Shown: one piece after another, positions 1 to 64,000 of the stretch
How the letters are laid out: each line of letters begins with the position of its first letter
Numbering within the stretch: position 1 is the stretch's first letter
Assembly: GCA_965226795.1 (NCBI GenBank)
Contig: CBDDDZ010000004.1
Span: forward strand, 867,854-931,853
Direction of reading: 5' to 3'
Source of the DNA: Candidatus Latescibacterota bacterium
GTDB lineage: Bacteria; Latescibacterota; UBA2968; GCA-2709665
DNA: 64,000 nucleotides
Made by a program: the position numbers and the translations under genes
The notes under the pieces: generated by a model
The model's input: only the letters and a program-made list of their open reading frames with translations
Told to the model about the DNA's origin: nothing
Database searches by the model: none

Positions 1-1105
1 GTCCTTTGAGGCCCGTAAAATGAAATTGAAGTATAACCTGCTCTATTTTATCAAGAGTTTTCATATATCGATTAACAAATAATATTCCTTCACCTAAACG
101 CCAGATCAGTGAAGAGTCATAAAGTACCTTACCAGGTGGTTCCTGACTATCTTCACGATAACCACAAATAGTGTACAACTTGCCATCAAGAGAAGCCCGC
201 CAAAAATTACAGTGATGCGTCTCTTCAATTGATCGTTTATCATTAATTGGTATTCCAATATGCGCATTGATGAAATCATCATACGGGAATGGCGCCCAAT
301 CAGAATTTTGTAAGATGGGGAATACAGGCCACCCCGTATGGTTAATTTGTCCAGCTTCATAAAGATGTGATTGAAGTTCGCTAACATTTTTAAAAGGAGT
401 TGGGTTTAGTAAGGAAATAGACATTTCATAGTAGCCATGCGGAAATCGAATAGGAGAATTAGTGGGTTGGTCTGCTACGGCTTTCTTCCAATAAGCACGA
501 GCGTCACGGACAAATCTACGTAGTTTATCTATCTCATCTGGTTCTTTAGTTTCTGTTTCTTCAATATCTCCTGCTAAAGCTGTTCTAATTGCACTAAGTA
601 GCTCTTCCTTATTGGCGATCACGCACCGCCTTAACAACTTTCGCCATTCTTCTGATGTCTTTGGCTCTTCACTTTTAGGACCTGGTTTACGGATATAACA
701 ACGGTGTTGTCGGATGATACCTTCACAAAGTCGTTTACTCATTATAGGTGTGGTTAATTCGGCTGGTACAATAATAACGGGATGCATTACCTCTGTATCG
801 GGATGAGGTATATTATGGACATTACACTGCAATTCTGGTTCAGCAAATCTATTAATCGCTTGATTTACTAAATCTTGAGTCACTTGTGGCATTCTATCTG
901 GTTTTGGAACTGATTTGAGAAATTGATCAACTTCACCAAAACCCATAACTATGTAACTCCCACCATGGTTAGCGAGAGCAATAGCAGCCTTTGCGAGTTT
1001 TGCTTTATCCTCAGTAATTGATAAATCAAGCCAATCTTTATATTCAACAGAGAGATCTTCCCGTGGTTGTGTAACAAGCGATTTAAGTTCTTCAATAGGA
1101 GGCAT
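1..1105 (-). CDS. AlbA_2/Schlafen-like domain protein, 3' end runs off the window
   Basis: Not in the ORF track because there is no stop inside the window. Manual translation from ATG 1105 gives MPPIEELKSLVTQPREDLSVEYKDWLD...LAKAAIALANHGGSYIVMG, the AlbA_2 signature (E..EYK; AxAN.GG.I.G). The frame is open to position 1 and the segment is AT-richer. Confidence 0.85.
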   Translation of the reverse strand, partial: MPPIEELKSLVTQPREDLSVEYKDWLDLSITEDKAKLAKAAIALANHGGSYIVMGFGEVDQFLKSVPKPDRMPQVTQDLVNQAINRFAEPELQCNVHNIPHPDTEVMHPVIIVPAELTTPIMSKRLCEGIIRQHRCYIRKPGPKSEEPKTSEEWRKLLRRCVIANKEELLSAIRTALAGDIEETETKEPDEIDKLRRFVRDARAYWKKAVADQPTNSPIRFPHGYYEMSISLLNPTPFKNVSELQSHLYEAGQINHTGWPVFPILQNSDWAPFPYDDFINAHIGIPINDKRSIEETHHCNFWRASLDGKLYTICGYREDSQEPPGKVLYDSSLIWRLGEGILFVNRYMKTLDKIEQVILQFHFTGLKG

Positions 1106-1210
1106 AAGACCAATCCTTAATTTTGAATTTGTCTACATCTGTGGGACGCCAATTCTTATCTCCTAAAAAGGAGGTGCCTTTTTGATGACCGGAGATCTCG
1201 GGAGATGTGG

Positions 1211-2042
1211 CTATTGAAGAGAATTAGATCTGTTATCGTGTTGCTGTACCGCCATCCCTCGACACTCATCAACTTCACGGCATCCAGATATTCCACTTGC
1301 CGTATTTTTCCCAGATGCGGCAGGTGTCGCAGGCGCACATCCACCGGAGGGCGAAACGCGGTTTATTGCTTGTGTTGAGAGATCCGGCGTGCACCAAAAG
1401 ATAATGAAAAAACAGTACGTCTCCCGGGAAGGCGTCAGCTCAACAGGCTCTCCCAGATCGAACTTCTGCTGCGGGTTCTTTAAATCCGGCAGCATTCGAT
1501 ACCTGTCAGGGTCCTGCGCCGCCGTCTCGCGTAGCCTCCGGTGCGATCCGGGCCAGACAGCGGTACCGCCACCCTGAGCAACACCGGTATCGAGATACGT
1601 CAGCGACGAGACGCGAAATGATCCGGGAAAGACCGCGAAAGGTCGATGGACGCCGTCGGCATGCCCACCGAGATGATTCCAGATTCCCGATACCGGAAAT
1701 ACACTCTGCGTCCACACTGCCTCGGGCTGTGGTTTCCGACAATGAAACGCCTCTGGATTTCTCCGGGCAAGTTGGCTTTGCACATCGTAAAACGCTGGTG
1801 TGCAACAGGCCAGCAACGCGGACTGAAGCCCGAAATGTTCAATCACACCCTGGCTTACGGCTGTCATCATCCCTTCCGGTTCGTCCGGCAACGGAGACCA
1901 AGACGCCGGATCGTTCCGATCCATACCAAGGACAGACTTCATCGCGGTTTCGGCACTGGCAATTGTCTCTTCCGGAATTAATCCCGGAGACCAGCACGTA
2001 CCCGTCCCGGTCGTATTGTGCCAATTTCTCTTGTGAAAGCAT
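1211..2042 (-). pseudogene. Phytanoyl-CoA dioxygenase (PhyH) family protein, frameshifted
   Basis: MLSQEKLAQYDRDGYVLVSG start with RBS AGGAGA. HADG, GGGTAVWPGSH and a late His region are spread over several frames. Confidence 0.8.
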
Positions 2043-2073
2043 AAATATCTCCTGGATCGATTGAATTTTCTCT

Positions 2074-2141
2074 AAAATTGGACACCGATATCCGTAATAT
2101 GCAATTCGCTGAAAGTGTACGCAAGGAGCCAGAAGGGCCCC
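2074..2141 (-). promoter_or_regulatory. Repeated promoter/operator module, copy A (TTGCGT-N17-CATATT followed by GATATCGG)
   Basis: Sigma70-like -35/-10 on the minus strand ~50 nt upstream of the PhyH ATG. Homologous to 8541-8636 and 11218-11314. Confidence 0.65.
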
Positions 2142-2368
2142 TAAAGGATGAACTTTCATCGTGCGGTAACGCTCGGTAGTTTCATCGGAGAGCACACAGG
2201 TGACTGCTGTTCCCGTCAGTCCCTGGCGAATTGAGGAATTGGCCGAGAGACGCACATTGCGACGCGGTAAAGTCATTGGACGGTGCCGTTCCTTGTGCGG
2301 AGCATTCAGGCCATCCGTCCTGAGGCTCCGGTGATGATGAAATACAATGATGGTGTGTCCCCAGCGCA

Positions 2369-5300
2369 ATGGCCGCTGAAATATGGAAACCAATGATCGA
2401 AAGAACATTCCAGAATATCTCTGAGGGCAAACTCAGCGAGGCAGATCAGCAGTCGTTCTTGGTCAGTTTAGATTGGTCGAGAGGGACGACATGGAAAAAC
2501 CTTCTGCGCTCGAAGCGTGTGCTGATGATCTCAGAGGCGGGCGCGGGCAAGACGTATGAATGCCGAAAACAAGCGCGGCGTCTTTGGGATGCCGGAGAAC
2601 CTGCATTCTTCATTGAGATGGCATCACTGGCGACGGGTGATCTACGCAGCCAGTTAGATGATAAAGAGGAAACGCGCCTGGACGATTGGCAATCCTCGCA
2701 ATCCGACATCGCGACATTTTTCTTGGACTCTATCGATGAGCTCAAACTGACCCTCGGTTCATTTGAGCAGGCCCTAAAGCGCTTGAATAAAGGCATCGGT
2801 AGCCGGCTCGGCCGAGCCCGGATCGTCATTACGACGCGGCCGACCCCATTTGACGAACAGCTCTTGCGTAGCGTTCTGCCCGTACCTCCCGTGCCTTCGG
2901 CGGTGCCGAGTGAAGAATCGTTCGCGACGATCGCAATGCGTGATCATCAAACCCAACAAGCCGGGAACAATGACGATCACGCCCCTCCCAATTGGCGAAC
3001 TGTTGCGCTGATGCCGCTATCCGAAGAGCAGATTATCGAATTCTGTAGCGATCAACTTGTGGAGAACCCTGCCGCGCTCCTGGAGGACTTGAAGAGACGG
3101 AACGCAGAGGAATTCGCGCGCCGCCCGCAGGACCCTAATCGAATTATGCGCGGATTGGCGAGAACACAACCACATCCGCACTCATCGCACTCAAGTGGCG
3201 GCAAATGTGCACATAAAGCTGCTGCCCCGAGACGACAGGCACGAGCCCGCCCAACTGTCTGTTGAAAAAGCCGTTGAGGGGGCGAGCCGATTGGCCCTCG
3301 CCATGATGTTCATGCGCCGAATGACAATCCGGCACAGCGCAGCGTCAGATATCATCGATGATGAAGCCGCCCTTGATCCGGAAATCCTACTGTCGGATTG
3401 GAACCCGAATGAGCGGAAAGCTCTACTTGAACGGCCGCTCTTCGGATTTGCCTCGTACGGGCGCGTGCGTTTTCACCATCGTTCCGTCGTTGAATACTTA
3501 GCTACAGAACGCCTTAGGGCGCTCCGTGCCATGGGCATGTCGTTCCGGGCTCTTAGGCGTTTGATCTTCGCGCAGACAAAAGGCAAGACGATTGTCCGAC
3601 CATCAAAACGACCGATCGCAGGTTGGTTGGCTCTCACAGAAAATAGAATATTCAAGATGCTTCGGGACAACGAACCTGCTGTGCTTCTTGATGAAGGTGA
3701 CCCAGAGGCTCTATCCCAAGACCGCAACGCAGCCAAGCACTAAGTGCCTATGTGGAACGCTATGGTCAAGGCGGACGGCGTGAACTGATCGTTCCATACA
3801 TCCAGGTTCATCGTTTCGCGTCTCGGCCGAACTGGCGGACGACATCATTCAGAACTTTGGGGAATAGGATATCGAAAACCCTGATGTGCGTCTGATTCTT
3901 CTCCATCTCATTGAGGCGGGCCGCATCGGTGATTGCGCTGACATTGCGCACGGTGTAGCCGCTCGACGCTCTGGCGTGCCAGTTGTAGAGCGGCTGATTG
4001 CTGTCGATGCGATGGTTGCGATGCGGGATTCAAGACTCAAGGACATCGCGTGCGAGTTGGCGGCTGCTGATAGTCAATGGTCACACGAACTCGCACTGGG
4101 AGTCTTGTCGCAGCTGTTTCCGAGAGATCTTTCGATCGACCAGTTTCTACAGACCCTGAGTTGGTTGAAAAATGGAAAGCGGAATATCCGCCAACTGAGT
4201 TGTCAACTACCCCGTCTAATCGCCAACACTGAGCTTGACCCGCAAGACCTTAAGGCGCTTCGCGACGGGCTGGTCAAATTACTCTCTACAGGCCTCCGCT
4301 GGCGACCGGAATGGCCACACATCGTATGTGATCGGTCGTATCTAAGCGGCGCATTGGCCGTGGTCTGCGTGCGCGGACTCGGCCGGAGGAAAACCGATGG
4401 CTGGCTGCATGCGAGCGTTCTAGCGCTTCGTCTGAAAGATGATCGCGAATACAGCAATGACGGAGGGTTCGTTGAGCTTCGCGACCGACTGAAGAACTTA
4501 GCAGCTGAAGAGAACGCGCGCCTTTTTTTTGCGGAAGACGCCTTGGTTCAATCACTCCGCGCCGTCGCCGATCCCTGGCAGCGCTTCGCGGAAATCACGT
4601 TACACGACGGACCCGTCGAGCTTCGCTCAGATCGGGATCTGGACTGGATCAAGGAAGCTCTCGCCGACGCGGCCCGTTCCGAAAACGACCGAGCTATGCT
4701 ATTGGAGGCGGCGATCCGCCTACCGCCAAACCGAAAACAGTGGCGGGATCATGTGTCGGGCCTGAAGGCGCTGGTTGCCGATCGGCCAAGTCTCCTTGCA
4801 GTAATCGATGAGCGCCTGAAGCCATCGAAGCACAACAAGGAGCGAGAGTACTGGGAGAAAAAGAAGGCGGAGTGGAAAAAGAAACGAGAGCGGCGAGCTG
4901 CCAAGAACCGTGCTAGTTGGATTCAGTTTTGGCGGAAAGTTGCGGAGCACCCAGACGACGCTTTCTCTTCCGAACATAGCCAGAACACAGCGTGGAAACT
5001 TTGGCAGGTAGTGAGCCACGACGGCGAAGATAGCCGTACATCTGGGTGGAATCGGCGCTTTATTGAAGAGCACTTTGGAAAAGACACAGCGGACCGGTTG
5101 CGACGCACACTGATGGATATCTGGCGCAAAGACCATCCCACCCTCCCAAGCGAAAGACCGGAAGACCAGCGCGGAACCTATCTCGTCTGGTGGCAATTAG
5201 GGCTCGCCGCACTCTATGCGGAGGCCGAAGATCCTTCATGGGCCGAGAAACTGACCGACGAAGAAGCCAAGCTTGCCGCACGTTACGCACCCATCGAACT

Positions 5301-6846
5301 CAATGGGTTGCCCAATTGGATGGAAAGTCTCGTCGATGTCCATCCAAGCGCGGTGGACGCAATACTTGGTAAAGAGTTGAGCTGGGAACTGAAGAGGGAT
5401 CCTTCCGAAAATGGACATTCAATACTATTGCAAGACATTAGTCTCGCGCCTGAACCGGTCGCAAGATTGTTTTTTTCTCGACTTCGCAAATGGTTGGACA
5501 GGGGCGGAGATGTTGTCGATGATGCGAGCGACCTCGCTGGTTCCACGGAACGACTTCGGCAGGTAATCGGCATTATGCTAAAACATGGCGACAAAGAAAC
5601 GCGTGCGTACGTGCTCGCCATGGCGCATCGGCGTCTCCAGAAAGACCATCCAGAAGAGTCTGTTTTTATTTGGCTGCCGACGCTTATGCGACTGGATCCC
5701 GCTCTCGGTGTATCCACGTTTGAGGATCGTATCCGTACGATCAAGCCGGGAGCTAATAGCGATGCGGTCAAATGGTTCAGCGTTCTATTCGGTGATCGTC
5801 ATGATGCGATTAATCTGAAGACACCCGCATTCACGCCGCAACTGCTCCTTCGACTGCTCCGCCTCTCGTATGAGCATGTCAGGCCGACTGACGATGTCGA
5901 GCACGAGGGACCCTATTCGCCCGACACCCGCGACCACGCCGAACGCGCACGAAACGAGATTGTGAGCGCGTTGTTGGAGGCGAAAGGCGAAAAGGGCTGG
6001 AAAGCGAAACTGGAAATGGCTAGTGATCCGCACTGCGCACATTTCAGCGACCGCATTATCGCGGTCGCTGAGGAGCATCGGGCACTTGAGATAGATTCTG
6101 TCCCGTTCGACGAGGAGCAAGCCATTGCGCTCGACAGGACACACGAAGCACCTCCTGCAACAAACGAAGCAATGTTTGCCCTAATGAACGATCGGCTGGA
6201 TGAAATTGATGACCTTTTGCAACACGACGCATCGCCACGGGAAGTTTGGGCAGCGATCACTGACGAAAGGGTTCTGCGGCGCGAAATTGCACACGAGCTT
6301 GGAAATATTGCGAATGGTCTATACAAAGTGGACCAGGAAGCTGTTACGGCGGACGAAAACAGAACGGATATTCGTCTGCGTTCGGTAGTGTCAGAGCACG
6401 AAGCGGTGATCGAACTCAAACTCGCCGATAAACGGACGGCCCGCGACTTGCGAGACACGATCTATGGTCAACTGGTCACGAAATATATGGCGGCCGAGAA
6501 CAGAAAGTCAGGGTGCCTGTTAGTAACTCTGGCACGAGATCTGAATCGGAAGTGGAAACACCCGGATAGCGGAACCGATATCGACCTACCTGAGTTGGAG
6601 ACGCTCCTCCGTGACGAAGCTACACGAGTGGAGATGACGATTGGGCGGCGCACTAGCACTGAGCGTTCGCGTTCTAGACCTGCGTCCCTGATTGGCTTCC
6701 CAGAAACTGCGAAAGAACATTTGGATGCTTCAGGCCGGTTGGGCAAGAAAACTCTGTTTTCAATCGGGTACGGCGAAACCGTCAGCCATCCCCGCACCTG
6801 TTTCCCGATCTCCAACTCAGCAAGTTCAAAACTCTTAACGACGTGA
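2369..6846 (+). CDS. Large NACHT/STAND-type NTPase with C-terminal PD-(D/E)xK-like domain, split by frameshifts into ORFs 2369-3265, 3195-3743 and 3886-6846
   Basis: Walker A SEAGAGKT, Walker B FFLDSIDE, sensor IVITTRP, winged-helix motif RFHHRSVVEYLA, a long helical region, and C-terminal E..T.DE.RTDI...VIELK. Confidence 0.8.
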
Positions 6847-7082
6847 AGACGGCATCCGCGGCAAACTCGCGATCGAGGATCGCAGACTGTTCTGTTCGGC
6901 TAAATCAAACTGGACTCGATCCGCATGTACGCATATCTGACAATGCCGAGTTTATCAATGATAAAGCGTGTAGCCGCTGGCGGGAATATGGGGCTGTTGT
7001 TTAGACCGATGTATCCGAAAAACAAGCCGCCGACAGGATTTTGGATTGATTTCCTGGCAGACCCTTGTGTATTTGAAAGTTG

Positions 7083-7307
7083 CTACCGAGATTGCCGATT
7101 ATGGACGTCGGGGGGCGGACGATATAGTAAGCGATGTTGTGCATTGCCATCGCCCTCAGATTCCCAGTAAACGATGTCGGTATAGCCTCCGTCACGATTC
7201 CGGTGAATTTCCCACTTTTTGAAACCTGACTGTTTGCTCATCCAATTCTTCAGAACATCACCAGCAAGCGGATTCAGTAGATGTTCCTCCGAGATATTCT
7301 CTGCCAA
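7083..7307 (-). pseudogene. Fragment of a dimeric alpha-beta barrel (ABM-like) protein
   Basis: WMSKQSGFKKWEI...YTDIVYWES resembles ABM-like proteins. No clean start or end. Confidence 0.35.
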
Positions 7308-7329
7308 CTCGTAACTGATGATGTCTTTG

Positions 7330-7669
7330 CTACATCTTCGTTACCCCTTAAATTGACGAGTTGCATACAAGTCGTGGGTGCGGGACAGACAAACGAGGCT
7401 TTCCGTCGCGACGACGGTCATTGGCGCAAGCGTCCAGATGTTCCGAGGATTTGTACAGTCGCCAACTGACGACGGCTTCGCCGTCACCAGGTCCCCCGAA
7501 AAAACGTCAGAACGACGTTCAATCTTTTTCCCGATGTGATGCCAGGCGACACGTTTTGTTGAACTGATGCGAGGGGAGGGTAAATATCCAAGGGGCGAGC
7601 ATCACCGACGTTGAGGACCTTGCTTTTCGAACGCGATGCATAATCTGTGTTCTTTCTCGGGTAGCTCAA
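7330..7669 (-). pseudogene. Degenerate copy of the peroxiredoxin-like (AhpC/TSA) selenoprotein
   Basis: Similar at the nucleotide level to 14800-15099. LTFFRGTW-TGA(7486-7484)-RRSRRQLA and the SECIS-like hairpin are retained, with many indels elsewhere. Confidence 0.7.
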
Positions 7670-7721
7670 TCTGCGTTCCGCGTAACAACAATACCGTTAG
7701 CTTGACTCAGGATCATCCGCT

Positions 7722-8480
7722 ATGGACAACGAATTGTTGCAACGGGGGTTCGTCCCCCAGCCGCTGACGCCCGCGCAATACAGCGCGCTGGACACCAACG
7801 GCTTCGTCATTCTGGAAGACGTCATCGCGCCCGACTGGCTGGCCGGGTTGCGCCATGCCTTTGACGCGATCTTTGCCCGCGAGGACGACAAAGCCGGTGC
7901 TGAGGTCGCCCAGATGGAGGGCGTGCGCCGCCTCGCCGATCTGGTCAACAAGGGGACGGTCTTCGACGCTGTGTACCTGCAGCCGGCGCTGCTGACGGCG
8001 GTCTTTCACGTCTTGCAGCGGCCGTTTAAGCTGCACTCGCTCAACGGGCACGATCCACTACCCGGCAGCGGGTTACAGGGCCTGCACGCGGATTGGGGGC
8101 AGCCCACCGTGCCCGGCGGTCCGTACCACGTCGTCAACTCGATGTGGATGCTCGACGATTTCACCCGGGTCAACGGCGCGACCCGCTGCGTCCCCGGCAG
8201 CCACCGCAAACCCGGCAGAATCGCCGACCACGTAGCCGATCCCCTGGCCGATCATCCGGATCAAGTACAACTAACTGGACGCGCCGGCTCGGTCGCCGTA
8301 TTCAACGGCAGCCTCTTGCACAGCTCATATCGCAACCTCAGCGACGCCCCCCGCCGCACCCTGCACTGCGCCTTTATCGCCCGCGAGCACCCGCAGCAGA
8401 CGAACCAGCGCGGGTACCTGCAGCCCGAAACGGCCCAACGCCTCTCGCCCCTGGCGCGCTACATCCTCGACGTGGCGTGA
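7722..8480 (+). CDS. Phytanoyl-CoA dioxygenase (PhyH) family protein
   Basis: LHAD, NGATRCVPGSH and LLHS..N.S..PRR motifs. Confidence 0.92.
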   Translation: MDNELLQRGFVPQPLTPAQYSALDTNGFVILEDVIAPDWLAGLRHAFDAIFAREDDKAGAEVAQMEGVRRLADLVNKGTVFDAVYLQPALLTAVFHVLQRPFKLHSLNGHDPLPGSGLQGLHADWGQPTVPGGPYHVVNSMWMLDDFTRVNGATRCVPGSHRKPGRIADHVADPLADHPDQVQLTGRAGSVAVFNGSLLHSSYRNLSDAPRRTLHCAFIAREHPQQTNQRGYLQPETAQRLSPLARYILDVA

Positions 8481-8540
8481 ACCTGGAGGGTTTTCTCATA
8501 CTGCTTTTCTTTGAGATGATCCACCGCGTACCAATATAGG

Positions 8541-8636
8541 AAAAATAAGGCACCGATATCAATACTATGCGATTCGCAGAAAACGTACGCAAGGGTCCGG
8601 CAGCGCCCCTGTTGAATCGCCTGTCGCCGCACAGAC
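8541..8636 (-). promoter_or_regulatory. Repeated promoter/operator module, copy B
   Basis: Homologous to copies A and C (TTGCGT-N17-CATAGT). A partial fourth copy containing CCGATATCGG lies at ~8815-8876. Confidence 0.55.
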
Positions 8637-9013
8637 TCGCTTCGCCATCATGTTCGACGATCGCGTCCCTTTTCATTGATCCACGAACGCCACTTACACG
8701 ATATTCTTGACACCCCCGGCCAGAGACCGTTCTTGAAACTGCCTCAGCTTGGCCGCCGACGCCTTAATGAACCGCTTGGAAACGACATCCACCGCCCGCA
8801 CCCGCCGACTGAACGGAATAACGCCCCGATATCGGCACAAAGCAGTTCCCAGCAGGGGGGTCCCCTGATGAATCGCTTTTTGAGGACGATAAGCCAAACG
8901 CCTCCGGTACCGCCTCGGCCAATGCTTGCGCGAACCCGCGCCCGATACCTCAACGCCATCCGGTGACCAGCGCCGTTTGGCCGTCGAGCTTAAAAAAATC
9001 CAAAATCCCCATG

Positions 9014-9388
9014 CTATTCCCCTTGGTTCTGTCCTTGAAGAACGGTCAGTGCATCCCACGTCGCCGGAAATCCGCCGAAAGCGCTCATCTGCAACATGAC
9101 CTCCTCAATCTCCTGCCTTGTGGATCCGCAACCAAGGGCTCGGTCGATGTGAACAGCAAGTTGTTCCGGCCTGCCGAGAACCGTCAAGGCCGCGATCGTG
9201 CACAGCAGACGGGTCTTGATGTCCAGCCCGTCCCGTCCGTACAGGTCATGCATCACGTGCTCCATCACGAGTCGCTCGAACTCGGGATGAAGTGTGCGCA
9301 TCTTCTTGGCAGAGGCTTCTGCAGCGGCCTCTCCGAGCATCGTCGAGAGAACTCTGCGCCCTGCTTCGTAGCGTTCACTTTCAGTCAT
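9014..9388 (-). CDS. Carboxymuconolactone decarboxylase family protein
   Basis: R.GLD.KTR.L.TIAAL, QLAVHI..AL..G.T..EI.E, GFPA. Confidence 0.9.
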   Translation of the reverse strand: MTESERYEAGRRVLSTMLGEAAAEASAKKMRTLHPEFERLVMEHVMHDLYGRDGLDIKTRLLCTIAALTVLGRPEQLAVHIDRALGCGSTRQEIEEVMLQMSAFGGFPATWDALTVLQGQNQGE

Positions 9389-9646
9389 ACATCCTCCGCC
9401 CTTGGGTGTCGATTAAAATTTTGACCGTGCTGTCGCCGCAGTAGCAGGCCGCCTTCATCGCAGGTGCCAGTCTGCGTCTTCAAGCGCCTCGTAGACCACG
9501 CCGCCCCCCACCTGCTCGGGCATGGGGATGCCGAGCAAGTAGCACAACGCCGGCGCGACATCCACCGCCCGCACCTGCCGACCGAGCGCCAGCAGCCCCT
9601 CAGCTCGATTCAGCCACGGGTTCCACTTGGATGTACCCCGGATCGT

Positions 9647-11063
9647 TCATACAAACAGCTCTTGTACCAGCGTCCGAGCCCGCTCGACCACGGTTTCAAG
9701 GCAGCCGGGGGCGAGCTTTGCCCAGTAGGTAACGTCTTCGTTGGCCTCGTGTCCGCCACGGGTGTAGGCCGCCCTCGTCGGCAGGTAGCCGACATAGTGC
9801 GTCGTGAGGTGCGCTGGAAAGAGAAACGGTGCCGCTGAGTTCGTTTTGAGTGCGAGTTGTCCTTCGACAAAAGGCTCTCCAGGCAGGCCGATAACGCCGA
9901 GGTCGCCGATGCGGAAACCCTGGATTTCATAGGGGAACTCGGCGTCCCGCTGCCGGCATAGTTCGACGCTGCGGGTCGATGCGGCCCGAAACCAGTGCCG
10001 ATCCACTTCGCTGTTTGCCTGGCGCGGCGGATGTGGATTCTCAGTGAGAATCGCATTGACCTCGCGCAAGCGCTCGGCCGGAATCTCGCGGAAGGGCAGG
10101 CCGACCTTGTCGACTCTACAAGCCAACGCAGCGTTGTTGGCAAACGCCATATTGTGAACAATTCGTTCGCTCATCTGCGCCAATTCGCGCCCCATTCGCT
10201 GGTGATCCGGTCGGCAATCCGGGTCGAAAGGATGCCAGGGGTTGATGTTGCCGCAACAGCCGTTGACGACCAACGGCACTGCGTCGGAGCCGAATAGCTG
10301 TTGCATCTCCCGCGTCCAGGCACCAGGCCAATCCGCCGACACCGCCCGGTAGGACTTGGGATTTCCGAACACATTGACCGGATGACAGGTGTAGTGCAGG
10401 AGAAAGGCCAGCGGCCGCATATCCATGTCCTGGACGCAGCACACGCCAACTTCCGGGTCCATCGGCCCTTCGAGATAGCAGATGTCCGCGATCCCGAACG
10501 GCTGTTGTTCCCGACCCAGCGGCTTGGGCATGGCGATGGTGCCGTCCCGGCGTATGCCGCGGCGATTGAAAGCCAGGTCCCCCAACACGCCACGCCCCAA
10601 ACCGATGCGCACGGGTTGCAGCTTGCCCACCGCTTCGACCGCGGCCTCCACTGCGGCGGCAGCAACCCGGTCCCCGTAGGCGCGCTCGCCTCCGCGCAGA
10701 TACTCCGTCTCCTCTTTGGTCTCCAGAGGGAAAATCCGCATCCAGCATAAAGTAGCCGAGGCTCGGGGCGGAGTGCGTCTGGGTCGCCTGGACCATGATC
10801 GCCTCCGGTGCGATGCCCGTATGCTCGCCTATAACGGTGCGGATCTGGTCCGTGTAGTCCCAGGTGACAATGGTGAGATCCAGGATCACCATGCAGACGC
10901 GCCGCTGGCCGACTTCAAAGACGATGGCCTTGGCAAAAAGCGGATCCATCACGGTTTGGGCCGGGCGGTGCTCGCCAGCCCCGCTTCCCGCCAGATGCGT
11001 CCCCGGCGGTGGCGTGATGTCAATCATCGCTGCTCCGGCTCTCAGTAGGTTGGTCTCGTGCAT
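9647..11063 (-). CDS. Neutral/alkaline ceramidase-like hydrolase, one frameshift near 10740
   Basis: The N-terminal half (LRAGAAMIDITP, DPLFAKA, ATQTHSAP) is in ORF 10116-11084. The C-terminal half (NRR, GPMDPEV, YTCHP, G.CGNINP, PGEPFVE, GYLPT) is in ORF 9647-10741. Confidence 0.82.
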
Positions 11064-11217
11064 GGTTTTTCCTTTCGGCGCCAAGGGCGTTGAAGCGCAA
11101 AAGAGGCTCGGCGTCGGTCAGCGCCCCTGATGCATATGGCAGGATAAACGGAATTTTGGCTGATTTGGAAAGGATCCAGGTCGTCACGCGAACGTGTGCG
11201 TTGTTCGGCCTGAGGAG

Positions 11218-11314
11218 AAATAAGGTACCGATATCGGTAATATGCAATTCGCCGAAAACGTACGCAAGGATCCAGCAGGGTCCCTCATGAATCGCTTGTC
11301 GTCCCACAGAATCG
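11218..11314 (-). promoter_or_regulatory. Repeated promoter/operator module, copy C, with perfect palindrome TACCGATATCGGTA
   Basis: TTGCGT-N17-CATATT directly followed by the 14-bp palindrome, upstream of the ceramidase-like gene. Confidence 0.65.
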
Positions 11315-11726
11315 TCCGGGAATGCTCAGAGTACCGCGGTAAAGGATTTTGTCGCGTTTCAGGGATCGGCCTGGCACTTGAGGGCGCACTCCTCCGTACG
11401 GCTCACGCAGGGAGCGAATCGCGTAGGAGGTCAGGCGGCGAACTCGAACTGCGGCGGAGGGGGTAGGAGACGATGCAATATTGGCAAAACGGAGGGACCA
11501 ACTCGTTCTTCCTGAACCATACTTCCAACGGGGCTATGGGTTGCTATACACCCAGCACATTGAGCAGGCGCACATGGGCTTTGATTTTGATTTCCTTTAG
11601 TTATACCTTTACTGTCGAATTATTGAAGGAGAAATGCAGATGCGAACAGGCGGATATCGAGCGTACGTTGGCGGCCGTCTTGGAGGAGTGGGTGGAGGCA
11701 GAGGAAGCCATGGATAATGGAGACCC

Positions 11727-12113
11727 ATGAAACGCAAAAACATAGCTACCAGCAGCCCGTTTGGCGCGGAGTTTGGTTATTCGCGCGCCGTGCGCGTGGA
11801 CCGGCACGTCCACGTCGCTGGCACGTGCGCCCAGCCGCCTGACGACCAGGGCGATGCCTACGAGCAGGCCATGGGCGCATTGCAGATCATCGACAAGGCG
11901 CTCGTCAAAACCGGTGCCAACCTCGGCGACGTGGTGCGAACGGTCGTGTACATCACGGATACGGCTCATGCCGCTGGCGTCACCTGCGCTCACCACGAGG
12001 TGTTTGGCGAGATTTTGCCGGCTTCGACCTTGGTCGTCATAGCCGCGCTGCTAAAGCCGCATCTGGTCGTCGAGATCGAAGCCTACGCCATTTTGCCCAC
12101 CGAAAGTGCGTGA
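11727..12113 (+). CDS. RidA/YjgF family protein
   Basis: GYSRAVRV, VAGT, DVVRT, PASTLV, VEIEA. Confidence 0.92.
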   Translation: MKRKNIATSSPFGAEFGYSRAVRVDRHVHVAGTCAQPPDDQGDAYEQAMGALQIIDKALVKTGANLGDVVRTVVYITDTAHAAGVTCAHHEVFGEILPASTLVVIAALLKPHLVVEIEAYAILPTESA

Positions 12114-12574
12114 ACAAAGACCGCCAAGTCCTGTCTATTGGCGTGTTGGGCTGCGGCCCCATCGCCCAATTCGCCCACTTTGAGTCGTGCATCAAGGCCC
12201 GCAATATGCGGCTGTACGCGCTGTGCGACCAAGCGCCGGACTTGGCCGTGCGCATGGACTACCACGAGGGCTTTCACATCTACGGCGAGCACGGCAGCGT
12301 CGTCGGCAAAACCTACCTGCCGTGGTTTTTGAAATCCAGCGATGTCGAGTGCTTCTCCACGCGAGACGGTCAGTACCACCGGCCTTTAGGAGCCGACGCG
12401 CATTTCTACCGACTCCAGCTCGAAGGTTTTGCCGATGCAGTCCTCCACGGCGCGCCCCAAATGGGGGCCGATGTGGAGGATGGAACTCTAGCTATGCGGG
12501 CGATGGCCGCCATTGTCCGCTCGGTCGCAAGCGGCGATTGGGTCCGCTTCGAGACCGTCACCGGCGGCGTCTAA
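12110..12574 (+). pseudogene. Gfo/Idh/MocA oxidoreductase with a large in-frame internal deletion
   Basis: Rossmann start IGVLGCGPIAQ...ALCD is joined directly to the C-terminal region (F.DAVL.G.P.GA..EDG..A). It is only 154 aa and lacks the EKP motif. Confidence 0.75.
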
Positions 12575-12586
12575 CACAGGGGATCA

Positions 12587-14131
12587 ATGCCCATGTCCTC
12601 GGCTCGCCCTCGCTTATGGCCTCTCCATCTGCTCGGAGGAGGCGTCGTCCTGGCGCTCCTGTTGATCTGGGTGCCCGAAGCCCCCCATCGCCAGCAACAG
12701 GTCATGCGCACCATGGCCACCTTCATTCTCGCGATTTTCTTTGCTTTGCTCTGGTTGCTCTTCGCGTCGCGGCTGGCCTGGGGATCGCGCCTGCGCTATT
12801 TCGGCGGTATCGTCCTCGTCATTGCGCTTGGTATCGGATTTTTTCGCGTTAAGGGTATGAGCGGCGACTTCGCACCGATCCTCGAATGGCGTTGGAGTAC
12901 CAAAGACGAAGCAGGCGCTGTCGAAGGAGGGGACGCCACCGCGCTCGACGCCCGCGATTGGCCGCAATTTCTCGGCCCCGAGCGCAACAACCGCCTCCGC
13001 GGCGTTCACCTCGAACGCGACTGGGCCAAGCATCCGCCGCGCGAAATCTGGCGTCGCCCCGTCGGCGCAGCCTGGTCTTCCTTTGCCATTGTCGGCGGCC
13101 GGGCCGTAACCCAGGAGCAACACGGCCCCGAGGAGCAGGTCGTCTGCTACGACTTGGCAACGGGCCGCAAGCTCTGGCAACACGCCGACTCGACTCGCTA
13201 CGAGACCGCCATTGCCGGCATCGGCCCGCGCGCTACGCCCACCATCGCTGGAGACCGGGTTTTCACGCTGGGCGCTACTGGCATCCTCAACTGCCTGGAT
13301 CTGGCCAGCGGGGCGCTGATTTGGTCGCGGGACATTCTCGCCGACAATCAGGCTAAGGCCCATATATGGGGCATTAGCTGTTCGCCGTTGGTCCTCGACA
13401 CCTTGGTCGTGGTCAGTGCCGGAGGCCCGGATGAGCGCTCGCTAGTGGCCTATCACCGCCAAAACGGCGCATTTGTCTGGGGCGGGGGCACAGACAAGGC
13501 CGGCTTCAGCTCGCCGCGTCTGGTCACGTTGGCGGGACGCGAGCAGATCCTGATCTTCAACAACCACAGCGTTGTCGCGCACGATCCGCAGAGCGGAGCT
13601 CCCCTCTGGCGTCAGCCTTGGGATCGGGCCGAATGCATTGCCAATCCCCTGCCCTTGCCCGGGGACCGGGTTCTGGTCTCCACCGGCTACGGCATTGGAG
13701 CCAGGCTGTATCAAGTGAATGCCGCGCCCAACGGCGAGTTGACGACCGATATCGTCTGGAAAAGCCCCCGGATCAAGGCCAAATTTTCCAACATGGTCTA
13801 TCGCGATGGTTTTGTCTATGGCCTCGACGACGGGGTGCTGGTCTGCCTCGACCCGCAAGACGGCAAGCGTCGCTGGAAGCGCGGGCGTTACGGCCACGGC
13901 CAGCTCATCCTGATAGACGATATCCTTCTGATAATGAGCGAATCGGGTGACGTGTTACTGGTCGAGGCTCGCCCCGACCGCCACGTAGAACTAGCGCGCA
14001 TGACGGCCTTCGACGGCAAAACCTGGAATCCCCCGGCCTTTGCCACACCCTATCTGTTAGTGCGCACGGAAAGCGAGGCCGCCTGCTACGAGCTGGCGCT
14101 TGCAAACGGTGCTCAGGCGCAGCGCTTCTAA
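12587..14131 (+). CDS. Membrane-anchored PQQ-like beta-propeller repeat protein (BamB-like)
   Basis: N-terminal TM helices, WPQFLGP.RN, repeated CxD..TG...W units, TWNPP. Confidence 0.88.
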   Translation: MPMSSARPRLWPLHLLGGGVVLALLLIWVPEAPHRQQQVMRTMATFILAIFFALLWLLFASRLAWGSRLRYFGGIVLVIALGIGFFRVKGMSGDFAPILEWRWSTKDEAGAVEGGDATALDARDWPQFLGPERNNRLRGVHLERDWAKHPPREIWRRPVGAAWSSFAIVGGRAVTQEQHGPEEQVVCYDLATGRKLWQHADSTRYETAIAGIGPRATPTIAGDRVFTLGATGILNCLDLASGALIWSRDILADNQAKAHIWGISCSPLVLDTLVVVSAGGPDERSLVAYHRQNGAFVWGGGTDKAGFSSPRLVTLAGREQILIFNNHSVVAHDPQSGAPLWRQPWDRAECIANPLPLPGDRVLVSTGYGIGARLYQVNAAPNGELTTDIVWKSPRIKAKFSNMVYRDGFVYGLDDGVLVCLDPQDGKRRWKRGRYGHGQLILIDDILLIMSESGDVLLVEARPDRHVELARMTAFDGKTWNPPAFATPYLLVRTESEAACYELALANGAQAQRF

Positions 14132-14203
14132 CAGGGCCATGGATTTTCCCGCTACCCCGCCAATCGCGACTCTAATAATCGGGCACTTGTAAGGAGGAAA
14201 GTC

Positions 14204-14500
14204 ATGGAAGACTATTCGCACATTCAGAAGCCGGATTTGGGCTACCGCCATGAGTCCGGCCCGGGTGCTTGGGAGGTGCTCGACTACGAGCCCTTCATGG
14301 ATATTAACCGGCACCTGATTGCCACCGACGAGTTGACGATCCACCGCTCGGCTGCCATCATCCGCCGGACCGGCTCGGCTCCCGTAGGGTGGCACACCGA
14401 TTGGCGCGGCTATTCGACCGAAATCAAGCACTCGGGCGACGTCCTCAATCGTGGACTGTGGCCGTCGGACAAGTGGTTCTACCTGACCGGATCGCGGCGA
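14204..14500 (+). pseudogene. Truncated PhyH-like dioxygenase
   Basis: GWHTD motif and WFYLTG, then an abrupt break. Confidence 0.55.
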
Positions 14501-14520
14501 CGAAATTACTCATTCGGACC

Positions 14521-15099
14521 TCACTGCGTCAGCGAATTCAAGTGTTCGAGAATTTCTTCCTGTTCGGCCAAATCAAACTGATTCGAGCCGATGTACATAC
14601 ATCTGATAATGCCGCGTCTATCGATGATGAACGTCGCCGGACGGGCAATGCTGTTGCTGAGGTTGTGATCCGCGAAACCGATCCACCTGTGCAAAGCAAA
14701 GCCGAGTTTGTCGACGATCAACGTCGCGGGGCGGACGATGGTGTAAGCGAAGTTGTGCAACGCCAGGCCGAACCAGTGATGTACCCCGTAACTCTTGATG
14801 ATGCTACAGTCTTCGTCCGCCAAAAGAGGATAGGTGATGCCACTGCGTTCGGCGTATTCGCGCAGTTCGCAAAGCTGCTGCCCTGCGGCGATAGCAATAG
14901 ATGTCGCGTTACGTTCGGCGTAAGCGTCCAGATATTCTTGCACAATCGCCAACTGGCGACGGCTTCTTCTTCACCAGGTCCCCCGAAAAAACGTCAGAAC
15001 GACGTGTTCTTTTTCCCGATGCGATGCCAGCGACACGTATTGTTTCTGATGCGAGGGGAGGGTAAATAAGGGGGCCGTATCGCCGACGTTGAGGACCCG
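14521..15099 (-). CDS. Peroxiredoxin-like (AhpC/TSA) selenoprotein with in-frame TGA at 14973-14971 (W-U-R-R-S); N-terminus fused to an IS fragment
   Basis: ORFs 14971-15246 and 14521-14952 are in the same frame, separated by one TGA at the catalytic Cys position of FxRGxW-C. Hairpin TCGCCA-GT-TGGCGA lies 11 nt downstream. YPLLAD and RPATFIID..G.I motifs are present. Confidence 0.82.
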
Positions 15100-15324
15100 A
15101 AGCTTGTACCGCGCAGTGAACCGCCGGCGCTTCGCCTTCTCTGACACTTCCGGGTCAGGGCGGGGCGCCTCGGTAGCAGCCCCTTCGCTCCGCTCCGGAA
15201 CTGCTACCGACACCTGCTCCTGTCGGGCGTTGTCCATACTCATCATCTCTTGCTCTCCTCTCCGCCCTCAAGACTACACTAAACTCGGATGGGGAGTTGT
15301 CTCACTCTATATTGGCACGTAGGG
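15095..15324 (-). mobile_element. Left-end remnant of an IS3-like element (orfA N-terminus)
   Basis: PDPEVSEKAKRRRFTARYKLRVL is typical of IS3-type orfA HTH starts. Terminal-like sequence CCCTACGTGCCAATATAGAGTGAGACA. Confidence 0.65.
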
Positions 15325-15403
15325 ATATAATATTTACATTTGACAAACGATCTCCAAAAGGCTATATCATAAGTAGGAAGTTAGCCAACAAAAGGGATCG
15401 GAA

Positions 15404-16024
15404 ATGGAACAGAAAAAGACGACATACAAGCCGATTAAGGATATGAGTATTTTCCAATTTAGCAAGCGGTTTCCGAATGAAGCTGTTGCCATATCTTATG
15501 TCGAAAACCTGCGATGGAAAGATGGGATTTACTGTCCGCATTGTGGGGTTATCGGCAATGTTCAGAAAACGAAAAACGGCAAGCCGCAACCTTATCGCTG
15601 TCGAGAATGCCGCAAGCATTTTTCAGTAAGGACCGGAACGATCATGGCGCAGTCCAACCTGCGATTGACAACGTTTCTCAATGCTATCTATCTTATCATC
15701 ACACATCGCAAGGGTGTGCCGAGCACTATGCTTGCCAGGGAGTTGGGTGTTACGCAAAAGACAGCATGGCATCTGGCCCACAGAATTCGTAAAGCGTTGG
15801 AGATGAAGGGCGGTTTGTTCTCCGGACCGGTAGAGGTTGACGAAACCTATATTGGCGGCAAGGAACGGAACAAACATTCTTCCAAGAAGTTGCATGCTGG
15901 CCGTGGTACTGTTGGCAAGACTGCGGTTGTGGCAGTGCGAGATCGTGAAGATGGTAAGGTTAAAGCCAGGCTGGTACAGGGAACGGATAAAAGGAAGTGG
16001 ACCCAATCGTCAAGACCAATTTGA
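15404..16024 (+). pseudogene. IS1595-family transposase, C-terminally truncated
   Basis: Zn ribbon CPHCG...CRECRKHFSVRTGT, HTH, and VEVDETYIGG. The downstream TD/HTN.IE catalytic region is missing. Confidence 0.88.
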
Positions 16025-16177
16025 GGCGAATTTAAGGTGGATATGTTTTTGGTTTTCGATAGGGTTCTTCTTTGCGGCCCGTGCAACCGGCTGAAGAGCA
16101 ATGTGTATACGCTTTCAGGGTTAAGGCGGGAGAACAAGAAGCGGAGATATTTGTACAACGGATAAAGGGGGTACAAG

Positions 16178-16384
16178 ATGGGTGCTGTTACCGTTGTGAT
16201 GGGTTTGATTAATCGAGTAGTAAAAGGGGAGCGTCCTGAGGTTGTCGTTCGAGAGGCGGAGGAAGATCCCTTTCTGGCCCGATCTCTTCAGATTGATGAG
16301 GATATTCGTACCGGGCGGAACCGTCCGTTATCACCGGAGGAACAGCGCCGGTTTATTGAACGAGTAAGAAGGGGCGGGAAGTGA
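16178..16384 (+). CDS. Small hypothetical protein, candidate antitoxin
   Basis: 68 aa, overlaps the RelE-like gene (GTGA). Confidence 0.45.
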   Translation: MGAVTVVMGLINRVVKGERPEVVVREAEEDPFLARSLQIDEDIRTGRNRPLSPEEQRRFIERVRRGGK

Positions 16385-16743
16385 ATGAGGGGCGCGAGAG
16401 GCAACGGACCAGAAAAGCAGAGACGCCCGTTGAACAACCCAAACCGGAAGCACCACCGGTAGAGCAAGAGGTTATCATCTATCGGCGTGTTTCACGGTTT
16501 ATAGAGAGGAAATTGCAACCAAAAGTACAGACACGTGCGCTTGCGGCGATTGATTCTCTCAAAGTCCCCACAAATATACGGGGGTCGGTAAAGATAGAGG
16601 GACGACCTGCCAACGATCCCATGTTCAGGATTGATAAAGATGCTTATAGGATCTTCTGCAAGCGTCTTGAGGGCAAGGTTCATGTGGTAGACATGGAGAA
16701 TCGGCAAGGTGCTTATGACAAGGGTCGCACGAGGAAACGCTGA
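16381..16743 (+). CDS. RelE/ParE-like toxin
   Basis: KL..KVQ.R...AI..L, KIEG, FRI...YRI, R..AY pattern. Confidence 0.65.
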   Translation: MNEGRERQRTRKAETPVEQPKPEAPPVEQEVIIYRRVSRFIERKLQPKVQTRALAAIDSLKVPTNIRGSVKIEGRPANDPMFRIDKDAYRIFCKRLEGKVHVVDMENRQGAYDKGRTRKR

Positions 16744-16798
16744 TCTCCACAAGATGGGGACAGTGATATTAGATTCCATAGACGTTGCGGGGAAGGCA

Positions 16799-16993
16799 AT
16801 GAAAAAGACAGGCAAGCGCAGGGCGGCAACCAAAGGAAGAATTAAGGTTGCAAAGTCTTCGTACAGTCCCACGAAGGCGGAGACGGAAGAGTTGGTAAAG
16901 ATTCCAAAGAAGTTGGAAGGTGCGTCTTTTGACGCTTTTGTGAGTGTTGCGATAAGGCCAGTTGAAGTTGAGGAGTCGGACAAGCCGAAATAA
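16799..16993 (+). CDS. Small basic protein at the IS1595 right end
   Basis: MKKTGKRR...SYSPTKAETEE, preceded by GGGAAGG. Confidence 0.4.
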   Translation: MKKTGKRRAATKGRIKVAKSSYSPTKAETEELVKIPKKLEGASFDAFVSVAIRPVEVEESDKPK

Positions 16994-17287
16994 TTAGATT
17001 TTTCTCGTGTGCAAACTTCACTTCCCGTCGGCTAACATTGTATATAGTTCCCATTGTAAAAGGATTTCGGCGCGTTTCAGGCGTCAACCCGATACTCCCG
17101 CCACCCGTCTCCCCGGCAGTCCCGCTCCTGCGGAGCGCAGACGCCCGAACCTGTCCCATTTCCCGCCAGATTCCCCTTGCCTGTGAACGAGAGAACGTCG
17201 TATTTTCTTCCTATACGCCAACAATACACCAGGCTTGCAACGGTTCCGTAGGGTTGCGCCATATCCAGAACATCTAACGGGAGGTAA

Positions 17288-19423
<2,136 letters not shown>

Positions 19424-19584
19424 TCTCAGCGGGTGCTCGCAACGGCGGCCTTCGAGCATCCGAGATCGGCGCAGATTGAAGGGCGTCAGTCGACAACGTG
19501 CCATTGACGTAGAGCAATTCGTCCCGAAGCCGCACTTCGGCCTGCAGTGCATATTCGATGAAGGTAGTAGAAGAAAGGACCACG

Positions 19585-20058
19585 ATGGCAATCACGCTGG
19601 GGGCAGGCGATGTTGCCCCGGATTTCGCGCTCGCCGACCAGGACGGCAATATCCATTCGCTGGCCGAATACAGGGGCCGGACGGTCGTCCTCTACTTCTA
19701 TCCGCGCGACGAGACCCCGGGTTGTACGACTCAGGCCTGCTCTTTTCGGGATAGTCACGCCGAAATCCTGGCCGAGGGTGCAATCGTGCTCGGTGTTTCG
19801 AGAGACGATGCCGATTCGCATCGGGCTTTCCGCGAACGCCACCGGCTGCCGTTTCCCCTGCTGGTAGATGCCGAAGCCACCATCGCCGAGCGCTATGGCG
19901 CCTGGGGCGAGAAAGTCCTCTATGGTCGTCGGTTCCAGGGAATGACGCGGTCGACTTTCATCATTGGCCCCAATGGAATACTGACCAGGGTTTGGAAACG
20001 GGCCAGGCCCGCCGAGCACGGCGCGGCAGTATTAAAAGCGCTGCGCGAGTCCGGTTAA
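19585..20058 (+). CDS. bcp: Thioredoxin-dependent thiol peroxidase
   Basis: VLYFYPRDETPGCTTQAC, RBS AAGGA. Confidence 0.95.
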   Translation: MAITLGAGDVAPDFALADQDGNIHSLAEYRGRTVVLYFYPRDETPGCTTQACSFRDSHAEILAEGAIVLGVSRDDADSHRAFRERHRLPFPLLVDAEATIAERYGAWGEKVLYGRRFQGMTRSTFIIGPNGILTRVWKRARPAEHGAAVLKALRESG

Positions 20059-20231
20059 ACGGGACAGATATTTCTCCTTGGTCGGCGCCGCGCCGTGCGA
20101 GCGCAGATTAACTTGGAAAATGGTCGAAATGAGACTCTTCATTCTATCGATAATTCGCCAAAATCGAATACCCCTAACCATATACGTCTTCAGTCCGACA
20201 AGCTAACTGGCACCGACTTGACACCAGCGAA

Positions 20232-21377
20232 ATGATCGACAAAGACTGGGGCAGCGACACTCTAACAAGATTTCGCTATCAGGCAGAAGCGACGCTTCCT
20301 TACTGCCTAGCGGTTATGTCCTCCCAGAATGATATTCTCTCAGTAATTCCGGAATATCTCGAAGACATAGCCCTTAGAACGAACGATGGCTGGCGATTTC
20401 TGCAAGTAAAGACGCGAAACCCAGAACGAGGTTTGTGGACAGCGTCTGAGCTTTTCACCAAAAACGGAGGCGCTTTACGCTCCCTATATCGCACTTACCT
20501 ACTCACCATCGGGAAGGACCATCCACTTGAGCTTCTCCTTGAAGGCGCCGTAAAGCCTAGCGATCCAATATGCATGCTTTACCCTGGGAAAGACCGCTCC
20601 CAACTCGAGGACATAGTAGTTGATAAGCTAGGCCCATCCCGATCATCGGCGAAGGACTTCCTCCGACGCGTAACTCTCAACGAAAGTATGCCCCGTCGAT
20701 CAGATATGCATGCAACAAATGCCCGGTTGCTGCATGAACTCAAACCCTCCCTGACTTATACGGAGCTAGAAGCCGTACATAATTCGATTCTTTTTGAAAT
20801 CGAACAGGCAATGCGTTGTGATCGACTCAGTGCACTATGGCCACGCAGCATTGTTCATCCAAAGGCACGGTCCACAACAACTGAGGATAGACTCCGAGCC
20901 AAGACGCTCGACGCCGACCGCCTATCCGCGATAGTCGCCCCGGTCACGCGTGCGGAACGTCCCCTATTAAAGCGATTCGTGGAATCAGGTAGCCGGTCCG
21001 TTACGCCTCTGACTCAGAAGCTCGTCTTGGGTGGAGCTACCCCCGCTATTGTTGAGCTGGCACGCAATCTCCAGGCGAACGCACGCCACCAACGTTACGT
21101 ACGAGCATCTAAGAGCCTTGCAAACGAGGATGCTATCCTCTCCGACCTGCGCGAGCGACTTCTCACATATGCACTGACGGCGACCGCGTCACAAGACCCA
21201 ACAAACCGCCCTGCGGTCCGAATCTGGCAGGAATTACTTGACAAATTCGACAAACATTCGAGACAAATCGATCGAAGTAATCTGGTATGTGCGGATCCGA
21301 TGCTATTGATGGGCGAAACATGTATCCTTTCTGATGAATGCGCGTTTGGTTGGGGGGAGGCGTCCGATGCGGGTTGA
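20232..21377 (+). CDS. Lamassu/ABC-3C effector: Cap4-like (DUF4297) PD-(D/E)xK nuclease plus C-terminal domain
   Basis: GSDT..RFRYQ, EDI...FLQVKT, and C-terminal G..CILSDEC.F.W motif. Confidence 0.8.
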   Translation: MIDKDWGSDTLTRFRYQAEATLPYCLAVMSSQNDILSVIPEYLEDIALRTNDGWRFLQVKTRNPERGLWTASELFTKNGGALRSLYRTYLLTIGKDHPLELLLEGAVKPSDPICMLYPGKDRSQLEDIVVDKLGPSRSSAKDFLRRVTLNESMPRRSDMHATNARLLHELKPSLTYTELEAVHNSILFEIEQAMRCDRLSALWPRSIVHPKARSTTTEDRLRAKTLDADRLSAIVAPVTRAERPLLKRFVESGSRSVTPLTQKLVLGGATPAIVELARNLQANARHQRYVRASKSLANEDAILSDLRERLLTYALTATASQDPTNRPAVRIWQELLDKFDKHSRQIDRSNLVCADPMLLMGETCILSDECAFGWGEASDAG

Positions 21378-21882
21378 TAGTTTTCAACCATCTCTCGACG
21401 GCGAGGCACGGTTATTACTCCTCATTGAGGCGTTCAGCCGCCGCGAAAACATACTTGAAGGGCGTACCAAGCTAGCGAAGCTCGACTTTTTTCTTCGTTA
21501 TCCAATTTACTTCGAGCGAGCACTACAGATTAGGCGACCAAAACTGGCTATCGTGCAAGAGGTGCATAAGCCTGACGTGGAGTCACGTATGGTACGCTAC
21601 CGTTATGGTCCTTGGGACCCCTCGTACTTTGCACTACTAGGCCGATTGATCGGAAAAGGGCTTGTACTGCCTGCCCCTTTTGCACGTGGAATTGGATACC
21701 GCACTACAGAAAAAGGCCGCATGATTGCAACGTCTCTGCAAGAGGAGCCAGCATGGGTCGACGTCGCACAAAGGGTCGAAATTCTTCGTAAGCATTTCAA
21801 TCTCAGTGGAACGAACCTTAAGAAATTCATCTATGATTATTTTCCTGAAATTACGCGCGCGACCTGGGGGCGACCGCTCTGA
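21367..21882 (+). CDS. Lamassu/ABC-3C middle component
   Basis: KLAKLDFFLRYP, RYRYGPWD, L...GL wHTH-like segment. Overlaps both neighbours. Confidence 0.75.
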   Translation: MRVDSFQPSLDGEARLLLLIEAFSRRENILEGRTKLAKLDFFLRYPIYFERALQIRRPKLAIVQEVHKPDVESRMVRYRYGPWDPSYFALLGRLIGKGLVLPAPFARGIGYRTTEKGRMIATSLQEEPAWVDVAQRVEILRKHFNLSGTNLKKFIYDYFPEITRATWGRPL

Positions 21883-23744
21883 AAACACAAGTACAGGAAA
21901 TCACACTTGAAGGTGCTGGGCGAGAGGTTCTCCTTACACCAGGCCTGAATATAATTACCGGACCAATCGCTTCTGGAAAGACTACTCTGGTACGTTTCCT
22001 TCGTTTTCTGCTAGGAAGCTCTTTAGGACACCTACCTATAGAAGCTCGCTCTAACGTTACGGCCGTTTCTGGGTCAGTAGACTTAAAGGGCAAGTCATAT
22101 TCAATTGTCAGGCCCGCAGTTACTACGACGACTGCACGTGTAGAAATCGCCGGTCCAGACGAAACTTGGAGGCTTCCAGCGCGCGAGGCGCCGGACGGCG
22201 GTACTTATACAAACTGGCTTCTTAAACAACTAGATCTTCCGAGAATCGAAGTGCCATCCGCCCCTACAAAACCGGATTCAAATCCCACTCCTGTCAGTAT
22301 AAACGACTATTTTATGTATTCGTATTTGGCCCAAGATGAGTTGGGCTTCTCTGTCTTTGGCCATCGAGATCAGTACAAAAACATAAAGAGGAAGTATGTT
22401 TTCGACATTACGTACGGATTCTACGACCTTGAGGTCGCCCAACTTCAGGAACGCCTGCGAATTGTTCACAGTCGCCTTAGGGAACTACGGGCACGCAAAG
22501 ATCTTTTTGAGACATTTTTCGACGACACGCCACTTGAAAACAGAGCAAGCATTGAACACGAGCTTCGCGAGGTAGATGGTCAACTGAAAGGAATCGAGAC
22601 AGCATCGAGAGATCTCGCCTCGGTGCATCAGGAGGTTTCTGGTACGGCAAAGTTGCAATCTGAGATTCTGAAGCTCCAAAGCCACACAGCTGAATTACAG
22701 GCCGGTATTGATGCGGAGCATAAGTCCTTGAATAACCTACGAGAACTCACGAATCAATTGGAGTCACAATCGAGCAAGCTAACGCGATCGATTGTTTCAC
22801 ACAAACATCTGACAGACCTTGAGTTCGTCGTTTGCCCCCGCTGCGGTACCGAACTTACGTCAGACAGAGCGGAGGAGGGTATTTGTCACCTATGCCTACA
22901 AGAACCTTCACTTGAGTTTTCTAGGAAAACACTGATTGACGAACAGGGGGCAGTGGAACAGCAACTCACCGAGATTCAAGACCTAGTCAGAGAGAGAGAG
23001 ACACGATCGACTGACCTTCAGAAACAGCTTTCACAGGCACAGTCCGATCTCACCAAGAAGCGCTTAGAACTCGAGTTTCAGACTGAGAGCTACGTTTCGG
23101 AGCATGCGACCCAAATCGCATCGCTCGCGGCTCAGCGGGCACGGCTTACCTCGCGGTTGGAGCAGCTACAAGGGTACTTGGATATTCTGTCAAAAACAGA
23201 TGATTCTCAGAGAATCGCCGCAAAGTTGACAGTAGAGAAGGACAGCCTGGACCAAAAACTCGAACTTGCTACAGCTAAGTCCAATGAGGGGCAACGCCGG
23301 GTAGACCACCTTAAGAATCGGTTTAACGACATCCTAGAGCAACTTCGTCCCCCCAGATTCGGTGAACTAGAATCATCGGGTATCGATCCGAACACCTACT
23401 TGCCTGATTACTATGGGCGAGCGTTTGCTGCGCTCAGTTCTCCTGGGCTTGCGACGCTCGTAAACTTGGCACATGCACTCGCCCACCACCTTACGGCTAT
23501 CGAGTTAGATCTGAAGCTGCCACAGATTCTGATAATTGATGGACTGAGTGAGCACTTAGGACAAGAAGGATTGGATCCGGAGCGTTTAGCCGCAGCGTAC
23601 GATTTGCTCATCGAGACTTCGGAGAGGCATTCCGAACTCCAAGTTATCCTAGTCGACAACGAGATTCCGGATATTGCGCGGGAATTTGTACGTCTTGAGT
23701 TGTCTGAGGAGGATCGACTTATCCGTGATACTCACACAGGTTAA
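21879..23744 (+). CDS. SMC/Rad50-like ABC ATPase (LmuB-like), probable CTG start
   Basis: The frame is open 124 codons upstream of ORF 22251 and contains GLNIITGPIASGKTT (Walker A). Also YLAQD Q-loop, coiled coils with CPRC/CHLC, and Walker B ILIIDG. Confidence 0.85.
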   Translation: MKTQVQEITLEGAGREVLLTPGLNIITGPIASGKTTLVRFLRFLLGSSLGHLPIEARSNVTAVSGSVDLKGKSYSIVRPAVTTTTARVEIAGPDETWRLPAREAPDGGTYTNWLLKQLDLPRIEVPSAPTKPDSNPTPVSINDYFMYSYLAQDELGFSVFGHRDQYKNIKRKYVFDITYGFYDLEVAQLQERLRIVHSRLRELRARKDLFETFFDDTPLENRASIEHELREVDGQLKGIETASRDLASVHQEVSGTAKLQSEILKLQSHTAELQAGIDAEHKSLNNLRELTNQLESQSSKLTRSIVSHKHLTDLEFVVCPRCGTELTSDRAEEGICHLCLQEPSLEFSRKTLIDEQGAVEQQLTEIQDLVRERETRSTDLQKQLSQAQSDLTKKRLELEFQTESYVSEHATQIASLAAQRARLTSRLEQLQGYLDILSKTDDSQRIAAKLTVEKDSLDQKLELATAKSNEGQRRVDHLKNRFNDILEQLRPPRFGELESSGIDPNTYLPDYYGRAFAALSSPGLATLVNLAHALAHHLTAIELDLKLPQILIIDGLSEHLGQEGLDPERLAAAYDLLIETSERHSELQVILVDNEIPDIAREFVRLELSEEDRLIRDTHTG

Positions 23745-24011
23745 GCAATCAGAGATCCTATCATACGAACCCGTGAGTCGACCTGTAACAAATACACGTT
23801 CGTTCTAACTACGGTGTCATAACACCTTCGCATTCAATCACAACCTACGACCGCGAAAAACGTACTCTTGTCTCTGCCCATGATCATTGGGGAATGCTCC
23901 GAGCACAATTGAATGAGGGTACAACTTGCCTTGTAGGTCGCTAACCGCGGAAGTAGTCAGACAGCGAACTCGGCTTGCTCCCATCCTGGGTAGCAGCCGA
24001 CGGAGATCAGG

Positions 24012-24470
24012 GTGATCGATCCGACTGTTCAGGCACAGATGCTCGTCCGGCGGCCGATCGACGAAGTGTTCAACGCGTTCGTGGACCCCGCAATCACCAC
24101 CCGATTCTGGTTCACCAGGAGCAGCGGCAAGCTGGAGCCGGGGGCGAAGGTTACATGGGCGTGGGAGATGTACGGCGTCTCTGCGGATGTCCACGTCAGG
24201 GCGATCGAGCTGCCCTCCCGAATCCTCATCGAATGGGGCGAGCCCGCGACGACCGTCGAGTGGCAGTTCACGTCTCTCGGAGCGGAAGCGACCCTCGTTC
24301 AGATCTCCAACACCGGGTTCCAGGGGTCCGAAGAGGAGGTCGTCGGCATGGCACTCGACTCGATGGGCGGTTTCTCTCTCGTGCTCGCAGCGCTCAAGGC
24401 GTGGTTGGAGCACGGAATCGCCCTGGACCTGGTGGCAGATCGCAATCCGGAAGCCCACGTTTCTCATTAA
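24012..24470 (+). CDS. SRPBCC/AHSA1 domain protein
   Basis: VFNAFVDP..T.FWF..SSG.LEPG, L..LKA.LE. Confidence 0.9.
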   Translation: MIDPTVQAQMLVRRPIDEVFNAFVDPAITTRFWFTRSSGKLEPGAKVTWAWEMYGVSADVHVRAIELPSRILIEWGEPATTVEWQFTSLGAEATLVQISNTGFQGSEEEVVGMALDSMGGFSLVLAALKAWLEHGIALDLVADRNPEAHVSH

Positions 24471-24654
24471 CCTTGCTACTTCGCCGAGAAGGCCGCATAG
24501 GCCGAGAGCGACGACGACGCTGAACCGGATGCCGGGCTGGGGGGCTTCCCCCCGAAGTGCGGCTGATGCGGTACACCCGACGGGAAACCGCCTGCAAGCT
24601 GACGGAGACTGCCATAGAGAATGACTGCGTCACTGGAGAAAGGAGTCTTCGATC

Positions 24655-25794
24655 ATGATTGAATGTCTTGGTATCGGCCACCTTTTCGAGCTTTCCAGGA
24701 CGGAAGCGATTGTGGGGTTTTTTACCCCGCTGGTGGTCTTCGCCGTGTTTTTCCTGGTGCAGCTCATTCTGCCCGGAAAGTGGGTCCCCGGCTACGTCAT
24801 CAACCCCGAGACCGGCGAGCCACGCAAATATCGGCTGAACGGCATTCTGGTATTTGCAATCGCGCTGATCGTGTGGGCGTTCGAGCTCACCGGGATGCCG
24901 CGTGACTGGTTCTACCGGTCATCAATCTATGCAGTGGCCGGCGGAACGGTCTTCACCACTATCTTTACAATCCTGGCGGTGTTCACCCAGCCGCAAGGCA
25001 GGATAAAGAATCCGCTCCTGGCGCTGTGGATCGGGCGGGTCCAGGAGTTGTCGTTCTTCAACAGCCGCTTCGACGTAAAGATGTATTTCTATGTCGTGGG
25101 TGGAACGATGCTGTCGCTCAACGCCCTGTCCGGGGCCGCGTACCACTGCGAACGCTTTGGCGAAGACGCCAATCCGGGCGTTTTCCTGTTTGCGGCATTC
25201 CTCACGTTCTACGTCCTGGACTACTTCGTCTTCGAGCGCGTCCAGCTATATACCTACGACCTGATCCACGAACATCTCGGCTTCAAGATGTTCTGGGGCG
25301 GTCTCGTGGTCTACGGGTGGCTCTACATCCTCCCGCTGTGGGGCATGGCCGCTTACCCGGACCCAGGATTCTCGCCGGCGTGGACGAAGGTTTGGCTCGT
25401 CGGAACGCCTGCGCTGTTTCTGGTCGGGTGGGGTATCTCGCGCGGCGCCAATATGCAGAAATACACGTTCAAGCGATGGCCGGAGCGCAAGTTTCTGGGT
25501 CTCATCGAGCCTGAATTCATTGAGGCCGGCGACCGCAAGATCCTGTGCAGCGGTCTATGGGGTGTCGCCCGCCACTTCAACTACCTGGGCGAGGGGTTCC
25601 TTTCCCTCTCAATCGCTCTGGTGTTCGGCCATTTCACGATCCCCTGGGCCTGGACCTACTTCGTCTTCATCGTCACGCTGTTCACCATACGTCAGGTTCA
25701 GGACGACCGGCGCTGTGCCGAGAAATACGGCCCCGAGAAGTGGGCCGAGTATCAGGCACGGGTGAAGCACCGGATTATTCCCGGCGTCTATTGA
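24655..25794 (+). CDS. ERG4/ERG24-family sterol reductase-like membrane protein
   Basis: YRLNG, DLIHE.LGF...WG, AN.QK..FK, SGLWG..RHFNYLGE, DD.RC.EKYG..W.EY...V..RIIPGVY. Confidence 0.9.
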   Translation: MIECLGIGHLFELSRTEAIVGFFTPLVVFAVFFLVQLILPGKWVPGYVINPETGEPRKYRLNGILVFAIALIVWAFELTGMPRDWFYRSSIYAVAGGTVFTTIFTILAVFTQPQGRIKNPLLALWIGRVQELSFFNSRFDVKMYFYVVGGTMLSLNALSGAAYHCERFGEDANPGVFLFAAFLTFYVLDYFVFERVQLYTYDLIHEHLGFKMFWGGLVVYGWLYILPLWGMAAYPDPGFSPAWTKVWLVGTPALFLVGWGISRGANMQKYTFKRWPERKFLGLIEPEFIEAGDRKILCSGLWGVARHFNYLGEGFLSLSIALVFGHFTIPWAWTYFVFIVTLFTIRQVQDDRRCAEKYGPEKWAEYQARVKHRIIPGVY

Positions 25795-25974
25795 GCGGGC
25801 TACCTGCGGAGTCTATTCAGGTTGCCTGTGATGCGTTGACCGAGCCGACGCGCGGTCCACACGAATGCGTCGACGGAGCGGACCGCCGCGGAGGCGTCTG
25901 TTCTGCATTGATGTTCTGTCCTTGATATAAATCTCCCTAATTGGGCTGTCGAGTCGCCCGTCTGGCAGGCTGCT

Positions 25975-26045
25975 TGAGCCCTGAGCCGCTCCCTTAGCAC
26001 GTGCCCTGAGCTTGTCGAAGGGTGTCGAAGGGTCGGCGAAGGACT
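25975..26045 (+). repeat. REP-like cluster (CCCTGAGCYTGTCGAAGGG type)
   Basis: The same unit occurs at 31905-32050. Confidence 0.7.
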
Positions 26046-26132
26046 GTCAATTGACGCCGAACGGAAATCCAAACGTGAAAATTCGTCCTATTGGCTGAGC
26101 GACGTTTCGTTGATAATAGAATCGGAGAATTA

Positions 26133-27046
26133 ATGACTGCCTTGATGTTAAGGCGTTTTTTTGTGGCCATCGTGGCGTTGTCAAGGCTGTATTCCTGTTC
26201 AGAAAATGACGACATGCCACTCGAAGCACCTGCAACGACAGGTTTATTCACACAAACGCTGAACCATAATGGAACAATAAGAGAATATATCGTGTATGTG
26301 CCGGATTCTTATGATGGAGATGCGAGCGTCCCACTGATGCTCAACTTTCACGGATTCGGTCAGAGGGCAGACCAATATCTGAATTTTTCAGATATGCGGT
26401 CATTGGCAGATACGGGAAAATTTATTCTGGTTTATCCTCAAGGTACCTTGCTGGATGGAGATCCGCACTGGAATGCCGGTCTAAAATCGGATGACAATAA
26501 AAGTGATGCGGAGGACTTCGGTTTTGTCGGAGCACTAATCAATGAAATTTCCTCGAATTACAAGATTGACCCGGCAAGAGTATATTCCTGTGGTTTCTCA
26601 AACGGCGCTTTCTTTACGTATGCACTTGCCTGCTATCATAGCGATAAAATAGCGGCAATAGGTTCTGTTGCCGGAACGATGATGGAGGAAACATATAACA
26701 ACTGTAACCCATCACACCCTACGGCCATGATAAATATTCACGGTACATCAGACCCTATGTCCCCTATGGCGGGTGGAATGAAGGATTGAAATCAATTGAC
26801 GACGTGCTTGCTTATTGGACAGGTTTCAATAGTACCAGTGCTACTCCCACAGTAAATCGCATGAATGATGGTGTAATAACAATAGAACACGATTCCTATA
26901 CAGATGGCGACGACAATATTTCTGTTGAGCATTATAAGGTTATCAACGGAGGGCATGTCTGGTTCGATATCAACTACGACGGCTCCAGTACCAGTGGTTT
27001 AATCTGGAATTTTGTCTCGAGATATGACATAAATGGATTGAGGTAA
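26133..27046 (+). CDS. PHB depolymerase/LpqC-like esterase, frameshift near 26760-26790
   Basis: NFHG, VYPQG, GFSNG nucleophile, IHGTSD. GGHVW lies in the second frame. Confidence 0.85.
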
Positions 27047-27246
27047 TTCGACGGGATCCAGGCATACCCCTCCAATGCCAACGTGGGCGGCCTGCTCCGC
27101 AGCCGCCCACGACAATAATACGCCGGGGACCGAATTCAAACACCCATTTCCCTCTATAGATCCAACCATCGACATCAAGGGCATCCAGAAATTCCACTTG
27201 CTATACTTTTCCCGGATACGACAGGCGTCGCGGGTATACATCGACT

Positions 27247-27984
27247 TCAATGCTTATATGCCACATGTCGATCTTCGTATTTTCCCTTTAGAAACCTTTC
27301 CGGATTGAGTTCTTCCGGCAAATAATGCCAAGCCGTACTATAGCGCGTGCGATTGCTGTGGTTATCATACGCACCGTGCAAGAGACTGGCGGAAAACAGA
27401 ACAAGCGTGCCAGCGGGAATGACCAGATCCACAGCCCGCGATTCATCGACCTCCGTCCAACTGCCATGCCTGCCTGGATTTTTGCGGTGCTCGACAATCT
27501 TACCTATCCGGTGGCTGCCGGGCACCACCCGCAAACACCCATTCTCCACATCTGAATCTTCCAGATAAATTCCGCAACTGACAATGCGATCCGTATCGGT
27601 GCCAAAATAAAAATTGTCCTGATGCCAGCTCGTTGACGTGCCGCCGTTGGGCAACTTCGGAAAAAACTTGGTGCCAAACACATCGATATTTTCACCAATC
27701 AAACCTGCGACGCGGTCTAAAATCGCCGGTTCACGCGCCAGTTTCAACACGCGGGCATCGACCACGCAAACCCCCTGAACTTTGTGCAACAAACCCGCCC
27801 GGGGTTTACCGCGTTCGTCCAACTCGAGCGCCCAGTGCGGCGTCTCCTCGGTCATTTTACGCCCCTCTGCGACCAGTTCATCAAACACGCGCTTGTAATG
27901 GGCCAACCGCTCGCCTTGTATCAGGGCTTCAAAAACGAGATACCCATCTTCTCGAAACTGCCGGTCCTGTTCGTCAGTTAACAT
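27247..27984 (-). CDS. Phytanoyl-CoA dioxygenase (PhyH) family protein
   Basis: WHQD, ENGCLRVVPGSH, LLHGA..N.S.R.R. Confidence 0.93.
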   Translation of the reverse strand: MLTDEQDRQFREDGYLVFEALIQGERLAHYKRVFDELVAEGRKMTEETPHWALELDERGKPRAGLLHKVQGVCVVDARVLKLAREPAILDRVAGLIGENIDVFGTKFFPKLPNGGTSTSWHQDNFYFGTDTDRIVSCGIYLEDSDVENGCLRVVPGSHRIGKIVEHRKNPGRHGSWTEVDESRAVDLVIPAGTLVLFSASLLHGAYDNHSNRTRYSTAWHYLPEELNPERFLKGKYEDRHVAYKH

Positions 27985-28196
27985 TAAGACCTCCTCAAAT
28001 TCACTCGGCTACTTCGGTCGCGCAAACGCGACCAGGGGTGATTACGCCAACCAGTAGCCAGACATAGGACCTTTTTTTGGCTATATTAAGCCGGGAATCA
28101 AGGGTACGAGCGCTTGAACGCGCCCCGGCCGGGGACTTGCCCTATACGCTGACATTTCGGACGTTAACTTAGGTAAGATCAGAAAGGAGAAGACCG

Positions 28197-28934
28197 GTGT
28201 CAAGAATCGAACCCGCATCCCGACTAACCCGCCTGAATGGTGCCAGGATCGGACTTCTGGACCCGGGAAAGCGTACTGCGGGAGCCGTTCTCAAGGCAGT
28301 TGGTGAGCGGCTCGCGGCAGAGTACGACGCGAATGTGGTCGGACCCTGGAGAAAGTCATCGCCCTACCGCGTCTGCTCAAAGAAGCTTCTGGAGGAGATC
28401 GTTCCACATTGCGACGGGCTTGTCATGGGGGTCGTGGATTGATGTGGCGCCAGTTCGTGCAGTTTGCACGATATGCTGGAGTTCGAGTTGAGAGGCATAC
28501 CGACCGCCTACATCACGGCCGCAGGAAGGGTTCCAATGGTCGAACGCGATGGTGATGGCTTCAGCCTATCGCATGCAACAGGAAACTATCTGGTTGAAGG
28601 ATGGGAGGACTCCGGACCGCAGTCAGACGAGGTCCATCGCAGGCTGATTCACTTCGGAGTACACCGCAGGATGAGGATGAGCGATGTGAAGGAGGGGGAT
28701 CGGGTTCGCTACGGCGGTAAGGACCTGCGATGGGAGTATCCTCGAATGGAGCTGGAAGCCGGAATCAGGCCTGCCGGAGCCGGCGCCTGGTCGAGCACCT
28801 TTGACGGCGTCGCAGGCTACAGGAATATCGAACTGCGCGCGACCGCTGCACCCGTGGAAGGCGATGAATTCGATGAAAGCGTGGAAGAGGCCGTCCCACA
28901 GGTGGTGTCGATTTTGACGGGTGGGAGGGCGTGA
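28197..28934 (+). CDS. UGSC-family-like selenoprotein with in-frame TGA at 28440-28442 (D-U-C-G-A)
   Basis: ORFs 28197-28442 and 28464-28934 share a frame. The sequence RIGLLD.GK...CDGLVMGVVD-TGA-CGASSCSLHD..E.E.RGIPT aligns with the UGSC family. Hairpin TCGTGCA-GTT-TGCACGA lies 12 nt downstream. Confidence 0.85.
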
Positions 28935-28939
28935 GTTCA

Positions 28940-29300
28940 CGATCCGCCGTCGCAGTCTCGACACCAACAACCTCCTCGAAAAACCGTACCGATGCCGCAC
29001 GATCCGTGCTCAGATGCTCCGACCAGACAAACGCGCCTACCTCCGACATAACTCCGCATCCCACGAACTCGTCGGGCTCCCACAGCGTCGTCACACAACC
29101 AGTCGGGTCCGCGATCACCGCCACCCGACCCGCGCGAACAACGTCTCTTGAACCAGCCAGCACAGCCCCACCATTCGCTGCCACCCGCTCGACGACGGCG
29201 TCGACATCATCCACCGAAACGTAAACGTTCCACTTCGCTGCCCCGTCTGAACGAATCTGCCCGGGGCCCGATTCATAAATCACCGCCGCCGCCGACAGCT
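28940..29300 (-). pseudogene. VOC/glyoxalase family fragment
   Basis: W.VYVSVDDVDA, GR.AVIADPTG, FVWSE. Truncated at both ends. Confidence 0.75.
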
Positions 29301-29389
29301 GGACTACCTTCAGCGGCAATTCTCAACTCACTGGCGTCGCCACCTCCGACTTCGCCCCTGCCTAACGCTACTTCGGGCCTACCCCACCC

Positions 29390-29502
29390 AAGACGCCATT
29401 GAATCCGCCGCCGCCATCCAAGAAGGCACAGCGTACGTCGGCTCGCGTGACGGCCAACTCTATGCATTCGATATGCAAACCGGTGCACCAGTCAAGCCGT
29501 AG
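29390..29502 (+). pseudogene. Isolated PQQ-like repeat fragment
   Basis: Manual translation gives DAIESAAAIQEGTAYVGSRDGQLYAFDMQTG. Confidence 0.55.
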
Positions 29503-29897
29503 ATCTTCTTTAGAATCTTCTATCCGGGGAAAGGCCACTTGTCAATCGGCAGCCTGGTCGGGCACCGCCAGTTGTATGACCTCAGACAGAAACGTCTCAT
29601 CGTCCACAATGGGCCTTGCGCTTCCACAACGTTGCCCTTACTTTTAGGACCGGTCGTCGTTACCTCCAGGTCCGCTGGTGATCGGATCCGGCTTAACTCC
29701 TTTAGATATAGTCACCTTCCGTCGGACAAACGATGGCCTTATTTGCTTCATCCCTTTTGCAGAAATTCACGGGCGCAGTCCTTACGATAACCTCCGCGCT
29801 CGTGAGTCTGCTTGTGATGAACGACGAATGGAACGCGGTTGGGGACGCGCCATAGATTCCATCGATCATCCCACGGGCCCACGAAGTCTGGAGGGAG

Positions 29898-30750
29898 TTG
29901 GTGGCGCGGACGTTTCACGATTGGAGCAGACAGGAGGTCGACGCCACTGTTCGAGACTACTTCGATATGCTGGCTTCGGAACTTCGGGGCGCGCCGTACG
30001 TCAAGGCAGCCCACAACGAGACCCTCCGCGCGCTCCTGGATGATCGTACCCGCGGCGCGGTAGAGCGCAAACACCAGAACATCAGCGCAGTCCTGATCGA
30101 GTTGGGTTTCCCGTACATCAACGGATACAAGCCGCTCTCCAACATCCAACATATGTTGCGGGACGTGGTGCGCCAGCACGTTTCGTCGCTAGAGGACCTG
30201 GTCAAAGCCGATGTCGAGGCACACCAGATTCAAGTCGCCTTCGACGATCTCCTCGGTATCGGAGTCGATCCGCCTGTGCCCACTCCCGCTTCGGTACGTG
30301 AGGCACCCGTAGACTACGTCGTTCCCAACCACCATTTCCCAACAATCAACTACCTCCAGATGGAGGCGCTCAATCGATCTCTCGGGGATGCCGGAGAAGC
30401 ATTGGTCATGGAGTTTGAGCGCGCCCGGCTACTGGGCGAAGGCAAGGACCGCCTGGCCAGAAACGTCGAGCAGGTTTCCAAAACTGTGGGCGACCATGCC
30501 GGGTTTGATATTCGGTCGTACGAAGTCAGCGGACGGGATCGATTCATCGAGGTCAAGACAACACGTTACGGCAAGCTCACGCCATTCTACATCAGCGCCG
30601 GCGAGGTCCGATTTTCCGAGGCGAACGTACACGCCTACCATCTCTACCGGCTGTTCGAGTTTCGGCAGAGACCCAGGTTCTTCCTTTTACCAGAGGGATG
30701 TCGGGCGTCACGTGCAGTTGCAGGCAGCCAGCTACCGCGCACACTTCTGA
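29898..30750 (+). CDS. DUF3883 (PD-(D/E)xK) domain protein, apparent frameshift near 30692
   Basis: DWS..EV.A.V.DYF.ML N-domain and GFDIRS...RFIEVKTT. A natural-looking C-terminus (DVGRHVQLQAASYRAHF*) lies in another frame. Confidence 0.8.
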
Positions 30751-30848
30751 GAGCCCCGCCTGTATGGGCGGCGAAAGGCGCCGGACCAGTTCGCCCGTCA
30801 CGCGGCAACCCTCATTGTAGCCGACGACCGCTCCCGCCTCTAACGCTT

Positions 30849-31604
30849 ATGTCGACCGAGGAATATCCGTTTATTTCGAACATAGTTACGACTCTTCGTG
30901 AGTTTGGCGACGCGACGTCCCGCAATCTCCAGTTCTCCCATCGTCCAGACGTGTACGTCAGTTACGGTGAAGAAACGATCACCGGAACCAACCTGCTTGA
31001 GATCAGGCGCCGACATAGCGACCGCGTTCACCTTGAGACTTTTTCCAAGAAGAAGGAGGCCCATAGCGGCGCCGACTGGGAGTGGCACATCGTCGGCAAA
31101 AATTGGACCTTGAAGATGCGAGTACAGGCCAAGAGAACCCAATACAAGAAGGGTAGGCTGCGTATCAAGTACAATCAGCAGCGTAAGTTGCTCTTAACGT
31201 GCGCAAGGGCCGCCAACATGAGGCCAATGTACTGTATCTATTGCACCGAACCACAGCGCTCGTTCTGGACGCAATCGCATCCAGACCATGGTTCTGACAG
31301 ATACCAAACCGGCTGTCTGATGGCGGATGCCAATAACGTACCTGAAACAACCACTAAACTGTGTAGAATCGAACGCAAATGCTTTCCATGGCATTTCCTG
31401 CTTGAAGGCGGCGAGAGCTGGTGGGATGGTCCCACAATCGCTGACCTTAACGAAAAAGGTGATGGCAAATTAAACCGCACCGGCGTTCATGCAACCTATC
31501 GAGACGATCTCGATTCGTCTTGTTCGCGACAAGAAGGTCCTGCGAAGACTTTGGACAGCAGAACGCATCGAAAACTCGTGATCGACGTTCGTGTTCAGGA
31601 ATAG
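30849..31604 (+). CDS. PD-(D/E)xK-like protein (DUF6615-like)
   Basis: GEETIT..NLL, EA.SGADWEW, RVQAKR. Confidence 0.65.
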   Translation: MSTEEYPFISNIVTTLREFGDATSRNLQFSHRPDVYVSYGEETITGTNLLEIRRRHSDRVHLETFSKKKEAHSGADWEWHIVGKNWTLKMRVQAKRTQYKKGRLRIKYNQQRKLLLTCARAANMRPMYCIYCTEPQRSFWTQSHPDHGSDRYQTGCLMADANNVPETTTKLCRIERKCFPWHFLLEGGESWWDGPTIADLNEKGDGKLNRTGVHATYRDDLDSSCSRQEGPAKTLDSRTHRKLVIDVRVQE

Positions 31605-31857
31605 GTTGTTTTCGAAACCCGATGCAGAATGACAATGAGCATGGCAGACAGGAATGTCTGCCCCACCTTCATGCACGCTTCCCTCACGGGCTCGAAAAGC
31701 CATTATGCGAGGGATGGAATTGATTGATTCTCGAAAATAGCGGCTTACCTTGACAATTCATGTTTTAATCAGGCTAGCATGAGATCGCTCGGAACGCCAT
31801 TGCGTTTACGTATTGTCAGTAGCGGAAAATAGTTGACAGTTTTTCGTCTGTTACACT

Positions 31858-32090
31858 GGAGAATGTAAACCATATGGTGCTCCCCGAACCTGAGGTCGTT
31901 AGCCTTGCCCTGAGCCGCTCCCTGAGCCTGTCGAAGGGTCGGCGAAGGGCTGTCCAATGGAGCCGATCGAGTTCCGAAACGCGGGCACTTCGACAAGCTC
32001 AGTGACCACGTTTCGGTAGGCTCAAAGACCGCTTTGACAAGCTGAGCCGCTATAGAGGAGGATGTAAACTAAAGGGTGCTCCCCGTAACA
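31858..32090 (+). repeat. REP-like cluster bracketed by a ~30-bp imperfect direct repeat
   Basis: GGAGAATGTAAACCATATGGTGCTCCCCG and GGAGGATGTAAACTAAAGGGTGCTCCCCG flank CCCTGAGCCTGTCGAAGGG and TTCGACAAGCTCAG units. Confidence 0.6.
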
Positions 32091-32219
32091 ACTGCGAAAG
32101 CTGAGCGACTGGACGGTACCGCCTCTACATGTTTTCGAAAGCCGGTCTCACACTCAGCATTGTCCACCACCTAGACCACCCATCGCCCCTCACGCCCCTC
32201 CCGCATAAGGAAAATCGGA

Positions 32220-33956
32220 ATGCCAGGAAGTCATCGCCCGTCGGTCCGCGGGAAACGGTACGTTGTCTCATCGGTTCACTATCTCGCAACCATGGGCGGG
32301 GTTCGTATCCTCGAAAATGGCGGCAACGCTGCCGATGCCGGTGTCGCCGTCGGTATCTGTATCAACGTGCTTCAACCGGGATCCACCCATTTTGGCGGTG
32401 TCGCACCGATTATCTATTGCCCGGGTTCGGGCGCACCCGTTGAAACCATCAGCGGACTCGGACGCTGGCCCCGGGCGGCAAGCATCGACTACTTCCGAAA
32501 ACATCACGGCGGCGACCTGCCCCCCGGAATTTTGCGAACCCTTACACCGGCATCGCCCGATGCGTGGTTGACGGCGTTGGCGCGGTTTGGCACGATGACC
32601 TTTGAACAGGTCATCCAGCCCGCGCTGGACCTCGCCGAAAACGGTCACCCGGTCGATAATCAGTTCCACGCCTTTGTCAGCGGGGAGCGGGGAGATCGGC
32701 CATCGACGGATGCTGTCTTCAATCCCAATGGACATATTCCACAAATCGGGGAGATTTTTTTCCAGAAGGATCTGGCGAACACCTTCCGGCGGATGATCGA
32801 CGCCGAACGAGGGGCAGGGGGTGATCGGGAAACGGGAATCAGAGCCGCACGCGACCTGATTTATTTGGGTGAAATTGCCCTGGAAATAGCCGAATTCCAT
32901 GCGCAGGAAGGGGGGCTGCTGACCTACGAAGATCTGGCTGCATTTTCGGTTCGTGTCGAACCGCCGACGCACGTCACCTACAAAGGCTATGATGTATATA
33001 CCTGCGGACCCTGGTGTCAGGGGCCAACGTTGAACATGGCGCTGAAGATTCTCGAAGGGGTTGACTTGCAGAGGATGGGGCACGAATCCGCGGACTATCT
33101 CCACACAATTATCGAGGGACTCAAATTGGCGTTTGCCGATCGGGAGGCGTACTTCGGCGACCCCGATTTTGTGCAGGTGCCAATGACGGGTCTGCTCGAT
33201 GAGCGATATGCCGCTGAAAGACGGGGCGCCATTGACCCCCAACGCGCCGCTCGTGACATGCCGCCCGCCGGTGATCCGTGGCGATTCCATCCGGAACCGC
33301 GTGGGAAAAACGGTCCCTTCCCGACCCTGGATCCTGATCGCCCGCAACCGGAGCGTATATCACATTGGGAGAGTGATACCAGTTACCTTTGCGCGGTGGA
33401 CGAACAGGGCAACGCGTTTTCGGCAACCCCTTCGGACGTCGTTGGTTGGTCCCCGGTCGTTCCGGGCCTGGGTTTTCCCGTCTCGGGACGGGGTACGCAG
33501 ACGTGGCTTGATCCGGCGCATCCCTCCTGTTTGCAGCCGTGGAAGCGTCCACGCCTCACCCCGAACCCTGCGCTGGTACTTAAAGATGGAAAGCCGTTTA
33601 TGCCCTTCGGTTGTCCCGGTGGCGATGCACAGGTCCAGGGGATGCTGCAGGTGTTCCTTAATATCATTGAGTTCGGAATGGAACCGCAAGAAGCGATCGA
33701 AGCTCCCCGTGTCATCAGTCACAGTTTTCCGAATTCGTTCTGGCCCCACGGATCATTGCCCGGCGAGGTAACGGTTGAAGCCCGCATCGCCCCACCTGTG
33801 CGTGAGGCTTTGCGAGGTCGCGGGCACCTCGTCAAAGATGATGACGATTGGAGCGCAGGGGTCAGCCTGGTGTGTGCGATTACGGTTGATCCTGAGACGG
33901 GCACACGTGCCGGCGGTGCAGATCCACGCTCTACGTCGTATGCCTTCGGTTGGTGA
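32220..33956 (+). CDS. ggt: Gamma-glutamyltransferase family protein
   Basis: GGNAADA, KLAFADRE.YFGDP, DTS nucleophile, PWKRPRLT, PGGD.Q.Q, GADPR. Confidence 0.92.
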   Translation: MPGSHRPSVRGKRYVVSSVHYLATMGGVRILENGGNAADAGVAVGICINVLQPGSTHFGGVAPIIYCPGSGAPVETISGLGRWPRAASIDYFRKHHGGDLPPGILRTLTPASPDAWLTALARFGTMTFEQVIQPALDLAENGHPVDNQFHAFVSGERGDRPSTDAVFNPNGHIPQIGEIFFQKDLANTFRRMIDAERGAGGDRETGIRAARDLIYLGEIALEIAEFHAQEGGLLTYEDLAAFSVRVEPPTHVTYKGYDVYTCGPWCQGPTLNMALKILEGVDLQRMGHESADYLHTIIEGLKLAFADREAYFGDPDFVQVPMTGLLDERYAAERRGAIDPQRAARDMPPAGDPWRFHPEPRGKNGPFPTLDPDRPQPERISHWESDTSYLCAVDEQGNAFSATPSDVVGWSPVVPGLGFPVSGRGTQTWLDPAHPSCLQPWKRPRLTPNPALVLKDGKPFMPFGCPGGDAQVQGMLQVFLNIIEFGMEPQEAIEAPRVISHSFPNSFWPHGSLPGEVTVEARIAPPVREALRGRGHLVKDDDDWSAGVSLVCAITVDPETGTRAGGADPRSTSYAFGW

Positions 33957-34440
33957 ATGAACCCACCGAAGGTGGACGCTCGGTCACGTTCCAGATTCCG
34001 CTTGTCCTGAATCGGGAGAATGCCGTCTATTCTAACTGTCCACTTGCATGGTGATCAGTGGATACGAGAGCGATATATAGATGATCCATACAAGCACCCA
34101 ACCGCTCTGTTCAAATCGTGGACAGTTCTCGTATGCGCGATGATCAGAACTTTGCAGACGGGATCGCTGGAAGGGACGGGTTGGGAAGAACCGGCGAGGG
34201 CAATGCAAGAGACCGCAGTAGGCTGACCGTCGACGATAGACCGAGCCCACTCAGCGACGAACCGAGGATAGGCATTAACGAACCCGCCAATATAAGTCGA
34301 TTCAACCGACGTTCGGGAATCCCTTCTGTCCAGAAACAACCCAATCGAAGATAACATCCCGACAGACGTACTTTCAAAGTGTTGAACCAGGGCATATACA
34401 TATCAGGGGTACGATCGATCTTGATGGAATTCAAAGACAA

Positions 34441-35145
34441 ATGAGCAAAAAGAACCTTAAATCCATTGGACTCAAGAATTTCTGGGTTTGGATTCGCGAA
34501 ATACGGACTTGGGCTTGGGATGGATTTCGGAGTGCATTTCCGTATCTCGTCTTGATATTCATTCTGTATGGTGTTTACTGCTACGAGGGTTCAATTACAG
34601 GATACAAGGCGCGTGATATCCGTCTAATTGGATTGTGTTTTCAGATCTTCGGCTTTGTGCTAGTTGCGCGGCAACTTAGAGATATCCGTGCTCTATTCGG
34701 AAAACCTTCTATTGTCTCTCGTATAGCGGATTACGTGAAGAGTTTTCCATCTCGGCATCTTAAGAAGTTTAGCTTAGAAGCGCAATTTAACGCTGAAGCA
34801 ATGACAACCTCAAGATTAAGAATACGTGTAAAGCCTGGTCCTAATGCTACATTGGAGCGACGAGTAGAATTACTAGAAAATGCCGTAGAGAACGTGGAGG
34901 AAGAATTGGGAAAGGTCGGGCTAGATTTAGGATCTGTTAGATCGGAAAGTCAACAATCGCTAGAAGAATTGCGACAAGAGACAACAAAGGAAGTTGGGAA
35001 TAATCGGAGATTGATTGACAATGCTGTCGGCGGCGGGTTACTCTTAGAGTGGGTCGGAATTATCTATTTCTTGATAGGTACTGTGCTTGCCACCATCGCA
35101 CCCGAGCTATCTGCTTTGTTAGGTTATGTGGGGCAATGCGGTTAG
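34441..35145 (+). CDS. Hypothetical membrane protein with coiled coil
   Basis: 234-aa AT-richer ORF with 3 hydrophobic segments. Confidence 0.65.
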   Translation: MSKKNLKSIGLKNFWVWIREIRTWAWDGFRSAFPYLVLIFILYGVYCYEGSITGYKARDIRLIGLCFQIFGFVLVARQLRDIRALFGKPSIVSRIADYVKSFPSRHLKKFSLEAQFNAEAMTTSRLRIRVKPGPNATLERRVELLENAVENVEEELGKVGLDLGSVRSESQQSLEELRQETTKEVGNNRRLIDNAVGGGLLLEWVGIIYFLIGTVLATIAPELSALLGYVGQCG

Positions 35146-35260
35146 CTGACCAACTGACAGCTTGTTTTTTGGTGCTGAATACTGACGTGTAATGAGCGCT
35201 GTCAATGGCTCCAAAATGTCCGTAGCGGCACCCTGAACTGTCGTCTCTACAGAAAGGGCT

Positions 35261-36754
35261 ATGCTCACACTAACCGATTATGCTGTAATCGCGGTCTACG
35301 CGGCATTGATGGCCTGGATTGGAATTCTGGCAAAGCGGAAGTCCGGCAACGTGGAACAGTATTTCGCGGCGGGGCACGGGTTGCCCTGGTGGATGGCGGC
35401 CATCTCACACCATGTGTCGGGATATAGCGCGGTCGCGTTCGTGGGTTTTGCCGGACGTGCCGCGGTCACGGGGTTCAGCATGTGGACCCTGTTTTCGCTT
35501 GGCGTGTTCGTGGCGCTGGTGATCGGATGCCTCGCCTGGGCGCCGCGATGGTCGAGGTTGAAAGTCCTGACGCCAGTGGAATATCTGGAAGCGCGTTACG
35601 GCAATTCCGTGAGAGGTCTGATCGCGATTTCCGGAATTCTCATCAAGTTCATCGACCTCGGCATCAAGTTATTCGCGATCTCAATTGTCGTCCACGTGGT
35701 TACCGGTTGGGCGGTAGTCCCTGTTATCGTCGTTTCGGGTCTGATTACCATCGCCTACGTGTTTATAGGCGGGCTGTGGGCAACGGTACTTACGGATCTG
35801 GTGCAGTTCGTGGTACAACTCGTCATGAGTCTGGCCGTGCTGTTTATCGCGCTGGATATGGTGGGCGGCTGGAACGCGATGTGGGACGGGTTGCCACAGG
35901 AGCGTGCCGACTTTTTCAACGCTTCGGGTGGGATCAGCGTGAGCTTCTGGCTGGTTTATGTGGTTGTGATCATTTTCAGCTACAATGGGGGCACCTGGGG
36001 TCTTGCGCAACGATTCATATCGGTGGCCAAGCCGCGCGACGCCCAGAAGGCGGCCCTTCTGTCGGCGATTCTCTACTTGTTCTATCCCATCGTCATTTTC
36101 GTCCCCGCGTGGGCCGCGCCGCTGCTGATGCCCGAATACTTCGATCCGGTCACGTTTCAGCCAATCGCCGGCTTCGATCTGGATCAGACATATATCCTTG
36201 TAACGCAGAAAATACTGTCCACTCTGGCGCCAGGGCTGATCGGACTGCTGGTATGTTCCATGTTTGCCGCGACCATGTCCATGATAGACAGCGATATCAA
36301 CGCGCTTGCCGCGGTGTTCACCAAGGATTTCTACCAGCGAAATTTCAGGCCGGAGATCGATGACAGGGCGTTGTTCAGAGCGGGCATGACCATAACGGCA
36401 ATTTTCGGCATCGCGGTTGTGGTGACGGCAATTGTGATCTCCCAGAGTCAGGGAATGAATAAGGTGTTTGCTCTGACCGTAAAACTGTTCGGCGGCCTCC
36501 TGTCGCCCATCGCGATCCCATTGATGTTCGGGATGATATGGAAACGCCCGACGGCGCGGGGTGCAATCCTGTCGTTTATCGGCGGTGTGATCACCTATTT
36601 CATCATGATTCAGTTCACCGACAGGTTCGAACTATACACGGGGGTGGAAATCCTGGTTGCGCTGGTCATCTACTTCGGTGAGAGTTATATCGGCAAGCGC
36701 AGCGAGGAGAAGGAGGCGGAGGTCGAGGCCTTGTTCGAAAAAATCAGGAATTGA
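35261..36754 (+). CDS. Sodium:solute symporter (SSS) family transporter
   Basis: YF.AG..LPWW, EYLE.RY, GGL.A...TD..Q, AATMS..DS. Confidence 0.94.
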   Translation: MLTLTDYAVIAVYAALMAWIGILAKRKSGNVEQYFAAGHGLPWWMAAISHHVSGYSAVAFVGFAGRAAVTGFSMWTLFSLGVFVALVIGCLAWAPRWSRLKVLTPVEYLEARYGNSVRGLIAISGILIKFIDLGIKLFAISIVVHVVTGWAVVPVIVVSGLITIAYVFIGGLWATVLTDLVQFVVQLVMSLAVLFIALDMVGGWNAMWDGLPQERADFFNASGGISVSFWLVYVVVIIFSYNGGTWGLAQRFISVAKPRDAQKAALLSAILYLFYPIVIFVPAWAAPLLMPEYFDPVTFQPIAGFDLDQTYILVTQKILSTLAPGLIGLLVCSMFAATMSMIDSDINALAAVFTKDFYQRNFRPEIDDRALFRAGMTITAIFGIAVVVTAIVISQSQGMNKVFALTVKLFGGLLSPIAIPLMFGMIWKRPTARGAILSFIGGVITYFIMIQFTDRFELYTGVEILVALVIYFGESYIGKRSEEKEAEVEALFEKIRN

Positions 36755-36776
36755 TACATCGGCACTTAAGAAAATT

Positions 36777-36814
36777 ACCCGTCGTAGAGGTCGATTCAAC
36801 GGCGGGGTTTTTTT
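36777..36814 (+). terminator. Rho-independent terminator candidate
   Basis: CCCGTCGT...ACGGCGGG stem followed by T7, after the SSS stop. Confidence 0.55.
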
Positions 36815-36914
36815 GTGGATTTACGAGAGCAAAACAGCGGTTAGCAAGAATCGAAGATAAGACAATCCACTCCCCCGCCCCCGAATTCCCTGCCTCCGGC
36901 GGGATGCAGAAGGA

Positions 36915-37524
36915 AAAGGGAAAACCAAATTCAACATCCACATCTCTCCAAATTCCCTGCCTCCGGCGGGTTCCTTTTGACGCGACCAAAAGGAACCAAA
37001 AGTCGCCGCTGGGCGCGGGGCCTGCCGTATGCATAGCGCGAATTTCTACACGGGATGCACATGATTATCTGCCCTGCCAGCGAAAGAGGAATTCGTGCCT
37101 TCAGAGGGGGACGGATCCGCGCGCTCTGCTCTGGCATTACTCCGGGCAGGCATCGCGTTAGACAACCGCGCGGCTACCTGAGTACGAGCAGCAATTGGGC
37201 GCCACGAGGGCTGGAAGCCCTCGGTCCGAGGAGTAGCAAGATGCAGTGGTAGCGATCAACAGATATGGTACAGTAGTCGGCGAAAGACAGTCAGGCTGCC
37301 CGGTCAGGGCGGAAGTGGCTTTTCCGCGCTATTCCGTCCGGCATCACGGGTTCAGGAACGGCTGGAAGGTACGAAGGGCACGAAAGTCTGTCTCCTCCGA
37401 TTAGGCGATTCGCGGAAAAGCAGCCCCGTGCCGAACGGCCTGCCTGCGCCGAGCCGTGCTCGGCAGGCAGGCGCCGTTCTTTTTCGTCCTTTTTCTTTGG
37501 CGAGAAAGAAAAAGGACGAAAAAA
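36915..37524. repeat. ~600-nt structured non-coding repeat, copy 1
   Basis: Colinear homology with 38915-39500. Multiple hairpins with compensatory changes. Confidence 0.85.
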
Positions 37525-37629
37525 ATAGAAAAATAAGATAATGAGACAGAAGGAAATGACCTCAGGTGCCCAGAGCACAACCCATCAATCGCCTTTCACA
37601 ATTTCCAGAATTGCCCTTCCCTGGAAATT

Positions 37630-38811
37630 TCAGTTGTCCTCCACCGACCCGTCCTCGTACCTGAGTTCCTCGCGGAGTTGCGGTTCGTAGGGGTGGGCCC
37701 GGGCTACCTCCTCGTTCAGTTCGAGTCCGAGACCGGGGGTGTCCGGCAACCTTACGAAACCGTCCTCGATCTGGTACCTGTGCCCGAAGAACAGGTCGTC
37801 CATCCAGTCCGTGGACTTCTTGAAGGGCTCGTTCGCGTAGGACCCCATCTCCTGGATGACGCTGTTGGGGCAGTTCAGGCCCATGTGGATCTCGGCGGTG
37901 AGACCGACCTTGCTGTAGGTGATGTGGGGAGAGACCTGAATGTACTGCGCCTCCGCCATGGCCGCGATCTTTTTGAACTCCGAGATGCCGCCGCAGTGGA
38001 CGATGTCCGGATTGAGGTAGCTCACCAGGCGCTTGGCGATGATGTCCTGGAAGCCCCACTTGGTGAAGTTCCGCTCGCCCATGCACAGGGGCACCGTCGT
38101 GCGGTCGCTCAGCCACTCGAGGGCGTCGTTCGATCCTTCCACCTGGATCGGTTCCTCCACCCAGAAGGGACGGTAGGGCTCGACGGCCTTGCAGTACTCC
38201 AGCGCCATGGTCGGCGTCAGCCGGCCGTGGGCGTCGATGAGGATGTCGAAGTCATCGCCCCCTTCGACCCGCATCTCCTCAATCTGCCTGGCTGCCCGTT
38301 TCAGGTCCCAGGGCATGGGCACGGTGAGAGGGTCGTCGACCCTGGTCACCGGCGGCCCCGTCTTGACGGCATTGCATCCCATGCTCCGGGCGCGCTGCAC
38401 GCCCGACTTTCCGCTGCCGCCGGCGTAGATGCGGACCTTGTCCCGCGCGGCGCCTCCGAGGAGCTTGTAGATCGGCAGGCCCGCGATCTTTCCGAGGATA
38501 TCCCACAGGGCGATATCGATGGCGCTGAGGGCGGTGCTGAAGAGCACGCCCACGTGCCAGCGGTTCCAGCGGTAGAGCCCCTGCCAAAGATACTCGATGT
38601 CCGTGGGATTCTTGCCGATGAGGTGGCCCTCCAGGTCTTTGATGCACTGGGCGATCGTGCCCACCTTGTTGTCGCTGATCGAGCCTTCGCCCAGTCCCGT
38701 GATCCCCTCGTTGGTGCTGATCTTCACGAAACAGCAGTTGCCTTCCACCAGGAAGGTGTCCACGGCGGTGATCCTGATACCTGCGTACTTCGCGCTGTCT
38801 TCATCGGCCAT
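37630..38811 (-). CDS. Mandelate racemase/galactonate dehydratase-like enolase-superfamily enzyme
   Basis: SAIDIALWDI.GK, P+YKLLGG, DAHG, EEP, GER, PD..HCGGI, PGLG. Confidence 0.93.
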   Translation of the reverse strand: MADEDSAKYAGIRITAVDTFLVEGNCCFVKISTNEGITGLGEGSISDNKVGTIAQCIKDLEGHLIGKNPTDIEYLWQGLYRWNRWHVGVLFSTALSAIDIALWDILGKIAGLPIYKLLGGAARDKVRIYAGGSGKSGVQRARSMGCNAVKTGPPVTRVDDPLTVPMPWDLKRAARQIEEMRVEGGDDFDILIDAHGRLTPTMALEYCKAVEPYRPFWVEEPIQVEGSNDALEWLSDRTTVPLCMGERNFTKWGFQDIIAKRLVSYLNPDIVHCGGISEFKKIAAMAEAQYIQVSPHITYSKVGLTAEIHMGLNCPNSVIQEMGSYANEPFKKSTDWMDDLFFGHRYQIEDGFVRLPDTPGLGLELNEEVARAHPYEPQLREELRYEDGSVEDN

Positions 38812-38914
38812 CGTCAGTGTCTCCTTTCAAAGCGCTCTTGAAAAACCTCGCAATAGAAACTGGCGTGTTTCTCACACCACCGTGCTTTATGCAGCGTGCG
38901 TCCGGTGCGAACGG

Positions 38915-39500
38915 AAAGGCGAAAACCAAATCGAACTTCCACATCTCCCCAAATTCCCTGCCTCCGGCGGGTTCCTTTTGAAGCGACCAAAAGGAACCAA
39001 AAGTCGCCGCTGGGCGCGGGGCCTGCCATATGCATAGCGCGAATTGCCACACGGGATGCACCGGATCATCAGCCCTGCCGGCCGCAGAAAATCAACGATC
39101 CTGGGTGCTGGACGGAACCGCGCGCTCTGCTCTGGTATTGCTCCGTATAGGAATCGCGTGAGACAACCATATTGCTACCTGAGTAGCGAGCAGCAATTAG
39201 CCGTCAGCAGTCAGCTAACAACAAACAGCGGGAAAACCGCAAATCCACGCGGCGGTCCATTCCGGTCAAACTTGCTGCCGTCCGGTGGCGAAGTGGGGGG
39301 TTTTTCCGCGTTGATCCGTTCAGCAAAGTCGTCTCGTGGGTGCTGAACCGTCCGTAGGGCATCGGCATTTGTATTCACCAATTAGGCGGTTTGCGGAAAA
39401 ACCGGCCCCGCGCCGAGCGGCCTGCCTGCGCCGAGCCGTGCTCGGCAGGCAGGCGCCGTTCTTTTTGGCCCTTTTTCTTGGGCGTACAAGAAAAAGGGCA
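38915..39500. repeat. ~600-nt structured non-coding repeat, copy 2
   Basis: Direct-orientation homologue of copy 1. Confidence 0.85.
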
Positions 39501-39556
39501 AGGGAATAGGGGACGTCAGAGGGTGGGGGAGATTCTTGCCTTTCCGAATAACCCAC

Positions 39557-40669
39557 TCACACCGGATAGTTGATTTCCAGGTCCTTGAAGTAATCGTTGA
39601 GCTCGAAGGCTTTTCCTTCCGCACGGGCGCGTTCCCGGTCGATGTTGTTGGCTTCCTTGACGAAGACATTGCTGACGACGTCCTCGGCCTTATAGTGGTT
39701 CCGGATCTGCCCAAGTTTGTGGACGGTGTCGATGTAGGCCTGCCAGGATTCCAGGTCGTTGTACCCATACCCTTTCCCGACGCGGTCGCCGTCAAAGTAC
39801 ATGGTGCCCAACTCGAGCATGGAATCCATCGCAAGCTGGGGCGCCATCTGTTCGCGAAGCGCCGGAAAGCGGCCGTACGTGATCTGACCTGCCGCACGCG
39901 GATTGGCTCGTGTAAACTCGTAGGCCAGACAATTGGCCTTGAAGAAGCGCGTCCAGATGTCGACGCGGGTTTCGTCCTTCAGGTCGTCTCGGTGGATGGC
40001 ATAACCGTTGGATGGATGATTGGAGAACTCCATCCCGACAAGGAACTTGAGCTTCATTCCCAGGGCCTTCCACTGGGCGGCCAGCCCTCGCCATGCCAGT
40101 CCCGCGTCCGCGCGGCCGAGAGCGACCATCTGCCCCCACTGCGGGCCGCCGTTGAGGTAGGTCACGGCCTTGGGATCGACACCGGCTTCCACCAGGATGG
40201 GGTCGATGATCACACGCCAGCCTTCGGAAGCGACGGCGATGGTTTTGCCTTCCAGGTCCTGGACTTTCGCAATAGGACTGTCTTCGGGCAGGGCGAAGTC
40301 GAAGACCTGCTTCATCACCATTTCCCAGACGAGCACAACCGGGATACCCGCGTCGACACTGGACAGCAGAACGCCGGGAGACGGAAAACCGATGTCGGCC
40401 TGTTTCTGGCCCACGAGTTTGGTAACCGCCATGGCTTCCGTTGGACCGGGTTGCAACACGACGTCCAGGTTCAGTTCCTTGAAGTAGCCCCTTTCGTGAG
40501 CCACCCACAGGTTGAAGTCGTCCATCACTTCCAGGTTCCCACGGGGCGAAACCCAGACGATTTTGTCGGCCTCGCCAGCCCTGAGTGGGTTAGCCGGAAG
40601 ACAAAACAGGACGCCCATGGCAGATGAATAACCCAGAAACTGGCGGCGTGTGACGGCATCTTTCTTCAT
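39557..40669 (-). CDS. ABC transporter substrate-binding protein (NMT1/THI5-like) with Tat signal
   Basis: TRRQFL twin-arginine motif, GYFKE.NLDV, DLEGKTIA. Confidence 0.9.
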   Translation of the reverse strand: MKKDAVTRRQFLGYSSAMGVLFCLPANPLRAGEADKIVWVSPRGNLEVMDDFNLWVAHERGYFKELNLDVVLQPGPTEAMAVTKLVGQKQADIGFPSPGVLLSSVDAGIPVVLVWEMVMKQVFDFALPEDSPIAKVQDLEGKTIAVASEGWRVIIDPILVEAGVDPKAVTYLNGGPQWGQMVALGRADAGLAWRGLAAQWKALGMKLKFLVGMEFSNHPSNGYAIHRDDLKDETRVDIWTRFFKANCLAYEFTRANPRAAGQITYGRFPALREQMAPQLAMDSMLELGTMYFDGDRVGKGYGYNDLESWQAYIDTVHKLGQIRNHYKAEDVVSNVFVKEANNIDRERARAEGKAFELNDYFKDLEINYPV

Positions 40670-40957
40670 CTTTTTTCCTCCTGGTTGACTCCTTACCGTT
40701 CACAAGGGTGCTAGCGTGAATTATTCGCGAAGAGTTGTAATATTTTTGAATAAGAGGTTGTTTTTAAATAAATTAAGCGCATAAAATAGCGACAACTTTT
40801 GAAGCTTTGGGATTGGGTTGTTAAGAGTGATGTCGCGCAGTCAATGGTGGACGGATTCATCGCTATAGCCCGGAATAGGGAGCACTCTTCCTGCTTTTCG
40901 TTTTTATCCCTTCCATCCTGTCCATCCATGTAAATTCCGGTTTCTGAGTTATTAAGG

Positions 40958-41758
40958 CTAGTTTTCCCAATTCGCCCATTTCTTTCCGATCAGATAAAAG
41001 GCGACGTAAAGCCCGATGCCGATTGCGGCAATCAGGATAATTACGGCGAAAAAGCTGGACATGCGTGCGAGGGAGGAATAGTAGACCAGGCGATTGCCCA
41101 GGCCGGAACCGCCCCCCACCATCTCCGCGCCTATCGCGGTCAGCAGGCCGAAGATGCCTCCCACCATGAGTCCGACGATGATCATCGGCAGTGCGAGCGG
41201 GAAGCGGACCTTGTGGAAAATCTGAAATGTCGTGGCGCCGTACGAGCGTGCGAGGGCGATTTTTGCCAGGTCGCTTCTGCGGAAGCCCGTGGCGGCGTTG
41301 ATCATCACCATCGGGCCAACCGCGAGAGCAACCGCGATGACCCGGGGCGTCTGGCCGAACCCGAACTTGAGGATCAGCAGGGGCACCAGGGCGAGCATGG
41401 GCGTGGTGACCAGAATGAGGATATACGGCGTGACTATTTTTTCCACAAATGGAAACTGGGTGATGAGAGCGGCCAGAAGAATGCCGACGACAGCCCCGAT
41501 AGCGTATCCCAGACCCAGTTCCTGAAGCGTGACCAGCAGATGCGGCAAGATTAACGGGAAGGACCGGTAGAGTGCGGATGCAATCTCACTCGGCAGCGGG
41601 AATACATAGGACGGAATGTCCCAGGCGCGGACCGCGAGTTCGGAAGCCACCACCACAACCAGCGCCACACCGGCAATCGCAGCGATCTGTACGCCTGCGA
41701 AACTCACGGAGGTCAGGGCTGACCAGTTGATGGACTGCTTTTCGTCCTTAGAAGGCAT
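40958..41758 (-). CDS. ABC transporter permease (SsuC/TauC-like)
   Basis: P.P.EI, P.LALVPL, ARSYGAT..QIF.KV.FP.ALP, AEM. Confidence 0.92.
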   Translation of the reverse strand: MPSKDEKQSINWSALTSVSFAGVQIAAIAGVALVVVVASELAVRAWDIPSYVFPLPSEIASALYRSFPLILPHLLVTLQELGLGYAIGAVVGILLAALITQFPFVEKIVTPYILILVTTPMLALVPLLILKFGFGQTPRVIAVALAVGPMVMINAATGFRRSDLAKIALARSYGATTFQIFHKVRFPLALPMIIVGLMVGGIFGLLTAIGAEMVGGGSGLGNRLVYYSSLARMSSFFAVIILIAAIGIGLYVAFYLIGKKWANWEN

Positions 41759-41994
41759 GGGGCGAACCCGAGGCGAAGTGTTCTGTCCCGGAAATAGATT
41801 GCCGAAATTCGGCCGCCGAGTCGCCCTGCTGGCAAGGCGGCTGAGCGAGGCGACCTGGGTAAGGTCGGCGAGGGAGGGCGACGCAGTCAGACGGGATGAA
41901 TCGGCGGATGAATGGTGACATATTTTTAGGACGGGACACCAGGGGCGGATTCTGGACGTGTTCGGTCTCTACCGCTGCACGTGGCCGGCTTTCG

Positions 41995-42783
41995 TCAGGT
42001 TGGCGCGGCGTCGTTTTGAACGTCATGGAAAATGGTCTGTTTGATTTCTGCGACGATTTCGAAAAAATGGGGTTCGGCAGTTATGGATAACGGACGGGGG
42101 CGTGGCAGATCGATGTCGTAGATCTTTGAGTTCCTGCCCGGACGGGGGGTCATCACGTAAATCCGATCCGAGAGGTAGACGGCTTCGGGGATCTGATGGG
42201 TGACGAAGACGATGGTTTTTCGGGACTGTTCCCAGATGTTGAGGAGCATCAGGTTCATTTCGTCCCGGGTGAACGCGTCCAGGGCGCCGAAGGGTTCGTC
42301 CATGAGCAGAACCCGGGGGTCGTATGCCAGCGCCCGGACGATGGAAGCCCGTTGCTGCATGCCGCCTGAGAGTTCGCGCGGATAGTGATGCTCAAAGCCC
42401 TTAAGGGCCGTGATCTCGATCAGGTCATCGATACGATCCCGGTAGTGTCGCGCGTCTTCCCGCATGATTTCAAATGGAAAACGGATATTCTGCAGCAGGT
42501 TCCGCCACGGCAGCAGGTTGGAGGTCTGGAAGACCATGCCGATCTCGCGGCGGGGTTCCAGGACCTCCCGGCCGTTTACGGTTATCCTTCCAGCCGTAAG
42601 AGGCCAGAGCGCGGCCATCGCCCATAAAAGGGTGCTTTTGCCGCAGCCGCTTGGGCCCACGATGGAAACGAACTGGCCTTCTTCCACGGACATGTCGAAG
42701 CCGTTCAGGGCCTGGACCTCCCCGCGGTCTCCGGTAAAGGTCTTGGACGCATTCTCGACGGTGATGATGGGTGGGTTTTGCAT
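41995..42783 (-). CDS. ABC transporter ATP-binding protein (SsuB/TauB-like)
   Basis: GPSGCGKST, LSGGMQQR, LLMDEPFGALD, FVTH. Confidence 0.95.
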   Translation of the reverse strand: MQNPPIITVENASKTFTGDRGEVQALNGFDMSVEEGQFVSIVGPSGCGKSTLLWAMAALWPLTAGRITVNGREVLEPRREIGMVFQTSNLLPWRNLLQNIRFPFEIMREDARHYRDRIDDLIEITALKGFEHHYPRELSGGMQQRASIVRALAYDPRVLLMDEPFGALDAFTRDEMNLMLLNIWEQSRKTIVFVTHQIPEAVYLSDRIYVMTPRPGRNSKIYDIDLPRPRPLSITAEPHFFEIVAEIKQTIFHDVQNDAAPT

Positions 42784-42991
42784 CAGATAAGAAAACAGGA
42801 ACGCCACGACAGCACGCGGCATGAAGGCGAGACACTCAAGCTTGCACGGGACATGGGGTGGAATCGCAGCGGGTTGGAGTCGACAAAAGGGCGAACGGGA
42901 GTATATTCGATTTCGTAAATGGCAACAAGGGATTTCTGGCGCGGCGCGAAGCAGCGAACAGCAGTGAGCCTGAAGCAAAAGGCGGTGAGAC

Positions 42992-43225
42992 GACCTCTCC
43001 CCCCGGCCCCCTCTCCTGCGAGGAGAGGGGGAGGAGAACCGGTTACCGATGCGGCCAGGCGATGCCAATTCGCGGATGCCTGGTTTGTGTAGGGGCGACC
43101 GGCCGGTCGCCCCTATAAATGCAACGACGGCGCCAAACGCCAGATCCGGATATCGCGCATTTCAGTTACTTGTAGGGGCCTGCCTACTGACGCAGACGAG
43201 GCAGGCGGTTCGTGAACCGCCCGCC
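42992..43225. repeat. Cluster of REP-like palindromes, including GTAG-type REP 43089-43115
   Basis: CCCCCTCTCCT-GCG-AGGAGAGGGGG; GTAGGGGCGACCGGCCGGTCGCCCCTA; GGCGGTTCGTGAACCGCC (the last also at ~56798). Confidence 0.7.
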
Positions 43226-43504
43226 TTTCTCGGCAATCCTTTTGGGACAGCCTCGGGATCCGTCGCGGGTCCACATTGTATCGGAATGTCCGTGTATGTC
43301 TGTCCAGGTGCGAGGTGACGGACAACCGGCAATATTTCAGGAGTCTCGAAACGGACAATACTAATGGTTTATTGCCTCATTGATGACAAAATAATTAAAG
43401 TTATTTCACTTAATATCTGTTAATTAGTTGTATGCAATTCGTTGCATTTCCCGTATCGCAGATACACAGCCGCACATAGTGCACCGACGGGAAGGAGACT
43501 CACT

Positions 43505-44500
43505 ATGAAAGTCGACTCTGATCGCCTTCGTACACTGCGCCAACGGAAGAAACTATCACGGCCCGATCTTGAACGGGTTTCCGGAATTACTGTGCGCACG
43601 ATCCAGCGCCTGGAAAATGAACCGGATAAGTGTCGGAAAACCCGTGAAGACACTGTGAACGAACTGGCGAAAGCGCTAGATGTCGAACCGGGTGTGCTCA
43701 CGGGTGAACTGCCCCTTCCCGAGCCCGATGAGGCGCCCGCTTCCGAACCCGACCCCGTCCGGATCGGCGCTCAGATCGCCCCTAAGGTCCGGCTCGCGTA
43801 TGATCTCATCAAACGCCGCTACGGTGTCAACGCAACCGATGTCATCACCATGGCGCCGCTGTTTTTCGCGCTGCTAGCGGAGGGAAGCCTTACATGGCGA
43901 CGAGAGAAATCGCAGTTAGCGGATGATGGATTCGACCTCTTATTGAAGTCAGGAATCGCCCATGATGTCCTGGATGAACCCTTTCGGAATGAAGACGAGT
44001 CTATCGACAAGGCCGATATCTTCGGCGAGCATCTGTTTAATAATGAATTTGGTCCCGAACCCTTCGATCCCTCCATAGAGAACCCATTCGCCAACTACCT
44101 GTGTAAGTTATCTGATGACCTTGAAATCCACCCTGGCGTTGTAAACGTGGACAAAGGCGGTCTGAGTTTCGGCTCACCGGCGGAGTTCCCGGACTACAAT
44201 ATTTGGAACGACGAGATCGAACGCATTACTAATGGTTCTGCCGCTGCAAAAAGAGCTCTTGAGACGGGATTTACACGGCTTCTGGACATTCCCGAGGAAC
44301 TGATGGCCGAAGACAAGGATGCTGAACGCCAGCAATGGCTTGAAAACCGCCTCGCGCCCATCTACAAAGGTCCTAAAATGGATGTCCTCGCGCGAATGAC
44401 GGCCTTGTCGCCAACTGGTGACGAACTGCGGGATGTTTTAAAGGACGTGCAGCCACAAACGAAAACCCCCGAAACAGAAGAGGAAGGTAACAACCAATGA
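43505..44500 (+). CDS. XRE-family HTH protein with long acidic C-terminal domain
   Basis: LRTLRQRKKLSRPDL...GITVRTIQRLE...LAKALDVEP, RBS GGAG. Confidence 0.85.
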   Translation: MKVDSDRLRTLRQRKKLSRPDLERVSGITVRTIQRLENEPDKCRKTREDTVNELAKALDVEPGVLTGELPLPEPDEAPASEPDPVRIGAQIAPKVRLAYDLIKRRYGVNATDVITMAPLFFALLAEGSLTWRREKSQLADDGFDLLLKSGIAHDVLDEPFRNEDESIDKADIFGEHLFNNEFGPEPFDPSIENPFANYLCKLSDDLEIHPGVVNVDKGGLSFGSPAEFPDYNIWNDEIERITNGSAAAKRALETGFTRLLDIPEELMAEDKDAERQQWLENRLAPIYKGPKMDVLARMTALSPTGDELRDVLKDVQPQTKTPETEEEGNNQ

Positions 44501-44797
44501 GCGATATGATCTACACACGCCACGCCGAGATCCGTACGCAGCAGCGGGCGATGCGGAAAGAGGACATCCGGCTGATTCAGGAATTCGGGACACCCGTGGA
44601 CGCGGAACACCTGGTTGATGCGAAGCCGGGACGTTGCTCGAGAGATCGAAAACCGCAAGCGGGAAATCCAGTTTTTGAGCCGGCTCAGGAATCGCAAGGT
44701 CGTCATTTGCGGAGAGCGCGTCATCACGGCGTATCCCTCACGGCCCGCAGACCAGAAACGCGCGCTGCGCCGGGGAAGGCAGAAGGGGTACCTGTAA
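44497..44797 (+). CDS. DUF4258-like small protein, frameshift near 44610
   Basis: YTRHAEIR.QQR N-terminus, with VITAY C-terminus in a second frame. ATGA-coupled to the HTH gene. Confidence 0.6.
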
Positions 44798-45043
44798 CTT
44801 TAATCCGTCAAAAAAACAGTAGCACAATTACCTCGCCATCACTCCCCCCTTGAGGGGGAGTCGGCAAGATGCGGGCGTCCCCCGCCTGCCTGCCGCGCCA
44901 ACGCGGCGCAGGCAGGCACATGCCCTTTGAACCTGGGTGCGCGGGCATCCTGCCCGCATCGGACGTCGGAAGAGGCGTTGCTCTTAGTATTGCAAATGCC
45001 GCACCTGATGGTGGCGTTGGACAGCTTTGGCAGGAGGCGTATA

Positions 45044-45850
45044 ATGGTACAGAAAGATAAGACGATACATGATGAAATACATGAAATCATAAACATGCAA
45101 GAATCGGATAGCCCGGATGATCATTGGCTAAGTACAAACGAATCGATCGAGACGGTTTCGGACTTCGAGATGTTTGCAGAACAGTTAAATCGAGTCACCG
45201 ATGACCCTCGCCGGTGGAAATGGGCTGTCATTGCACTGCATAGTGGCCTGCAGGGCATGATGGTACTGGCACTAAAGGGAAGCGACTACATGAATGTTAT
45301 CCGCCAAGACGATAAAAAACGGTGCACTGAGAGCCTGTCGGAGAACCCCGACTTTTGCGGACGATCATACAATATATTGAAAATACATCTTCCGAGAACG
45401 CTATATATTGTATGGAAAGGGATGCTCACATGGGTATTCCGACAGGCACCTAAAGTCAGTGATGACGAACGAAGGGGCAAATCGCCCCGGAACAATCTGA
45501 AGCTAATTGGCTTCACGGACCTGTACGCATGGATCAAGGGAAACAAGATGCTCATGTACACGGATAGCCAGAAGTTCGTCCCCAGGGGAACGCAAGGCAG
45601 ATCCATCAAGATGTTGAACCGACTGAGAAATGACTTCGTCCACTTTAAACCCAAACACTGGCTACTTGAACTCGAAGGACTTCCCACGATAGCATCAGAT
45701 TGCCTTGAAATAGCCGAATTTCTGGCCTGGGAATCGGGCAATGTGATGTGGCACAGAGATGACTTTATCGAAAGGCTGAAGACTGGCTTCAAATCCGCCA
45801 ATGAATCCATCTGCGCGATGCGGCAGAAGGAGTCCTGCAATAAACGATGA
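45044..45850 (+). CDS. HEPN-like hypothetical protein
   Basis: RBS AGGAGG; RNDFVH (Rx4H) motif; helical. Confidence 0.6.
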   Translation: MVQKDKTIHDEIHEIINMQESDSPDDHWLSTNESIETVSDFEMFAEQLNRVTDDPRRWKWAVIALHSGLQGMMVLALKGSDYMNVIRQDDKKRCTESLSENPDFCGRSYNILKIHLPRTLYIVWKGMLTWVFRQAPKVSDDERRGKSPRNNLKLIGFTDLYAWIKGNKMLMYTDSQKFVPRGTQGRSIKMLNRLRNDFVHFKPKHWLLELEGLPTIASDCLEIAEFLAWESGNVMWHRDDFIERLKTGFKSANESICAMRQKESCNKR

Positions 45851-45928
45851 ATTTTCGGAGTAGATTTCCGTTGATCACTGCCGTTTACCGAACATACAAT
45901 TACGAGAAACCGTATCGGGAGGATACCA

Positions 45929-46747
45929 ATGTCAATATCTCGGGAGGATAAGAAACGGCTATACGCTGCCCTTCGATCCGAACTGAATAATCTATCGGTC
46001 CAAAACATCAGAAATACAGTCGCCGCTGCCGGGTTCGACGTTTCTCAGATTACTGCCAAAGCCGAAGCTCGTAGTGGCCTCGGTAGCCGAGCTGAGGTAA
46101 TGCCAGCAGTGGACCGGCTATTCGGACTGATGAGCGAATCCACACAAGAAACGGCATTATGTATTCTGGCGGAGCGCCTTACAGGACGAAGTGCTGAATT
46201 GGATGCCAGCACCCACGATATACTTGGCCGTCACGGTTTTCAGTTTATAGATGGTACCTTTGTTCCCGTGCAGGAACTCGATGCACGGGAAGCCCGGTTC
46301 TTGCCACCAACTGCTGCGACCGAACTCGGCCGGGCGATGTCAAGGCTCATTGATGGTGACTACAGTGGGGCCATCACTTCGGCCTGTGGTGCGGTGGACC
46401 TGGTGACTCAAGCCATTTATGAAAACCACGGCTTTGGAAATCCGGGAAACACTTCATTTCAGGCAAAGGTAAATACAGCCTTTAAACGGCTGGACATATT
46501 TGAAGAAATGAGCAATGAGTTCGTCAGCATCGGGATGGATCCTGAAAAGGCTTCAGCGGTAGTCGAACAAATGAGGAAAGCAAGCAACCACGCAGCACAC
46601 GCACTCCAGATACTCCGCCACGCGATGGGAGATGCGCACGGTTCAAAGCCAGCTCTGCGCCAGACTGCCTATGACGCGGTCAAATGGTCGTCAGCGATCT
46701 GTGGACTTTTCCAACGTGCAGCAGTGTCAAACCCAGATTCGGTATAA
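45929..46747 (+). CDS. Abortive infection Abi_C-like domain protein
   Basis: GDY.GAIT.A and LR..MGDAHG motifs. Confidence 0.7.
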   Translation: MSISREDKKRLYAALRSELNNLSVQNIRNTVAAAGFDVSQITAKAEARSGLGSRAEVMPAVDRLFGLMSESTQETALCILAERLTGRSAELDASTHDILGRHGFQFIDGTFVPVQELDAREARFLPPTAATELGRAMSRLIDGDYSGAITSACGAVDLVTQAIYENHGFGNPGNTSFQAKVNTAFKRLDIFEEMSNEFVSIGMDPEKASAVVEQMRKASNHAAHALQILRHAMGDAHGSKPALRQTAYDAVKWSSAICGLFQRAAVSNPDSV

Positions 46748-47109
46748 GGCCTCCAGACTTCGCCAGTACCAAGAGCCAGTTTGACGTCGGTCTGAACACG
46801 ACCTGCGCCACTCGGTCTGTGAATAGGCATTAGCCGGTGGGGAATATTTCATGGAGGCGTCTCGAACGTTGGTTATCAATTTCGCACCCTATACCCCAGA
46901 TTAAGAAAATACCGCCTCTTCGTGCAGGCACAACAACCGGCTCGCCTTGCCAATCTTAGGTTTGGAACGAATATCCTACATAGAAAAAAATGCAATCCAA
47001 CCGAAATTCGCCTCACATTGATCTTGACTTTGCGGTTGACTTCGTACTACCAATAACTTTTGTGGCGACAACACGTCCCGTCTTTCAAACCCACAGGGGG
47101 CATAGACCG

Positions 47110-47414
47110 ATGCGAAAGATATGTTTTCTGATGTGTCTAAGCGCGTTTATGTGTTATTGCTTCACATCTGGCAGCCACGCCTCCCCGGCGTCGGCCGATA
47201 GCGTCCATTTTTGTCTGCCACTCGACGTTGAAGAGATGCGGGCACGCGACAGCATCTATGCCGCGAGCAAACAGGCGTTGAATTTGAATGTTGGACCCCC
47301 GAATATCGCACCGTACGGATGATCTATTTCCTGCCCAACGACCGCCCGTTCCGCGCGAGCGTTGTGGACTCTATGAAGAGGACCATTCGCCAGATTCAGA
47401 CTTTCTATGGCTAG
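47110..47414 (+). pseudogene. 5' fragment of a secreted protein, cut at the IS1380 insertion
   Basis: Signal peptide-like MRKICFLMCL...ASPA. Continues via a frameshift (MIYFLPNDRPF...QTFY) to the IS end. Confidence 0.5.
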
Positions 47415-47415
47415 A

Positions 47416-49297
47416 CCTAAAATAAGCGAGTTTCGTTTGCGGCACATCGATCTGTGTTTGTGGTGAGGCGTTGGTGTCGATTTATATGGAATTGGCGTTT
47501 TGGATGGTTTTTAGGGCGGTGTTTGTCGTGGTCGCTATCGTGAATTGAGTATCCGAAGTGTCGGTCAGGCGCGTGGTGGACACACCGGTCCGTTGAGGGG
47601 TGTGGGGATGGCGCGGCGTGTGTGTGTCATCGGTCGTGCTGCATGGGTGTTATCCAAATCCGGTGCGTTCAATGATACGCCAGGTGCTGAAGAGGCGATC
47701 GAGGGTGGGTTGATAGCCGATGAGGCGCAACGTGGTGGTGTGCGCGCGTTGGATGACGTGGCAGGGAATCAAGATGATGCTGTGGATGAAGCGCCGGAAT
47801 TCCATGCGGACGTACTGCTGTCGGTCCAGGTGTCGGTGCATCATCATGGCAAACCAGGATTTGAGGTTCCAGGCCAGGGCGGCGATGACCATGTAGGCCC
47901 AGTTGCTGACCAGGTCATACAGGGGCACGCGCAAGGCGTTGACGCCGTTTTTGAGTTGCTCGATGACGTTCTCCTGATCGCAGCGTTGGTTGGCGCAGGC
48001 GACGATCTCGGCGGGGCTTACGTCCGTGCGTGTCGTGATATAGAAGAAATAACGGCATTCGTCGAACAGGACAAGGTCGCCCTTCATTTTACTGATGTTC
48101 TTGCGCAGGACCACGACGCGATACACACGTTTACAGCGCGTGGGTTGGTAGTTGAACTCGGCCACGTGTTCGTGGTTGAGGACCAGGTTGGCGTAGGCCC
48201 GTTTGCGGACGATGCGCTGTTTCTCGTGGGGCTGATTGCGCTTCCGCTTCTGGTCGGTCACGGTGTGATAACGGGGTTTGCGTTGCAGGGGCTGCCATTG
48301 TGCCTCGTCGAGGGCCTCAGCACGGGAACGCATCGTCGCGTTGGCGTCCATCCCGAAGATGAAGTCGACGCTTTTGGCCCATCGATCAAAATGTCGGGTC
48401 AAGGAAAAGTCGGTGTCGCCACGTACACAGAGGCGCTTGGCGTGGGGCTGCACCAGCGCCAAGGCCGCGTCGATCCAGGGTGCCGCACCGGTGTGGCTGG
48501 GCACATTCCCCGGTCGGTTGACCAGGAAGAGCACTTCCTTCGTGTTGGCCAGTGAGATCACCAGCGGATGGTAGCCCCAGATGCCCTGGTAAGAGATGTC
48601 CATACCCCTCTTGCGCTTTCCATACGTCGGCACGTTTGTGCCGTCCACGTCGATATAGGTGATGTCACAAAGCAATTTGCGCCCACGCGATGCCCACAAG
48701 GAGGATCGCACCGCGTTGATGCACGCCATCAGTTCGACGATGTCCCGTTCCGAGAAGCGTCGGCAAAAGTCACCCGCCGTGGTCGGATCGGGAATCAACT
48801 GAGCACCCAGGGCATTCATGTAGGCCCCGTCATGTCGCAAACGCTCGATATCCTCCAGACGCGTGCCGCCGCACAACACGTTGTAAGCGATGTTGAGCAC
48901 GTGGTCCGACTCATGATAGGGCAGATGCACCTTCAACAGGGACAGCGACGCGTCGATGCGCTTGGGCAGTCCCAGCTTGGTGACCAGGCGATGCACGGCG
49001 CCGATGCCTCCGTAACTCATCGCGTCGGTGTAGGCGCCCACCTCGTAGTGCACTTTGCCAGGACTGAACATGGGCCGGGGCTGCGCCTGCCAATGCCCCG
49101 CTCGACCGTGGCGGGCGGCCACTTTGCGTTTGCGACGAGCACGGTTCCTGCGGCTGTCATCAACCGATATTCTTTTCACCGGAAAGGTCTCCTGCGTTGG
49201 AGTGATGATTTCTAGCGCAATCCATCTATCTCCAACAACGGTAGGCCTTTCCGGTCTCTTGGACCAGAAAAATCTCACCGGTCACGCTTATTTAAGG
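47416..49297 (-). mobile_element. IS1380-family insertion sequence
   Basis: Terminal IRs CCTAAAATAAGCG / CGCTTATTTAAGG. CTAG(A) occurs on both flanks. Confidence 0.9.
47650..49179 (-). CDS. IS1380-family DDE transposase
   Basis: IDVDGT, GYHPL, RPGN, VRGD, R...EN.IEQLK. Confidence 0.92.
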   Translation of the reverse strand: MKRISVDDSRRNRARRKRKVAARHGRAGHWQAQPRPMFSPGKVHYEVGAYTDAMSYGGIGAVHRLVTKLGLPKRIDASLSLLKVHLPYHESDHVLNIAYNVLCGGTRLEDIERLRHDGAYMNALGAQLIPDPTTAGDFCRRFSERDIVELMACINAVRSSLWASRGRKLLCDITYIDVDGTNVPTYGKRKRGMDISYQGIWGYHPLVISLANTKEVLFLVNRPGNVPSHTGAAPWIDAALALVQPHAKRLCVRGDTDFSLTRHFDRWAKSVDFIFGMDANATMRSRAEALDEAQWQPLQRKPRYHTVTDQKRKRNQPHEKQRIVRKRAYANLVLNHEHVAEFNYQPTRCKRVYRVVVLRKNISKMKGDLVLFDECRYFFYITTRTDVSPAEIVACANQRCDQENVIEQLKNGVNALRVPLYDLVSNWAYMVIAALAWNLKSWFAMMMHRHLDRQQYVRMEFRRFIHSIILIPCHVIQRAHTTTLRLIGYQPTLDRLFSTWRIIERTGFG

Positions 49298-49319
49298 ACT
49301 AGACTACCTGAATTGGAGC

Positions 49320-50204
49320 GTGATTGTGACTGAACCATTGGGATTCTCGGTTAGAATCTTTGTGCCGTCCGGCGAGCCGGACGGCTTGCGTGTCGTCGAG
49401 AAATCGAATTGGACTGGGCAGGGTGTCGTTTTTTCCCGGTCGCTTTTTAGCACGGTTCGCGACAAGGAAGTACTCAATCACACTGGCGTGTACGTTCTCT
49501 GGGAACCCGGCGAATTGGGGCAACTACCACTGGCTTACGTGGGTGAGGCGGATGTGTTGTCACGAAGACTGGAGCACCACGCCAAGAACAAGGATTTCTG
49601 GACACACGTAATTGCGTTCCTGAGCAAGGACCACAGCTTGAATAAAGCGCACGCGAAGTACCTCGAAGCGCGGCTGGTGGACCTCGCAGACCAGGCAAAA
49701 CGCTGCGAACTGACGAATGCCAACGTCCCGAGAACGCCATCGCTGTCGCCCGAGGATAAAGTGGACGCAGAGCTATATTTGGCCGACATGTTACTATGTC
49801 TTCCTGTTGTGGGCGTAAACTTCTTTGATAAGCCGCGACGCGAGGCAGGAACGAGTCGAGACCTATTGCTGAACGCGAAGGGTATACTGGCAGGCGGTTA
49901 CGAAGCGGCAGGCGGTTTCGTCGTACGTGCTGATTCGCAAGCAGTCAAGGAACAGGTTGCTTCAATCTCTTCGTCCATATCAGACCTGCGAAACATACTC
50001 TATCAGAAGAAGATTTTCGAAGATACAGGCACCAAGTACAGGGTCGTTCAAGACTACCCATTCAGTTCACCATCGAAGGCGGCCAGCGTCCTCTTGGGAG
50101 CCCCGATGAATGGCCTCACAGCATGGAAGGACGGCGATGGAGGAACGTTAAAAGAGATTCGGGACGTAGAAGTAGATAGTGCGGGTGATTCGGTCGCCGG
50201 GTAA
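49320..50204 (+). CDS. GIY-YIG nuclease with C-terminal DUF4357
   Basis: GVYVL...AYVGE...RL..H...KDFW; QDY.FSSPS.AA..LLG..NG...WK. Confidence 0.88.
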   Translation: MIVTEPLGFSVRIFVPSGEPDGLRVVEKSNWTGQGVVFSRSLFSTVRDKEVLNHTGVYVLWEPGELGQLPLAYVGEADVLSRRLEHHAKNKDFWTHVIAFLSKDHSLNKAHAKYLEARLVDLADQAKRCELTNANVPRTPSLSPEDKVDAELYLADMLLCLPVVGVNFFDKPRREAGTSRDLLLNAKGILAGGYEAAGGFVVRADSQAVKEQVASISSSISDLRNILYQKKIFEDTGTKYRVVQDYPFSSPSKAASVLLGAPMNGLTAWKDGDGGTLKEIRDVEVDSAGDSVAG

Positions 50205-50296
50205 GCCGGTTTTCGTTCATTGACATAGACTGCTTTTGTATGTCGGAGGCTTTGTGCAGTAAATTAGCAGAAATCCAACCAACAATCGGGATCTGA

Positions 50297-50746
50297 ATGG
50301 CAGACGCCGACCTCACTCAAGCAGAAGCAGACGCTTTGATTGCTATCGAAAAGCATCGAGCAAATGATGATCAGGCTAACTTCCCTATGGGGGGCGAGTC
50401 AGTTGCCGTCCCACTTCAGGCGGTCGACAGGCGAGAGCAGTTTCTGCTCGACTTGAGTCGTGCGAGTATCAATCTCTCAAAAGTCAAAATGCAGACTCGC
50501 GGCCAGCAAGTCGTCGTACTGGTTCGTCTGGATTTGGGTGGTGCGCCACATCGAAATCCGGATGGCGAGGAAATACCCGTACCGCACCTCCACATTTACC
50601 GAGAAGGCTTCGGCGACAAGTGGGCCGTAGGTGTCCCGTCGGACGGATTCCGTGCAGTCGGCGATGTCTGGACGATGTTCGAAGAATTCCTGCAGTTCTG
50701 CAACGTCACGCGACGGCCAAATGTCGTCCAGGGTCTATTCACATGA
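50297..50746 (+). CDS. DUF6978-like hypothetical protein
   Basis: LTQ.EAD.L, LVRLD..G.PH.NPDG, PHLH.Y.EG..DKWA. Confidence 0.7.
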
Positions 50747-51507
50747 TTAGAGAAATTCAGATTCTCATCGATGATTATTTTGCCTGGCTCAAGGACAAGA
50801 CAGTCCTGCACCAGATCGACCAGTGGGTCGAGATCACGACGCCATATCTGGATCGGCACAACGATTATTTGCAGATTTATGCAAAGGAATCCAACGGTGG
50901 ATTCGTGTTAACGGATGACGGATATACCATTGAGGATCTTTCCCAAAGTGGTTGCAATCTCGAGAGTCCCAAACGTCAAGATCTGCTGCAAATGACACTC
51001 AATGGTTTCGGCGTCCAAAAGGACGGACGTGAGTTACAGGTCCTTGCATCAGCCGACAACTTTGCGGTACGCAAACACAATCTCTTGCAGGCGATGCTCC
51101 CCGTCAACGATATGTTTTACATGGCGGCACCCACGGTGGCGAACATTTTTTATGAAGATGTTGAGGCCTGGCTTGATCTACACGATATTCGCCATACGCC
51201 AAAGGTGAAGTTTACAGGTCAAACCGGGTATGACCATCTCTTTGATTTTGTGATTCCGAAGTCCCGGAAGCAGTCGGAGCGGCTCATACAAACAGTCAAC
51301 CGTCCGAGTCGTTCAACCGCTCAGAATGTTGTACTCGCGTGGATCGACACAAAGGAGGTCCGCACGCCGGGGTCGCGTGTGTACGCATTGCTGAATGATT
51401 CGGAACGAAAGGTAGATCAGACCGTGATGGCCGCGCTACGGAGCTACGACGTCAGACCGGTAGTGTGGAGCCAGAGGGAAGATGCGAGAGTAGAACTGGC
51501 GGCATGA
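50743..51507 (+). CDS. DUF1828/DUF1829 domain protein
   Basis: [29 protein letters not shown]-coupled to the previous gene. Confidence 0.82.
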
Positions 51508-51670
51508 GGTTCGGATTTCCCGGGCGATATGCCATTTGCTCCGCCGATGAAGCAGCCCGAGCGCGCAGATTCATCACGGAGATGTAAGGGGAATAGCGGA
51601 TCCAATCGCGAGCCGAGGAAGGCCAATGGTCTGTCGCTGCTGGCGGTCCGATTCAACAGGAGAACGTCCG

Positions 51671-51979
51671 ATGATACCTAATGTCAAAGAGCGGGTCGTC
51701 GAACTGCAGCGGCTCTGCGTCCGTTACCGTGTCCTTCGGCTTGACTTATTTGGCTCGGCTGCCACGGACGACGACCGTAGGGGCGAAAGCGACCTCGACT
51801 TCCTGGTTGAATTCCAAACGTTGCCCTCCGGAGAGTATGCCGACGCCTTCTTCGGGTTGCTGGAAGCCCTCAAACGTCTCTTTGGACACCGTGTGGATCT
51901 CGTTGTCGACTCGGCCATCAAAACCCCTTTCTTCCGACAAAGCGTCGACGAGACCAGGACACCGCTCTATGCGGCTTGA
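51671..51979 (+). CDS. Minimal nucleotidyltransferase (MNT antitoxin)
   Basis: LFGSA, SDLDFLV, VDLV. Confidence 0.9.
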   Translation: MIPNVKERVVELQRLCVRYRVLRLDLFGSAATDDDRRGESDLDFLVEFQTLPSGEYADAFFGLLEALKRLFGHRVDLVVDSAIKTPFFRQSVDETRTPLYAA

Positions 51980-52376
51980 AGCACTCAAATATCTGTACGA
52001 CATCCGGAAGGCTGCGGGCTTACTGAATGAATTCGTCCGTGACAAGACGTTTGCGGACGATCAGAGCGACGCGATGCTGCGAGCGGCAGTAGAGCGTGAG
52101 TTTGAGATCATTGGCGAGGCTATGACTAAACTCGCAAGAGTTGACGAAGCCGCGATTTCCCGAATCAGCGAGTTTAAACGCATCATCGCGTTTCGCAATG
52201 TCCTGATCCACGAATACGCCGACGAAACTGTTCAACTTTGCCGTCTGAACGCCGAGATGAACGTTGAAATGCGTTTCCATTCGCGAGCTGTTGAACGCTG
52301 TAGAGAGAAGAAAGTTGATTTGACGGCCACTTTTAAGGAAAAATGTCCGTCAAAGTGCTTTGTCGGCCATAGATGA
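51969..52376 (+). pseudogene. DUF86/HepT-like HEPN toxin with C-terminus replaced
   Basis: AVER.FEIIGEA and FRNVLIHEY, then unrelated sequence where the expected final helix should be. Confidence 0.78.
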
Positions 52377-52532
52377 CCTACAACGACCGTCGATTCTGTG
52401 AGATACTTAAGCGGGGCAATGTAGAAAGTACACGGAATCCCCGAGGCGATTAAAGCAAACCCCCCAACGGCTGGCGTTTGGAGGATGACCCAGCCGGATT
52501 CGATGCCTCCAGAGACAGAGGAGGATTGGACC

Positions 52533-52775
52533 ATGAATTGGCAAGATCGAATCGTCGCTGATGCGGACGTGCTGGCCGGCAAGCCGGTGGTACGTGGAAC
52601 CCGGCAGGCGGTAGAGTTCATCATCGACCTGTTGGCACAGGGATGGAGCGAAGCCGATATCCTCGCGAACTATCCTGGCTTGAGCACTCAGGACATCAGG
52701 GCCTGTCTGCACTACGCAAGCGATGTGGTGCGTTTGGTTGAATTAGATCCGAATACCGACGAAAAACGTTTTTGA
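52533..52775 (+). CDS. DUF433 domain protein (orphan antitoxin-like)
   Basis: GKPVVRGTR..VE.I...LA.G.S...IL..YP.L..DI.A.L.YA. Confidence 0.9.
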   Translation: MNWQDRIVADADVLAGKPVVRGTRQAVEFIIDLLAQGWSEADILANYPGLSTQDIRACLHYASDVVRLVELDPNTDEKRF

Positions 52776-52826
52776 CGTCGAGAATTTGCATTCGCTCATG
52801 GAACAGGCACAACAAGGGAGAATCCA

Positions 52827-53966
52827 ATGAGGGTCAGCATTCGGGACAAGGGGCCCTTGAGGGAGATTTCGCCTGCCGCCCTGTCGGCCTATGCACGTGC
52901 AGCGGGCTGGACACGGACGGACAGCTACGGCGACTCTTCAGACGTTTATGTATCGGACGGATTGCCGGAGATCATCGTGCCGCGCACCCAACAATTGGGC
53001 GATTACGCTAACGTGGTATCACAACTCATCGATATCTTCGCCGACGTGGCAGATACCGACGAACTTTCACTCTACCGAGACCTGGTTACGGCCGACCGTG
53101 ACGTCATTCGCGTGCGTGCAGCCGAAGCCGGCGATGGCGCCGTATCCGCAAATGATAGGATTAATCTTGTAGGCAGCGCACGTGATATGGTCCTGGCAGC
53201 CGCCTGTTCGCTGCATGATCCGCGGTCGGTCTATAGCGCTGCCGCTGGCAAGGAGGCTATGAACTTTGTCCGCAAGTTACGAATGGGGCAATCCGAGCAA
53301 GAAAGCCTTGTTGTAACCCTGCTGACCCCTGTCGTGTCGCCACCCATACAACAGTCCTTCATTCAGGATTCGGAGCATAACGAAGACCCGATTGAGCGCA
53401 AGATGACAAGGCGTCTGGTTTCCGCGCTGCGAGCCGCCCGTAATGCAACGGAACAAACAATGGGAGGAAAAGTCGACGCTTTCTTGCAGGCCGTGGACAA
53501 CGGTGTAAGCGCCAATCTGTGCGAAGCGCTCGTGAAGTTGATCGAGCCCTTCGAAGCACTGGACGTCAGTTTGACCTGGGCCCGCACCCGACCGATGAAT
53601 ACGCCGCGGGAGGTCGTTCATTTTGGCAAGGGTGATGCCCCGATCCTCCGCGCGGCCGCGCGGCTGTTCCGTGATCGCGGACCCAAACCGGATGTGCTAC
53701 TATTCGGCTATATACAAAGGCTCAAGGGGCGCCATGAGGAGACGTACGGAACAATCACTTTGCGAGTATACGTTGACGGGCAAATTCAGTCAGTTGTAGC
53801 CGCCCTTACTCAGTCCGATTACGAGAGAGCCATTGAAGCTCATCAACAAAAGGCACCGGTCATTATGGCCGGCGACCTTGACCGCATTGGTCAACGGCGG
53901 CGCTTGTTGAATCCGCGCGTTGTTGCCGTCATTCCGCAAGAGGATATGCAGGAAGAGGGAGAATGA
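52827..53966 (+). CDS. Conserved hypothetical protein translationally coupled to a SIR2 gene
   Basis: 379-aa ORF with RBS GGAG and ATGA overlap with the next gene. Confidence 0.75.
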   Translation: MRVSIRDKGPLREISPAALSAYARAAGWTRTDSYGDSSDVYVSDGLPEIIVPRTQQLGDYANVVSQLIDIFADVADTDELSLYRDLVTADRDVIRVRAAEAGDGAVSANDRINLVGSARDMVLAAACSLHDPRSVYSAAAGKEAMNFVRKLRMGQSEQESLVVTLLTPVVSPPIQQSFIQDSEHNEDPIERKMTRRLVSALRAARNATEQTMGGKVDAFLQAVDNGVSANLCEALVKLIEPFEALDVSLTWARTRPMNTPREVVHFGKGDAPILRAAARLFRDRGPKPDVLLFGYIQRLKGRHEETYGTITLRVYVDGQIQSVVAALTQSDYERAIEAHQQKAPVIMAGDLDRIGQRRRLLNPRVVAVIPQEDMQEEGE

Positions 53967-54202
53967 GGTCAATCGACCCCGTCCATTCTCTGGCGTTCTC
54001 GATTCAGGCGAATCCTGGCGTGTATGCCGTTCTTGTGGGATCAGGCGTATCGCGAACCGCGAAGATTCCCACGGGCTGGGAGATTATTCTGGATTTGATT
54101 CGCAAGTTGGCGGCAGTCCACGGGGAGGAATGCGGTCCCGAACCGGAACGCTGGTATTTGGAGAAATTCGGGACAGAGGCGTCATACTCTGATCTCCTTT
54201 GA
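53963..54202 (+). pseudogene. SIR2-like protein N-terminal fragment
   Basis: YAVLVGSGVSR.A.IPTGWE (SIR2 GxGxS motif). Stops after 79 aa. Confidence 0.75.
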
Positions 54203-54350
54203 TGTCTAGGCTGCAATTGGAGATTTGTGAGCATCGGTTGGATGATCGCCTGGTCGGTGCGATTGCAGGCCCCTTTGGTTTGCGATCTCGCCCCAATGCG
54301 GAATCTTTATTGATCTCGGCGTCTGACCACTGAACGAAGGAGCTATTTTA

Positions 54351-55331
54351 ATGATACCGGAAAACCTGGGAAGACTGGAGCGAGTTGACCTTCGTGAAGT
54401 ATGGCGGAACGAAGCTGACGATTTTACGCCATGGTTGGCGATGCAGAAAATCCTCGACGATCTCGGTGATACACTCGGTATGCAGATAGAGTTTCAGGCG
54501 CGCGAGGAAGCCGTTGGTCCATACTCCGCGGACATATTGTGTAGAGATATCGACGACGATAGTTACGTCGTTATCGAAAACCAGCTTGAGGAAACGGACC
54601 ACGACCACCTGGGGAAGCTTCTGACGTATGCGGCGCATTTCAAGGCGTCAACCGTGGTTTGGGTCGCGAAAGCCTTTACCGACCAACACCGAGCGGCTGT
54701 AGACTGGCTGAACGAGAACTCGGCCGAGGGGACTCAGTTCTTTGCGTTGGAAATTGAGGTCTGGCGAATCGGTGAGTCCGCGTTCGCGCCGAAATTCAAT
54801 ATCGTGGCCAAACCGAACAACTGGACGAGGGGAGGGAGATCAACTGTCGCCAGTTTGACGGAGACGCAGAGAGTTCAGCTTGCATTCTGGAATGGATTCG
54901 ATGACCACGTTTCGCGGCATGGACAGCAGGTCAAACTTACTGCGAGTCCCAAAGCGAAATCCAGTATGGCCGCCGGGGGCTTGGGGCGTACGGGCTTCCT
55001 CCTCTCCGCGGTAGCCTCGACGCATTCCGAGACCAGGGGGTGGAAAGGTCAGGAACTAAGGGCAGAACTAAGCATCAACCGGGGAGAACTCTCGGGCAGA
55101 TTTCACGACTTTCTTCAGTCCCAACAGTCCGAGATCGAACGTGAGATGGGCGGAGAGTTGAACTGGTACAATCCCGAGGATGCCAATGCCTGCAGAATCT
55201 ACTCTCGGAAAGACGTGGACCTTTACGATCCGGATGCCCGCAATGAGCAGTACACTTGGCTTCTGGAGCAACTCGAGAGTTTGCGTCGCGTCTTCGCGGA
55301 GAGAATCCGAAATTTGGAACCTGCACCATAG
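54351..55331 (+). CDS. DUF4268 domain protein with N-terminal NucS-like PD-(D/E)xK domain
   Basis: LREVW.NEA.DFTPWL, ADIL...VIENQLE.TDHDHLGKL.TYAA. Confidence 0.88.
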   Translation: MIPENLGRLERVDLREVWRNEADDFTPWLAMQKILDDLGDTLGMQIEFQAREEAVGPYSADILCRDIDDDSYVVIENQLEETDHDHLGKLLTYAAHFKASTVVWVAKAFTDQHRAAVDWLNENSAEGTQFFALEIEVWRIGESAFAPKFNIVAKPNNWTRGGRSTVASLTETQRVQLAFWNGFDDHVSRHGQQVKLTASPKAKSSMAAGGLGRTGFLLSAVASTHSETRGWKGQELRAELSINRGELSGRFHDFLQSQQSEIEREMGGELNWYNPEDANACRIYSRKDVDLYDPDARNEQYTWLLEQLESLRRVFAERIRNLEPAP

Positions 55332-55729
55332 AGATAATGGCTGCGACCACCTTCGCAAACACCGTCAGGACGTTCGACAACCTTCAATCCGGTCCATCAG
55401 GTGTACGTGGCGCACCGAAAGCATCACGACAATTTGCTCAATACAATGAGTATTTTTACTCATTGCGTTGAGTAATTCGTTGAATTTGCGTCCAAATGCC
55501 ACGGAACTGCCGCGCCGTTTGCCTTAGGCCCGTCGCCTCATTCAGGTCACAACCTGGGCGACACACGCTGGCAAGACGACCCGGATTACGCGACTCGCGG
55601 AGCATTCTCGGCAGTTCGACTGTGACTTTTCGAATGCATTTTGGAACCTCCGGGCCACAGTAATGACCATAAGAATTCTTATGGCACCACAAGAAAATTT
55701 GTGGCACCGTGTTACCACCCTGGAAACGC

Positions 55730-55754
55730 GGGCAACCACAAGGGTTGCCCCTAC
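55730..55754 (-). repeat. GTAG-type REP palindrome
   Basis: Reads GTAGGGGCAACCCTTGTGGTTGCCC on the minus strand. Confidence 0.65.
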
Positions 55755-55803
55755 GATGTCATGGTCGTTCTGGCGATCTTCCGTCGGCGTGGCCATGCAG
55801 CAT

Positions 55804-56601
55804 TCATCGTGACGCGAAATCTCTTTCGTCGTCCCGGTTTGTCTTCAGACCCGCAGCGTCGAGGCAGCGGTCCATCTCGGCGGCCAGGTTCGTGTAACGG
55901 GCGCTCCGGAAATAGGCCTGCGCCCGGTCCTTCCACTGCAGGCCCGTTTTGTCGGTGTAGCGCATTGTCCCGGTGTAAACGTCGTCAGCGGCGTCTTTCA
56001 GCAGCCCGGTAAAGCGGGCCGGCTCACAGTGTAGAAGAGGCGCCACCGCCGCGGTAACGTGAATGCCGGCGGACCTGAGGCGCCGCATGGTCTTCAGCCT
56101 GGCGTCGATGCGAGGGGCGTGCGGCTCCAGCTTTCGCCGTACGCGGTCGTCGTCGGTGGGCACGGAAAAACACACGCGCAGGGGGTTCTTGAACGTCCGC
56201 AGCAGTTCCACGTCGTCCAGAACCAGGTGGCTGCGCGTGTGCACCACAACGTCTTTCGGGTTGCTGTCCAGCAGGACGCCCAGGCAGCGGCGGGTCAGCC
56301 GGTACTGCCGTTCCACGTATTGGTACGGGTCGGTGGCGGAACCCACGAAAATCCGCCTCCCCCAGATTTTGTCGCGGGCCTTGCCCAGAAGAAACGGCGC
56401 GTTCATTTTGGGCTGGACCCATGCGCCCCACGGCAAAGGGTGTTCCACGGCGTAGTGGTATTTCATTACGTAGCAATAGGCGCACCCCATGCCGCATCCG
56501 ACATACGGATTCAGGGTGTATCGGGTGACCGGAGGACCGTCCTGTGGCATCAGGACCGAACGCGCCCCGGTCTCTTCGATTTCGAGATGGGAGTGGGCCA
56601 T
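55804..56601 (-). CDS. Radical SAM protein, SPL-like (DNA repair associated)
   Basis: NPYVGCGMGCAYCY, SATDPYQ..E..Y.LTR, LEP.AP. Confidence 0.9.
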   Translation of the reverse strand: MAHSHLEIEETGARSVLMPQDGPPVTRYTLNPYVGCGMGCAYCYVMKYHYAVEHPLPWGAWVQPKMNAPFLLGKARDKIWGRRIFVGSATDPYQYVERQYRLTRRCLGVLLDSNPKDVVVHTRSHLVLDDVELLRTFKNPLRVCFSVPTDDDRVRRKLEPHAPRIDARLKTMRRLRSAGIHVTAAVAPLLHCEPARFTGLLKDAADDVYTGTMRYTDKTGLQWKDRAQAYFRSARYTNLAAEMDRCLDAAGLKTNRDDERDFASR

Positions 56602-56614
56602 ATCCTGAATATAC

Positions 56615-56628
56615 TGAACAAATGTTCA
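56615..56628. promoter_or_regulatory. LexA/SOS box candidate TGAAC-AAAT-GTTCA
   Basis: GAAC-N4-GTTC 14 nt upstream of the SPL-like start codon. Confidence 0.7.
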
Positions 56629-56889
56629 TATATCAAGTCTGAAAAAAGTGTCGACGAAACATCAGCTCACACTGAGACACGACGACACAAAGGAAAAGGC
56701 AGTGAACAGGAATCAGCAGTCAGCTTAAAACAGAAAGCAAAAAGGGGAATGCGATACGGCGTGGCGATATCAATGCCCGGATGTCTGGTTTTCGCAGGGG
56801 CGGTTCGGGAACCGCCCGTCTTTCGTGCAGCAACAGCCCAAGACATACAGCAGTCCTATCCGGTGAACCTCTCGTGCGCCCGGTCCGAT

Positions 56890-57103
56890 CGGGAGGGGGC
56901 TTTTCCGCGTAATTCCGTTCATCAACGTCGCTTGAGAAGTGCTGAAGACTTCGCAGGGCGCAAACCCTGGTCTCCGTTGCCGGAGCAGTTCGCGGAAAAG
57001 CAGCCCCGCGGCGTTTGAGCGGCCTGCCTGCGCCGAGACGTGCTCGGCAGGCAGGCGCGGTTCTTTTTGGTCCTTTTTCTTGCGCGAACAAGAAAAAGGA
57101 CGA
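56890..57103. repeat. 3' part of the structured non-coding repeat, copy 3
   Basis: Homologous to 37310-37524 and 39290-39500. Confidence 0.8.
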
Positions 57104-57309
57104 AGAGGAAAAAAATGAATGGAGCGGAAGAGCCTGTGTCCGCCCGGAACGCAGTTCCAGAATGCCGACCGATGGGACCATGATCGCTTAATTTTCGCCA
57201 TTTTCAGGTTTAGGGATACCATCGGCACCCCAAATTTGCTATTTTTTAGTCGATTTGATCCAACGTGCAACATCCAGCCCGATTGCCGGGAATCTCAGGA
57301 GGATACCAA

Positions 57310-58407
57310 ATGAAAACGCCACTTGTGCTGTTGTTGACCGCTGCCACGCTGACTGTCGCCCTGGCCTTCGGCGCGCGGGACAGCCGGTCCGAAACCAAAA
57401 ACGTGGAACAGGCCACGTTCGCCGGCGGCTGCTTCTGGTGCATCGAAGCTCCCTTCGATAAACTCGAGGGGGTCGTCTCCGCGGTATCCGGCTATACCGG
57501 CGGGGAACACCTGAATCCGACCTACGGCCAGGTCAGTTCAGGCAGCACCCGGCACATCGAGTCGGTGCTTGTCACATACGACCCCTCCGTCGTCACCTAC
57601 GCTGAATTGCTCGACGTTTTCTGGCGGCAGTTCGACCCCACCGATGCCGGCGGGTCGTTCTACGACCGGGGCCACCAGTACACGTCGGCCATTTTCTACC
57701 ACGACGAGAAGCAGAAACAGCTGGCCGAAGCTTCAAAAAAAGCGCTGGGCGAGTCGGGTCGCTTCAACGCTTCCATCGTCACGCCCATCCGCCCTGCGCA
57801 AACGTTTTACCCGGCTGAGAAATACCACCAGGATTACTACAAGAAAAAGCCGGCCCAATACAACCGCTACCGGAAGGGCTCGGGTCGCGACCGGTTTATC
57901 GAGGGGGTCTGGGGCCGGGACAAGCCCGCTAAATCCTCCGAAGGGACCTGGGTAAAACCCCCCGCGTCGGCGTTGCGCCGGAAGCTGACGCCGCTGCAGT
58001 GGAACGTGACCCAGGAAGACGGCACCGAGCGGCCGTTCCGCAACGAGTACTGGGATAACAAGAAGCCGGGAATCTACGTGGATATCGTCTCGGGCGAACC
58101 GCTTTTCAGTTCAACGCACAAATACCGGTCGGGTACCGGATGGCCGAGCTTCACCCAGCCGATGGTCCGGGAACACATCGTGAAGCACGTCGACAGCAGC
58201 CTCTTCACGACCCGTACCGAGATTCGGAGCAAGTTCGGGGACTCCCACCTCGGCCATGTGTTCCCCGACGGGCCTCCCCCCACCGGTCTGCGGTATTGTA
58301 TCAATTCGGCTTCGCTGAGGTTTATTCCCATGAACGAATTGAAGACCGCCGGGTACGGCCAGTACCTCGATTTGTTAAAAGAACTCAATGTGTCCGCGGG
58401 AAAATAG
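57310..58407 (+). CDS. msrAB: Exported bifunctional methionine sulfoxide reductase A/B
   Basis: Signal peptide, GGCFWC, AE.YHQDY, SG.GWPSF, HLGHVF.DGP, RYCINS. Confidence 0.96.
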
Positions 58408-58425
58408 GCGCGACGCGCACAAAAA

Positions 58426-58464
58426 ATAACACCATCGCCCGCAATTTGCGGGCGATGGTGTTAT
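58426..58464. terminator. Bidirectional terminator-like hairpin
   Basis: ATAACACCATCGCCCGCAA-T-TTGCGGGCGATGGTGTTAT between convergent genes. Confidence 0.7.
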
Positions 58465-58560
58465 CGTTTACAACTGCGGCTGCAGGATTGGCCTCTGGCA
58501 GGTCCCCCGCCCGAATTCGCCCATCCCTTTCCCCTCGCGTACTCCCGATCGCGACTCTCT

Positions 58561-59187
58561 CTATCGTGTGACTTCGTCGGTAGATACGACGGTGACGCCC
58601 CGTGCCTTCCAGCCTTCCACGAGCGTTTCTCCGCGTTCGGGGAAGATAGCCTGCGTGGCGTCCAGGACAAGCTGGATGGGGGCGGTGTTTCTCGCCAGGA
58701 AGCCGTTGATGGCGTGGGCATTGCAGACGTCCAGGGCAACGCCGTACAGTACGATGCGCCCGGGTCTGACGATGTCCAGTACGGGGTCCACGTTCCGGTT
58801 GGTGAAAACGTCGAAGCGCTGTTTGCGGAAGATGATCTCACCGGTGTGGCTGCGGATCCGCTGGCTGAGGGCAATGGGATCCTCCGGGTCGCCGTCGATC
58901 CACATCGGATTTCCGGGTCGTGTTTCCGGGACCTTTCGCTGGCCCGGGGTGCCCTTGAGGCAGTGCGGCGGAAAGGTGTTCCTGAAGTCGGGCGAATCCG
59001 AAATCTCGGGATCTTCGGGGTTGTGGTAGTCTACCGAGCCGAAGACGGGGATTTTTCGCTGCCGGGCGCAGGCGGTGAGCCGCTTGAGGTTGGGAAGGAT
59101 TTTTTCCGCCTCCCGGATGTAGAGTTTGCCATCGGGCATGATAAAGTCGTACTGGGTATCCACGTCCCAGAAGATGGTTTCGCGCAT
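58561..59187 (-). CDS. pncA: Nicotinamidase/isochorismatase family cysteine hydrolase
   Basis: DVDTQYDF..PDG.L, D.H, PPHC..GT.G, GVALDVC. Confidence 0.85.
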   Translation of the reverse strand: MRETIFWDVDTQYDFIMPDGKLYIREAEKILPNLKRLTACARQRKIPVFGSVDYHNPEDPEISDSPDFRNTFPPHCLKGTPGQRKVPETRPGNPMWIDGDPEDPIALSQRIRSHTGEIIFRKQRFDVFTNRNVDPVLDIVRPGRIVLYGVALDVCNAHAINGFLARNTAPIQLVLDATQAIFPERGETLVEGWKARGVTVVSTDEVTR

Positions 59188-59301
59188 CGGCGCTTCTCCT
59201 GAATTTTTTCAAAAAAGATACGGCAGAACTGAGACTGTGACAAGGGCGGCGTTCTTGTCCCATGATGCCTGCCGGCGGTAGTGACGGGCGATACCGGCCC
59301 T

Positions 59302-60033
59302 CTATGGGGAGGTCTGTTGCGGCGGGATTGCGAGTTTCTGGATGAAGATACCCGCGGCGACGGAGACGTTGAGGGAGGGGACGTTACCGAGGGAAGGAAT
59401 GCTGCAGGTGGCGTCGCACTTGTCCAGGGTGAGACGGCGGAGCCCGCGTTCCTCGTTGCCCAGAACGAGCAGCCAGGGTCGATCGGCGGCGATTTGGCCG
59501 AGGCCGGCATCGGCGTGTTCGGACGCGCCAAGGATCCAGAGGTTTGACGTCCGTGCCAGGTCGAGAGCACGGCTGAGATTGGGCAGAAAGGCAAAAGGCA
59601 CGTGTTCAACGCCGCCGGAGGCGACGTCATACACGGTTCCCGTGAGCGGGGCGGAACGGTCCCGCGTAAGCAGGATGCCGTGAACACCGAAGAAAGCGGC
59701 GGTTCGAAAGATCGCGCCGACGTTGTGCGGATCCTGTACCTGGTCAAGCGCAAGCCACAATCCGGTGGCGGGGGCGTGCGCGAAGAGTTCCTGGATGGTG
59801 ACCGGGGGTCGTTCCTTGACGGCGGCTTCGGCGCCGCCCGCGCGGCCGGCCCGGTTTTGCCTCTGGGAAGTCCGGGTTTCGCGGGTAATTTTAACGCCGA
59901 TTTCCGCGGCGGACGCCCTGATCTGTCTCCACAGGCCGGCGACGGGGTCCGGAAGATGTATTTCGTAGACGTCCTGGGGTCGGGTTTGGAGGACGGCCAG
60001 GATGCTGTGAGGGTTCTTGAGGTGAAGAGGCAT
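59302..60033 (-). CDS. rlmB: TrmH/SpoU-family rRNA methyltransferase
   Basis: LDQVQDPHNVGAIFRTA, LGNE..GL, SLNVSVA. Confidence 0.85.
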   Translation of the reverse strand: MPLHLKNPHSILAVLQTRPQDVYEIHLPDPVAGLWRQIRASAAEIGVKITRETRTSQRQNRAGRAGGAEAAVKERPPVTIQELFAHAPATGLWLALDQVQDPHNVGAIFRTAAFFGVHGILLTRDRSAPLTGTVYDVASGGVEHVPFAFLPNLSRALDLARTSNLWILGASEHADAGLGQIAADRPWLLVLGNEERGLRRLTLDKCDATCSIPSLGNVPSLNVSVAAGIFIQKLAIPPQQTSP

Positions 60034-60064
60034 GGCGGTTCCTTGTGTCCCGGTACGTGGCCGG

Positions 60065-61690
60065 CTATCCGAACAGTCCCTCCGCATATTGCCGGCGGAT
60101 GACTTTCTTATTCAGTTTTCCCACACTGGTTTTGGGTATTTGCTCCACGAAGACGATTCTGTCGGGCACCCAGTATTTCGGATATTGGGACGCGAGGTAC
60201 GCCCGGAGTTCTGCGCCCGTGGCCGGGTCGGCGCTGGGCGACAGAACCGCGATGGCGACGGGGCGCTCCGTCCATTTCGCGTCGGGTATGGCGATTACGG
60301 CGGCCTCTGTGACGGCCGGGTGGCCCATCAGCGTGTTCTCCAACTCGACGCTTGAGATCCACTCGCCGCCGCTCTTGATGAGGTCTCTGGTCCGGTCCGT
60401 GATGGTGAGGAAGCCGTCCGGGCTCATCGAGCCGACGTCGCCGGTTCGGAACCACCCGTCGGCGGTGAAGTGATCGGGTCCGGGTTCCTGTTTGTAATAG
60501 CTACCGATCACCCAGGGGCCCCTGACCTGTATTTCGCCCATGGTGCTGCCGTCCCACGGCGCCTGGTTGCCGGAATCGTCCACGATCCGCATTTCAACAC
60601 CGGAAATGGGATAGCCCTGTCGGGCTTTGACGTCCCACCTGTCCGCGTCCGAAAGGGTGCGATGATGGCGTTGCAGCCTGGAGACGGTGCCCAGAGGGGA
60701 GAGTTCGGTCATCCCCCAGGCGTGGACGACCGGGACGTTCAGTTCCGTCTCGAAGGCTTCGATCAGGCCGCGCGGCATGGCCGAACCGCCGACGATCAGC
60801 GACCGGATACAGGAGATGTCGCGTGGATTGACTTTCAGTTCTTCATAGAGCCCGGTCCAGATGGTGGGTACGCCGGCGGGAACCGTCACGCTTTCGTTCT
60901 CGATCATCCCGGCCAGGGCACGGGGTTTCAGGTGGGGTCCGGGCAGGACCAACTCCGCGCCGGCCATGGCGCAGGCATAGGGCAAACCCCATGCCATGGC
61001 GTGAAACTGAGGAACGACGGGCATAACGATGTCCGATTCCACAATTCCCAAGGCGTTGGACTGGTTAACGCCGAGGGTGTGCAGAAACATCGACCGGTGC
61101 GAGTAGAGCGCGCCCCTTGGCTCGCCGGTCGTGCCGCTGGTATAGCAGAGGCCCATGGCCGCGGTCTCGTCGGTTACAGGCCACTCAAACGCGTCGCTTC
61201 CGCTGGCTATGAGGTCTTCATAGAAGTAAATGTCGGATAGGCCGGTCCGGATACCCGGATCGGCGTTGAACAGGACGGTACGCGGGGGGCGGTCGAGTCT
61301 GGACGCCACGGCTTCAAAGAGGGGCAGCAGGGTCGCGTCCACAAAGATGGCTTTGTCTTCCGCGTGGTTGATAATATAAGCCAGCTGTTCGGGAGAGAGC
61401 CGGATGTTGAGCGTATGACAGACGGCGCCGTTGCAAGGAACGGCGAAATACAGTTCCAGGTGCTGGTAGTTGTTCCACGCGAAGGTGCCCACCCGGTCCC
61501 CTGGTTCAATGCCCAGGCCGCCCAGTGCGCTGGCGAGCCGCTTTGACCGTCGGTACATTTCCGCATAGGTGTATCGGTGCATCGTTCCGTCAGGCAATCC
61601 GGTGGTAATACGTTTGTGAGGGTACAGACGATTCGCGTGCTCAAGGATCCGGTCCATGGTGAGGGGATAGTCCATCATGAGACCTTGCAT
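60065..61690 (-). CDS. Long-chain fatty acid--CoA ligase
   Basis: [37 protein letters not shown]. Confidence 0.93.
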
Positions 61691-61754
61691 CGATTGCGCT
61701 CCTCGGGAGTTGGGGGCTTGTGTCTGATTCGAGGTGTGCCGCCGCCGCGGTCCT

Positions 61755-64000
61755 CTATCCCTTATTCGGTAGCTGGAGGTACTCTTCCGGGGTGAAGGCG
61801 TCCACCCGGATCGCCTGATCCCGGGCGGCCTCGGCGCGCCGGAACAGTTGTGCGTCTTCCTGTGTGATCAGCTTTTTTTCCAGGGCCTGTAAGACCAGAC
61901 GGTTGGGGTCCCGGCCCGAGAGCAGGCCCGCGCGGGCGGCCTCTCTGATTTTTAGGGAAATGGGTTCGGCCTCGCAGGAGAGTGCAAACGCGGCTTCCAG
62001 GCGGCCCAGGGCTTCGCTGGTCGAGTCCGGCAGGTATATGCCCGCGGTAAGCGCGTCCCTGTCGGGGCCGGGCGTCCGGACGGCGCGGGCGACCTCGCCG
62101 CCGAGGGCGTCTGACGGCATCCGGCCGATGGGATTGAGGCGCGACCACAACGCGCCGGGATAGCGGAATATCAGATCGAGGCCGGGCAAGACGCGCAGAT
62201 TCTGGAACAGGCCGGAGAAACCGAGCTGAATCTGCGCGAGCGCGTATTGCATCGCCCAGTGCAGATAGGGCAGATGGCCGGGTCTGCGGCCCTCCGCTTC
62301 AAAGCGGCGCAGGACGGCCGAGCCCAGATACATCCAGGAGAGAATGTCCGCGAAGCGACCGGCCAGCTTTTCTTCTTTTTTCAGGGCGCCGCCCATCGTA
62401 ACCACGGCGACGTCGGCCAGGAAGGCGAACGAAGCGGATGCCCAGGCCAGTTTGCGGATGTACCGGGACGCGGGCCTTCCCACGGGCGATGCGGCCAGGT
62501 ATCCGCGCGACAGGCTCAGGAGCGAGGCGCGGAAGGCGTTGCGGATAAAGTGGCCCGCATGCGCCCAGAAAGCGCGGTCGAAGGCGTGCAGGTCGTCCGA
62601 TTTGAGCGCCTGTATTTCCGCGTATATGTACGGATGGCACCGGATGGCCCCCTGCCCGAACGTGATGAAGGTTCGCGTGAGGATATTGGCGCCTTCCACG
62701 GTGATGGCGATGGGCGCCCAGAGATACGACCGGGCGAGCAGGTTTCTCGGTCCCTGGGCGATGGCGTTGCCGGCCAGGATGTCCATGCCGTCCAGAATGG
62801 CCTTCCGATGAAGTTCCGTGAGATTGAATTTGACGATGGCGGAAACAACGGCCGATTTTTCGCCCCCGTCCAGGCCGCCGCAGGTAAAACGCCTCGCGGC
62901 TTCCATCAGGTAGGCAAAGGCGCCGATCCGCGCGAGCGGCTCCTCAACGCCCTGGAATCGGCCGATGGACAGGCCGAACTGTTTGCGTACGGTGGCGTGG
63001 GCGCCCGCCACTCTCGCGGTCAGCTTGGCGCCGAAGGCTGCTGTTGCGGGAAGGGAGATGCCGCGTCCCGCGGCCAGGGATTCCATGAGCATGCGCCACC
63101 CCCGGCCAGCGCCTTCGGGCCCGCCGATGATGGCGTCGGCCGGGACGATTACGTCCCGGCCCCCGGTGGGGGCGTTGTGAAAGGGTACGCCCATCGGGTC
63201 GTGCCGTCTGTCCACGACGACGCCGGGCGTGTCGCGGGGAACGAGGGCGCAGGTGATGCCCGGATTCTCGCCTCTACCGAGCAGATTGTCCGGATCCTCG
63301 AGTTTGAATGCCAGGCCGATGAGCGTGGATATTGAAGCGAGGGTGATATATCGCTTGTTCCAGTTCAACCGCAGGCACAGCCGCCCATCCTCGTCTCTGA
63401 AGACAACCCCGCTGGATCGGATACTGCCGGCGTCGGAGCCGGCGTTCGGCTCGGTGAGGGCAAAGCACGGAATCTCCTCCCCCCGCGCCAGCCGCGGCAG
63501 GTAGTGTTCCTTCTGGTCCCGGGTGCCGTAGTGGATCAGGAGTTCCGCGGGCCCGAGCGAGTTGGGCACCATTACGGTCACGGCGAGAGGCATGGATCGG
63601 GAGGCCAGCTTGCCCACAATCGCGCTGTGAGCGGAGGTGGAGAATCCGAGCCCGCCGAATTCCTCCGGGATGATGATACCGTAGAACCGGTGCTGCTTGA
63701 GATAATCCCAGAGATCCTGGGGCAGATCCCGGTTCCGGTGAATCTGCCAGTCATCGGCCAGGCGGCACGCGGCTTCCACGGGGCCGCCGAGGAATGCCCG
63801 TTCCGTTTCGCTCAGTTCCGGATAGGGTTCGCTGTAAAGGCGTCGGAAATCGGGTTTTCCGGAGAAAAGGTCGGCGTCAATCCATACGCTTCCGGCCTCG
63901 ATGGCGGCCTGTTCTGTCGGAGATAGGGTTGGAAGGAGGCGGAGGGCCTTGAGGACTCTGAGGATCCAGGAGGATATCAGTATGCGCCGCAACGGCCGGA
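61755..64000 (-). CDS. fadE: Acyl-CoA dehydrogenase, 5' end outside the window
   Basis: [32 protein letters not shown]...[15 protein letters not shown], and the FadE C-terminal domain. Confidence 0.93.

Follow-up and report, generated by a model that had tools for sequence, protein, structure and literature searches.

Mosaic intergenic repeats with covarying arms and a predicted triplex-pseudoknot head in a sponge-associated Latescibacterota genome

The DNA considered here is a 64-kb stretch (the window) from the genome of a sponge-associated Candidatus Latescibacterota bacterium, the source genome; sponge metagenomes are among the sequencing runs that contain the stretch. The window has the appearance of a variable region. 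Its genes include those for an IS1380-type transposase (47650-49278), an IS1595 fragment (15404-16024), a Cap4-nuclease (20232-21377), a NOV_C protein (29898-31604), and a HepT-like protein (51681-52376). It also holds three copies of a repeat, found by profile matches at the positions and in the direct orientation that a first-pass annotation had given them.

Copy 1 has two arms. Arm A, a profile match on the minus strand (36920-37189), runs through an inner segment, a stem termed P1, a core of ~77 nt, a neck hairpin, a head, and a tail. The head (36970-37006, minus strand) is a hairpin (36970-36996) whose loop, at 36982-36986, is complementary to 37002-37006 in a predicted pseudoknot. A 4-nt linker of T residues (36998-37001, minus strand) mirrors the stem, a pattern that fits 29 of 29 A arms. 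The tail holds a mini-hairpin (36957-36970, minus strand) with a GNA loop, in which the N and a base at a distance of 6 nt covary through all four Watson-Crick types (48/48). Nested between the arms is a REP-like palindrome (37206-37228) resembling the repeats that flank the RAYT gene of this genome. Arm B, on the plus strand (37287-37528), comprises a G-rich junction, P1 (37317-37328 with 37411-37421), the core (37329-37410), a neck hairpin, an optional insert, a head, and a purine-rich tail. The insert (37439-37471) is a 33-nt palindrome that forms an independent mini-element and is also found inside other repeats. In the head (37472-37517), CGCC at 37472-37475 pairs with the loop sequence GGCG at 37499-37502, the hairpin has 13 bp, and the linker (37477-37484) is the mirror of the stem strand at 37490-37497, so that a triplex is predicted. 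The arm A tail recurs in a further, partial copy, assigned to repeat family D4, at 36879-36903 on the plus strand.

Copy 2 consists of arm A (38921-39190, minus strand), whose core is 95% identical to that at the same site in a congener (G008), and arm B (39241-39510, plus strand), which at the G008 site differs in its core and has an additional ~115-nt module. Copy 3 is an arm B alone (56840-57112, plus strand) within a duplicated msrAB segment, with a REP-like palindrome on its inner side at about 56793-56817; the two segmental duplicates have identical cores and differ in the optional insert. Gene order breaks at copy 1, between 36755 and 36915, and a sodium:solute symporter gene stands beside an enolase-family gene in none of 13 congener loci, one of which is cut by a contig end. 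A rearrangement mediated by the element could not be traced at copy 1: the gene next to the enolase-family gene in relatives has no close ortholog in the source genome (matches of about 48 to 60%).

How far does the family extend beyond the window? A BLAST search of the source genome with the element gave 135 hit clusters, which profile searches resolved into 87 loci rather than the three first noticed. Of these, 53 carry arm B only, 28 carry A and B, 4 carry arm A only, and one each is arranged AAB and AAAB. In one array (C3:633079-634434), three tandem A arms with a 372- to 378-nt period are followed by one B arm. Each arm is ~270 nt. The A profile matches the reverse strand of B (E values of 1e-3 to 4e-11), and a full copy therefore consists of two diverged homologous arms placed back to back and pointing outward on opposite strands; what had been read as the 5' and 3' halves of one colinear ~600-nt unit are inverted homologs around a variable filler. 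Such back-to-back B arms occur in 30 of the 34 loci that contain A, namely, the 28 AB loci and the two arrays. The filler is made of other small repeats, the head-to-head distance ranges from 289 to 724 nt, and the two-arm units span 500 to 850 nt. By crude ORF calls, all 87 loci are intergenic. Their orientation relative to neighboring genes is even (24/24/22/17), B arms point outward along the leading strand in 41 cases and the lagging strand in 35, and elements are rare around the GC-skew switch on contig C5. Apart from one segmental duplicate, no two copies in the source genome are identical.

Read outward, each arm presents the G-rich junction, one strand of P1, the core, the other strand of P1, the neck hairpin, the head, and the purine-rich tail. 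Among 143 nonredundant B arms, the strongest covariation falls on alignment pairs 62-162, 69-155, and 70-154 in P1, 171-179 and 172-178 in the neck, and 230-259 and 241-248 in the head stem. An upstream base also covaries with the head loop (pair 218-242, CG in 105 and GC in 33 of the 143 arms); in the predicted fold this pair belongs to a pseudoknot of 4 to 5 bp, and arm A has the same knot in other letters. Between the strands of the knot, the linker is an exact mirror of the pyrimidine strand of the head, over 8 nt in B, 4 nt in A, and 7 nt in G016, a genome of a sister genus. A mirror linker next to a hairpin fits the geometry of an intrastrand triplex, and a triplex is accordingly what is predicted. 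The rule, as given in PMC4666352, calls for a hairpin and a mirror third strand, in classes that include II and IV; the linker obeys it, the outward strand falling in class IV and the inward strand in class II. A descriptor for mirror plus hairpin found 109 matches, of which 107 lie inside elements and 102 have the knot; a recount gave 107 matches, versus 0, 1, and 0 in shuffled sequence and 11 for a direct-repeat control.

The pairing was also scored on an alignment of 36 B arms, one row of which (L103) is in the wrong orientation. There, 96.4% of cells pair, versus 90.4 ± 0.5% in shuffles, and 71 cells show double changes, versus 21.9; neither value was reached by any of 500 shuffles. In slid controls, pairing fell to 49 to 60%. 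P1, the knot, and the head exceed all 500 shuffles on pairing and on covariation score. Kinship among the arms inflates the covariation counts, and no more than a few evolutionary events may lie behind some of the covarying pairs. The supported stems are more than 95% Watson-Crick, with 38 G-T versus 22 A-C pairs on the outward strand, and heads diverge from consensus by 9% (B) and 4% (A). Selection on base pairing, which the first-pass annotation had inferred, is borne out by both alignments, and so are its long-range stem, which is P1, and its terminal hairpin. The inner stem that it proposed is not conserved, pairing in at most 9% of 75 copies in any register. Its nested GCCTGCCTG hairpin does exist, but as the optional insert, which about 44 of 75 B arms carry and about 31 lack. 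The pseudoknot and the mirror linker are features that it did not describe. Two further candidates were dropped. For an internal helix (columns 79-85 with 115-121), no double change was seen and roughly one B arm in three disrupts the pairing. Pairing of A with B in cis as a long rod scores no better than pairing in trans (32.3 versus 31.8, standard deviation 3.2, n = 18).

The core behaves differently from the stems that enclose it. It is 81 to 82 nt long in 126 of 136 arms, the adjacent junction segment being more variable, and gaps amount to only 0.1% (B) and 0.8% (A). Its sequence diverges from consensus by 38% (B) and 26% (A) at a mean pairwise identity of 54%, yet it retains a few near-invariant unpaired boxes. 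Cores fold no better than shuffles (mean z of -0.5 to +0.5 on both strands, as DNA and as RNA, 29 arms each). The length lock is the least explained feature of the element, and a swappable core of locked length is new here. Hypermutation was rejected as a source of core diversity, given that unswapped cores at the same site are 95 to 99% identical, and cores as CRISPR targets were rejected on a single 15-nt chance match. Two CRISPR-like arrays lie near 3.03 Mb on contig C5.

Small repeats crowd the inner side of the arms. Around 78 B arms, REP-type palindromes lie on the inner side in 36 cases and on the outer side in 6, and BoxC-like repeats do so in 13 cases and 1. Near the elements, in 2.5% of the genome, are 39 of its 74 REPs. 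The optional insert occurs 67 times in the genome, 48 of them near elements (in the window also at 39421-39453 and 57023-57055), and it is found within arm A and within BoxC-like repeats of relatives.

Site occupancy changes rapidly among relatives. The head pattern is present in 21 of 168 genomes of the phylum, at 0 to 55 copies (a backwards control gave one match), congeners alone spanning that whole range of 0 to 55, and element DNA matches 18 of 21 family genomes. Of 80 loci with arms in relatives, 28 have no two-sided synteny; among the 52 that are syntenic, the corresponding site in the source genome is empty in 32 and filled in 20. The empty sites that the first-pass annotation had suggested looking for thus exist. 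In eight pairs of filled and empty sites, inspected by eye at species-level distance, no clean target duplication was seen, and in several of them a short stretch had been replaced. The copy 2 site was surveyed in 13 congeners: one (G002) has a near-minimal empty spacer, G008 has the same A arm with the extra module and another core, G010 has different arms, G009 has A only, G001 and G014 have A-tail stubs, and the others have no arm.

Are whole elements replaced, or only parts of them? Of 16 comparisons of cores at the same site, 4 gave 95 to 99% identity and 12 gave 47 to 66%; the low values come mostly from distant relatives and 2 of the 12 are in opposite orientation, a flanking gene reaching about 95% identity only at the loci L035 and L015. 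L035 is the cleanest case of core-only replacement: in inner modules, neck, and head it agrees with its own site, but the L035 core is 66% identical to the core there and 95% identical to one at another locus of the source genome. Within the source genome, core identity is uncorrelated with inner identity (rho = 0.01) or tail identity (rho = -0.05), and half-core chimeras are present. Core-only swaps, the chimeras, and the difference in insert between copy 3 and its otherwise identical duplicate together argue that segments are copied between loci. In a sister genus (loci L160-L176, in G016 and G020), other body types carry the same neck and head, and the G016 copies look much more alike by eye, which suggests a younger expansion. 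Heads with other knot pairings and unrelated upstream bodies were also seen in contigs from a viral collection that differ in GC content (L128, L153, L158, L180, L182-L184, L186, and L187), where most of the 35 matches to the loose head pattern are chance matches and the arm A head was not found. A plasmid blastn search gave one chance match.

What enzyme might act on these arms? The first-pass annotation had offered a non-autonomous element moved by a HUH or other transposase. Mobility stands because there are empty orthologous sites, congeners differ from 0 to 55 copies, and orientation is unbiased, and the mobile form is probably ssDNA; no transposase, however, could be tied to the element. 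No recurrent nuclease or transposase was found among 916 ORFs around 179 loci, and no longer copy with an ORF between the same ends, or other autonomous partner, was found in the source genome or at 92 loci of relatives. A search for reverse transcriptase gave six matches, and three RT-like ORFs appeared among the 916 neighbors. The RAYT of the source genome (NF047646) has its own REP, a variant of which lies inside copy 1, and heads occur at 0 of 30 RAYT loci. TnpB and IS110 were not found in the source genome, and within the order, the Y1 transposase profile does not follow the heads. GIY-YIG nucleases have no Pfam match in the source genome, and at GIY-YIG loci the T-rich head occurs in 0 of 25, two of which have headless arm A fragments.

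DUF559 is a candidate by analogy only. BoxC repeats pair with DUF559 genes. In the family genomes, C-rich mirror-triplex repeats flank 10 of 25 DUF559 loci, and a T-rich head lies within 1.5 kb at 3 of 25, with the gene on its inner side, a count not clearly above chance. The source genome's copy looks N-terminally truncated, and arms are also present in genomes with no detected stand-alone DUF559. At six loci of relatives (L228, L229, L230, L239, L243, and L244), DUF559 genes are bracketed by BoxC-like triplex repeats, in tandem arrays. Spacers between paired BoxC-like repeats resemble the 3' end of a DUF559 gene, and a fragment of such a 3' end lies inside one A-B element (C3:232638-232759).

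Several known systems share part of this anatomy. BoxC, PIT, and TM-ECO repeats (PMC4666352) likewise combine a hairpin with a mirror strand, are intergenic with no relation to neighbor orientation, and vary in copy number between relatives and in their surroundings; in vivo footprinting of BoxC did not reveal a stable triplex. Their motif is 35 nt, whereas the head here tips a ~270-nt arm, adds a covarying loop pseudoknot, and is A/T-rich, the BoxC/PIT consensus being G/C-rich class II. True BoxC-like repeats occur separately nearby. REPINs and BIMEs (10.1101/2021.07.10.451892 and PMC8266576) also have two inverted conserved units with variable filler, many singlets, an extragenic location, and long persistence in one lineage; REPINs, though, measure about 100 bp and carry a GTAG-type tag, and here the unit is five times longer, the head has no tag, the two arms have diverged from each other, and heads are absent from the RAYT loci. 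Comparable mosaics are the Neisseria NIME (dRS3 plus RS; PMC1797815) and NTS/SsnA (PMC11893778) repeats, described as intergenic blocks built of short palindromes and of module families of 50 to 150 nt, the blocks differing between relatives at syntenic positions; the partner reported for NTS is a nuclease that cuts ssDNA hairpins. There is no sequence relation, and the element here has a polar block, a triplex head as predicted, and a locked core length. ROOL, GOLLD, and HEARO RNAs (PMC5737381 and Rfam 15) resemble the full A-B unit in size, pseudoknots, and covariation; the element differs in having no Rfam match, a modular and bidirectional build, an unfolded core, 87 dispersed loci, and rapid site turnover. 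In its workings the element resembles a BIME/NIME mosaic that bears a BoxC-type triplex at its tip, and it falls outside REPIN/RAYT, MITEs, and Rfam families. No published description of it was found in the literature searched, although the supplementary motif lists of PMC5737381 may bear on its novelty.

The explanation toward which we lean, with some rather than full conviction, is a non-coding mosaic DNA repeat whose arms fold in ssDNA and which spreads and is reshuffled by nicking in trans and recombinational copying. It starts from the modular anatomy, the covarying stems, the mirror linker, site turnover without target duplications in the pairs inspected, and core-only replacement. The steps would be as follows. 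(i) Arms fold transiently on ssDNA exposed during replication, transcription, or repair. (ii) A putative structure-specific nuclease encoded elsewhere cuts at or near the folded arm, for which RAYT, Ssn, and DUF559 offer precedents; TnpA-REP cleaves ssDNA hairpins (PMC8266576), as does SsnA (PMC11893778). (iii) Repair is templated by another copy, and crossover in the conserved boxes would then swap the core. (iv) New intergenic sites may be entered via the small shared repeats on the inner side, which would explain the mosaic blocks. (v) A putative protein may read the spacing of the invariant boxes and not the bases between them, in which case the 81- to 82-nt core length would be kept for that reason. 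Against nicking and copying stand the failure to find a cognate enzyme beside the 179 loci or at RAYT loci and the fact that core swaps need only ordinary recombination. A bolder proposal, which we regard as no more than tentative, is that these are a new class of selfish ssDNA element, in which an uncharacterized nuclease or recombinase recognizes the triplex pseudoknot, measures the fixed-length loop, and drives the exchange of core cassettes, with the head common to distant bacterial lineages and one enzyme family serving all.

The spread and persistence of REP-like and triplex (BoxC/PIT) repeats is a long-standing question. The family offers about 140 diverged natural variants whose compensatory changes define a testable fold, a pseudoknot with a mirror triplex, and comparison across genomes gives direct evidence of modules being copied from one locus to another instead of being inserted as a whole. 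If a protein did read a natural DNA triplex-pseudoknot, or an ssDNA enzyme did measure length, that would be new biochemistry; with no enzyme at all, this would still be a clear case of intergenic repeats remodeling the genome of a sponge symbiont.

Could the element do without a dedicated enzyme? The head might stall forks or ride as cargo of REP/RAYT and BoxC/DUF559, with host recombination homogenizing the boxes and shuffling the cores. The missing cognate gene speaks for this, as do the clustering of small repeats (39 of 74 REPs in 2.5% of the genome), the DUF559 gene on the inner side of the head at three loci, and the ability of PIT elements to block DNA polymerase in vitro (PMC4666352). 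We consider it rather doubtful, in that it leaves unexplained the compensatory changes in four separate helices, the near-invariant unpaired boxes, and the core lock in 126 of 136 arms.

Less likely again is that each arm is a structured ncRNA, about 250 nt in length, with an ENE-like U-A-U triple helix protecting its 3' end. The mild G-T excess on the outward strand (38 versus 22) and a weak internal helix rich in G-T pairs would suit RNA. Whole copies fold better than shuffles (z = -4.8 as RNA, -7.9 as DNA). Against RNA, GNA mini-hairpins are typical of DNA. Pyrimidine-motif triplexes are possible in RNA (PMC4666352). The unique core of copy 2 does appear in a metatranscriptome, on a contig at a depth of 4.7 versus 8 to 11 for adjacent genes in the same run; the RNA runs are assembled contigs only, a weak measure in which uncovered parts were not counted as evidence, and in such contigs heads accumulate in DNA-like runs as well as in RNA runs. 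The search for a promoter-like site found none, the cores fold no better than shuffles, and the element has the copy number and the turnover of sites that mark a selfish repeat. Rfam gave no match at gathering score for the window, only chance hairpin matches at E values up to 10, in line with the first-pass annotation, which did not recognize the element as a named family. Its other suggestion, a single large structured RNA, is not supported for modular elements whose arms point outward on opposite strands, with unfolded cores, nearly pure Watson-Crick stems, and no enrichment in RNA contigs. DNA is favored over RNA.

A classical MITE, in which A and B are the inverted termini of a DDE or IS200-type transposon since lost and move together as one unit, would account for arms that are inverted homologs and for the back-to-back B in 30 of 34 A-containing loci. 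It is nonetheless quite improbable: the eight pairs compared by eye at species-level distance show no clean target duplication, the ends are not sharp, 53 loci have B only, identical copies are limited to the one segmental duplicate, and the source genome yielded neither TnpB nor IS110 nor a longer version whose ends enclose an ORF. Decayed coding sequence, which cores almost without indels might suggest, was rejected as scarcely credible: there is no codon phase, among 75 B arms the best frame is open in 31, and among 29 A arms in 11 (at most 41% of copies, in keeping with the earlier statement that no credible ORF is shared), length variants differ by 1 nt, and six-frame profile translations gave no convincing match outside arms, the strongest checked outside matches being arm fragments.

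Other features of the genome touch on these repeats. The G-rich junction was considered as a Chi-like sequence, GGTGGTGG having rank 19 of 7859 with 74% on the leading strand; RecC was not found, however, and the arms have no clear strand bias, and the idea was dropped. A "C module," with 15 copies of 113 to 116 nt at 85% mean identity and an internal hairpin (for example, C2:326761-326868), chains onto the junction upstream of arm B. At least six further families of dispersed intergenic repeats have 20 to 56 copies each, with examples at C5:51004-51169, C3:338274-338440, and C5:2402772-2402826. Finally, DUF1156 methyltransferase genes contain an in-frame RAYT (Y1 transposase) domain, with a stand-alone RAYT about 10 kb away; these methyltransferase genes are at C2:163395-166976 and C2:169129-172749 (L213) in the source genome and also occur in G008, G010, and G016 (L214-L216).
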